Shown: positions 1-64,000 of the stretch, in pieces | Position numbering within the stretch: position 1 is the stretch's first letter | Layout: every line of letters begins with the position of its first letter | Assembly: GCF_009914755.1 (NCBI RefSeq) | Contig: NC_060928.1 | Strand: one strand, 5' to 3' | Length of the DNA: 64,000 bases | DNA from: the human T2T-CHM13v2.0 reference genome, Homo sapiens | Position numbers and translations under genes: made by a program | Notes under the pieces: model-generated | What the model was told of the DNA's origin: nothing | Database searches by the model: none | The model's input: the letters and a program-made list of their open reading frames with translations, nothing else

Positions 1-3000
1 TGGTCTTGGCTGGTGTCACAACAAAGCCAACGTTTCTAACAATGTTCAGCATCTCTAATAATATGCATTATTTTGCACTGTTCTGTTTCATACATGATAT
101 AATTTTGGTCTGACTTTCATGGATAAAAACAACCATGATAGAAAGAGAAAAATGGAGATAAAGGATTCTGTTCTGAGTAACACTATTTACATAACAATAT
201 CTTCCTTTCAATCTAGACAAAATATGGAGCAATAAACACTTTTAGAAAAAGTGAATAGTTTGAAGGAGCTTGAAGGTGCAGTACCAGGCAATTATATTCA
301 CACATAATAATACTTTGTTAAATGATTTGACATGGTTTTTCCACAAACGCATTGCTAGGTTAATAGCTATGTAGAGAAAGAGTACAGGTTTTATACAATT
401 CATGGAGATGCCTCAGTTCCATAATATATGTCATTTTAGGAGTAAAGGATGATGGTAAATCATCTTAGACAGAACCCTCTGGAAAAATCTTCTCCAGAAG
501 CTCCTATCCAGTGGGCCTTGGATGTCAGAGTGGCCTTGAGCTGTGGCAAGGAGTCTGAAAAGCTGTACTCAATCAACATTTTCTGTTAATTCAATAGGCA
601 TATGACCATTTTGACATGACACCATGACCTGTTTGAAAATTTCTCATTTAAGTGTGAGAAATACAAACATAAAGTGTTTAAAATCAGGTATTCGTGGTCA
701 TACCTCTAGTCACTGACAGGGTGCTTTTCAAATATCCACCAAATCCAATCGACTAAGATAAGCACATATGTTGTTGGGTTTCTTAGTGAATGGCAAAGAG
801 GTTTTGAACATCAAGCGTGACCTATTAACTTTTCAAACTTTGATTACATTATGTTTTATACAAATTTAGTCAAAAATCTCTCTTAAGAAGTCTAGACAGA
901 CAGTAGGGTTAAATTCACATTTCCTCTCAGAGTTTAAACTTGAATTTGTTATATTATATATTGTCTTAAAGAAAGTGAAGGCCTTGTTTATTTTTACCTG
1001 TTTTTCTAGAAGGTGGTCTTGGTTCTTATTTGTAGCAATTTTTAAAAATGTGGAACTTATAATTCATGAATTTATCTGACAGTTGCAAAGGCACATATAT
1101 TGCTTTGTATAGAGTCTTTGGTTTGAATCTGCTCAAAAGCAGAATATTTTTAGAGACAGCAGGTTTCTACAGATATGGTGGTAGTATATTTTAATTTCTC
1201 TTGGTTAACTACAGACACAAATCACAAATATTAATATTGAGACAGGAAATGCAATTACTTTCCCATTCTATATTTATACTGCTACCATACATGAATCATA
1301 TCCCTGAAACTATATTTTGTAGTATTTTTCTCTGCTGAATACAAAATTTAGAGTAAATTTGGTACTCTGGCTCTACAGGAATGGCCAGAATTCTAATATG
1401 TGGTTTCCATTAGATATGCATTCAGAATTCCTCTTGTGCTTCAAACAATTACTGGAAAACAATGCACACTGCTACTTGCCAACATAACTGGAACTATATG
1501 GGAGAATTATAAGAGCATAAAAGTTTTGGCCTACTTAACACAGTGATATTAGGGCTTATGGATATAACATCATTGTGCTAGGGATTTTTTTATTGTTATC
1601 AAAGTGAATTGAAATTTAGTAGGATAGAAATGTTTGTATTGTTGCTGTTAAATCATAGAACAATAATAATTATTGTACTGCCAATAAATGGATAGCAGGG
1701 ATAAAGGCAGAATAAACACGCTATATAACGGCTGTTTAAAGCTTCTGTTAATGTTCATTTAAATACTAATTAAAATCCAGTAAGAAAGATAAAATAGCTA
1801 GGTTAGCTATGATGTACAAGAACAATGAACTTTTTTTTCATTCGGTTGGGTTTGGTTTGTGATCAAAGGCAGCCTTGAAAGAAACAAGCTGAAGTGCAAG
1901 GAATCTCCAAACATATTTCAAAGATTATGTTTGTCTATCAAGGAACAGAATAGTGCTGTCATAGGTTTGTCAAAATAAATACAGAGATGCCATTATTCTC
2001 TCTGTCTTCCCTGGGTGGGTTTCAACTGCCCATCAGCAGAAGTAATTTTCCTATTTCCAGATACTTAATGTTCCTTGTGCGCTTTCTTTACAGGTGTTGT
2101 CTGGCATACAATATGTTGGTAGAAATAGACTTGTCACTACTTACCACTCTGTAGAAATACAAGCATTTATGAAGTCTTGCTTTTGTAATTCTTTCTGAGA
2201 TTCTCTTTGAATGAATTCTCAAGTAAAAAAATTAAAAACATATTTAAAAATTTTGCAATGTAAACACTTTAAAAATAAGCTATATATTAGCAATTCAGCA
2301 GTAAAGTGAATTTTCAGTGATATGCATAAAAGATTTAAACAGATCCTCAAAAATCCACTAAAAATGCAAAAAAAAAAAAAATTTATTCAATTTCCAGTAA
2401 AGCAGCTTACAAATATTTTTAAAAATAATTTTGGAATAGATATTTTGAAAAAACAAATTTGTCTGTATGTATGTTGATTTTTAAGTTGAGTTTTACTTTG
2501 CCATATATGAAATGTTTTTTTCTTTTCATTTTTTTTTTGGTGTCTAAAAATTTGAAATAACCAAACACAACAATGTCCATTTATCTTTTTTATGGCAACA
2601 TTTAGCATTATCACCCAGGCTTTAAGTATCCTTAGTATCATTTTTAACTTCTTGATTAAAAAAACAAAAACAAAACCAGTCTTGAGATTAAGTTGATTAA
2701 TTGTCCAATTCATTTTTCTCCTTTCTCTTGTAAATTGAATTCTTCTCAATTTTGAATCAAATTAACAACCAATAGTTGCCACATTGGTTACAAGAATCTA
2801 ACTATATTTGCCAAATACTTAGCAGGGGTCAGCCATCAGTTTAAGGGCAACTACAGGTAGTAGTGTGTATATGCTTTTATAGGTAGCCCAATAGGTCTTA
2901 TGTGATTCTGCGAAGTATCATAAGTTCAGGAAACTCTGCAGGCATTGTTCAGATCTAACATTATGTTCCATTTACATTGACGATTTTAAGAAAATTTGTT

Positions 3001-3084
3001 TTTTCTATTGTTTTTATTCTTATTTGCCATTTTTATATTTTGTTTTATTACAAGCTTTGTTTAAAAACACATCCCAACTCTGTT

Positions 3085-4350
3085 TCTGAAACAGATGAAA
3101 TAACAGGGAGCAGATACACCCTCCTTCCTGAAACAACCAAAAACCCAAATATATGAAACAAAGATTTGCAATCCAATTCACAATCAGGCAATGAAGTACA
3201 GTGATCTCATAGAGCTAAAAAATAAACGAGGTGAGCCCGATGATTTCCACAGTTTGCTGTCTTGAGAGAGTTTTCAGGGTGATTCAGGAGGCAAGAACCA
3301 CATGAAAGCATTAGAAATAATAGAGAGAGCCCAGCCAGTAATAGTGTCTGTTTCTGCTTAGCCAGACAGAAAAATTTCATAGTTCATGGGGAATAAGGTA
3401 GAGTTCTCAGAATACTCAACCCTAAACTAAATGCTGTTCTGGCCCTTCCACAAAACATAAAAGGAAGAACCAAAAGGATCAAACTCTTTACAAGTAAATC
3501 AGCTGCATCCCAGAATTTTTTTTTCTCAAGTATATCTATAGGAATATAAAAATATTCAGCACCAAAAATGGTAAAATGTACAATGTTTGGCACCCAGTTA
3601 TAAATAACCCTGTGCTATAGACTGAATGTTTGTTTACTGCAATTCATATGTGGAAATTCTAACCCCCAAGGTGATAGTATTAGCAGGTGGGACCTTTGGG
3701 AGATAATTAGGTCATAAATTCAGAATCTTCATGTTTGGGATTAGTGCCCTTATAAAAGAAGTCCCAAACAGCTAGCTAACCCCTTCCAACATATGAGCAT
3801 AAAGTGAGAAGTCATAGTCCATGAATTGGAAAACCAGCCCTTGCCAGACACTGAATCTGCCAGTGGAATTAGACTTCCAGCCTCCAGTACTATGAGAAAC
3901 AAGTTTCAGTTGTTCATAAACCACCTAGTTTATGGTATGCTTTTATAGCAGCCCAAACAGACTAGGACGCCTGTCATGCAAAGCAGCAAGAACATACTAT
4001 CCACAATGAGAAGAAAAATACATAAAAACTGACTCAGAACTGATGTTAGAGTTATCTGGCAAATAGATGATAACAGTTATTATAATAGCATTTCATACTT
4101 TCAGAAAGATAAGTAAACACTTAAGTAATAAAAAGACCCAAATCAAACTTCTGGAAACAAAACCTACCACATCTGGGATAAAAAATATACTGGTTGGAAA
4201 TAAAAGCCGAATATTTATTACAGAAGAAATGATCAGTAAACTTGTAGACATATCAATAGAAACTATCAAAATCCAAATACTCATGGCAAAGAGAATAATC
4301 AACATGAAAGTAAAAGTGAACAGAGTATCAGTAAGTTCGGTGTGACTTCA
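3085..4350 (+). mobile_element. Ancient L1M (L1ME-like) 5'/ORF1-region fragment, interrupted by an MLT1A LTR
   Basis: A-rich + strand with degenerate L1 ORF1-like tracts (aatcaaacttctggaa...aaaaatatactgg...atcagtaaacttgtagaca...atagaaactatcaaa); ORF 4067-4345 lies within it. Confidence 0.6.
3611..3969 (+). mobile_element. MaLR solo LTR, MLT1A-type
   Basis: Starts tgtgctatagactgaatgtttg, contains ggattagtgcccttataaaaga and gacttccagcctccag, ends atagcagcccaaacagactaggac. Confidence 0.85.
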
Positions 4351-4432
4351 AGTGGCCTGGTTTGAAGCATGGGCTATTTTTGTGTTTTAGGTATTTATTG
4401 AGCAATCAAATCATACATAGCAATGTGTAGGA

Positions 4433-4592
4433 GACAGGTGTGGTGGTGTATACCTATAGTTCCGGCTACCAGGGAGCAGAGGCAGGAGGACCACTTGAGC
4501 CCGGGAGTTCCAGGTTGCAGTGAGCTATGGTCATGTAACTGCACTCCAACCTGGGTGATGGAGTGAGACCCTGTCTCTTAAGAAAAAAAAAA
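4433..4592 (+). mobile_element. Alu right-arm monomer (FRAM/AluJ-like)
   Basis: ggcaggaggaccacttgagcccgggagttc...gcagtgagctatg...gagtgagaccctgtctc followed by an A tail; no left arm. Confidence 0.85.
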
Positions 4593-5519
4593 GCAAAGTG
4601 TGAAGGCTATTGAAATATACAATAAAGATGGGATAGGCTTGCTGCCTTCATTATCCAACATTTTAGTCGGGATCCCTCTATTACATAAGTAATTATTATT
4701 TTATACTCCTTTGTCTACATACATTAATTTGATACACAATCAAATATCAGAAGGATGGCATATTCTAATTTATTTCAGTCTCTTAGAATGACATCATTAC
4801 CTGGTCATTGAGACATTCTTTTTGTGTTAAAAACATTCTACCAAAATAATCCAAATTTGTTACCAAATGTATATGATGTATTTTCAAAGTTGGTGAACTC
4901 AATCGTTTGAAAAATTATTATTATTTCACTCATGTGACTCTCATAGTCTCAAATCTTTCTGAAAATCTATAATAGTCCATTAATATTTTGACATGAGTCT
5001 TCATCATTTGAGAAATTTGATTTATACATTTTCGTTTTCTAATTTTAAAAAGAAACAAAAATACTATATACATTTATATTATTCTGAACAAACATGGTTT
5101 GTATTGTCAAACCTAAGTACGCAAAAATAATCAGATTGAGAATGAGAAGAACACTAAATGGAGAGATCTCACTTTTCTCTAAGGTTGTCGAGCTCACTCT
5201 TTTACAACACCGCTTATAAATATTTCTGTTTCCTGTAGTGATCTATTATGAACACTCTTTTTTATTTTATTAGACAAGTATTTAAACTATAATGTGTCAT
5301 TTGATTCACTTATTTCACTGAAAATTGGTTCATTCTGTGGTTATAATTGTTTACAATTTAGGAAAGTCTCATCTTTTCCAAGAGAAATTTATCAGCTCAA
5401 AAAATATTTAATAATGAAGAAATCATAAGAGAAAACGTAATTCTTTTAAAGTGAACGACCGAGACATGGTTAGTGGTAAATTACTTGAAAGAAAAAGGAA
5501 AGTCACAGACAATAGTAGC

Positions 5520-5790
5520 TGTTATTTGTACAATGCTTTGGTGTTTACCAAGCACTTTCACATATATTATCTCATTTAATCTTTACAACACAGCTATATG
5601 CTAAATTTTATTTTGTGGAAGAGCAAGTTGACAGGCATAAAATGAAGTAAATTTATCTATTCATTTTTTTATGGCACCATGCTTTATTCCACAAATGATT
5701 TAGAGTGTCAAGCAAAATGACTTGCTGCAAGTTCACTAGTAAGTGGCACAGCTGGGATTTCAATTCGTGTTTTCTACTCCAGGTCACTGT
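5520..5790 (-). mobile_element. MIR SINE
   Basis: agcactttcacatatattatctcatttaatctttacaaca and aagtggcacagctgggatttcaa match the reverse MIR core. Confidence 0.65.
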
Positions 5791-6430
5791 TCGAGGCTGA
5801 CAAAGTATATTGAAAGGTTTGCTTTGGATAAATAGCTTCCTAATGATGAATCCTGGCAGCTCAGGCTTCTGTGCATTTAACTGTGTGATCAATGTCGTGC
5901 CAATGGGCATGAGAAGATGCCTAGGCAGCATGTGTAGTCTGATGCGGCTATTTGGACCCATAAAAGAAAACGAACATAGTGTAACTGTGATCTCTCTATT
6001 ACATAAATAATTATTATTTTAAACTCCTTTGTCTACATACATTCTCCTTTGTCTACATACATGAATAGTAAGGACATGAATACCAATCATAAATAATAAT
6101 CACAGTGGGTTTATTAACTCCATTTCACTTAGATTGGTCAGTGAAATAAAAATCCACAAAGATTTATGTTTCAAAGACTATTTTTCATGATAGTGAAATG
6201 TATTCCTGCACCAAGAGCTGGTTTATTTTCTCTTCAAAATGTGACACTACCTATTTCCTCCATAATCCTAGTCAAACCTATCTATTTGCTTTAAATATTT
6301 GCCATTGTCTCTCCTAGAGAAGAGATGATTGTCAGATCACCAAAACTAGAAAAAGAACAAAAGTCACTTAAAATTAAAGTGAGTAGTCTATGAGATACAT
6401 GAAACAGTGGGATAGAAGTAGAAACATGCC

Positions 6431-6710
6431 GGCCGGGCGCGGTGGCTCACGCCTGAAATCCCAACACTGTGGGAGGCCGAGGCGGACGGATTGCCTGAGG
6501 TCAGGAGTTTGAGATCAGTCTGGCCAACATGGTGAAATCCCATCTCCACTAAAAATACAAAAAAGGTGCCGGACGTGGTGGCATGCGCCTGTAATTCCAG
6601 CTACTCAGGAGGCTTGGGCAGGGGAATTGCCTGAACCAAGGAGGTGGAGGTTGCCGAGATTGTGCCACTGCACTTCAGCCTGGGCGACAGAGTGAGACTC
6701 CCTCTCAAAA

Positions 6711-6749
<39 letters not shown>

Positions 6750-6796
6750 ACAAACAAACAAACAAATAAATAAATAAATAAAATAAAAATAAATAA
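6431..6796 (+). mobile_element. AluS with (TAAA)n/(CAAA)n microsatellite tail
   Basis: Full dimer from ggccgggcgcggtggctcacgcc; TSD agaagtagaaacatgc (6414-6429) / agaagtagaagcatgc (6797-6812). Confidence 0.97.
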
Positions 6797-8639
6797 AGAA
6801 GTAGAAGCATGCACCTGGACACTGTGTGTAATTTCCTAATTGCATTCTCCTAACTCACACGCAGAAATAACCAGCATCCTGAGTTGGTGTTGATCATTTC
6901 TTTGCTTACCTATAGTTTTTTAAACCTGTGTTTATTTTCTATAAAAGTCACATCTCTCTATGAATAACTTATTTAAAAGAAGTTTCCTAGAGAGTAATAT
7001 GAAATGCATATTCCTCTGCATTTTCTTTTGCGGAATTTCTCTGCATTTCATATTTCTCTCTAGGAATGTTTTATACAAATATACCATCTAAGAATTCACT
7101 GCAATGTATAAAATAACATTTTGAAGTGAAAAAAGAAGTATGATTTTTTTGATAAGTAAGTCACAGTGTAAGTTTATTCTTTGAATTTTTAATGTTAATA
7201 AATAAAGCTATTACCAAAATAAATACTAGTATTTCCATTTGGAGATACCATCTTGAATTTACCACTTTACTAAAACATGGCTAACTTAATATTAGACTCG
7301 TTGCAGATTTCATCAGGTGTGTTGTTCTGCCCAAAGTTCTGACAAAGCTCAAATCTTAATCTCGTCCAATGAAATCTAGTTATTCTGGACAAGATAACTT
7401 AATGACAAGTTCATGTGAACCCATAATATACTCTTCAATCAATCATTTATTTTAAATATTGCAGAAAAATTATTGCCTATATAAAAGATAGTTGTTTAAT
7501 TAAAAACGTTCTTAGCTCTAGAATCACTCCTTAGCAAATCCATGGGGTGCTTTAAAAAATAAAATCATAATGGTATATTCCCTTGTCTTCACTAGTTAGA
7601 ACATGAATACTAATCATAAAATGTTTCTATATAGTCTACATACCGCATATCTATATGCTAAGCATTGATACTAATTGGGATTTAATCCAAAATTAGTTTA
7701 TTTCTCACCTGAAAATAATAACAGTAATTATATTGGGGAAAGACAAGGTGAAGATGTCCTTTCAATAGGATAAATGCAATGAAGATGCAGAGACATATCT
7801 TTGAATTAATTGAAAAGTAAGTATTTAAGAATGTTTTTACCAGCAGGAGTATGCAGAGCCATCTACAATACACACACGTGCACACACACACACAATGCCT
7901 TTGCTTCTTTTGATTTGAGAGTGTAAGCATGAAGAGGATATAATAATCAGCCATTCTGTTTTTTTTTTCTTATATATTGCAATTACACAGAATTACAATG
8001 AGGAGTTCCTGGGGAAGAAGAACCCAGGAACACTGATTATTGAAACTAACCAGTGTTTCAATATCATTGTTAAATTACTTGCCATCCTATACTTTCATGT
8101 AGCGCTCTTTCTGTGAAAAAAGAAGAAAATAGTATGAAATTACCATGCTAAAATGTTGTACTGTGAACCTACTAATTATGTTTATTGGCTTCAACAAATT
8201 TTTAAATTAAATTCTCAGGGAGAGGGAATGATATCGAACTACCAGTTTCAGGTAATTTATTAGACAATTTGAAAGCTTTAAAAACATATTCAAGGTAGAA
8301 ATTTAAATGTTTCGTATTTATCTTTTTTGGTTTCAGCCAATCAGAATAACTTTATTGAACATTTCCCAAGTCCTGATGTAAACCATCTCTTAGGGTCTTA
8401 AAACCATTAAGCAGCAAAACCTTGGCAAAAGCAACAAGTCATGTGGTATAAGGAAGACCCTTGAAATAACCACAGAGGAAAGGACTTTGGAGTAATGGCA
8501 GAAACCATTATCTTGGCAGTTAATAAACCAACTGGAAGATCACGTCTCCCCTAAGTTCTTTTAACCCCATAATATGGGGTCAGGGAGAGTATGGTACAAC
8601 GAATGGAGGCCGTGATTCCCTTAATCATCATGGGGCATC

Positions 8640-9770
8640 AGGGGCAGGTGCAGCATAAAACCTTCCTTATTAAAGATACCTCCTCCTTCTTAATACATGG
8701 TTTCCCCTTGGCTCCCAGGACACTACAATCTCCTGGTTTTTCACTCACTCACTAGACATTCCTACTGATTATTGCTGATTTCTCTTGTTCTTTCATATTT
8801 CTCAGTACTGCAGAGTCTCAAACCTCAGTCCCAGCCCTCTCCCTTTCTCCTTCTACATCTATATCCTCATATGAGCTAATCTAATTCCGTATCTTTAAAT
8901 AATATGCATATGCTGAGAACTCTCAATTCTGCATTATTTATTTATTTATTTATTTATGCCTCTTGGCTCTCTCTCCTCACAGAACTCATCTCCATAAGTT
9001 TTCCTAATTCTACTACTCATGCCACCATCTAAAGTATATCATTTTTCCTCTGGATTATGTAGTAGCTTTCTAACAGGTAGCATTGATTTAAACCCAACTA
9101 CCTCTCCCCATGGCCCAATTCTTCACACTCAGCAGAAAAGCCAGAGTGATGTGTTAAAGACGTAAGTCCAATAATGTCTCTTCTCCATTCAAAGCTCTAC
9201 AATGGCTTCGCCATTTCACTCAGTGTAGAAGCCACTTTTCACAATGGCCTGAAAGTCAGGGCCATTATTAATTCTCTGATTGTAGCTCTTAATCTCTCTT
9301 TCTTACTCAGTCCATTCCAGGATATTAGCCTCAATACAGTTCTAGGAATATTCTAGGCAAACTCCTTCCTTAGGGTCTTTCCTTCAGACCCCAAACTGAA
9401 ATTTTCTTCTCCTAAATATCCTTTTGAGTTTGGAAAATATTTTCCATGTTCTTCAAGTTTTCCCCATAGCTTACTTTCTCAATAAAACCTAGTTTTTCTT
9501 TTTTTTTTTTAGCCTTAACATTACACCTACCCCACCAACCTCTTTTTCCTAATCTATGCTTATGTTCTATTTTTTCCTTAGCACTTCTCATCTTCTTATG
9601 CATAATATAATTTATCAAAAGGAGATAAATTATATTATGGCTTAGCATCTTTCACTTACCACTAGAATGTAAGCCAACCAAAGAGTAGGTATCTTTTTTC
9701 AGTGATGCATCTACAGGGACTAGAACAGGGCCTTGCATGTGGTAGACATCCATAAATATTTGTAAAACAA
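8640..9770 (+). mobile_element. L2 LINE 3' fragment
   Basis: Pyrimidine-rich L2-like body (ggctcccaggacactacaatctcctggttt; gccagagtgat...) ending actagaatgtaagc...ctagaacagggccttgcatgtggtagacatccataaatatttg. Confidence 0.7.
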
Positions 9771-10244
9771 ACAAAATTGGAGATAGCGGTGAGGAGATGT
9801 GGAACATGAATGCATTTATAAAAGCTTTTCCACATCAGCAAAGAAAACCAAGGAACTATTGCAGAAGATTCTCATATAGCAGTGTCAAAACTTCAACATT
9901 TGTGCAATTGTGGTTATAAAATATCTGTACCAATTTTAATATAGTTGATAAAGACTGCGTATTAGGAGAAAAGGTTAAAATTTAAAGGAATAAATTTCAA
10001 GCAATTAGAGAGATTGGGAATTGACATCACAGCCCTAGGACCTAAGTGAGACACAGAAGTGGAAATGGGTGGAGCAGAGAATCACATAAAAACAGAGAAA
10101 AGCAGTTAGGACATAGCCAGTATGATGAAAAAGAGGAGTATATCCTAGAATTGTAACAGAAATGGCTATAGCTAATCTTCAATAAGGGCCATACTAGTGA
10201 TTTATTTGAGAGGAAATATATCCGGAGCCAAACAGCATAATTCC

Positions 10245-10455
10245 TGGAGCCTATCTGCCTGGCTCAGCTGCTTATAAGCTGTGTGACCTTGACCAGAGGT
10301 TTCGCCTCTCTGTGTTTTAATTTCCTTTTGTCTGAAGTAAGGGTAAGAATAGCACACCCTCCTCACAGAGTTGTTGCTAAAAGAGTCCACATGTGTCAAA
10401 CACTTAGAACTGCATCTAGCACATGGTGCAGGCCATATAAGCATTAATTATTAGC
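10245..10455 (+). mobile_element. MIR SINE
   Basis: agctgtgtgaccttgacc...cctctctgtg...cctcacagagttgttg...cacttagaac. Confidence 0.8.
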
Positions 10456-11379
10456 AGTAGCAGTGGTAATGGTTGCCTACTGTGTTGATGCATAGAGTAA
10501 TGACAGCCCAAACTGTGGGTCCTAGAAGGGACTCTGCACCTAGTTCCAGATTCACATATTCAGGGCAAGCAAATGTGAATGCCACATATCCTAGTTGGAG
10601 ATAGTGTTAAAGAAAAGACTGTGGACAAATATATTTGGGAGATACTATATACCATATGAATCTCTTTAGTAGATTCATTTCTACAACCATCCACCTTGTT
10701 CTGTACTAAATACAAATAGTGCTGTTTAATTAAACAATTTCCCACACATATTTGATTGCAGAAACTTTAGTTATAAAATATCAACTAATATTTTACGTTT
10801 ACGCTACAAAGGGAACTGACACATTTTTATTTGTAATATACTGTCACTTCTGAGATTGAGTTTCTTATATCTAATTAATCCCGTATTTTGCCAATACTTT
10901 GGTAACTGACAAATGTTTGACTTGGTCAGTGTTGTTATTGCATCCATATAGAAGTGCTATAGCCATCATATCAATCTATTCAATATGTTTTCGTTAAAAA
11001 TAAGCATCAGTCAAAATGTATTTTTGACTAAAAATAAATATCAATTATAAGTAAAAATAGGCATTGCAATGATTTAAAAAACTTTACAAATGGAACTGAG
11101 GCATTCACACAAAGCATTAGGTATGTCCAAATAGCTTTTAGCCTCAGATGCTAATTCAAATGAGTGTACTGTAATCTGATTGAATATGATTGTAAAGAGA
11201 AACATGTAACATTAACAAAACTTAGAACATATACAACTAAAAATTATATTGAAATTTTCAGAGGCAAAGAAACTGTTATTAAGTGTTCAGGGGAAAACAA
11301 TACTTTTAACTGGCAGGTTTTCATTATATCAAAAATAAAAATTATAGTCCCCATAATGTGGCTTCTTCTTATGAATTTG

Positions 11380-11840
11380 ACTACACTCCCAACTAGCCTC
11401 CCTTTTTCTTACTTTGCTCCAGTCACATAATTACTCCTGGTTGTCACTTCAATACACTGGACCTACTCATAGCTACAAGGCCTGGGTACATGCTGTTTCC
11501 TGTGACCACAGTGCTCCCCTCTTCCCAATATCCCCATGGATGACACAGAAACCCACACATGTCTCAGCTCAAATGACCCCTTTTCAGTGCAGCCCTCTTG
11601 GCCCTTTTAACATTAAAATTGTCCCTGTACTTCCATTTGTCCTCCACTACTTTGTTACACAGCTCTCATAAAAATCTCTCATATTACATATTATAGCTGT
11701 TTGATTATTTCCTGACTTCCTCCACTGGAATATAAGCTATTAAAGAACAAATATTCTTGCCCATTTTACTGCTGTAATCTTTTGGACTAAAACAGTACCT
11801 GGCATATGGGAGGTGTTGAATAGTTGGTGAATAAGTCAAC
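11380..11840 (+). mobile_element. L2 3' end fragment
   Basis: cactggaatataagct...aacagtacctggcatatgggagg resembles the L2 3' terminus. Confidence 0.6.
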
Positions 11841-11926
11841 TAAACATTAAATAGTGAATAAATTTTTAAAAATCTTCATGTTAATTTCTTTTTTTAATAT
11901 TTTTAGCTTCTTAATAGTGATACCCT

Positions 11927-12291
11927 CTGTGTTTGTCCCTTCTGACACTGCTATAAAGAACTGCCTGAGACTGGGTCATTTATAAAGAAAAAAGATTGAA
12001 TTGACTCACAGTTCTGCATGGCTGGGGAGGCCTTAGGAAACTTACAATCATGGTGGAAGGCAAAGGGGGAAGAAAGGCATGTCTTACATGGTGTTAGGAG
12101 AGAGAGCAAGCACAGGGGAAAATGCCACTTTTTAACTATCAGATGTCACAAGAACTCCCTCACTATCATGAGAACAGCATGTGGTAAACCGCCCTCATGA
12201 TCCAGCCACCTCCACCCAGGTCTCTCCCTCAACATGTGGGGATTACAATTCAAGATGAGATTTGGGTGGGGACACAGAGCCAAGTCATATC
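11927..12291 (-). mobile_element. MaLR solo LTR (THE1D/MSTA-type)
   Basis: gactcacagttctgcatggctggggaggcc...caagatgagatttgggtggggacacagagccaa, the reverse of the THE1/MST LTR start. Confidence 0.9.
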
Positions 12292-13788
12292 CTGCTCTAT
12301 CTAAAGACTTTCCTCAGAATCCTTTATGTTAGGAGTGCCATCCTAGTGTGCCATCCTAGTGTTCGTTCAAGAAGTCAGGGATACATGTGAGGTCTTTCTC
12401 TCTCTGTTCCACTGTCTCTAATCTTTCACAGGGAATGACAGTCCATCATCCTAATCTATCATTTCTCATACTGATCCTTTTCCGTGGTCACTGCCCCTGC
12501 CTTAGTTCAGGTTCCGGTCATATTTTATTCAGAATTTTATAATAGCTTTTTTCATGCCTCCTGGCCCAGTCTCCCTACACTACTCTCATCCATCTTACTA
12601 TATTTATAACCAATATTTCAGATTGGTATATCAGGTCATGTCACTTCCTTCATCAAAGTTCTTTTATATCCCTGTTGTCCATAAGAAGAGAAACAATGTA
12701 GCATGCAGGTCCCAGACTCATTTCCTTCCTCTATTTTGCTGCTCTCCAGTGACAGTGAATTATGTGCAGTTTTCTGAAACTTCTCAGTCTCAGTGTTTGC
12801 ATATATTGTTCCTTCTACATTGGATACACTCTGTTTCCCAAGTGGCCGAACATTATTTTCTGACTCATACCATGTGGCTATTCTAAAATGCTTGCTTAGA
12901 ATCCATCAGTGACACATTTTCCCCTCTGTCTTCTTACATCACCATTTGAGCACTGTCCATGCTACTGTAACTACTATTTTAAATTCACCTATTAGGCTCT
13001 GAGGCTCTCAAAAGCAAGGGGCACATTATATTCTTATTTTTCAGGATAATTTTTTATTTATAGTACATCCTGTAATGCTTGGCATTTAATAGTGTTTTCA
13101 GAATCAAATGTATAAAGAATATTTTAGGGCAAATGAGACAAATTTTATTTATGCTATTCTTGGTGAGCTTAATTTTATTCCATTTGGTAAACTCTGTTTT
13201 TCTTTTTTTTTTAAATTGTATAAACTCCAGTTTCTTTGTTATTTATTAATTAATATTCATATATCTATGAAAATCTTGCTTTCTCCCTAGATAAATTTTG
13301 AAAATAATCAAAACTTTGAAATATATTTTACAACGAAAACAACTTGCTTTTTTTTCTTTCTAATCAGTAAAGAGCACAAGAGCAGTAGAATGACATTAAA
13401 TAATGTTCATAATTTAAAACTTTCATTTTCTTTGTTCTTGACTTTAGTTCATTAATACCATAATAGATGTTTCTGGTGTACGTTTCAGCTAATTGCCTTA
13501 CATATTTAAGGTTTTTACATGCATGTATTACAATCTTTTGTTTCCCCAAAATGTGGCTACAATCAGTCAGGTAGTTTTTGAGTTTGTTCTCTTATCACTC
13601 CAGCCATGATTTCAGGGAAATCGAGTGCTTTGTTAGCTGTGTTCTCTTATGAGACCACAGAGAACTACAATTTCACAAAGATGAATTGAGAGACAGATAA
13701 TTCTAATATTTTCAGAACATGGTCTCTATATGATTTTTAACCATGTTTTAGTCAGTCTTCAGAGAACATTCCATTTAGATTTATATAT

Positions 13789-14233
13789 TGTGGCAGCCAT
13801 GCAAATATGCCACTTAGATTTCCTACTACAAAGAGTGTAATGGACTCTTGACCCCAGCTGCTGCCTGTCTGGATCCCCCATTGCATTGCATTTGTGACCA
13901 CACTCTTCTTTCCATGGCCTGCTACCAATATATGACTAAGCAAGCAGTAGTACTACTGAAGGGTTATTAAGTGAGATGCAGGACTCTTCTTATGAGGAAT
14001 TTGGGCTTGAGTACTCACTATGTGCCTAGCCAAACATTTCTTGCATCTGTGTTAGAGCCTGAGATTCTCCCAACCTCTTTTTCCCCCTCTCTCATTTTAC
14101 AGGCATCAGACCGGCACTGTGGCATGAAGTCTCCCTCTTCCTTCTTTTCCCTTCTCCTATTCAGTCCCCAGTACATATTTTCCACTTTTAATTTCCTCTA
14201 GACATTTGCTTCTCTGTAGATCCAAAATTGAAT
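13789..14233 (+). mobile_element. ERVL LTR (LTR16-like)
   Basis: Starts tgtggcagccatgcaaatatgccacttagat and ends ...gcttctctgtagatccaaa, resembling LTR16 termini. Confidence 0.6.
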
Positions 14234-15409
14234 ATGTTAAGCAGGGTTGGCTCACTTTACTATCACAAAAAGTTTGCTAAGTAAAAGTACAGAGAAAGTG
14301 TGATAGGATAAGAAGATTTGTATAGTATTTTGCCAAGGTAATCCAGCACTTTCAGATTATAATTTATTCATTCATTCATTCATTCAATTAACTTCTTGAA
14401 TGACTACAATACATAGAAATTTTTTAAGAGAACTGGGATCAAAGAAAAATCCTACACTTTACTGCATTTTCCTTCTAAGTGTCAATCTAATTCTTTTCTT
14501 ATTTTTATGACACAATTCAGCAATATTGAACTACTACTTACCTGGACATTTTATAGTCTCTCATTTCTGTATACCTATGTCAGTTGTTACCTGCTTATAA
14601 GACCTTTTTCTACTTCCTCTTGTCCACTTAAATGTGTCATCTTTCCCAGCCTTTGTCTACTTAACTCCCTCCTATCTCGCCTTCAGACCTCATCTCAAAA
14701 TTCACCTGCCGTGAGAAGAGTTCTCATGATTCTTTCAAGTGGATTAAAATGTGTCCAGGTTGCCAAGTATGTGATTTTTAAAGGACAAGTGAATTGTTAT
14801 CTCTAAAATCTAAAGAAAACATAAGTTGGGATGCATTTCTGTCAATATCATTTCACATCATGTCTCTTATTTTTTGCTGTTCCACAATTCTTTCTATGAA
14901 GTATATTTAAACACATTTATTCATCAGTAGATGCTCTATCCCATCAACAATGCACTTTGTATCTATTGTCATCATGAGCATTTCCTGATAGTAATGGATG
15001 TTTTCAGTGCATAATTGTCTTGCTGTGAGAATCTAAGTTTTCTGATCACAAGACAGATGCTTTTCATCTTTGAATCCCCAGTGCCTCTACAGCCAGTAAA
15101 TAAATATCAATTTAATGAAAAAGAAAGATCCCAGTTAGTAGGGGAGACATATGCATTCATAGATAGTTATAATTCAGTTAGACAAGTTCTTTAATGAAAT
15201 TGGAATTGCTTGTCGTTCACAGTAGCTGGTAACTATATATATATCCAAAGAGTTAGAAAAATATCTCAGGGTCTTGAAAGCTGAATATCTACCAGTGATC
15301 AATGGAGTTCCAGGAAATTATGTTTTTTCTTCCCCCAAATCTCATCTTTTCAATTATCTTTGATTTTTGAAATATATATGCTATAATGAATATATTAAAT
15401 CAAAAATAT

Positions 15410-16135
<726 letters not shown>

Positions 16136-16929
16136 GTAAACATTTAGAAGTATTTATAAAAAGAAGGGGCACTTTTGTTGAAAGTTTGCATATTCATTTT
16201 CTAGCAATTTCCAATCATGTTGCAGCAGAGTTGTATAAATATTTGCTTCACAAATGGAAATGGAATCCTGTACTTTTTAATCGAATCATCTATATATTTC
16301 TGGGGGCGGGGGGCGGGAAAAGTCATAGCCCTTATAACTCAAAACTTTTCATAAGTCAAAACTTTTCCTCCTATAAAAATGTAACTTATCAAAGATTCAA
16401 CAAATAGTTACTGTATCTATGATGTGCCCAACACTCTTCTAATTTTTAGGGTATATTCTATAAAATTTCTGAAGTGAAGAGACACATTAATATTATAAAA
16501 TACAAATGGGCTTTTTGGGTAGATTTTAAAAGTTATTTTATGTTTACTTATGTGCTAGACAACAAAATTAAATATAATTAGTTTATATATTATATATCTG
16601 AGTTATATATAAATACTGTTAAATATATAATTTGCAAGACACTCTTTCTGCGTATGTGACATAGTCATTTTTATGATAATACCCTTGTCCTGGAAACAAA
16701 ATGGGCGAATTACTTAAATAGCTTTTTCTTCATATACTTCAAGAAATAAAGACTGCTTATTACTACAGTTTGTGTGTAGAATTATAAAGATGGAACAGCT
16801 CAAAAAGGACACAGAAGAGCTGTAGCATATATTGTGCTTATTTAGTCCCATGTTTGCCTTCCAAAATAAATTAAATATAGGGATTATCTGGAAACAACGT
16901 CTAGGGAAGATCTTTAGGGGAAACACGTA

Positions 16930-17400
16930 GGGCATGAGCTACCAAAATGGCTGCCTGGTTGCTAAGGAAGAGGCTCCCAGAAAAGTGCAGTGGAAACTTT
17001 CCCATCCTTTGCTCTGAGATGCCTAATTCAGATCCCTGCTGACATGCCTAATGGCATTTAGGTCTGTGACAAATCTGATTTATTTGGGTGTTCTTCCTCT
17101 GCTTCCATAAAGGAACTGCTGATGTGGTGACATATTAGTCATCGCGCCTCTAGAGCAGTTTCTTCTGCTGGTAGCGGAACCTCTGTTCAGCAGGACTATA
17201 AATTTCTTTCAGAGCCAATGTCATGTTGCTGTTGTGCGTGAAGACTCTGTTAGGTCCTCTGTCAAGCAAATCCCCCGACATCCATTTTCTTGAAGTCAAG
17301 ATATCTGGCTAGACAACAATTTAGTTAATTAAGAAGAACGTTTCATAAAATGCTGATTGAGTGTGAGAGGAGGAGCTTGCGATGTGTGAGGAAACAGTGG
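16930..17400. promoter_or_regulatory. Putative non-repeat cis-regulatory element
   Basis: Unique, more GC-balanced block with YY1-type caaaatggctgc (16943-16954), adjacent RFX-like gttgctaaggaa and AP-1-like ttagtca; motif-level evidence only. Confidence 0.35.
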
Positions 17401-18991
17401 GGCTTGCAATTTTATAATTTAAGTAAAATTAAAATTGAAATGTATCATTAAGTATTATTGCCTCTAATAACATCTAAAGCAGTGTTCTGTTCTTTTCTCC
17501 TTTAAAATCTAATTACTGTACAACTAAAACTCCCTTCTTTGTAATAACACTTTTCTTAAGTGTTATTTGTGGAGGTATTTTCTTTCACAATCAGAGAGTC
17601 TAGAAGTTGCCTTTAGACCACTAGACCACTGGGGGTTAAACTGCCAATCACTATTTTTTTTTTTAAACTGAGCCTCATCGTTCATTTTTCCTCATACCAT
17701 TAACTGAGCTTTATCTTCCACTGCATTCCTACTGTGCTTGCTTGCGTCAGCTCCATAGATCACTTTCCTTTTTTTTTCTTTTTTTCTCCTTTCCCCTCAG
17801 ACTAATGAAAATTTTATTGTCAATGTTTCTCTTTATTTGGTAATATTTTAAACTGAAATATTAAAAATAATATTAACACCAGAGTAAACAGTTTCCTTTG
17901 CTTTTTCCTGTCATCGGGTAGACTTTAGTACACAGTACACATAATTATGGTCACCACTAAATTCACATATTTTAGAAATAGTAAGCTTTGCATTACTTTC
18001 CTTTGTTCTCATACTCAACTTTTAACTATTTTTCTTTTAATTGGATTTTTAAATGAAAGTACATTTAAAATTGAGGAGGTTGTCTCAGTGGTGTGAAAAG
18101 TTCAGTGTGTTCTCTTATTTTTTCACTGAAAGTCTGTCTAAATTTTTTTGTAATGGAAAATTTTGAGGCATACTGAAGCTCATGTTTTCTTTATCATGGC
18201 AAATATCCATTAAGTATGAATATTCAAGAAAATTATCTTGTATCATCTTTCATATTTAATTGAATCATACATATTTCCTTTTGGCTAATAACTATCAATA
18301 TTATTTTATTCATATTGTGTAATGAAGCTATATTTGAATATCTTAGTTTTATGGAAACTTTTAAAATGAGAAAATAAAATAATGCTATTCTATTTTGGAG
18401 TATTTCTCTCTAATAAGATGCTAGTAATTTGTTCTTATGTGTGAACAGGACTGCAAAGCATGTATTAGGGTACCTGACATATAATAAATACCAAATATAT
18501 TTTAGGAGCTAACAAAAAGTATTTTGTTAATAAAGATGTCTTCATTAGCAATTATCATTACCTTGATTCTTCCAATCAGTAATGTACATCTTCTTCTAGC
18601 CCCACATGGGCTTTAGTATGACTTACCCAAACAGGAATGAATAGCTTTCTCTCAGGTGCCATGCTGTAAGCTACAGAACTTAGCTGGTATTTCTGCTTTC
18701 ATCCAAGGTTAGCAATTATAATTATACACTTAGTCAAGCTGATTCCTAAGCATCCTCTGAAATTGAGACAACCTGCTCAATTTTAAATGTACTTTCATTT
18801 ACAAATCCAGTTGAAAGAAAAATAATTAAAAATTGAGTGTGAGGGAAAAGGAAAGTAATGCAAAATCTAGTCATACTTGGCTAAATTATTTACCACTGAC
18901 TTTCTAATAAAAACAAAAGGGATTATTTGAAAACAATAAAACCCATGTTATGCAATGAAGTATGTACAGTTTAAAAATCTGTGGAGGGACA

Positions 18992-20165
18992 ATTCCTGCT
19001 GTACAGCATCCTTGGTAGGATTTGGTATTGTCTGAATTTTTTTTTAAAAAAAGATTGCCATTGTAGTAGATGTGTAGTGGTATTTCCTTGTGGTTTTAAT
19101 TTGCATTTTATAATGAACTAATGATGTTGAGTCTTTTTTGTATGCTTATTTCCCATCCTATATCTTCTTTGGTGAAGCGTCTGTTTATATAATTTTCCCA
19201 CTTTTTAACTGGGTCATTGATTTTCTTATTGAAGAGGTTCAAGTATTATTTATGTATTCTGAATATGTCATTTGTAAAAATTTTCTTTTTCTATTCTTTT
19301 TTTTTCTCTGTAAATATGGAACGCTTCACGAATTTGCGTGCCATCCTTGCGCAGGGGCCATGCTAATCTTCTCTGTAGCATTCCAATTTTAGTATATGTG
19401 CTGCTGAAGCGAGCACTCATTTGTAAAAATTTTCTTCCCATCCATGAGTTGTGGTTTTATTCTCTTAAGAGTGTCGTTTGCATAGAAAAATGTTTTAATT
19501 TGATAAAGTATACATTTTTACTTTATGGTCATATTTTTGCTGTTGTATGTAAAAATTTATCAACAAGCCTAAGATCAAATAGATTTTTCTTGAGTATTTT
19601 ATAGATGATTTGTAGTTTCATTTCTTACCTTTATGCTATGATTTATTGATCCATTTTGAGTTAAGTTTTGTATAAGTTGGGAGATATGAGTCAGGACTCT
19701 TTTTTTTAATATGAGTGCCCAAATGTCTTAGTACTATTTGTTACAGAGGCTATCTTTTCTTCACTGATTTGATTTTCCAACTTTGTCAAAAGTTAATTGA
19801 TTATATTTGCATGGGTCAATTTCTGGACTCTATTATGTTTCATTGACTTTTTTATCCTCATAGGTCTTAAAATTATTTAGTGAGATTTTTCTAACTTTGT
19901 TCTTTTCTCAGAATTATCTTGACTATTCTAGTTAGTTTGATCTTCCATAAGGATTTTAAAATAAGCTTGCCTATGTCTATAAAATGCTTGCTTAGATTTT
20001 GAATGGAATTTTTTCAATCTATATGTTACATTGGGAAAAATTGTCATGTTAGCAAAATTGAGTTTTCCAATCCATAAACACTGTATATCTTTCCATTTTG
20101 TTAGAGCTTTTATTTCTTTCATCAGTGTTTTGTACTTTCTAGCATACATATCCTGCGCACATTTT
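18992..20165 (-). mobile_element. Old L1M ORF2 fragment (inverted 5' part of the adjacent L1)
   Basis: gtagtggtatttccttgtggttttaatttgcat, gatccattttgagttaa, tccataaacactgtatatctttccattt are antisense ORF2; ORF 19928-20212 gives an L1 ORF2-like peptide YKTLMKEIK..KWKDIQCLWIGKLN. Confidence 0.85.
19312..19416 (-). pseudogene. RNU6: Full-length processed U6 snRNA pseudogene
   Basis: Reverse complement matches U6 (GTGCTCGCTTC...ACAGAGAAGATTAGCATGGCCCCTGCGCAAGGATG...TTCGTGAAGCGTTCCATATTT) with ~4 substitutions; A-rich tail 19288-19311; perfect 20-bp TSD tcatttgtaaaaattttctt at 19268-19287 and 19417-19436; flanks are L1 sequence with no snRNA promoter evident. Confidence 0.97.
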
Positions 20166-22467
20166 TCTTTGTTAGTGGAAATGGTAAATGGTACAGATAC
20201 TTTGGAAAACACTTCGGCAGTTTCATATAAAGTTAAATATCCATTTGCTACACAACCAGCAGTCCTATTCCTACTTATTCATCCAATGAATTAAAAACTT
20301 ATTAGACTTTCCTACATAAACTTGTATAGGAATGTGTTACAGCAGCTTTGTTCATGATTACCCCAAATTGGAAGCAACCAAGATGTTGTTGGATTAAAAG
20401 AAAAACAACCAGGTACATTTATACTATGCAATACTACTTAGTAATTAAAGGAAAAAGGAAATGAAAGACCCTATTCACTCAATCTGAAGGAATTGCTAAG
20501 TGAAAAACACCAGACTGCAAAGACCACTACTGTATGATTGTCTTTATTTTATCCTCGGAAAAGATAAAACTATAGGAACGGAAAATACATCACTAATTGT
20601 CAAAGTTTGGTGTGAGAGGAAGGTTTGACTACATACAGTCAACCCAAGTAAATTTTTAGCGTGATGGAATTGTGCTTTGAGAAACTTCAGTGGAAACTTA
20701 ACTATATACATTTATCAAACTCGAAACTGGACACCACAAAATGAGAACTTTAATGTATGCAAATTTTAAGAAAATCAACCAGGGCGTTGGAGGATTCCAG
20801 CATGTAATACAGACTATAACTGGAAATGTATGACATAATCTCACCAAAGAGATGGGGGGAAAGGAACTGACATAAGTATCTTTGGAAACAGTGTTTGACG
20901 AGATACTACAAGGCCACAGACAAGCATCACCATACATAATAAGCAGTGTACTCAACTAATAAATTTAATTTTCACAGGTCTATGAATTAGCAATTCTAAA
21001 ACAATTTTACATGTATTTAGATTTGATAAACTATAGATAATGGGATTCAAGTTTCTCATTGTCAGAGGTAGATTTTAAAATAAGTAAGCAGGGGAAGGGT
21101 AGGATAAACTTTGTGGTGATGAATTAAAATTGGAGATAATACTATGAATGTATGTTTCTTTTAACATAGATGCTGATAGGTAAAATATGTAAATAAATAT
21201 AAATGTATGTGTATACTTCTGTAGTATACATACATATGCTTCCTAACTCTCTCTATTAAAAGGGCCTAGAAGCAGTGAAACTTCAATAACAAACAGCATA
21301 CCTAGTCCCTGGATCTAAGATTTTAAATATCAGTCTCTAATAAAAGAAAACGGGGGTTCCTGGAGAATAGCTAATTCTGTGAACTAATCAGGGAAAATAC
21401 ATGATTAACCTAAAACATTTTTCAGTGCCATTAAATAGAAAGTTTAAAATAATTTTTTAATTAAAACTTTTTAAAGAGAATGTAGCAGTCAATTTTAGAT
21501 AATATTCAATAGCCAAAGCTGAAGCAATTTGAGAAAAAACACTCACCAATGATAATAATAGATTATAACCTAAGAATATCCATGAATTCATATTGATATT
21601 AAATGAATGACTGAATGCATACATGAGGGAAAGGAACAAGTATTTCTTTCATAATTCTAAATAGTGAATGTAGAAACAATGACAGAAATAGAAAATTAAA
21701 CAGGAATGCTGTAATTAAAGGATAAAAAGAAGAGAGCATATTTGGAATACTTAAAGTATGTCCTGAAAATAATTACTGTGGTAGTTTTAACATTTGACCA
21801 CAAGTTTTTGACTCCTTCTTTCGGGAAGTAGATTTTAATTCCCCTCTCTTTGTCTGGGACCTGGTCTTAGTGACTCACTTCTGACCAATAAAGTATAGAA
21901 AGGCAAAATCAGTAGTAACTTTACCATGGTGAAACCTGGCAAACACCACCGGAACCAAGCAACCAAAGCTAAACCACCAGGAATAAGTAATGTTGGTAAG
22001 ATGTACCCCTGATGGGAAGGGCAGGACACCCCTGTGGTATTATTTCTCCAAATCTGTCCTATCAATCTAATCTTGAGAAACATTCTATTAATGCACACTG
22101 AGTAATATTCTGTAAAATACCTAAAAATTACCCATCAAAAGTGTCAAGGTTATAAAAAATATGGAACTGCTGAGAAACTATCACAGAATGGAAGAGACGA
22201 AGGAGACATGAATCATTATAAATAAGAATACATTTCCTGGAGCAGAAAATTAATGTAAGTGAAAACATTGTAGGATCTGAATAAACTCTGAGTTTGATGA
22301 CTATTTTTTGCACTAATGTTAGTTTACTAATTTTGATGACCACGCCAGGGTTGTATGAGATGTTATTATCAGGGGAAACTGAATGAAGGTTATACAAGAA
22401 CTTTCTGTTCCATCTTCATTACTCTTTTGCCAGTCTAAAATTATTTCAAAATGAAAGTTTAAAAAAT
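20166..22467 (+). mobile_element. L1MC/L1MD-type 3' ORF2 end and long 3' UTR
   Basis: aaatggtacagatactttggaaaac...ttggaagcaaccaagatg...actttaccatggtgaaacctggcaaacaccacc...gtctaaaattatttcaaaatgaaagtttaaaaaa. Confidence 0.8.
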
Positions 22468-23415
22468 ATCTGTGGAATAATTTCTGTGCATTCAGAATCA
22501 TTAGTCTGCCACCAGAGAATAACTGAGAAGAGTTTCTCCCAATCTGGTTCTGGACTTCTGATTTTATTGTCCCACCAGTTTTGCACAATCTGCTCAACTG
22601 TTTCTGCAGCCTATGTTCAAAGTTCTCTGATGACTCCACTTAGAATGATCACTTCTTTATGTAGAAATAATTTTGTTACAATACGAAAATAATTGTTTAT
22701 TTTCACAGTCTTTTGTAGATTACATACTACATATAATACTCAGAATTGCCAGATAAAAGCCAATGCATATGATGTAATTCCTGGAATTAGTCCTGAAATG
22801 CATATATCTGTGTCAGTTAATGACTAGATATTGAGGCCTGAGAGGACATGGTACATTTTTCAGACTTCAGATGGTTAGATTAGAAGGAAACATAGGTGTG
22901 TATATGAGTGGGCAGAGATGTGGCTGGGAAAATGGGCAAGGGTCATATCTTAGAAATGTCGGTAGATCATACTCCGCAATAAGATTTTTACAATAGAAAG
23001 AGTGAAAAGCCATTCAGGGATTTTAAAGAAAGGAATAAGAAATCAGAAGCATATGTTAGGTAAATTCTTCTGCCAGTGTGAAAAATAATGCTCGAGTTGC
23101 AGGAGTGATTCTGAAGGGGTAAAATATATAGCTTCTACTAAGCAATTTAAAGAACTGAAACTTAAGAAATCTAAGTAAGGGTTGTTCTTTACCTAATATT
23201 TATATGGCAAAGTCATGTCTAAAGGTAATTGCTGAAGGAATAATCCTATATACAAATTTTGTATGTCGATAGTATATAAACAAAATTGAAAGATAAAAAC
23301 AAACCAGAAATAAAATTGTCAGACATGTAATGCAGGCTTTTATTTCTACTCTTCTTAAAACTCATAAAAATATAGGAACACACCAAAATAAAAATTAACA
23401 AAGATTATAAACTGG

Positions 23416-23833
23416 ATATTATGGATTGAAATAAATCATTCCAAAATTCATGTGTTGAGGTCCTTATACCCAGTAGAACCTCAGAATGTGATAGTATTTG
23501 GAAGTAGTGTCTTTGCAGATAACAAATTTAAGATGAGCTCATTAAGGTGGGCTTTAATCCAATTTGAATGGTGTTTTTACAAAAAGGGTTGGACACAGAC
23601 CCATATACAAGGGAAGACACTGTGAGGGCGCAGGAAGAATGCCATCTGCCAATTGACATTATGGTGCCACAAGCCAAGGGACTACCAAAAGCTAAAATAA
23701 AGACTTGGAATAGAACTCTCCCTGACACTTTCAAAGAAAGGGAAACTCTACCAACACATTGATCTGGAACTTTTAGCATCCAGGACAGTGAGACAATACA
23801 TTTCTGTTGGTACTTTGCTATAAACGAATACAC
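23416..23833 (+). mobile_element. MaLR solo LTR (MLT1B/C-like)
   Basis: aacctcagaatgtgatagtatttggaag...gtctttgcagat...catccaggacagtgagacaatacatttctgttg. Confidence 0.8.
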
Positions 23834-24651
23834 TACTTTTTAACCAAAAAATGCAATATAAATGATCAGTAAAATATAAAAACATGTGCTACCATATTTG
23901 TTAAATAAAAATTCAAATTAAGAAAGTAACATATAATTTTTAATGGCCCAAGGTTTTTAAAATAATAGCGAGAGTGAGTATGTTAAAATTGACACTGTTT
24001 TATACTGCCCGTAGAAGTACAGTCTGTTAGACTGAATACATGTAAAGATACACTTAATGTATTACAGCACTTACTGTAGTGATAGGTATATTGTAGGAAC
24101 ACAATAAGTGATAACTATAATGAATAGTGTAATTATATATCTGTATTAAAATTATACATGTTGTATAATGATAGCAATAGCAATAAAGTCTCTCTTGATA
24201 GAAACTTGGCAAAATGTATCAAGGCCTTAATATTACAGGCTTTGGTCCATCAATTCCACCCCTGGGAATGTATTTCCTTTCTGTATTTAATAGTACCTTC
24301 TCCATGCTGAAGAGAAAAGGAAAGTAATTAGATGACAAAAGAAGTGAAAGAGATAAAAGTGCAAGGTGATCGAGAAGGACTGAAGAATGTTTGGGGTGAA
24401 AAGAATGAGGAGTATAATTTAGTTTTCTTGTCAGAAAAAGCCTTTCTTTTGAGGTGACTTTTGAACAGAAACTTGAATGAGAAGCAGAAGTCTCTCACAG
24501 GCAGCTACATGAGGAGTGATTTGTGACCTCCAGTCTGTGGGACCAATCAGAGCAAAGAGCCCAAAGAGTGGTGAAATATTCTGCCTTATTTTAAGTGAAG
24601 TGGGGAGGCCAAAAGAATTGCACAGATATGTCACTATGCCCCAACTCTCTT

Positions 24652-24659
<8 letters not shown>

Positions 24660-24699
<40 letters not shown>
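24660..24699. repeat. (CA)n microsatellite
   Basis: About 19 perfect CA units. Confidence 0.97.
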
Positions 24700-24702
<3 letters not shown>

Positions 24703-24969
24703 CAGGTTTTTACTATCTTTGCAATCATTTACTAATGTGCTATTTTTGAATGCTTAGTCTTCGAATCGTACAGGAGACTGTGCTATCAATCTACCAGTCT
24801 TCCAAACTCACTATAAACAAAAAAAGAACTTGAAAATTTTATTCTCATAGATGAAATAGAGTTGCTTTTTGGATATCAATAGGAGAGGCCCCTCTTAAGC
24901 TCTCCTGAGGGAGAAAATACTACAGTTTTGCAAAAGAATGAGCAAAGCAATTAAATTTACCCACAAGAG

Positions 24970-24971
<2 letters not shown>

Positions 24972-25001
<30 letters not shown>
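24972..25001. repeat. (CA)n microsatellite
   Basis: About 15 CA units. Confidence 0.97.
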
Positions 25002-25003
<2 letters not shown>

Positions 25004-25483
25004 GTCACAGTCGATAACATTTTTGTCTTGGGTTTCAAGGAATGATTAGAAGTTACACAAGTGAAAATGGGAGAATCATCTATTAAAGACAGGTTATATC
25101 ATACATGTATAATTGCAGAAAATGTTTTATGAATGGAGAAAGGAGGAAAGAGAAAAGGGGATGGAAGGAGACTGTGCAGAGGAAGTAAACAGAATTTGGG
25201 TTGCTAAGTACCTGTGAGATTAGTGTGTAAAGGATTTTATATGTACTGATAGATAATAAAATACAAGCAGCAGGAATACTATATGGACTAAAGTATTTAT
25301 TATTTTCCAGTCACAAAATTTTGAATATCATTTTATAATTAAATCCAGAACATGTTCAGGTTCTAAGCCTAACATGTATTTAAGGTATTGCTCCATACAT
25401 TTAATGTATTGCTCCAGGAAAGACTCTGATGAAATCCTTGTTTCCATCAAAAAGAGTAATATGTCATATTTTAAACAAAGAGG

Positions 25484-25872
25484 TGTTTCAGTCTGTTTTG
25501 TGTTGCTGTAACAGAATACCTGAGTTTGGCTAATTTATAATGAAGAGGCTCACAGTTCCAAAGGCTGGGAAGTCCAATATTAAGGTGTTAGCATATGGCA
25601 AGTGCCTTCTTGCTATGTCATAACATGGCAAAAGGCTTCACATGGTAGAAGGACAAAGAAAGAGGGAGAAAGGGGGTGTCTAACTCTCCCTTTTATAATG
25701 AACCTGTTTCCACAATAATGAATGCATTCCTACTCTAATGGCATTAATCCCTTTGTTAGGGCAGAGCTGTCATGGCTTAACACCTCTTAAAGGTTACATC
25801 TTTTACTTCTGTTACAATGACATATAAATTTCAACAGGAATTTTGGAGGGGAAAAACAGCATTCAAGACACA
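25484..25872 (-). mobile_element. MaLR solo LTR (MSTB/MSTD-like)
   Basis: gtctgttttgtgttgctgtaacagaatacctgag...ggctgggaagtccaa...tttcaacaggaattttggagggg. Confidence 0.8.
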
Positions 25873-26149
25873 GGAGGAGGAAGAACCCAAATCAGTGAGG
25901 TGGGATTTTCCTTTAGGTATTTTTTCACATTACTCTGAAATCTTAATTTTCTCCAAATGATGATATAAAAAATTGTTGTCCCATTTCTCTAAATTGAAAT
26001 GTTATGCCTACAATTCTATTTTTAATAAAACTTTTTGTTTTTACTATTAGCTCTTAAAATAGTATTAATTAATGTGCCTTACTAGCCTTGAAGTCATTTA
26101 TGACATTTTATGTATGTTGATGTATTTTTGCTTAAAATTGAACCTAATA

Positions 26150-26350
26150 TAATAGTTATAAGAGTAATAGCAAACATTTATACAGGAGTTGGTATGGGCA
26201 GTAATTGTTCTAAGCGCCTTCTATGTATTCATTTATTTTTAGCCACTCAGAAACCCTATGAGGTAGTAACCATTGTTATTATCAGTTTACAGATGAAGAA
26301 ACTGAAGTACAAAGCAGAAACCTACCCAAATCATGTATTAGATAGGTGAA
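26150..26350 (-). mobile_element. MIR SINE
   Basis: aaccctatgaggtag...tttacagatgaagaaactgaag. Confidence 0.75.
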
Positions 26351-28467
26351 ATGTCAAGATAAAATCCCTAGATATTTTGTTTATTGAAAAGAAGAAATCT
26401 TACTGCTTAATGTAATTGTATATATTTTATATTATAAAATTATAGGAAGTGAAACCAGTGTTAGTACATTTTTCATAACATCTAACCTGATTTATCTCTA
26501 ATTCTCATTTGGATTGAATGTCTAACATATTATTGAATTGATAAAAGAGAAATTTTCAAATCATTCGAGTTATTCTTCTTTTCAGCAAATTAGAATACTA
26601 ATTCTTTGTAATAGACTAGAAAATAAAACAAAAAAAATACTCCTATAAAATCATAGGTTCTTTTGCATCAATTAACTGACAATTCTTATGTATGGTTGAA
26701 AACCAGCATATGGGAAAAATGCAGCAATCATCACTACTGACAAGGAGATGACAACAGAAGTACAGAGCTCAACCTCCCTGGGCCCTGGGAAGAGATCCCT
26801 TTGGAGAAGCAGGGTCATCTTCTTTTCTCCATTTTCTGAATTTTCATTTGGATTTTTCTTTTGAGTCTGATTTATTATTAACAAATCAATCAACCAAGTA
26901 TTAATAAGGTGCTTATTAATAAACTTCAGAAGCTCTAACGGATCCAAATAAGTAAAAATATGACTATTTACTAATATCATGTTATAATTAAGTGAAAAAA
27001 TGATATGGATTGCTGTAAATATACACATACTCAATTTTCATAAACAAGGCAGTGTATGACACGTGCTGAAATAATACAGATGCTTTACTTTCTAGCTGCT
27101 CTAAAATTGAAGCCATCACTCCTACTAGGTAGTAAAAAAGGTCTTCATTAAAATCATGTGGGAGAGACAGACAGAGAGAATTGTAATTTTATCTTCATTA
27201 TGCTTACCTCACATACTGTGATTATTTTCCAGTCTTTAGGAATCTAAAACCATTTCAAGAGTCTCTGGGTGCAGGAACTTCGTTTCTACTGCTCCTCATC
27301 TTACTTCACAGGTTGCTCCCTGTTCTCTGCAGTGACCAGGATGCAAAGCTCAACCATTTCACACGTTGACACAAAACATGATAATTTAGTAGACTTTACT
27401 AAATATTCAACTTATGGTGGGTTGTTAGGGAACAAACATGGTACAACCGGGAAATTCCCACTCACTAAGTCCTCAGCCTCTCTCACCATTGCACTGCCTC
27501 CTTCTGTTCTCCTCCCTCTCAGCCTCTCCTTAACACTAACTGTCCAGTTTGCATCACACTCTCAGGCAGAACTCTTCTCATATTTTGATTAGAGTCTTTT
27601 CATTTACTGTAGTTGATCATAGAAAAAAAATTAAATTATAATCATCTTTGCATATCCTAATCGCAAACAGAAGAGTCTTCGATTTAATATGAGGGATATT
27701 TTTGTCTATTATATTAGAATCTCATCATTTGGAATAATGAATGAAATAAGTTCCAGAAAGGTATAAGAGAATTAGCAAAGACATTGAGGTGTGATGATCC
27801 ATTTGAACAGAAGTAAAGTTATGATGCCAATACAAAGGTTGTGAGACATTTACAAGAGATGGTAAATGCCAGTTTAATTAAAATAAGGTTTATATCTTAG
27901 ATAGCAGGGATTTATTAGACTTTTTCAGTAGAATATAAAAACAATTTGATAAATGGTAAATAATCTAGATCCACAGACTCCTGTTAAAAGGTCATTGTAA
28001 TTAATATGACCTAAGTGATAATATCAGAAGACAATGTGGTACCATCAAGAGTCAAGAGATCAGAGAAACACCCTGAAGACATTGTCAAAATTTTCTATTA
28101 TATTGAAGGCAGTAAAATGCTAGGTGCTCCTGGATTTATAACTTAAGTGAACAAACACATTCCTCTAACATGGGAGCTAATAATTTTAAACAGAAACCAT
28201 TGCATACATATTTCTGAATAAAGCAATGTAAAGACAGGCAGTGTATCTAACTCCAAAAATTCTTTGAGAGGATCTCGTAGTATTGCCGTGTAATTAAGTA
28301 TATCAATGATGAAAGTCTAACTTAACCTTGAAAATATAGAGTCCAGTTTCATGAAGTGAACAAATTCATGTTTGTAAATCATTAGCTTATAACATTGAAT
28401 GACTCATAATTTTCTAGCATCAGAATAATAAAATCCAGAATCAAGAGGCAACAGAAGTCGTTCATTC

Positions 28468-28750
28468 TGTAATCCCAGCACTTTGGGAGGCCGAGGCGGG
28501 TGGATCACGAGGTCAGGAGATCGAGACCATCCTGGTTAACACGGTGAAACCCCGTCTCTACTAAAAATAAAAAACAAATTAGCCGGGCGAGGTGGCGGGC
28601 GCCTGTAGTCCCAGCTACTCGGGAGGCTGAGGCAGGAGAACGGCGTGAACCCCGGGGGGCGGAGCCTGCAGTGAGCCGATATCGTGCCACTGCACTCCAG
28701 CCTGGGCGACAGCGAGACTCCATTTCAAAAAAAAAAAAAAAAAAAAAAAA
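28468..28750 (+). mobile_element. Young, slightly 5'-truncated AluY (AluYe5-type diagnostics)
   Basis: gggcgaggtggcgggcg, gaaccccggggggcggagcctgcag, gacagcgagac; pure A tail; TSD agaagtcgttcattc (28453-28467) / agaagtcattcattc (28750-28764). Confidence 0.92.
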
Positions 28751-30427
28751 GAAGTCATTCATTCAACTGTAGTACTGAGCAACTACTCTGTGCTTCGGTA
28801 CATCAGATTGACAACCCATGCGTGCTGAAGGGCTCATATTCTAATGGGAAAGGTGAGTAATTAGGAAACAAAAAAATGTTGATGCTTGTCTTGATAAGAT
28901 GACTGCATTGAGCTGGGAGAAAATTACGAGGGGGAAGTGAGGAAACAGGTACATCAGGATGCTCCAAGAGGTGAATTGTTCTATACCTTATTGTTCTCTG
29001 AAAATCTGATTTAAGAAAGTATCTGTATGTTGTTCACATCACTGTATCTAATTACAACTTCTCTTCATGTATGTAAGATGCAAAGAGAGAATATGGGAGA
29101 TTATTTCAACCTCAGTAAAAGTCTGAACCCAGAAAATAAAACAGAACTTCTAGCATTGGTATGTGAACCATATTGCTAAGCAGGAGTAAAGAAACTTTCT
29201 TATAATTACTGCATGAAGATATTCCTTTTTAAACCTATGACGCAAGGTTGCTGCAAACAAACTCTACCTGTTACTGAGGCAGCTTTTGTACCCGCTGAAA
29301 TATCTTCAATTTAATCAGGAGTGTCAAAATCTTCCCTCGTTTTCTTACTGAATTTCTTCATTTTGAATTAATTTTATTCATTCAGAAAATATTTACAAAG
29401 TTTACGTCAAGGCAACATGCTGGAAGATTAGGACCTTGTTCATAGCTTTGGAGAACTTAACCAGTTAGTGAATTAGTGAATCCCCCACTCCCCAATCCCA
29501 CCCCGCTTTTTATTTGCAAAACTTCTTGGTTCTCATGTATAGTCTTCACTCTATCCTTGCTCCTCTTAATTCTTAGGCTCTTGCTTTCTCCTCCTTCTCT
29601 TTCTTCCTTTATTCACTGAAAACCATCTAACTTTTTCATCTAGGTACTGTCTGTCAGTGAATAGTCTGCCCTGCAGTTCCACAAGCAGCACTAATGGAAA
29701 CATATGCGTTTAGTAAGAGGACCTGGGGTGGGAGGAGGGTAAGGGAGGAGATTGTGAGGGAGCTTTGTAGGAAGCACTAAATCTGCCTTCTTTTATCATA
29801 GGTTAAGTAAATGTGAAAGGAGCCCTAGAAAGCTTAAGTGCTTTTTGATGGTGCTTTCTTCAGAAGATGGAGAGAGGAAAAAGAATGAGTGATGTAGCAT
29901 CTTATGCAAGATGCACTTAAGGTCAGATCTCTATATTATTACTCAGCAAGTCTTCCCAATCTTGAAGACATTATCTGGTGGATTTACAGTCCACAGAAAT
30001 TGTAACTTAGGCATTCTTTCACAAAATGCCTGGGAAGAGAAATATGTATTAAGAAAAAAATAAGAGTCAATCCTATGTCTTTTTAAAGATGTAGAAAGAA
30101 GAAACAGTGAAAATAGTTGAAGAAAAAAGCTCTATTTCAGGGATAATAAATAAAACATCATTATAACCTATTTCGCAGAACAATCAGATTATTTTGTGGC
30201 AAAGGTATTTTGTCAGATTACATACAAAACAAAAAGTGTATTCCCAATCTAAAGGAGATGCAGTGAAGATTTGTAGGCATTTACTAAGTGGAAAAAAAAA
30301 CCCCACAAAAACAAAAACAAATGATTTAAGAATCAGTAATGGTTATTTTTTCTTTTCAAAAATTTCTGGATAAATTTTTATTTTGATAAATATCTCATTT
30401 TCCTGGAGGAAGAGATTGCCATAATAG

Positions 30428-30429
<2 letters not shown>

Positions 30430-30466
<37 letters not shown>
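30430..30466. repeat. (TG)n microsatellite
   Basis: About 18 TG units followed by a degenerate TA/CA tract. Confidence 0.95.
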
Positions 30467-30468
<2 letters not shown>

Positions 30469-30589
30469 CATAAATACACACACATATACATGTATACATA
30501 ATAGGATTGTGTATACTTATATGTAAAAGGTACCGATGGCTCTATCTCTGCAACTGAATAGTGTATTCATGAAAGATGCCAACTAGCGC

Positions 30590-31129
30590 AGGGGAAAAGA
30601 AAGTATCTTTTTTCACCCATCCCTAGGTTCATGGCTGAGGGCTTTCAAAAGACAAATTAACAAGAGAAAAGCATATAGATTTATATAATTAAGGTTTATG
30701 TGACATAACTGCCTTCATAAGAAATGAAGACCCCAAAGAAATGATAAACTTGTGTATTTTTATGCTTAGGTTTGAAGTAGGTGTGGCTAGTTTCAAGAAC
30801 TATGGTTGGACAAAGGGAGTCTAATCTAATGGCAATAAACTGTGGGGGACTTAGCAAGCCCTGTTTGTTCAGGTACTTCTCTGTGTCTCTGTATCTTTAG
30901 TGAGAAGGATAATCCTTTCCTCTGGGTATAAGGAGGACACATCTTGAAAGAGAGTCTCATCACTCCTTGCAGGGGACAGGAGAGGAAGAAGGTCAGAGAG
31001 TGACCATTCAAATTTTTATGACCTGCTTCAAGGGAGAAGGACAAGGGGAAAGTAAGGGTGGCCTTCCTTCTGCTATTTTCCCAAATGCAAAGATGCTGTA
31101 CCTTAGGGTAGCATGTACTGAACCCATCA
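30590..31129 (-). mobile_element. ERV1 solo LTR (MER34/MER39-like, MER4 group)
   Basis: aaaagacaaattaacaagagaaaagcat and ggtcagagagtgacc; reverse start reads tgatgggttcagtacatgctaccc. Confidence 0.65.
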
Positions 31130-32955
31130 CTGGTGAATAGTATCCTTTGCCATACAACTAGAACAGAAGTTGACAGTCATTTCTGCTCTACCCATTGTTC
31201 CCGTGACAACTCTGACTGAGGTCTCTCCTTTCTCAAAGCAGTGCTCAGCCCAGCCTCTCAGCACTCAATCTTCTTTATTATACATTGTATTTCCTACTTT
31301 TTCATGAAGTCTAGGTGGCAACCTGAGACTCACATTAAAGTTACTGTCCTCTAAACACCTGTGTCTCTTACCGACTGTCCATCATCCAATTTGATCTATT
31401 TATTTTGTGACATTTTGTAATTTCCACTGTGCATTTCGAGTGTTGGTCAAATGGAAATAGAAACTTTCACAACATCAAACTGTGAAGAATATATTTATGC
31501 TGTTGTGCTTTCTGTTATCATAGTCCTTGCTTGGTAGTGTATTGTGGCTACGACACACTGTGCTAATCTAATCATTGTTTAAAACATGTTGCTTTTAAAA
31601 GGTTTACTACAGGGTAACTGAGCAGGGTGTCCATCCTTTGGACTTAATGAAAACTATAGAAATGTAGTGTCTTTTTTCCAAAGGAGGTATTCTTAATTAT
31701 CGTTCCAGTTGTTCATTTTAGTATTTAATTTAAGGACCTGAAATTGTTGGGTAGCAATGAAAAATGAATCTTAAGTTTCTTGCTGTTTGCACAATTTTGC
31801 AGTGGTGAATAAAAAATATCAAGGAATATGTGGGAGAATCTATGACTGTATCTCTTCTAGCCATATCTTCATAAGGAAATCATTTTAAGAATGCCGACCA
31901 CAGATTTTTAGCCTCATTTCAACTTCAAAATCACAAGCTGTACTGACAGATGAGTCATGAATCTCTTCTCTTCTGGTCTAAGTGAAGAAAAAATAAAACA
32001 TCAGGAAATACAATGGTTTTATAACAGTGATTGTTTTATTTAGGTCTTGAACATGGGAAGGTATTTCATTCCACTATGCTACAACATAACAAAACATTCT
32101 ACTTACATCTCAAAATTCCTGCCATGTCATTACAATTTATCACACATAACTTTTGGTATGTTTGTTTGGGGCATCTGATTTCTGTAACTCAGTGAAGCCT
32201 AATCTTTCCTTGTTTAATGCCAAGGGCAGATCCTGGGCAACAGAGTCATGTTTCAGAAATGTCAGGCATACTGAGGAAGTACAAACCACCAGTGGCAACT
32301 GCTCCTTATACTGTCCTCTGAAAAGCAAGCACTCAGGCGTCTCTAGGCCCAGCATCCTTGGCGGCTTTGTTCTTGTTGGAAGCAATTGCATACAATGACT
32401 TTAGTACAGAAGGGCATCTGATAAGTATAGAGTATTTTTGAAATGTGTTTTTTGCCTTGAAACACATCTGTTAGGTAGAAAGGGTGAGATTTTTTAAAAA
32501 ATTTCCATTTGACAGACATGGAAGCAAATGCACAAAAATTATTCAGGGTGTACCTAAATAGGTCATTTATTTGTGACTTACCAGACCACAAACCTAACTC
32601 TAATATATCAATTATAATATTCACCAACTACTTAAGAACAGATTTTCAGAACACTTGGAATGGGAGAATAAAATTTACATTAGTTGTATGCATCTATTTT
32701 AACTGGTTTCCAATTTTAACATGTTAAAAGAAGCAATAGAGAGACAGAGAGCTGCCCTGTGGTAGCTGGTGCCAGGACCACAACCAAATCTCAAGGATTC
32801 TCAAGTGTTCAGTTTCCTTTGTTTCTTGAAAATGACCAGGAATATAGCCAATATTATAAGTAAACAGCAAAAGAATAAAAATATGTGTTTTTTTGATTCT
32901 AAAAATATAATGAAAGATGAGAAAACTTAAAAATATTTCAAGGTAAATTTTAACC

Positions 32956-33377
32956 ACAATCTTTTATATGGAATATCATTCCTTGTTATCAAGCACAATG
33001 TCTCAACTTAAAAAAATTTAATATATCCAATTCAGATACTACTTACTTATTTATGGTCTTAAAGACCCAAATGTACTCTAGCTTATTATTGTAGTAGACA
33101 TCCAAAAGAAAAAATGCAAGGTGGTTAAAAATTCCTTTCTGTAAAATGGTTTTTAAAATTTTTACTGAATAAAACAATCTTTTGGATGTCTACTACAATA
33201 ATAAGCTAGAATGCCTAAATACAAAAAATATTGATAATAAAAGTTTTCAAAGGCATGTACATTTGGGTCTTTAAGACCATAAATAAGTAAGTAGTATCTG
33301 AATTGGATATATTAAATTTTTTTAAGTTGAGACATTGTGCTTGATAACAAGGAATGATATTCCATATAAAAGATTGT
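32956..33377. repeat. Perfect 121-bp inverted repeat with nested 33-bp inverted repeat (templated insertion)
   Basis: 32956-33076 = revcomp of 33257-33377; 33077-33109 = revcomp of 33178-33210; 33125-33174 = revcomp of 33644-33693 (1 mismatch). Confidence 0.95.
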
Positions 33378-34532
33378 TTTTATATAAAGAAAGTTATGCA
33401 AAGCACATTTTCTTACAGAGTTTATGGTTTCGTTAATGCAAGTGATTCACATTTATTGTCTACTATGAGCTAAGTTTTCTTCACATGCAGCCTTTCATTT
33501 AATTCTCACAACAGTTTCCCAGAGTTGAGATATACAGAGGTAAAGCTATTTGTCCAAGGAAAAAATATAAAAAAGTAGTAATTGGCCAAACCAGGATTTT
33601 ATTTCAGATATGTAAGCCTTCAGAAGTCAAATTTTTTTCTTCATTTTATTCAGTAAAAATTTTAAAAGCCATTTTACAGAAAGGAATTTTTAAGCAGATG
33701 GTGACATTGAAGAATAACAACCTTAGAATTTTTAACAGCTCATTTGTAATGTAATTTTGTATTTCAAATATTCAATAGTCAATAGAAAAAGTGAAAAATA
33801 CAAGACTGAAAGCTGAATTAATGATTTGGGAAATCAAATGGCAAAGTTTCCCAGAACAAAACAGTACACTATGAAGATTCAAGAATGACAGGAACAAGGG
33901 AAATTTAGAAGAAATCCAGGGAAACTACTGAACAATAGGCATTCTGGAAGGCAATGAAAAAGACATTATAGGAAACACACAAACCATGAATAGAGCAATC
34001 ACATTGGTTGCAAAAGAGTTGAGGTTTTAAGTCATGCCAACCTAGTGCCAAGTATGATTAATGAAAAGAAGGTACACACCAAGACCTAGCCTGGTGCAAT
34101 TTCATCCACTCTAAGGATGAACTGAAAAAGCATATAAACTTCATGAGAGCAAAGTAGAGTCAATTTTGATCACACATCACATCTGCACCAATGAAGTCTA
34201 GAAGACAGTACAATTCTCTGAACCAAGAATTCTTCAATTTGTCAAGATATTAAAAAAAAGAAGAAGAAAAAAGTTAAGCAAGAAAGCAAGCTAGCTATGC
34301 GTACACTTATACACATACATACACACACACACACACACACAGACTATACATACTCTGGGACAATGTGTATATAATCCCTTATATATCTCTATGAAAGGGA
34401 TATAGACATTCTTAAAAAATTACTCAAGAAAACACTAGAGTTGAATGAAAATCATGTCATTTTTAATTCATATAAAAAAATCTCAAAATAGAGGACAGTT
34501 TACTAAGAAAGCACAGTTAAAAATGAATCTAG

Positions 34533-34828
34533 TAGGCGACACATGGTGGCTCAGGCCTATAATCCCAACACTTTGGGAGGCCGAGGTGTGAGGATCACTT
34601 GAGACCAGCCTGGGCAACATAAAGAGACCCCATTTCAATAAAAAATAAGAAAGAAAACTAGCCAGATGTGGTAGTGCACACCTGTAGTCCTAACTACTTG
34701 GAAGGTGACGTGGGAGGATCGCTTGAGCATGGGAGGTTGAGGCTGCAGTAAGCTATGATCATGATCACACCACTGCACTCCAGCCTGGGTGACTGGGCAA
34801 GACCCTGTCTCAAAAAAAAAAAAAAAAA
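34533..34828 (+). mobile_element. AluJ
   Basis: ggatcacttgag, gggaggatcgcttgagc...gaggctgcagtaagctatgatc J diagnostics; internal deletion in left arm; A tail. Confidence 0.93.
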
Positions 34829-35614
34829 TCTAATAGAATTCACAGTTAATCCAAACTGATGATGACAGTATGGTTGTGAACACAATTCTTGATATAAGAA
34901 GCATTTGGTAAAAACAAAAACAAACAAAAAAGATTACAGTTTTACAGTTCACTTAATAAAACATAAGAGTTCATGAAGATTGGAAAAATAAAGAAGAAAA
35001 TAAGTATGTCCTGAAGATTTTGTGTTAGAGGAAAGACTTATTAATTGCTTTCAATGGACAGTATTAATAAATAGACATATGCTTAACTGTTGTCATTAAA
35101 ATCATGAAGAAAAGCAGAGGAAATTGTATATGTATATGCATAAAGACTTGAAATTATTGACTTGAGGAAAAACAGACAAATTACTTTATCAAGTAATACA
35201 AAAAGGAAAAAGAAAGGAAAAAGAAAGAATATTGAATGAGAAAAGTCAAATAGGACAGGATGAATAAACTCAAATGTATTTATTATAAGAATAACTGTAA
35301 ATAAGTTACAATTCTTTATTGAAAAATGGAGACTTCAGTTGGGTTAAAAATTTCCAGCTCTATCCTGATTGCCAGAAAAAAGGCAGATCTTTGAAAGTAA
35401 CAAAGGACGTTATAGGCAAAGATATCTCCAGGGTGTCAATTAAAATGGAATACTTTTATCTTATGATGAAGGAACATTTGTATTTATTGAGTGTTATGTT
35501 GCAAGAAGTCGGTTTGGGGAAAAAGATTTTATTATCCTTGTTTTACAAATTAAAAAATAAGGTACACAAAGCATAGACGATTTACCTGTTGACTGGTACT
35601 CATATAAATATAAT

Positions 35615-35930
<316 letters not shown>

Positions 35931-36695
35931 TGAATAGAATTTCTTTATGAAATTTGACTCACAATTCTTTATGTTATTTATTACACCAAACTTTATTATT
36001 TAAAATACATGGTTAAGCACTTGCACATATTTATAACAGCTAAGCTATTATGCATAGAATTCACTACCTATTCCTAACCTTTAAATAATCAATATCAATA
36101 TTTTTATTCACAATAAAAATACTGTAATCAGATAGGTATCATAATGACACAGTGGCTCAATAGAAGAGAGAACCAAAATTTATCCAAGTGTAAATGGGAA
36201 TTTTATATGTGATATAGATTAAATTATCTGCTGGCTAAAAAAGGCAATACTGATTAATAATAGTGTTGGGCAATTGATGATCCATTTGAAAAATATAAAA
36301 TTAGATCCAAAGGTATACATAAGTGTATTTGCATTGAATTAGAGCTCACAATGTAAAAATTGTTAAGTAAATAAATAAACAGGGTTTGATACAAATATCA
36401 GGGTATTTTCATAATTTGGGAGTGGATAAGATCTTTTTACTCCTAGAGTCCATAAAGAAAAAAAAACTGAACTACTTTGTTGCACAAAAATTTTGAAGCC
36501 TCTAAAAAGACAAAAAAGGAAGATAACATATTGGGAAGAAGATATGATCTTATTACTCTTAAACAAAATGATCCTAAAATGTGGAAGAAAAATGTAAACA
36601 AACATCTTAATGAACAAAGGATGTGCTCAAGAAATTTAAAGAAAAAGAGCTATAGAAGTCTGATAAACTCATGAGTAGATGTTCACTCTCATTAG

Positions 36696-37747
<1,052 letters not shown>

Positions 37748-38008
37748 CTCACTAGTAGTTAAGGTAAGGACTTTAACAACTACAACACACTGTGTTATGC
37801 TTATCAGACTGACCAAAAACAAAAGAAAACAGAACAAAAAGGCAACACTCAGTGGTGTTGTGAGGGCGTGGAGAAATGGGTTTCTCTCACATGCTGCTGG
37901 TGAGACTGGAACAAGCTTTTTTTTTTTTCAAATTTTTAAAAGCTCTTCTGCTGCCTCAGCAATTCCACTCCGGGAAATGTTTCAGACATTAAAAGTAGTA
38001 TTAATTCA

Positions 38009-38307
38009 GGCCGGGCGCTGTGGCTCACGTCTGTAATCCTAGCACTTTGGGAGGCCACGGCGGGCGGATTGCCTAAGCTCAGGAGTTCGTAGCCAAGCCT
38101 GGGCAAAACGGTGAAACCCTGTCTTTAGTGAAATACAAAAAATTAGCCGGGCGTGGTGGCGGGCGCCTGTGGTCCCGGCTACTCTGGAAGCTGAGGCAGG
38201 AAAATGGCGTCAACCCGGGAGGCAGAAGCTGCAGTGAGCCGAGATCGCGCCACCGCACTCCAGCCTGGTGATAAAGCGAGAGGCCGTCTCAAAAAAAAAA
38301 AAAAAAA
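38009..38307 (+). mobile_element. Alu (S-type left arm, Y-like right arm), CpG-retaining
   Basis: Full dimer with A tail; degenerate TSD aaaagtagtattaattc / aaaagcaacattgattc. Confidence 0.93.
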
Positions 38308-38772
38308 GCAACATTGATTCTAAATAAATTTCGAAGATGTTTATTGCATCATCGTTCATGGAAGTAAAAATCGGGTAAAACCTGCATTTCCACCTAAAGA
38401 GGAATGGTTAAGTTGGTTCATTTAAACTGTGGAATGCTGGGAAGCTAGTTAAATGAAATGGAAAATGTATGGCTCCAATAGTCAGGTGAAAAAACGCACA
38501 GAATATTATGTTTACTATAACTGCAGGTTGTGAAAAAAATAATTAAAAAGCTATATATGTTTTATATATGACTGTATTAGAAGAGCAAAATACACGGAAT
38601 AATAATAATGTGTACTACACTGACAGTGGTGGTAAAGTCTGTGGGGCAAGGAGTAAGGCCGAGGAAGGCAGAGGCTCATGATTTTAAAATTTCATGTTAT
38701 ATATTTTGGCATTTAAGTGGTGTGAACATGTTTTACATTTACCTTAGCAAAGCATATGAATGGAATTATATA

Positions 38773-39066
38773 TAGTTGACTCTCTGTATCCATGGATTCA
38801 GCATCTGTGGATTCAATCAAATGCGAATTGAAAATATTAGGGAAAAAATTTCCACAAAGTTCCCAAAAGCAAAACTTGAATTTGTCACCCTCTGAGTACC
38901 AGGTTGAATCCATGGGAATGAAGTGCTATGTAGGCATTGTTTAAAGTATAGGGGAGGATGTGTGTAGGTTTTGTGCAAATTTTATGTAAGCGACTTGAGC
39001 ATCCTCGGATTTGGGTATCCTCCGGGATCCTGAAACCAATCCCCCAGGGATACTGAGGAATGACTA
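38773..39066 (-). mobile_element. MER2 (TcMar-Tigger) DNA transposon
   Basis: TIR-like ends tagttgactctctgtatcc / ggatactgaggaatgacta flanked by TA; internal gacttgagcatcctcggatttgggtatcc and aaccaatccccc. Confidence 0.88.
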
Positions 39067-39251
39067 TACATGTATATGTGAATAAATGAATACATATATA
39101 TATATATATATATGTATATGATATGTTTTCACACGTGTACAAAAGAGGCACAAAACCCAAAGAATTGTATAACTTCTAATTGCATAGGAATTTAGTTGCA
39201 CCAAAATTTATATGATTTTTGAGAGTAGACCAATGACAACAGTGAGCAAGC

Positions 39252-39552
39252 TTTTTTTTTTTTTTTTTTTTTGAGACGGAATCTCGCTCTGTAACCCAGG
39301 CGGAAGTGCAGTGGTGCGATCTTGGCCCACTGCAACCTCCGCCCCTCCAGGTTTAAGCAATTCTCTGCCTCGGCCTCTGGAGTAGCTGGGATTACAGGCG
39401 CGTGCCACCACGCCTGGTTAATTTTTGGTATTTTTAGTAGAGACGGGGTTTCACCATCTTGGCCAGGCTGGTCTTGAACTCCCGACCTCGTGAGCCACCC
39501 GCCTCGGCCTCCAAAGTGCTGGGATTACAGGCGTGAGCCACCGCGTCCGGCC
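39252..39552 (-). mobile_element. AluS (Sg-like)
   Basis: Full antisense dimer with T tail; TSD aacagtgagcaa (39238-39249 / 39553-39564). Confidence 0.96.
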
Positions 39553-42465
39553 AACAGTGAGCAACTATTAATAGTCTGTGCTTTAATGAATTCTGTGATC
39601 TGATTTTAAATATTCATCATGGCATCACTTTGAAGAAAACAAAGACAGGCAAACATTTTCCTTGCATAATTCTCCTAGGATTTAGTGTTGATTTTTTTTT
39701 AACTTTCTGGGGGAAAAAAGCCCAGATTTTGTGGAACGTGTTGATTTTATATAAATCTGTCTGTGGTATTCTAATACACTCACCTAAGTCTTTAGTCTAA
39801 CTTGTGCTCTACTTCTTCAGTTTGATTCTAAATTGATAAGCCCAGGAATGGCGTCTCTTTCATTATTATATTCGTAGGCTGTTTCAGGCTTACTTTCTTT
39901 AAACAAAATCCCTATTTTCCTAGGTTTAGATTTGATCCTCGATGTCTTAGATACTGTCCACTGATGCCAATACCCCTTTTTTAAATTTTTATTCCAAGGG
40001 ACTATTCAGAACCTTGCCAGATAGTAGCTAATTTAGCCATGCTGCAAGGAATAGAACCAACAATATTCTTTATCCAAGAATCAGAAAAAAATATATCCTT
40101 ATAAATTTACCTCTATGAGTTGAAGGACATAATTCCTTTTATATTGATTTAACAGTATTCTTTTCTGTACTTTAAAAATATTTTGCTAAGGGTGGAGATA
40201 ACGTCACCAATTACACTACCCATTGTTATCAGAGAAAGCACCTCTGGCACTGAAAAATTTTATCTAAATAACCAATATTGCTGTTAAAATTATATATGAC
40301 TTGAGGACATGCAAGATGGATATGCTGCCTCTCTCCCATTCTGCTCTGAGCTTAGCATCATGCTTGTCACATAACAGGCTTTAACTATGTGCCTAAATTT
40401 TGGTTATCATGTAAATTTTGACATCATTTTTAATAAAAGCATGCACAAAAGGCAGAGTATTGCTTTATCATCATCCAACTCACTTTATACCAAATCACAC
40501 ACCACCTAAGGTCGTGAGTTGAAAAATAATGTGAAATTATGGGAATGAGAATAACATGGACATCCTTGCATGCTGATGCTGTTTATAGAAGAAATTTGGA
40601 GTATGTTTATTGCCATAAAGGTTCAGTAGAACTTTCGCTCTCCGTGTCATGGCATCCATGTAAATGTTAGTAACCCAAAATTTCTTCTACCTTATTTCAG
40701 GTGCAATATTTAGGAGTGCTCTCAAAAAAAACCCCAAAGCTTTCTATATGCACATAATTAATATTTCTATGAAGACATTACTTCTCTTTGACTATCTAAC
40801 CTTATTTGATGGAGGAGAAGTAAGGGGGTTTATGACGTTCCTGTTGATTTTTATTTGTTTTTGTTGAGGTTGAGCCAGTGCCCTCTGACATGAGATTTTT
40901 GTAGACAAAAATGTTTTTTGATGTTTCTTCTTTCCATTAGATGTGTAAATTATTGTTCTACAGTCTGTTCTATTAAGCTTCGTGACTCACTACACTTATT
41001 CACTTGCCCTCAATCCTTCTCTCTCTTTTCTTCGTTAGATATTAACTAGAACCTGCTTTCTAACTCTGGGCAATTAAAGGGACATAGTTAATCTTGGTAG
41101 CTAAATGTAAGGTGACAAAATATGCAGTAATATCCCTTTAGCACTCCATTTATTCCAACGTGATTTCTGAAGAAAAAATTCCATAGTTCATTTACTATAT
41201 AACTAGAAGTGAGATTGGGAGCAAGAACAGCTCTCCACAAAAAGAATCTATAGTTGTTATCAAATTATTTTTAAGATAAAGAAAGATATTTAGAATACTT
41301 TATTGTCTGAAGATCTATAAGAAATAAATGCTGTCCCTCAGCTATTGTCAACTCTATAGTGGTAAATATATTTAAAATTTAAGAATGAAAAGCATTAAGT
41401 CCAGCATTCTTACTTTCTATCTCTCTTACTCCCTCCTCATTTTTCTCCTCCCTTCTTCTCCGCTTTCCTTGTTAATTTTTATCTCCTGTTACTTTGTAGT
41501 CTCAGAAAATACAATTTTGCTTGACTTTATCCACAGTGTGGTTATCGGATGAAAAACTCTTTTGGTAAATTTGGTAAAGGGTTAACAGATACACTTATTT
41601 ATACTAAGCCACTCTTTACTATCCTGGTATTTAGGACTCAATTATTTTCTTAAGGTTCTAAACATTGCAACAGTTTTCATTTTATGTACAACATTTTTAG
41701 GGTCAAAATAATTTTAGCTGTAATCATATTTTTGACATGAAAAAATATTCAGGACTTTAGTCAAATTTGAATTATTTAGGAGTTTATATAGATACCTCCA
41801 GTGGTTCTCCATTCAAATAGATTTTATGTATTATTTGCATTAAATTAATTTTGTTACAAAAAGAAGAGCAAATGAGGAAGAAGTAGATTTTTGTATTTTA
41901 TATGCATATGCCTAAATTATTTAAACACTTAGACTTATTATAAATAAATACGTTATTTGTGATTTTTAACATTTGTAATTTCAGTTGGAATTATTAAGGC
42001 CCTGAAAGAGTTAACATATATGGGAATGTCTATAAAAGTTCTCAAAATAATTTCTCCAATATAATTCTATGAAGACTACTGCTAAGGTTTTAATTTAAAT
42101 TTTCTTACATTATCAGATGCACCAAATACAAAAAAGGTTATGATAACGAGTCTTCAAATTGTATTTAAGGAACCTTCTAAGTCTTTGCAGAAATATACAA
42201 TTATGTGAAAGCTCTGTGACCAGAACTTTGCCATTTAACGTTTTTACTCTGAGGTTAAATTATAATGTTTCTGCCTAGACTTTCTATGATGCTTAGGGAT
42301 TTTTTTTTGTAAAGTAGCATTATATTAAAATAATATTCATGTAGGTAATGGAAATAAAATAACAAAATTAAAAATGGAAGAACTGTAAGGAATTATCCCA
42401 GACATCATCTGGAATGAGTCCTCAGGGCTCTCTCTGATCTATAGAATGTTATTGCACCCTTACCA

Positions 42466-42542
42466 TATATATATATATGACTACATAACTATATATATAT
42501 ATGACTACATAACTATATATATATAGAGAGAGAGTCATATAT
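42466..42542. repeat. Compound (TA)n-gactacataac tandem repeat with (GA)n
   Basis: (TA)n gactacataac (TA)n gactacataac (TA)n (GA)n. Confidence 0.9.
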
Positions 42543-44229
42543 TATGTGCATCTACTACTGTCAGCCCTGTTTTAGTTTAAATAAAACAATTATAAAAGAA
42601 AAGCTTATTCTCTTCCTGTACTCAGTTGGAGTATTTTGTGGATTCTCTGCCTGTTGCTTTTATTTGTTTTAAACTGGGGATATACAAAATCCTAAATACC
42701 AAATTTGAGAGATAATTAGAATGAGTTATTTTGTTAGTTAATTACTTGCACAATCTAGTTGGAAAAACAAGTTGACTCTATGTCCAAAAACTTCTTTAAC
42801 ATGTGATTACCTTCCTAATAATTTAAGTAATTTCATGTATCTCTGATTGTCAGCCAAATAAACATATCACTCCCACTTACTGAATATCCATTAAGCACAC
42901 GAAAAAATGTGAACCAATTCTCTTATATGTAGAAAATAGCTTGAGGTTATAAAGCCTTAAGAGTTTCTCTGTGTCCTTGATAGTTGGCTCGGAAAATCAG
43001 ATGATTCAATATAACTGAATATGCTGTGCCACTGTGTTTTAAACTAATAGGAATAGAAAGGAGAAGAGGTAATGGAAAGAAACGATTCAAAAACACCTCT
43101 AGAGAGGAAAGGTCTGTGTCAAGGAGCCTTGGCAGTGAACCAACAAGAAATCTGCAAGGGCTTGTTGAGTCAAGGCTTTCCTGAGTCTGTAGTTCATGTT
43201 AATTCCTGTATTCATTCATTCAACAACTACTTATCGAATGCTTACTTTGTGATAGGCACCATGCCCTCATGCCCTCTGCTTCCCTCGCACAACCTTCTTC
43301 TGAGCCCCAGAAGTTCATTCATTGTCTTATGTAATTTTCACTTAGACAAATTCATTCTGACAATTTCATTGCATTCATTTCACCAAGGTTCAACACGTCT
43401 GGATTTTATTTTTATTAGTTGTAGGAAATATATTACAGCAAATAAAATAAAAAAAATGACTATGCATTTGAGATCCCTCTGGGACAAAGCAGCATCATCA
43501 CTAAGAAAATCACAGTTAAGGAGAAAACAGTCTCTAAAATACAAAAGAATATTCTTTTGAGATATAAAGAATTTACTCAGAATTTAAACCAATCTTTGAA
43601 GATTTTTGGTCAGTTGTTGATGTATATGCTTATATGGTAACATTATTTAAATTGGCAAATTGCTGTTAGTCTTCTAGTTATTACAAGTACTCTTTGTGTT
43701 TGAGTTTGTATTGGATTCCAATATGAATTATAATTCTGGTAATTTCACATTTAAAAGTGATTACCATACAACATGAGCCAAAATTTCCCACAAAGAAATC
43801 ATGCAGTATTTTCACCATGCTTTTATTATGCTTTGTGTTCTGTTGTGCCTCTGTCACATATGTTAAATATGTCATATAAATGTTTTGTGTATATGAAGGA
43901 AGTCTTAACCCAAGAAATAATTAGTTTAAATATAATGATTATCAACTGGGAACAATAGTTGTCTCTAAATATTCTTGAGATTCATTGGTAGCATGTTTTT
44001 TACGTGCAACTGGTAACAGTTATTCTCTAGCACCACATTATTTTCCTAAGCTGGAAAAAAACCCAAAAAGATAGAATACTATCAAACCATTGCACCATAA
44101 AATATGTAAGCTACTTGTATCTCTTCCAAAACCTTATTATGCTATAACTAAATGCATTTAAAAGCTGTAATTGGTAAACTTGAATTATAACAGAAAACAT
44201 ATTGAACCGGAAATATAATAACAGAACAC

Positions 44230-44440
44230 TGGCATTACTGAATATTTACATTGTGCCAGGGACTAAGCTTTATGTTTTAGACAAACTACTTAGTTTAATC
44301 TTTACAAAATTACTCTGAAATTATTTTATTAATCATATTTTACATATGAGAAACTGAGATTTTTTGAGATTCAGTGATGTCACTGATCTAGTAAATTATA
44401 GATCCAGGAAAATATCTAGGAGTGTCTGACTCTGGAATCT
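44230..44440 (-). mobile_element. MIR SINE
   Basis: ttactgaatatttacattgtgccagg...ttttacatatgagaaactgag...tgtctgactc. Confidence 0.7.
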
Positions 44441-44811
44441 TCTTTTTTTACTTAATCATTGTTGCCACTCTATTACTTTTATTTAACAAACCCAATTCTG
44501 AAAGGGATAGCAAGTGTCACTTAGATGCAGTGAGACCCTCATATCTTTAATAATTGTCAATTATTGTAAAATTATATTATAGGGTTTTTAGTTAGAAGAT
44601 TCTGTTAAAGGCTTATAAGACCAGTTATCTCAACTGAAAAGATCTAGCTGCATTTATTTTGTGCACCATGGAAAGCTGTGCCTATCAGTTGCAGAGGTGA
44701 CTGTTGATCATATATGTTTTTTGGGAAGAATGGTCTTCAGGGATTGGTGGATTTTCAGGGGAATAAGTGGGTTGAAAACTGGATGAGACTTGTTGATTGG
44801 TTAGCATCTAA

Positions 44812-45240
44812 GGTGGATGAACCTTGAGACATTATGCTAAGTGAGATAAGCCTGACACAAAAAGAAAACTACTGTATAATCTCACTAATATGTGGAATCT
44901 AAAAAAGTGTAGCTCATAGAAGTAGAGATTAGAATGGTAGTTACTCTGGGATGCGGCAGGGGAGGGTTGGGAAGATGTTGGTCAAAGGGTATAAAGTTTT
45001 AGTTAGATAGGAAGATAAGTTCTAGAGATCTATTGTACAACATGGTGACTACAGTTGATAATAACGTACTGTGTACTTGAAAATATACACTTGTGAAGCA
45101 TCTATATGTTAAATGTTCTCACCATTAAAATTACAAGTATGTGGCGTGATGGATATGCTAATTAGCTTTATTTAATCACTCCCCTATATAATATATATAA
45201 CATCATGTTGTGCCCCATAAATATATGCAATAAAAATAAA
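44812..45240 (+). mobile_element. L1MA-type 3' UTR
   Basis: ggatgaaccttgagacattatgctaagtga...gttggtcaaagggtataaagttttagttagatagg...catcatgttgtgcccc. Confidence 0.88.
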
Positions 45241-47349
45241 GACAGATGTATAAAAAAGTAAAATTCTCTCAGATTTACTTGAATATTTAAGTTAAATAAA
45301 ACATTACAAATCATGTTAGACACAAGTCTAAAAACAATCCTTTGTTTTACCACAATGGCTTAATACTGTATTTTGCCATCATGTAAACAAGATTTTGTTC
45401 TCTTGTTTCAGTCTCTTGATTCTACTCTCAAAATTTATTGGTTGTTCTCAGGTAGTATTTGTCTTTTAAAATAGGAAATATATAAATATATAGAAGAATA
45501 TAACTAAATGAAATTCTCCCCCAAAATTACATTTGAGACTGCACAGACATTATCTTTTGGAAATTTAACATGTATCACATAAAATATTTTCATATGAGAG
45601 AGATACTTAGTCTTTCCATGTATTCAGGTAACATTTTGTGACCTTTGTTGAATTTAAATACATTGAAATAGTTCATTTCATGTAGGTCTTCTGCCTCTCT
45701 TACCAACTTTATTCTTAAATTTTAAAGTTTACATATTGACTTATAATTGAAAAGACTTTCCCTTTTCCTTTTCTAGGAAGAATGCTAATACTACTGATGA
45801 AGAAACATAGCTTGTATGAGATATATTGTTAAACTGTGATACATGGGGGAAAACAACACTGAGATTGTAATAAATAACCTAATTTTATGGAATCGCTAGT
45901 TGATTCAAAGAGTATGCTTCTTTTTACAGTCACACTACAGGATCATTTTTAACTTACTCAAGTACATCAACCATTAACCTTAGTTAATTTAGCCACATCC
46001 AATAGAGACAGTTGTTACTTTTACATATCATTTTTCTTTGGTCAGATTTTAAAATATAGGTTTATCTAAAGACAGGGAAATAAGGAAAATTGCTTCTCAA
46101 GTGTTTTGTACTTTAGAATTTCCGCAATGCTACCATCTACTAATTATACTTTATTCTCAAAATCTTGTGAGATGACCTTAATTAATTAAATGAATGTGGA
46201 GTGGTTGCTACTATGTACTAAGCACTGTGCTGTGTCCCAGTGGGTTATAAATGTAAGCCAACCATGGTCCCTGCCTTAGTAAATCTGAGAGTCTATAGCA
46301 GAGAATAGTACTTTCTTAAATGCTAGTAAAACCCTCTCTCTATGTATATACTTAAATGCCTTCTGAATTTATAACTTTTTTTGTGTAATCAATTGATGAT
46401 AATATTAAATGAAAATGAAACTACTACACATTAATCAACATGAGCTAATTAGGTCACTTTGGAAAAAAAAAGCGTGCGGATGAAGCCATGGTGAGGTATT
46501 TGATAATCAAGATTAATTTATTTAACACTTTTCTATGATTGTAGACTGAACTCTTAAAGCTAGGCAATTCTTATAAGGAGGATTTTGCCAGAGATGGGCG
46601 ATGTTTCAACACATATCTCCATTCCTAGAAAATATTTTTCAAGTTAACAAGTAGCATTATTTTTATCTATACAGGGCAAAATATCTTCAACAAATAAATA
46701 TTAATATTTTCTTTAAAATGTATTGCCGTGAGAAAATCACTTTCTTATGGTTGGGGGACATGCCACCTATGTCTTTGTCTCTGATCTCATCCTGTGTAAT
46801 ACCCATTGCAGGAAAACTCTGAAGGAAACATAGTATCTCCCACCTGTATAGCAATAGCAATCCTCCTTCATAGAATTAGGACTACAGCTTCCAACTCTGC
46901 TTTTCCAGTGTTGTGTTTTATTATGTGACTAAAAGTTATGTCAACATGAAAGCAATAATTTAACAAATGTATTTGAATTTAGCAGACAATCAGTGTCCTC
47001 ATTTACAGGATATAAATTCAGATAACAAATCAAATATCTCCAGAATAATAGTCATCCACTATCTTTTTCAGGTATGATGTAACGTAACAGTGTTATATTA
47101 AAAAGTTGTATTTTTGAAATTTGACGTTAAAAAATTGGCAAAAAAAGACCACAGGGTAAACATTTTACTGATAAACACCATATAACTTTTAGAAAGCTCA
47201 AAGATTGTATTGGTAATTTTGTACCTATTATTATATATAATAAGATGGCTCATTATATAGAAATTTGTTACTCTGTTTAGTTTTCATTTTCCCTCCCCTT
47301 CAAATCTCTTGTGACTGCCACCATTATTATTATCATTATTATTTAATTT

Positions 47350-47470
47350 GCAACAGAGTAGAAAGGGAGACCCTTATTTGCTGGGTGCCAAGCAAGGAAT
47401 ATTGGGGCAGTTCATGCTTAAGATCAAAACTTCCCAGTGGCTTGAAGGTAAGGGTTTTTAAAGGCAGGAG
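47350..47470. mobile_element. Probable ERV1 LTR fragment
   Basis: gccaagcaagg...ggcagttcatgcttaaga...aagggtttttaaaggcag resembles MER4-group LTRs. Confidence 0.4.
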
Positions 47471-47500
47471 TAAATTTCAGAAATGTGGAAGCTGGATATC

Positions 47501-48414
47501 TTTTTTTGAAATTTCAACTTGTATTTTAGTTACAGAGCCTAGATGTGCAGGTTTGTTATGTGCAAATATTACATGATGCTAAGGTTTAGGGCATGGAACC
47601 CATCCCCCAAGTAGTGAGCATAGTACCCAATAGGTAGTTTTTCCACCCGTGCCCTCCTCTCTCTCCTTCCCCTGTCTGATAGTCTGCAGTGTCTGTTGTT
47701 CCCATGTTTATGTCCATGTGTGCTCAGTGTTCTATTTCCACTTATTAGTGAGAATATGCAATATTAGGTTTTCTGTTCCTGTGTTAATTCAGTTGGGGTT
47801 ATGGCCTACGACTCCATCCATGTTGCTGCAAAGTACGTGACTTCTTTCTTTTATGTCACTCTGTAGGATTCCTTAGTGTATATGTACCATGTTTTTAAAA
47901 TTTTATCTACTATTGATGGGTACCTTGGTTGATTCTATGTCTTTGTTATTGCGAATAGCAAAGTGATGAATATGTGAGTGCATGTGTCCTTTGGGTATAA
48001 TGATTTATTTTCCTTTGGTTATATACCCAGTAGTGGGCTTGCTGGGTTGAATGGTAGCTCTGTTTTAAGTTCTTTGAGAAATCTCCAGACCGCTTTCCAG
48101 AGTGGCTGGACTCATTTACATTCCCACCATTGATGTATAAGTGTTGCCTTTTCTCTGCAGCCTTGCCAACATCTGTTTTTTTTTTTTTTTGACTTTTTAG
48201 CAATGGCCATTTTGACTAGTGTGAGATGGTATCTCATTGTGGCTTTGATTTGAATTTCTCTGTTGATTGTTTTCTGTTTATTGGCTGCTTGTATGTCTTC
48301 TTTTGAGAAGTGTTGGTTCATGTCCTTTGCCCGTTTTTAATAGGGTTATTCGTTTTGTGCTTGCTGATTTGTATAAGTTCTCTATAGATTCTGGATATTA
48401 GGCCTTTGTTGCAC
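47501..48414 (-). mobile_element. 5'-truncated L1PA (old, ~PA15-16) 3' end
   Basis: tttcaacttgtattttag...gtgagcatagtacccaataggtagtt...gtgagatggtatctcattgtgg; possible TSD tatctttttt. Confidence 0.9.
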
Positions 48415-49019
48415 TATCTTTTTTTTAAGAGCAATGTATCTGTTTAGTCCTCAGCTATTTTTGCCCGTGACTCTAGCCATCAGGTGAATAGTCAATAACT
48501 TGACAGAAATAATAGTTCTTTCTGTCTTACAGCACCCTCCCCATGAACAGCATTCTAACTCCATAAGTATGAGAGCAGTAAGTCTGTTTTCTTAGGATTT
48601 GACATGTCAACCAAATAGTGGCTTACTGAAATGCTTTGGAATTAATGTGTGGTTGGGATGTAGGCATTAGGCAGGATATACATTTAGAATTTTAGTACTA
48701 AATAAAGCAGGATGGCTTGGTTTGTGGGATATAAATTTAAATAAGATGGGGGTTATAATTATGTAGAAATTTATCAATTATTTCATGTGGAAGTGGGCAC
48801 TGACAACAAAGAACATACGGAACATTCAAATCTTATTTATATTTCTTTTTAAATAAGAAAAAAGTAACTTGGATTTTTAGTTTACAATGTAAATTTTAAT
48901 TCTACCTTGATTTTATTAACTTATTGTAAAAAAATCAAGCCTATTGTATAAAATATTTTTTGACTAGAAAAGTATTCTTCATTATAGTAATGTGGATTAC
49001 AAAAATGGAAAGAAAGATA

Positions 49020-49480
49020 TGATGGGCAGGATTTTAAGTTGAATCTCAATGACCCCTGTTCCTGTCAAATTTTCTTCCCTTTTAGTGTGGGTAGAACCAC
49101 TGACTATGATGCAACACGATTCCCATGAGCCCTTGAAAAGTGGGGCATTTTCTCCAGCTATAAACCATAGGGTAAATCAGAGAGATTAGAAGCATGAGAA
49201 TGATTTCACACCAATAGCTGACTTTGAAGATGGAGGGGCCACATGGAGAGGTCACATGGAGAGAACCTGAGGACAGCCTCTAGAAGCTGAGAGCATCATT
49301 TGGGTGACAGCCAGGAAGAAAACAAGGGCATCAGTTTTATAAAACAAGGGAATGGATTCCACCAACAATCCAAATGAATCCTTATCAAATTCTCCAGGTG
49401 AAAATGCAGATTGGGTAGCACTTAGATTTCAACCTTTTAAGACACTAAGCATAGAGTCCACCTCATGCTGCCTAGACTTC
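49020..49480 (+). mobile_element. MaLR LTR fragment (MLT1E/F-like)
   Basis: gactttgaagatggaggggccacatgg...cagcctctagaagctgagagc...gacagccaggaagaaaac. Confidence 0.7.
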
Positions 49481-49589
49481 ATTTAAAATGATTGCCTAAC
49501 ATTTAGACATTGACATTGACAGCCTATATAACTATTCCCTGTTATTGGGCATTTAGGCTGTTTAGGCTGTGTCAGTTTTTGGTTAACAG

Positions 49590-49815
49590 TGTAGTCTTTG
49601 AAAACAGATTAAGTTTGTATTTCAACTTCGTTATAAGCTTACTGTGTGACTTGGGGCAAGTCACTTAACATTTCTGTGCTTCAGTTTTCACACATGTAAA
49701 ACTGTGTGAAATAGTCCTTATTTCACAGGGTTTATTAATTAGATTAAATGAGTTCATACTAAGAAAATATTTAGAAGAATTCCTGGCATATGAAAGGTCC
49801 TCAATAAATGTTAGC
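49590..49815 (+). mobile_element. MIR SINE
   Basis: ctgtgtgacttggggcaagtcacttaac...tcagttttcacacatgtaaaa...agattaaatgag...tcaataaatgttagc. Confidence 0.85.
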
Positions 49816-50362
49816 TGTTTATACTGTATCACAAATTTTTGTTTTTACAATTATTATGACAAATGCCTGGATTAACATTGTAATGGCAAATAATTAAATC
49901 ACTGAATCAAAGTGTTGTACATAGTAAGAACAAAATCATTTTCTACAGAAAAATAGCTTGTAAATTGTAACCTATGGAGAAACTTGAAAATGCGTTCTTT
50001 TTCTTAAATGGAAGAGAACAATTTGCAAAAAAGTGTTAAGTGGTTGATTCTGCCTGCAATCTTAGAGCTTGAATAATATTTGAGCTTATACTTTATCTAA
50101 AGTGAGAAATACTTAGAGTAGAATTATTTATTCTTATGACTCACATAACTTTTCAACTCATTTGCCTCTTCTGAATTATTTTAAATTATCATAAGCCATT
50201 AGAAGGAAAGAGAAATATAACCTAAAAATGAAAAAAAAGCGGCACATATACTGATACAAAATTATGAATCAATAGTTAGTGTGCCAGCACAAATAGAAAC
50301 ACAAATCCCCTAGGGAATAGAAAGGAGCACTTTCTGTCTTGGCAAAGCTACACTGGTTGTAA

Positions 50363-50500
50363 CAGTGGTTCTCAAACCCAAGATTATTAAAATGTAAGTT
50401 CTGATTCAGTAGTTCTGGGGCAAGGCCCAAGCTTCTGCATTTGTAAGAAGGCCCCAAATAATGTACATGTCGTTGCCCACATACCATACTTTTAAGACAA
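50363..50500. mobile_element. MER5A hAT-Charlie MITE fragment
   Basis: cagtggttctcaaac...ttctgattcagtagttctggggcaaggcccaag...tctgcattt. Confidence 0.75.
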
Positions 50501-52151
50501 GAAGTTAGAGCACCATTATAAACCACCAGAACCGGAGGTTCACTTGCTTTATTTGCCGTAGGCTGATGACTTAAAGTTCATTTTGCTAAATGTTTAACGA
50601 AATTTCGTGGAAATAGAGAAATAAGTTCAAAATTTATGTTTGTAAGCATAATTTACAACAGCCTCTCAAATGACTGTGATTTTTACAGTTGGTTTTAACT
50701 GTAGAGTAGTATAGTGCCAAAGATCAACATGAAAAGCCTCGTTCATCAGAATTCAACTCTTGCACCTAGCTGGTGGCTTAGAGATCACATGTGGAGAATA
50801 GGCAAGGTTACTTAGAGAACGTCTTCACTACAAATAAACTGCTCAATAAATTCAGCAGTCTAAGGGCACTCAAAAAATAATATTGACTTAGAACCTATTG
50901 GTAATTCTTGGGCCACTGCCAACTGTACTGGAGAACCTGCTGTAGAGGCATATTTACACTGGCTTTGCTTTTAAACCTATTTTATTTACAGCATGAATTA
51001 AAATTACCAGGCAGTAATAAGCTTTATCTTTTTAATTTCCTTTTTTTAAGTTCCCGTCATGATTCTGCTCTCTAAAAGCTTTTCCTTTTGTTTGATTAAT
51101 TAAGCAAATTTATACACCCATTTACAAGGCATTTCCCCAAGTGTTACTGGAAAAACTAAGCATACATTTAATACTCCATGTAAAGAAAGCTTGAATTATA
51201 AAGGATCCATCTAAATGATACATAAAATTTCCCCTGTACAATTAATATGTACGCACAAGAAAACTATAGCTGGTAGGTTAAGGCTGGATTAAAGTGCTTT
51301 CACCGGATCCATCATTTTCTCAGCACCAATCTCTGGCCGACTCTCTCTGCTCTTAGATAATTAAACGAAGCTCCTATTAGGTTTAATTTCATTAAATCTT
51401 ACTAAGTATTTTCACTTTGTCTCTAATCTGATGACAACTTAACTAAGAAAATGGAAAGTGAGGAAAATTCAGCTTGCTACACTTGCACTTTATGAACAAA
51501 GGATATCACATCTCCTGCTGCTTGTTACCAGAATATACTTCCTTTGGTCTATTACATGGTCCCCAGTTGGGTATGGAAGCAGCTGAGATTGAATGGTTCA
51601 ATGATGTTTGGAAATACATAGGTAGATTTTTTTTTCAATTGACAAAGCAATGAGACAATAGTTAAACGTGAATCATTTTTTAGTAATAAAAGAGAAAATA
51701 ATTCATAAGAAAATAATCATTTAGAAAAATAAAGTTATGATATAATATGAACTGGTAAAAGATATATGAACTGAAAATTCATGGAGATTCGTTACTGTTC
51801 TCTTTCTTTGTGGTAAGAAGTTTAAACAGCATAATATCCCTTGCTACTCCACACTGGTGCACAGCTAATACTATCAAAAGAAACCAGCAACTTGGCTCTC
51901 TCTTCAGCATGTGGTTTTGTCTGAAAGAACTAAACTAAAATTTAGTTTTTAAGTTCATTTACCCCTCTCTCATAGACAAAGATAATGGGACTGGCCATGG
52001 TCATTGTGTTGGGACTTGCTTATATGTGAGTTGGGGAACAAGAAAAAAGCAGGAGGTAAGGGTAGGGGTGGGGAGAGGATTTTTAAAAACAAATTCTTCA
52101 TACTTCAAAATCGAACCTAAAATTTATCCTGAAGTAAGGAGTAGAGAGAGT

Positions 52152-52350
52152 GCTTCCTTTACTTCCTGTCTGTCTCTCCCTCACACTTCTTCTTTTCTCT
52201 CCACTCCTTTCTTCCCTTAATCTCCTTCCATTTCCTCTGTCTCATTCCCTCCTCTTCTTTGTCCTCTCTTCCTTTCCAGTCGTCTGCCTTTCCCCTATCC
52301 TCCTTCTTTCTCTCCTCTTGTGTCTCCTCTTTCTGTGCCTACCAACTCCC
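52152..52350. repeat. CT-rich low-complexity polypyrimidine tract
   Basis: About 200 bp nearly all C/T on the + strand. Confidence 0.85.
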
Positions 52351-52964
52351 CAGTGGTACCTAGCCTCCCAAAATTATAATTCTGGTTATTTATGGGTTCA
52401 ACACTTCAGTAGCCTGTGCTAAAAATATAACCCCTATTTGCAGTGTTTCCATGGAAAACATTTCTGTATGCACACAACCAACCCAAGAATGCACCTGTAG
52501 AAGTTGATGCTTCCCAAAGCATAGAGCACTACCAATGCTATCTCTTACAGTATTATGTGTATTTCAAGGGCAAGGTTCATGTTTTGGTGGGAGTCTGAAG
52601 CTTGCAGATTGTTTGATGCTCCCCATAAAGGAAAAAAAAAGCAAATGCATAATTGGGTAGAAAATGTATATTTATTTAAAATGAAAAAGGAAATCACAAC
52701 AAAGGAGGCTTGTAGATCCAGGTTCATTTTTCTTTCCAAGGTTTTTAAGAAAATGTATCAGAAATGCTTTCGTAAGAAAGTATCCTGATTGCAACTTGAT
52801 TTCTCTTCCACACTGAGAACATTTCACAAATAATCACAACTCTCAGACGTCCAGGAAGTCAGGGTCTCTGAAGCTTAAGCTCCTTTAGCTTTATGGTAAA
52901 CCCACTTCTGCTTCTCTCACCCACAGCCTTTCAGAATGAATTTGTTTTCTCCTTTTTTTAAAAA

Positions 52965-53265
52965 AAAATATGATTTTTAAATTGACAAATGACAATTATA
53001 TATATTATGTACAACCTGTTGTTTTGCTATGTATATATACATTATGGAATGGCTAAATTGAGTTCATTAACATGTACATTGCTTCACATACTTATTTTTT
53101 GGTGGCAAGAACAGAAAATTTCTTATCAATGTTCTAGAATACAACACATTGTTACTGTAGTCATTAGGCCCTACAATAGATCTCTTGAACTTATTACTCC
53201 TCTATAATTTAAATCTGTTACTCCTCCATAACTGAAATTTGTATGCTTTGACCAACCCTCTCCTC
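52965..53265 (-). mobile_element. L1MA-type 3' end fragment
   Basis: tttttaaattgacaaat...atggaatggctaaattgag...tacaatagatctcttgaacttatt. Confidence 0.8.
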
Positions 53266-55780
53266 TTTTATAGAACAAAAGACTAGGTCCTATTAAAGAT
53301 ATAGGTCCATTGGGCTTTTATTTTTAATAATGTCAGAGCTTATATAACACCAGTAGTGTTTATTGCTCTATAGATTTTTAGGAAAAATTCTGTATTTGGT
53401 ATGTAGGAATAAAAAATACTTAAAGATTTAATATGACTACCATAGAATTTTATTTTTCCAAAATATTTAAATATCTGTCCAATCTACATTCATTAAATGG
53501 TTTACCATATTTATTCTAATTATAATTATCCCTTTACAGTGAAGAAAGCCAATGTGATTGTGATGCATATCAATTATTAAATACACATCCAGTCCAGTTG
53601 TGTTTCTTGTTTTTTAATGTAGTTTGAAAATGTGAGGAATGCACAAAACTGTTCATTTGCTTCCAACAACTCAAAAATACATTAGTGAATTCAAAAATAA
53701 AGCTTCTGATATGATGTATCACATTTATTATTTTAGTGGCAAGTTTTTCACACTTCATTATTGAACCAAGAATTCTGTCATCTTGTGAAAAGATAGCAAA
53801 ATTGCCTACACTGGTGAGATTTGTAAATTGGAGCAGAGTGTGAAGGTAACATGATGAGAAAAGCACATTAACCAACCCGGAGTTCAATACAAGATTAACA
53901 CTTCAGCCAAGACGTGTGTGAAAGGTTGCTAACACAAACTGAAGATTCAAAATTTAAGATAAGGGAGTTGTGGTTACTCAGTACATGAGTAAGAGCAATT
54001 TCTGAAAATGAGAAGCATAACATATCTTGTATCTGAATTTAAGATAATCTAAAAATGTATCTCAAAGTAAAATAAAAGTTACTTCATCCTAAACCAGATT
54101 TAACAAGCTACTCTAAAATCTGATATTTTTATGTCTCCCCTCAAACAAAGAAAAGATATAGGAGTTGTTTAAGTTGAGGCACAGGAAGCTTGTTTAACAA
54201 ATGGAAGAGTAAGAGAAAACCAGAGAACGTGGTTTTAGCTCTCAACCACCCAAATTATGCCTTCATTACTGAGTACTTATAGACCTTTCAACTGTAGTGA
54301 ACTTCTCCAAATTACCTTATCCCCAAGTTACCTATAATGGCCCCCAGCTGTAGGTTCTTTACTTACCTGACACATCTTTCTCTTTTTGAAAAATAAAAAA
54401 GAATATCAATCTATATAGTTGTATCCTTTGTTAAAAATAGACCTTATGTTTTAGAGAAGTCTTGATTTCTCAGCAAAATTCAGCAGAAGATACTGAGATT
54501 TTCCATAAATCCTCTGCCCCTACACATGCCAAACCTTGCCCATTATTAACATTCCCCTCCAGTGTGATGCATTTGTTACATTTGATAAACCTATATTGAC
54601 ATATTGTTATCACCCAAAGTTCATTCTTTGCACTATGGTTCACTCTTTGTGTTTTACTTTCTAAGGTACTGATTTATACTGGACAAAGGTATAATGACAT
54701 TTATTTACAGTATCAGAGTATCAGAATAGCTTTATAGTAGTATCAAAGCAGTTGTTTCACTGTCCTAAAAATCCTCTGTGCTCTACCTTTTCTCCCTTTG
54801 TCCTACCTCCAACCCCTGGCAACCACTGATTTTACCATCTCCATAGGTTTACCTTTATTTAGAATGTCATATAGTTGGAATCATACAGTATGTAGCCTTT
54901 TCAGACTAGCTTCTTTTACTTAGTAATATGCATTTACTTTTTCTCAATGTCCTTTCATGGCTTAATAGCTCATTTCTTTTCAGTGCTGAGTAATATTTCA
55001 TTATCTGGAAATATCACAATTTATCTAAACGCCTACTGAAGGACATCTTGGTTACTTCCAAGTTTTGGAAATTATTAATAAAGCCTCTATGAACATCGAT
55101 ATGCATGTTTTTGTGTGGGCATACATTTTCAGCTCCTTTGAGTAAATACCAAGGAGTGTGATTGCTGGATCACATATAAGGAGATGCTAAACTGTCTTCC
55201 AAAGTGGCTTCCTGTAAGTTATGAATGAGAGTTCCTCTCGCTCCACATCCTCAACAGCATTTAGTGTTGTTAGTGTTTTGGATTTTGGCGTTCTAATAAG
55301 TCTGTAGTAGTATTTCATTGTTGTTTTAATTTACATTTGCCTGACGACATAGAATATGGAATATCTTTTTGTATGCTTTTCGCCATCTGTACATATTTGT
55401 GAACTGTTTGTTCAAGTCTTTGCCTCATATTTTTTAACCAGGCTGTCTTCTTGTTGATTTTTTTAGAGTTCTTTGTATATTTTGATAATAGTCCTTATTC
55501 AGATATGTCTTTTGCAAATATTTCCTGCAGTCTGTGGCTTCTCTTTTTATTTTCTTGAAAATTTTTTTGACAGTAAGTTTTTCATTTTAATGAAGTCCAG
55601 ATTATCAATCTTTTTTCTTTCATGGATTTTTCTCTGGTGTTAATTCAAAAAGTCATTATCAAACCCAAGGTTATCTAGATGTTCTCCCATGTTTAGATGT
55701 TCTCCCATGTTTATCTTTAGGAATTTTGAAATTTTGGAGTTTTGTATTTTACATTTAGGTATATGATCCATTGTGAGGTT

Positions 55781-56091
55781 GTTTTTTTTTTTTTTTTTTT
55801 TTTTTTTTTGGAGAGGGTCTCACCCTGTCACCCAGGTTGGAGTATAGTGATGCCATCTTGGCTCACTGCAACCTCTGCCTCCTAAGCACAAGCAAGCCTC
55901 CCACCTCAGCCTCCTGAATAGCTGGAAGTACAGGTTCACACCACCATGCTTGGCTAATTTTTAAGATTTCTTCTACAGATGGGGTCTCACTATATTATGC
56001 AGGCTCGTCTCAAACTCCTGGGCTCCAGCAGTCCTCCTGCCTTGGCCTCCCAAAGTGCTGGTATTACAGGTGGGAGTCACCATGCCTAGCC
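55781..56091 (-). mobile_element. AluJ
   Basis: T tail, gagagggtctcacc...cctcccacctcagcctcc...ctcctgggctc; TSD-like attgtgaggtt / attatgagtt. Confidence 0.92.
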
Positions 56092-56965
56092 ATTATGAGT
56101 TAATTTTTGGAAGAATATAAAGCATGTGTCTTTATTCATATTTTTGCAGGTGGATTGTTCAGTTGGTTCCAAGACAATTTTTTGAAAAGACTGTCTTTGC
56201 TTTATTTTATTGCCTTTGCTCCTTTGTAAAAGATCAGTTAACTATATTTATGCGGATCTATTTCTGGGCTCTATTTTTTTCCATTGATCTTTTTGTCTAT
56301 TCTTCCACAAATATCACTTAATAATTGTAGCTTTCTCCTAAGTCTTGAAGTGTGGCAGTATTAATTCTCTACATTTGTTCTTCTTCTTCAACATTGTGTT
56401 GGCTATTCTGGGTCTTTTGTCTCTTCATATAAACTTTAGAATCATTTTGTCAGTATCCACAAAATAACTTTCTGGGATTTTGATTGAGATTGCATTAAAT
56501 CTGTAGACCAAGTTGAGAAGAGCTGACATCTTGACAATATCGAGTCTTCCTATACATGAACATGGAGCACCTCTCCATTCAGTCTTCGATTTTTTTGCAG
56601 AATTTTGTAATCTTTCTCATATGTGTCTTGAACATATTTTGTTAGTTTATACTTAATTAATTTTCTTGAATGCTAATGTAAATCATATTGTGCTTTTTAA
56701 TTTCAAATTCCACTTATTCATTGATAGAATATAGAAAAGCAATTGACTTTTGTATATTAACATTGCATACTTAAACCTTGCTATAATAGCCCATTAGTTC
56801 CGGAAGTTTTTTTTGTCAGTTCTTTCAAATGTTCTACATAGGACATTAGTCTGCAAACACAGTTTTATTTCTTCTTTTCCAATCTGTGCACCTTTTATCT
56901 CTTTTTCTTATCTATTGCATTAGCTAGGAGTTCCAGTACCAAGTTAAAAACCATTGATGAGAGGT

Positions 56966-58680
<1,715 letters not shown>

Positions 58681-59884
58681 TATTGTTTTTGTTCTCGGTG
58701 GAAAAGCTTCAAGTTTCTTAACATTTATGATGTTAGCTCTAAGTTTTTTGTTGGTATCTTCTGAGCAGGTTCCCTTCTATTCTTATTCCTAGTTTAATGA
58801 GAATTTTTGTCATGAATGGGTGATGGATTTTTTGAATGCTTTTTCTGCATCTATTGATGTTATCATGTGATTTTTCTTCTTTAACCTATTAATGTAATGG
58901 ATTACATTAATTGATTTTTGAATGTTTAACCAGCTGTGCATACCTGGGATAAATCCCATTTGGTTGTGGTGGACAGTTCTTTTTTATATATTGCTGGATT
59001 CATTTAATATTTTGTTGAGGATTTTTGCATCTTTGTTTATGAGACATATTGGCTTGTAGTTTTTTGTGGGTTTTTTTTTTTGTAATGTCTCTCTGATTTT
59101 GGTGTTGGTTAATGCTGTCCTTACTGAATGAGTAAAAAAGTAATAAACTCTTCTTTTCCACCACTGTCATGCCTTATTTCACCAATTCTCTCTTGGAATC
59201 TTCATTAATCATAAAATTAGCACTAGTTGATATTTTTTAAATGTTTGATATGTTTTAGACCCTGTGCTTAAAACTTTATTTTTAATGATCCCAGTATCTT
59301 ATTTAGTTTTCCTAACACCTATTTAAGTATTGCTTTCATCCCATTTCAGATGTGGAGACTTATTTGCCTTTTCCTTTTCCTTTGCTTTGTTCTAAATCTT
59401 TGCCTTTACATTATTTCTTCCTCTCCATTTAAAAATGCAGCCAAGTCCTTTTTCTTTTTACTTTCTTTCCTGTAAAGTTATTTTTTCCTCTGTACTTACC
59501 ATATCATAAAATTAGATGCCTCCAACGCTACCTCTTCCTCAGGCTACCTGTTTATTTTCTTTTTTTCTCTTCAGTAAAAAAATACATTTTTTTGAAACAG
59601 CAATTGATACTTTCTGTCATCAGTTCTTGAACTCTGGTTAACTTTGACCAACTCAATGTGTCTGAGTAGGTCAACCTGCCAACTTACTGAAACCACCTTT
59701 TAAAGTATCAGCACTGTTGCCCAGTCAAATTGTTCTTGTTTGGTCCACAGGACATTTGACTTCCATACAGCAAATAATAGCTCAACTTTAACGAAGATAT
59801 AAATATAGACTCTCAAACTAAAAATTTCATAAATCAGTAGTTTCTAATGAGAAAGCTTCTCTGAATTAATAATCACATTATTAT

Positions 59885-60135
59885 TATTTAGCTAATATTT
59901 ATAAGCATTTTGCATGTGCTAAGCACAGCTATAAATACGTTACATATTTCACTCATTTAATCATCACAGAAATTTTATAAGTAGTATTACTTCTTCTTGT
60001 TACAGATGAAGAAACTGACACAGGAATAGGTGAACTAAACTTCCCAAGGTCATATAGCTAATAATTAATGGAGCCAGAATTCATGAATACACTTTTTTTT
60101 TAGTTAAAAATCCATATTTATAACCACACCACCAT
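59885..60135 (-). mobile_element. MIR SINE
   Basis: ctcatttaatcatcaca...tacagatgaagaaactga...cccaaggtcatatagcta. Confidence 0.8.
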
Positions 60136-62999
60136 ACTAAAAGAAGACTTATAAGAAAGTTAATAGTATTTAGTTTTGCAAGGAAAATTCACAAGCAGAT
60201 GTTCCATTTTTTCTAACTCTACTTACATCATCAAAAAAACAAGCCAGTCATTAATGCTGATAAGTGCCACCCCTGTCTCTGACATGTTTTATATAACAAC
60301 CTTGGGAAGGATGCTTGAGTCATGAATAGACCTTCACTACAATAAAAGCAATGAAGTGAAGTGAAGGGAAAACTGTGAAAGACATAAGCCTGAACACAGA
60401 CTGGACTGTTGCCAATTATCTTCTGCTTCTTCAGAGAGAGACTGATATGCCTTCGTGGCCTCCTCACTAAACAAATCACTAAATTAACTTGTAGTCTAGT
60501 CATGTTTCTTTAGCATTTTCTATCCTTGTGCCCAGGAAGGTTCGCATTCAGTAAGGACAAAGATGTCCAGACACTGGAATGTCCTGCTTTGATACCAAGG
60601 CTGAGACATGATGAGGTGATTGATATCACCACTTTGACTATTGCAGGTAGGAGTATGAATGGGGTTTCCAAAAATTAGACAGTTGCTTCAGGTATGGATA
60701 TTGCATGTACTAACTTTTACTGTTGACAATGAATGTGGTCCAGTGCAATGGCCATAACCTTTCTAAGCTTAAGCTTCCTCATTTTACAAGATGAAGGGTG
60801 CCAACTTAATACTAAATGTTAATTTGTTAAAAATTAAATAAGTTAATATTTTAAAAAACAGCTCTGGTCTGTAAGAGTTTGATAAATGCTATTTATTACT
60901 ACTAGCCTTTATAATATTATTATTAGAATTAAATATGATTTTATGTTTATATTATACATACAGTGCTCAGTTTTTGATAAGCAATAGTTACCATGTAGCA
61001 TTATTATTTAATTTATTATTATAATTAAAATTTTATAGTACACTTTTTTAAGTGCTTGCTGTATGGCTAAGTTATATACAATCCATACAGAGGTACTTCC
61101 TAGTAAGATTTTGGAAAATAAAGAGTCTATGTGGTTACCACATAAATTACTGGAAAGTTTAGCATTACCTTATTAAAATTGAGAAGCAACCTGGATGCTA
61201 GTTATTGGATTTCTGTGTGGAATTGGATCATAAGTAGGCCTCTGTGACAGACCAATCTTAACTCAAGAAGCAGTTTTAGATCTTTTCAAATAAAATTGGG
61301 CTAAAATATGTAAACTATATAGTCAGAAAAATGTGAGGACTCATTACTGCCTGCATTAGTGGAGCATTGGAGCTTTGAGGGGCCAATTCTGTAGCCCAAA
61401 TTCTTTAGGTCCTAGAGGTTATTTGGCACCAACTGGTAGGGGTTTTACAACCAAAGTTAAATATCAGTGATATCACTGGGGATACTTTATGATCCGATTT
61501 AGTAGCAAGGATAGGGGAAGAGACTACCCATCACCAATGGCATTATATTAGTATTACTAGAGTTTACTTGAGGAAACACTCAATTAACTCTCTACTAAAC
61601 TTCATATTAGAATATGAAAAAAATCCTTTCAGTTTGGAAGGATTTAGTTATTGTCCAAAAGTTGTTGAGATGTTGCAACTGATGTTGTCTCTTAATATAG
61701 GCAACCAGGTAAAAAGGTAAGAATATGAACAAATGCTTAGCAAGTTGATTGGTGGTGTTCTCATTATCCATTAAGTATTGGAAATTAATGGTTAGTTTCT
61801 TCATATATGTCCAGAAATGAAACATAGACATATTCTCCAGCTTAGTCTCAACCTTAATGTTTGCCTGGCTCAAACTCACTCAAAGCAAGTTTCATCAAAA
61901 ATATTCAGAGCAATTGAGTTATTCCCTGCTATTCCTCTAATGGAGGATATAATGAGTTTAGAGTGAGTAGAAAGGAGGATAAAGGGAAGTAAGGGCACTG
62001 ATAAGCCAAATTGGGCCCTCTTTTAATATGTCAGAGTTGACTGAATATCAGTCTGATAAACACAGTTGGTTTCATAAATCCTCATGGTAGTTAAAGCATT
62101 TTATCACAGCTTATTAGACTGTGATAAAATGAATAGTTCAGTAGATGTCCTCATATATTCTGGAAATTACCAGCACCCATTTATATGGAACCTGTACTAC
62201 CAGTTTTAATTAACTGAAATCATCTGCTTGGAATTATGCTCTCAATTTAGCTCACATTTCAATCTCCATAAATTCTTTCTCAGCACTTCACTCTGTAGAA
62301 TGCAAATGGGTCCTGTGCCAATCCCCAGGAATGTCTAATGGCACCAAGCAATGGCACATTGTAGAGCATTCAGCAATCTTACAGCATCGAGGAATGTTAT
62401 ATTAAACTAGCTTTCTTATGTTGATTTAACCTGAAAAACAAACAAAATTTTCCATTACACTGAAGTTGTCACCTCTTGTTGCTAGAACAATATTAATATT
62501 TGAATCAAAGATGGTTGACTTGATCATATGTCCTCATAAACTATTATTTTGTGTATTATATTAAGAAAATACAATTTCTCATCTAAGGAATGAGAAATAT
62601 GTAAAATAATATTTGATTATTTCCCCTAAAATTGTGAGTAAAATTGATAGTATTCTATTTAAAATACTATTGAATGTTTTTCTACAATACAGTATCTGAT
62701 GCATTTATCTAAAATAAAATGGTATTATTAATGTATCAAATTTTGGTTATACTAACATTCTTTACCATCCCTTTTCTTATTACCCTTCTTTTAAAAATCA
62801 GAAATGAGATATTATTAAATCTGAACAACATTTAAGATGTTGATATATGAAAGAATATGAAATAAACATGTAATACTGTATAGACAAATAATGAGTATCA
62901 TCTGTGAGTTCAAAAAAAAATGGAGTGTAGCTAGCTTTGAGAGGAATAAACTGGGGTGAAGTGAGCCAGGATGCTAGAAGTGTTAAAAAGAAAAACACT

Positions 63000-63327
<328 letters not shown>

Positions 63328-64000
63328 TTACAACTGATGACGAGTTAATTATTTGCTTCTCTCTTTACTGCATGCTATCTACCAGTTTTGCAATGAAATA
63401 TGTGCTTATAAGGTGTTGCTGCCTTAATTTTGCAGACAGACTGAAAAAGCCAGAGTTTTATTGGCTTCTATCTGACTTGTCTCTGCATTAATATTATCTA
63501 GCTCTTTTGGGACTATCGTCATTCCATGGATAGTTCTCTGCAAACAGTAGGTGCTTAATAAATATTATTGGCTACCTATGTAATTAAATTGGTAGTACAT
63601 ACTCCTTTTTCTTGTGCTTCTTGGCAAACAGACTAAAAGAATACAATGAGCTAATCAGCATCACATGAGTGAGCACAGACAGTGTTTAATTCAGTAAAAT
63701 GTTCTTTCCAAATAGTTCTGTATTTCCTTGAATTGAGTCTCTTTCCATGAACAGGCAGAGTGAGTAAGATGCTCTCTGGGAATAAAGTGTTCATCCATGT
63801 GATGAAAATTAACTCCTTCAGAGCACCAGGGAGTTAATGGTAAATTATTTCTTCTATGGTACCAAAATGAATCAAATTACCAATTAATCATTTCCCAGGG
63901 TATGCCAAAGTACAAGCAGCATTGATAGTCTGTGCCTTCTTACTAGCTTGCCATCCTGCAAGACCTCATGAGTCCTTCCCCTCCCGTTTGTTCTTTGGTT

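What the first reader, a model, noticed from the sequence alone, without database searches (positions are those of the whole stretch)
32948..33693. Serial template-switch insertion built from three inverted local copies, with the pre-insertion allele recorded inside it
Seen: the 10-mer acaatctttt occurs at 32956-32965 and 33174-33183, bracketing ~218 extra bases that are almost all inverted copies of neighbouring DNA. Segment A (32956-33076) is the exact reverse complement of 33257-33377 (121/121) and is entered through that 10-nt microhomology. Segment B (33077-33109) is the exact reverse complement of 33178-33210. After 11 unassigned nt (aaaaatgcaag), gtggttaaaa (33121-33130) is the reverse complement of 32948-32957, so B reads back across the original site (ttttaaccacaatcttttggatg). 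Segment C (33125-33174) is the reverse complement of 33644-33693 (49/50), entered via ttaaaa. The exit aaaacaatctttt also equals the reverse complement of 33368-33380. Inference: one repair or replication event with at least 4 template switches, as described for FoSTeS/MMBIR or polymerase-theta templated insertions. Near-perfect identity implies a recent, possibly lineage-specific or polymorphic event. It does not look like a transposon, so repeat annotation would likely miss it.
Basis: partly seen in the sequence, partly recalled or inferred. Interest (0 to 1): 0.8.

Follow-up and report, generated by a model that had tools for sequence, protein, structure and literature searches.

The report
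Local inverted-copy insertion from template switching
A 218-base stretch in a human gene desert is a patchwork of backwards copies of the DNA just beside it, a clear but ordinary scar of a copying enzyme that jumped between strands.

Summary
A is 121/121, B 33/33, C 49/50, x 10/10, and the 10-mer flanks a 218-nt block. These lengths are far beyond background. The 103 exact inverted pairs with spacer <=500 nt in the window are 10-16 nt long, except 24, 33 and 121, all at this locus. The region is single-copy in its own genome, so it is not a repeat family. Homology stops sharply at the edges.

New here: the 46 nt skipped between the templates of A and B end in a perfect 6-bp stem (4.4e-4 of such intervals). 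A and B therefore look like one copy that bypassed a hairpin. Positions 32956-33130 are then the reverse complement of one contiguous ancestral stretch that spans the insertion site.

Best reading: one DNA-templated, microhomology-primed, multi-switch insertion, most likely replicative (MMBIR-like). On a recalled mutation rate it is younger than about 27 My.

The kind is known. Germline complex templated insertions and polymorphic inverted duplications (median 284 bp) are in print. No primate or pangenome data were available, so the empty-allele prediction is untested. There is no sign of function.

The parts
32948..32957 (.). Last bases of the left flank plus the first 2 nt of the 10-mer. This is the template of segment x.
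   Evidence: 10/10 with the reverse complement of 33121-33130; it is the only one of 12 candidate sites that matches.
32956..32965 (.). Left copy of the 10-mer ACAATCTTTT. It is junction microhomology: it could be original sequence or the outer end of copy A.
   Evidence: (D6).
32956..33076 (.). Segment A, an inverted copy of 33257-33377.
   Evidence: 121/121; longest exact inverted repeat in the window.
33077..33109 (.). Segment B, an inverted copy of 33178-33210. It continues A after a 46-nt skip in the template.
   Evidence: 33/33. I3.
33110..33120 (.). 11-nt filler with no assignable template. It stands in place of the 2 nt 32958-32959 in the inverted copy of the site.
   Evidence: no match of 10 nt or more covers it within 30000-36500 on either strand. 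Only A-rich 8-12-mers that overlap B's end, and two 8-mers, were found.
33121..33130 (.). Segment x, an inverted copy of 32948-32957. Its last 6 nt (TTAAAA) are shared with C.
33125..33174 (.). Segment C, an inverted copy of 33644-33693.
   Evidence: 49/50, mismatch at 33150. I2 extends it to 53 nt at 96%.
33174..33183 (.). Right copy of the 10-mer ACAATCTTTT. Unique right-flank sequence resumes here.
33178..33210 (.). B', the template of B. It begins inside the 10-mer and runs into the right flank.
33211..33256 (.). 46-nt template stretch that was not copied. Its ends, ATGCCT and AGGCAT, form a perfect 6-bp stem, so this is the inferred bypassed hairpin.
   Evidence: the minimum-energy fold uses exactly this stem (-4.6 kcal/mol, z -1.18); 28 of 63,955 46-nt intervals in the window have such a stem.
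33257..33377 (.). A', the template of A. Its last 10 nt (33368-33377) are the pre-existing inverted partner of the 10-mer.
   Evidence: The extended match 32951-32965 against 33368-33382 is 13 of 15.
33644..33693 (.). C', the template of C, 460-509 nt to the right of the insertion point.

Best explanation
The block 32966-33183 (equally 32956-33173) is a derived 218-bp insertion. A DNA polymerase wrote it after leaving its template and copying nearby single-stranded DNA of the same polarity, so each copy reads as a reverse complement.

Shown:
- 207 of the 218 nt are exact or near-exact inverted copies of unique DNA lying 0-509 nt to the right.
- The insert draws on two templates. The first is one contiguous ancestral stretch that spans the insertion site itself (32948-32965 joined directly to 33184-33377). 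It was copied with a 46-nt skip and with 11 nt in place of 2 nt. The second is 33644-33693.

Inferred:
- It was one event, primed at a pre-existing 10-bp inverted seed (13 of 15 when extended) that lay 184 nt from its partner in the ancestral allele.
- The polymerase stepped over a hairpin in a single-stranded template.
- It switched again at TTAAAA (8 of 9 when extended) and then returned to the original template.
- The copy crosses the site and includes bases from the left flank. The template was therefore probably an intact strand, such as a lagging-strand template or a sister chromatid. This points to a replicative inter-strand switch (MMBIR/FoSTeS-like) rather than snap-back on one broken end.
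- The direction of synthesis cannot be told. Read leftwards, the 10-mer is the return microhomology and no target duplication is needed.

The product is a 154-bp near-perfect hairpin-forming inverted repeat in a gene desert. Nothing indicates a function.
For: - Exact matches and junctions.
- The copies abut (A|B|filler|x|C), while the templates lie apart in the order B', A', C', in one orientation, separated by unique DNA. The left block is therefore the derived one by parsimony.
- The region is single-copy in the own genome. An 851-nt query found only itself and its own inverted arms.
- There is no older homology outside the arms. The outer-flank local score is 13 against a shuffle mean of 14.86, and 172 of 200 shuffles reach it. 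Matching collapses beyond 32951 and on both sides of C.
- The skipped 46 nt end in a perfect 6-bp stem. Such a stem occurs in 28 of 63,955 intervals, or 4.4e-4, and it is the stem chosen by the fold.
- x matches only the site-adjacent candidate.
- The background of exact inverted pairs ends at 16 nt.
- Print precedents: germline complex templated insertions from up to five templates, with microhomology at 138 of 155 and 135 of 148 resolvable junctions (PMC8421209, section 10 part 1 and passages). Also 277 polymorphic inverted duplications of median length 284 bp, mostly with 1-15 bp microhomology, attributed to replication (PMC12350158, passages).
Against: - No outgroup or second human haplotype was available. 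The empty allele, the polarity and the one-event claim rest on parsimony alone.
- The A/B junction has no microhomology, and the hairpin is not unusually stable: z is -1.18, and 26 of 200 shuffles fold as well.
- One end junction (C to right flank) has only 1 nt of microhomology, or 4 nt by an alternative route.
- Eleven nt have no template.
- The x evidence is modest (P = 0.045 for any candidate site). Positions 33122-33130 also fit an extension of the C template at 8 of 9.
- The C template lies 460-509 nt away. That is beyond the 100-bp window used to define MMB-TIs (PMC8421209).
- If synthesis ran rightwards with a direct return, the return point lies 10 nt before the departure point. That order was never observed in the four-point survey (PMC5453318, passages).
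Confidence: 0.7

Rival explanations
1. Double-strand-break repair by polymerase-theta-type end joining. The 3' tail of one resected end repeatedly snapped back on itself, copied, dissociated and re-primed. It was finally annealed to the other end through the 10-nt microhomology.
For: - All large templates (B', A', C') lie on one side of the site, in the orientation expected for snap-back on the right end's 3' tail.
- An 11-nt untemplated filler fits the mixing of templated and non-templated addition shown for this enzyme (PMC4912351, passages).
- The final joint has 10-nt microhomology.
- One error in 204 copied nt would suit a low-fidelity polymerase. This fidelity figure is recalled and comes from no call.
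Against: - Continuous copies of 121 nt (154 nt with B) and a template 460-509 nt from the break are far beyond the reported tracts. The median insertion was 7 bp, and snap-back tracts were 8-15 nt in the passages read.
- Segment x includes 2 bases of the left flank, which are not on the right end's tail.
- No flanking bases were lost. End joining with templated insertions usually comes with deletion; this point is recalled.
Confidence: 0.12
2. Several separate mutations rather than one event. For example, a fold-back inverted duplication of B'-hairpin-A' came first, followed later by loss of the 46 nt from the copy and a separate insertion of C and the filler into the spacer.
For: The nested palindrome A-B-spacer-B'-A' is what a simple fold-back duplication gives. 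The only mismatch lies in C, so the identities do not force one date for all the parts.
Against: - All parts are at 98-100% identity, which leaves little time for a series of events.
- The 46-nt gap is bounded exactly by a stem and has no flanking direct repeat of the kind that later deletions usually use.
- C is joined to x through shared TTAAAA and abuts the 10-mer exactly.
- Multi-template single events are documented (PMC8421209).
Confidence: 0.1
3. RNA-templated insertion. A nick at the T-run of the 10-mer primed reverse transcription of a local transcript (L1 ORF2p-like). The reverse transcriptase jumped along the RNA, and a staggered second nick gave a 10-bp target-site duplication.
For: - A 10-bp direct repeat flanks the block, and the left copy ends in TTTT, followed by G in the ancestral order. 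This resembles the L1 endonuclease site TTTT/A and its target duplications of 7-20 bp. Both figures are recalled.
- Skipping a hairpin and switching template are typical of reverse transcriptases. This is also recalled.
Against: - There is no poly(A) or T-run at the junction.
- The source lies within 510 nt of the target, which retrotransposition does not predict.
- No transcript is annotated here (hub table).
- The 10-mer repeat is fully explained by the pre-existing inverted seed at 33368-33377.
Confidence: 0.03
4. An artefact of the assembly, or a mutation private to the cell line from which it was made, and not a human germline allele.
For: Near-perfect identity is also what a very fresh somatic or culture event, or a chimeric fold-back read, would give.
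Against: - The structure is not a simple fold-back. It has five ordered pieces, microhomology joints, and normal unique flanks on both sides.
- The locus is unique, non-repeat DNA, where consensus from many reads is reliable (the hub table lists no masked stretch at this locus).
- Read data could not be inspected.
Confidence: 0.03
5. A small DNA transposon or MITE with terminal inverted repeats and a target-site duplication.
For: An inverted repeat and a 10-bp direct repeat are both present.
Against: - It is single-copy in the genome.
- The unit bounded by the direct repeat (32966-33173) does not have inverted termini. The inverted partners lie outside it.
- 100% arm identity does not fit human DNA transposons, which are long extinct. 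That they are extinct is recalled.
Confidence: 0.01

Closest known systems
Complex germline MMBIR-type templated insertions (MMB-TI, 'complex' class; Osia et al. 2021, PMC8421209)
   Same: - Inverted copies of nearby DNA.
- Several templates in one insertion. The paper reports up to five, with 33 and 26 complex events in two people.
- Microhomology or interrupted 'microhomeology' at most junctions.
- Return to the original site without a gross rearrangement.
   Different: - The paper's search is bounded by read length and by templates within 100 bp.
- Here the insert is 218 bp, one continuous copy is 121-154 nt, and one template lies 460-509 nt away.
- One junction is a hairpin bypass with no microhomology.
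Polymorphic human inverted duplications seen as insertions in long-read data (Schloissnig et al. 2025, PMC12350158)
   Same: Size class (277 events, median 284 bp), mostly 1-15 bp microhomology at the breakpoints, and a proposed replicative origin (passages).
   Different: - That class is defined at SV-caller resolution and says nothing of internal multi-template make-up.
- Whether this locus is polymorphic is unknown. A search of the one held supplement file for the window's CHM13 coordinate prefixes found nothing. The full callset is not in that file.
Short-range template-switch mutations, four-point model (Loytynoja & Goldman 2017, PMC5453318; Loytynoja 2022, PMC9435742)
   Same: - A reverse-complement fragment copied from nearby DNA.
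- It creates or extends an inverted repeat from a pre-existing short one.
- Leading/lagging mirror cases cannot be told apart.
- Rare long cases exist: the longest is 318 bp, with maxima of 97-180 bp in unmasked DNA. A double event of 62 + 32 bp is also described.
   Different: - The mean length there is 11.56 bp.
- The model allows one reverse fragment. Here at least two are needed, plus a filler.
- In the rightward reading, point 4 precedes point 1 by 10 nt, an order not seen in their survey.
Polymerase-theta-mediated end joining with templated insertions (Kent et al. 2016, PMC4912351)
   Same: Alternation of snap-back templated and untemplated addition, and re-priming at microhomology.
   Different: The tracts here are one to two orders longer, the templates are much farther away, and no flanking sequence was lost.

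Membership tests
MMBIR-type complex templated insertion (MMB-TI) | The insert is an inverted copy of nearby sequence. | tested here: met
   121/121, 33/33, 49/50 and 10/10, all as reverse complement. 207 of 218 nt are assigned.
MMBIR-type complex templated insertion (MMB-TI) | Template within 100 bp of the insertion (the operational rule of MMBSearch; PMC8421209). | tested here: inconclusive
   B' and x overlap the site. A' lies 73-193 nt away and C' 460-509 nt away.
MMBIR-type complex templated insertion (MMB-TI) | Microhomology at the switch junctions. | tested here: met
   Entry or return: 10 nt (13 of 15). x/C: 6 nt (8 of 9). C to flank: 1 nt, or 4 nt by another route. A/B: 0 nt, but at the base of a stem. 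The two filler junctions cannot be resolved.
MMBIR-type complex templated insertion (MMB-TI) | Arises from a collapsed fork or break-induced replication, with the polymerases of that pathway. | not testable with these tools
   This needs genetics or fork-direction data.
Four-point short template-switch mutation | A single reverse-complement fragment (2->3) between two forward fragments. | tested here: not met
   At least two reverse fragments (the contiguous stretch across the site, and C') plus an 11-nt filler are needed.
Four-point short template-switch mutation | Point 4 does not precede point 1 (PMC5453318). | tested here: inconclusive
   Met if synthesis ran leftwards. Not met, by 10 nt, if it ran rightwards with a direct return.
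Polymerase-theta templated insertion | Short templated tracts taken from DNA next to the break. The median insertion was 7 bp in the study read. | tested here: not met
   Tracts of 121 nt (154 with B) and 50 nt, with a template up to 509 nt away.
DNA transposon / MITE | A multi-copy family. | tested here: not met
   only the locus itself and its own inverted arms match in the 3.1-Gb own genome. The tool warns that its counts are lower bounds.
DNA transposon / MITE | Terminal inverted repeats just inside the target-site duplication. | tested here: not met
   The inverted partners of A, B and C lie outside the unit bounded by the 10-mer copies.
L1-mediated (target-primed) insertion | A poly(A) tail at the T-rich end of the target duplication (recalled feature). 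| tested here: not met
   there is no A- or T-run at either junction beyond the TTTT of the 10-mer itself.
Polymorphic human inverted duplication (long-read SV class) | An inverted copy inserted near its source, hundreds of bp long, with 1-15 bp breakpoint microhomology (PMC12350158). | tested here: met
   218 bp, with junction microhomology of 10 and 1 nt.
Polymorphic human inverted duplication (long-read SV class) | It segregates in human populations. | not testable with these tools
   No second human haplotype was available. The supplement search found nothing.

The most novel reading that the evidence does not exclude
The insertion is human-specific or still polymorphic, and the perfect hairpin it created in one step (154 paired bases; DNA fold -176.8 kcal/mol, z -36.75) is transcribed and processed. 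That would make it a newborn small-RNA or double-stranded-RNA locus, as shown for template-switch-born miRNAs in primates (PMC10710096, abstract). A second, mechanistic version: B-filler-x is an inverted copy of an end-joined break junction, so the insert would preserve a repair intermediate from the sister molecule.
Probability: 0.05. Interest if true: 0.5.

Novelty: new member of a known kind. Interest (0 to 1): 0.27.

Why it matters
- It is a clean, fully resolved example of a multi-step template-switch insertion at the long end of the known size range.
- It has two readable details that bear on mechanism. First, the copy steps exactly over a template hairpin, which argues that the template was single-stranded. 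Second, the copy runs back across its own insertion site into the left flank, which argues for an intact second strand as template rather than one broken end.
- Such loci are missed by repeat annotation, and in alignments they look like clusters of unrelated indels.
- For genome biology at large it is ordinary. Hundreds of such inverted duplications are known to segregate in humans, and this one lies in a gene desert with no sign of function.

Tried and rejected
- **Orthologues and other human haplotypes.** No tool holds them. The own-genome tool states that the genome has no relatives held.
- **Template for the 11-nt filler.** Searching 30000-36500 on both strands gave only 8-12-mers, mostly A-rich. 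They include an 8-mer at 33435-33442 and a 9-mer at 33633-33641, next to the C template. I rejected these as chance-level.
- **Older diverged palindrome homogenised by gene conversion.** Rejected. The outer flanks align no better than shuffles.
- **Known RNA family.** No match reaches a gathering score. The best match over the locus is mir-559 at 22.5 bits against 95, and it is simply the B/B' hairpin.
- **Background scan.** 200 kb upstream was fetched and scanned.
- **Locus in a published callset.** The one held supplement file of PMC12350158 has no entry starting with the window's coordinate prefixes. This is uninformative, because the full callset is not in that file.
It adds only AAA to the 10-mer and is not significant (E = 0.49).
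Full report
**Observation**

- Segment A (32956-33076) is the exact reverse complement of 33257-33377, 121/121.
- Segment B (33077-33109) is the exact reverse complement of 33178-33210, 33/33.
- Segment C (33125-33174) is the reverse complement of 33644-33693, 49/50, with the mismatch at 33150.
- Segment x (33121-33130) is the reverse complement of 32948-32957, 10/10.
- The 10-mer ACAATCTTTT stands at 32956-32965 and at 33174-33183.
- Eleven nt (33110-33120) match nothing.

The 218 nt between the two 10-mer copies add up as 111 (A beyond the 10-mer) + 33 + 11 + 4 + 50 + 9. So 207 of 218 nt are assigned.

**More than chance**

The window has 103 maximal exact inverted pairs of 10 nt or more with a spacer of 500 nt or less. 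Their lengths run from 10 to 16 nt, and then jump to 24, 33 and 121, all three at this locus.

I also scanned 264,000 bases (the window plus 200 kb upstream) and read the 40 longest exact inverted pairs. The 121-mer is the longest. The rest are a (TA)n microsatellite, an A-run pair, an Alu-like 27-mer pair, a 26-mer at window 18050, and this locus.

- Segment x rests on 4 informative bases. Of 12 places within +-750 nt that carry the shared TTAAAA, only the one at the insertion site fits. The chance that any fits is 0.045, and that this one fits is 0.0014. Positions 33122-33130 also fit an extension of the C template at 8 of 9.
- The 13-mer 'exit' identity adds only AAA to the 10-mer (E = 0.49).

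**What it is not**

- An 851-nt query over the locus finds only itself and its own inverted arms in the 3.1-Gb genome the window comes from. It is therefore not a repeat family. The tool warns that its counts are lower bounds.
- The hub table lists no masked repeat between 28761 and 34539.
- The unit bounded by the 10-mer copies has no inverted termini of its own.
- Homology ends abruptly. Beyond 32951 only 1 of 11 positions match, and both sides of C collapse as well. The outer flanks align no better than shuffles: score 13 against a mean of 14.86, with 172 of 200 shuffles at least as good. This is not an old palindrome partly homogenised by conversion.
- No Rfam family reaches its gathering score.

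**Which side is the copy**

The three copies abut each other on the left. Their partners lie apart on the right, in one orientation and in the order B', A', C'. They are separated by 46 and 266 nt of unique DNA. One composite insertion on the left explains this. The reverse would need three separate insertions, each taking one of three adjoining pieces. This is parsimony, not proof.

**New anatomy**

The template stretch between B' and A' that was not copied (33211-33256, 46 nt) begins with ATGCCT and ends with AGGCAT, a perfect 6-bp stem at its two ends.
- Only 28 of 63,955 46-nt intervals in the window have such a stem, or 4.4e-4.
- The minimum-energy DNA fold of 33205-33262 uses exactly that stem.
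- The hairpin is not unusually stable: -4.6 kcal/mol, z -1.18, with 26 of 200 shuffles as good. The evidence is therefore positional, not energetic.
- The A/B junction has no microhomology.

I therefore read A and B as one continuous copy that stepped across the base of a hairpin in a single-stranded template.

With x included, 32956-33130 (175 nt) is the reverse complement of one contiguous ancestral stretch. That stretch is 32948-32965 followed directly by 33184-33377, 212 nt in all. The arithmetic is 212 minus the 46-nt hairpin, minus 2 nt (32958-32959), plus the 11-nt filler. So the insert is an inverted duplication of a stretch that contains its own insertion point, followed by one further templated piece (C).

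**Mechanism**

In the ancestral order the 10-mer and its inverted partner (33368-33377) were 184 nt apart. They formed a 10-bp seed, 13 of 15 when extended to 32951-32965 against 33368-33382. Such seeds are common, so the site is not special.

Two mirror readings fit equally well.
- **Rightward.** A nascent plus strand leaves after 32965 and primes on the plus strand at the seed. It copies leftwards through A', passes over the hairpin, and goes through B' and across the site. It then switches at TTAAAA (8 of 9) to C', and returns with 1 nt of microhomology, 10 nt before its point of departure. Alternatively it returns by a short extra stop at 33368-33381.
- **Leftward.** A nascent minus strand leaves after 32956 and copies C', then the site, B' and A'. 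It returns through the 10-nt seed, and no target duplication needs explaining.

In both readings the templates have the polarity of the nascent strand, as in a switch from the leading strand to the lagging-strand template. Because the copy includes two bases of the left flank (inside x), an intact second strand is the simplest template.

This is why I prefer a replicative, MMBIR/FoSTeS-like process. Those two names are recalled, not read. The polymerase theta alternative fits less well. In the passages I read, polymerase theta end joining gave a median insertion of 7 bp and snap-back tracts of 8-15 nt (PMC4912351). Here the tracts are 121-154 and 50 nt, one template is 460-509 nt away, and no flanking base was lost. 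Polymerase theta or another terminal-transferase-like activity may still have written the 11-nt filler.

**Unexplained**

The filler sits exactly where 2 nt of the 10-mer are missing from the inverted copy of the site. No template of 10 nt or more covers it within 30000-36500. It may be untemplated, or made of very short pieces. Alternatively the template may itself have been an end-joined junction.

**Age**

There is 1 difference in 204 copied nt. I assumed 0.5e-9 changes per site per year on each copy. That rate is recalled, not from a call.
- The point estimate is about 4.9 My, with a 95% range of 0.12-27 My.
- If the mismatch was a copying error, the age is under 18 My.

So macaque is predicted to lack the block, and the state in apes is open. 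Conversion between the arms would make this an underestimate.

**Consequence**

As single-stranded DNA, 32940-33390 folds into one long hairpin of -176.8 kcal/mol. Shuffles give -34.96 +- 3.86, so z is -36.75. The 46-nt stem-loop sits as a side branch. The locus lies in a gene desert; the hub table lists only a U6 pseudogene, at 19312-19416. Nothing indicates a function.

**Comparison with print**

- Germline complex templated insertions with up to five templates occur at about 100 per person (>=25 bp), of which 33 and 26 were complex events. Microhomology is present at 138 of 155 and 135 of 148 junctions (PMC8421209, passages and section 10 part 1).
- Long reads from 1,019 people gave 277 inverted duplications outside mobile-element events, with a median length of 284 bp. 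Most have 1-15 bp microhomology, and they are ascribed to replication (PMC12350158, passages).
- Short template-switch mutations average 11.56 bp but reach 318 bp. A 62 + 32 bp double event is described (PMC9435742, passages).
- The four-point model and its unobserved '4 before 1' orders are in PMC5453318 (passages).
- Template switching has produced new primate miRNA hairpins (PMC10710096, abstract).
- PMC10766183 and PMC7954356 were seen only in a search listing.

This locus is therefore a new, unusually legible member of a known kind. I found no print mention of this particular locus, but I searched only one supplement file for it.

**Verdict**

Interest is low to moderate. The decisive test, an empty allele in apes or in other humans, could not be run here.

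Noticed in passing
window 17987-18087 and 18764-18864: A second local inverted duplicate. The arms are 101 nt and 91 of 101 complementary, with a 676-nt spacer and sharp edges. It is single-copy in the own genome. It looks like an older event of the same class, about 15 kb from the finding.
   Followed up: partly
window 33081-33206 (+): A sub-threshold Rfam match to the mir-559 precursor model (22.5 bits, gathering score 95, E = 0.42). It is simply the B/B' hairpin scoring as a generic stem-loop, not a family member.
   Followed up: yes
window 36824-36935; 24660-24699 and 30430-30465; 6708-6750: Simple tandem repeats of period 5, 2 and 4. These account for most of the other long exact direct and inverted matches in the window.
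   Followed up: no
L005 about 8338-8391 (190 kb upstream of the finding): A (TA)n microsatellite, self-complementary. It dominates the list of exact inverted pairs in the 264-kb background scan.
   Followed up: no
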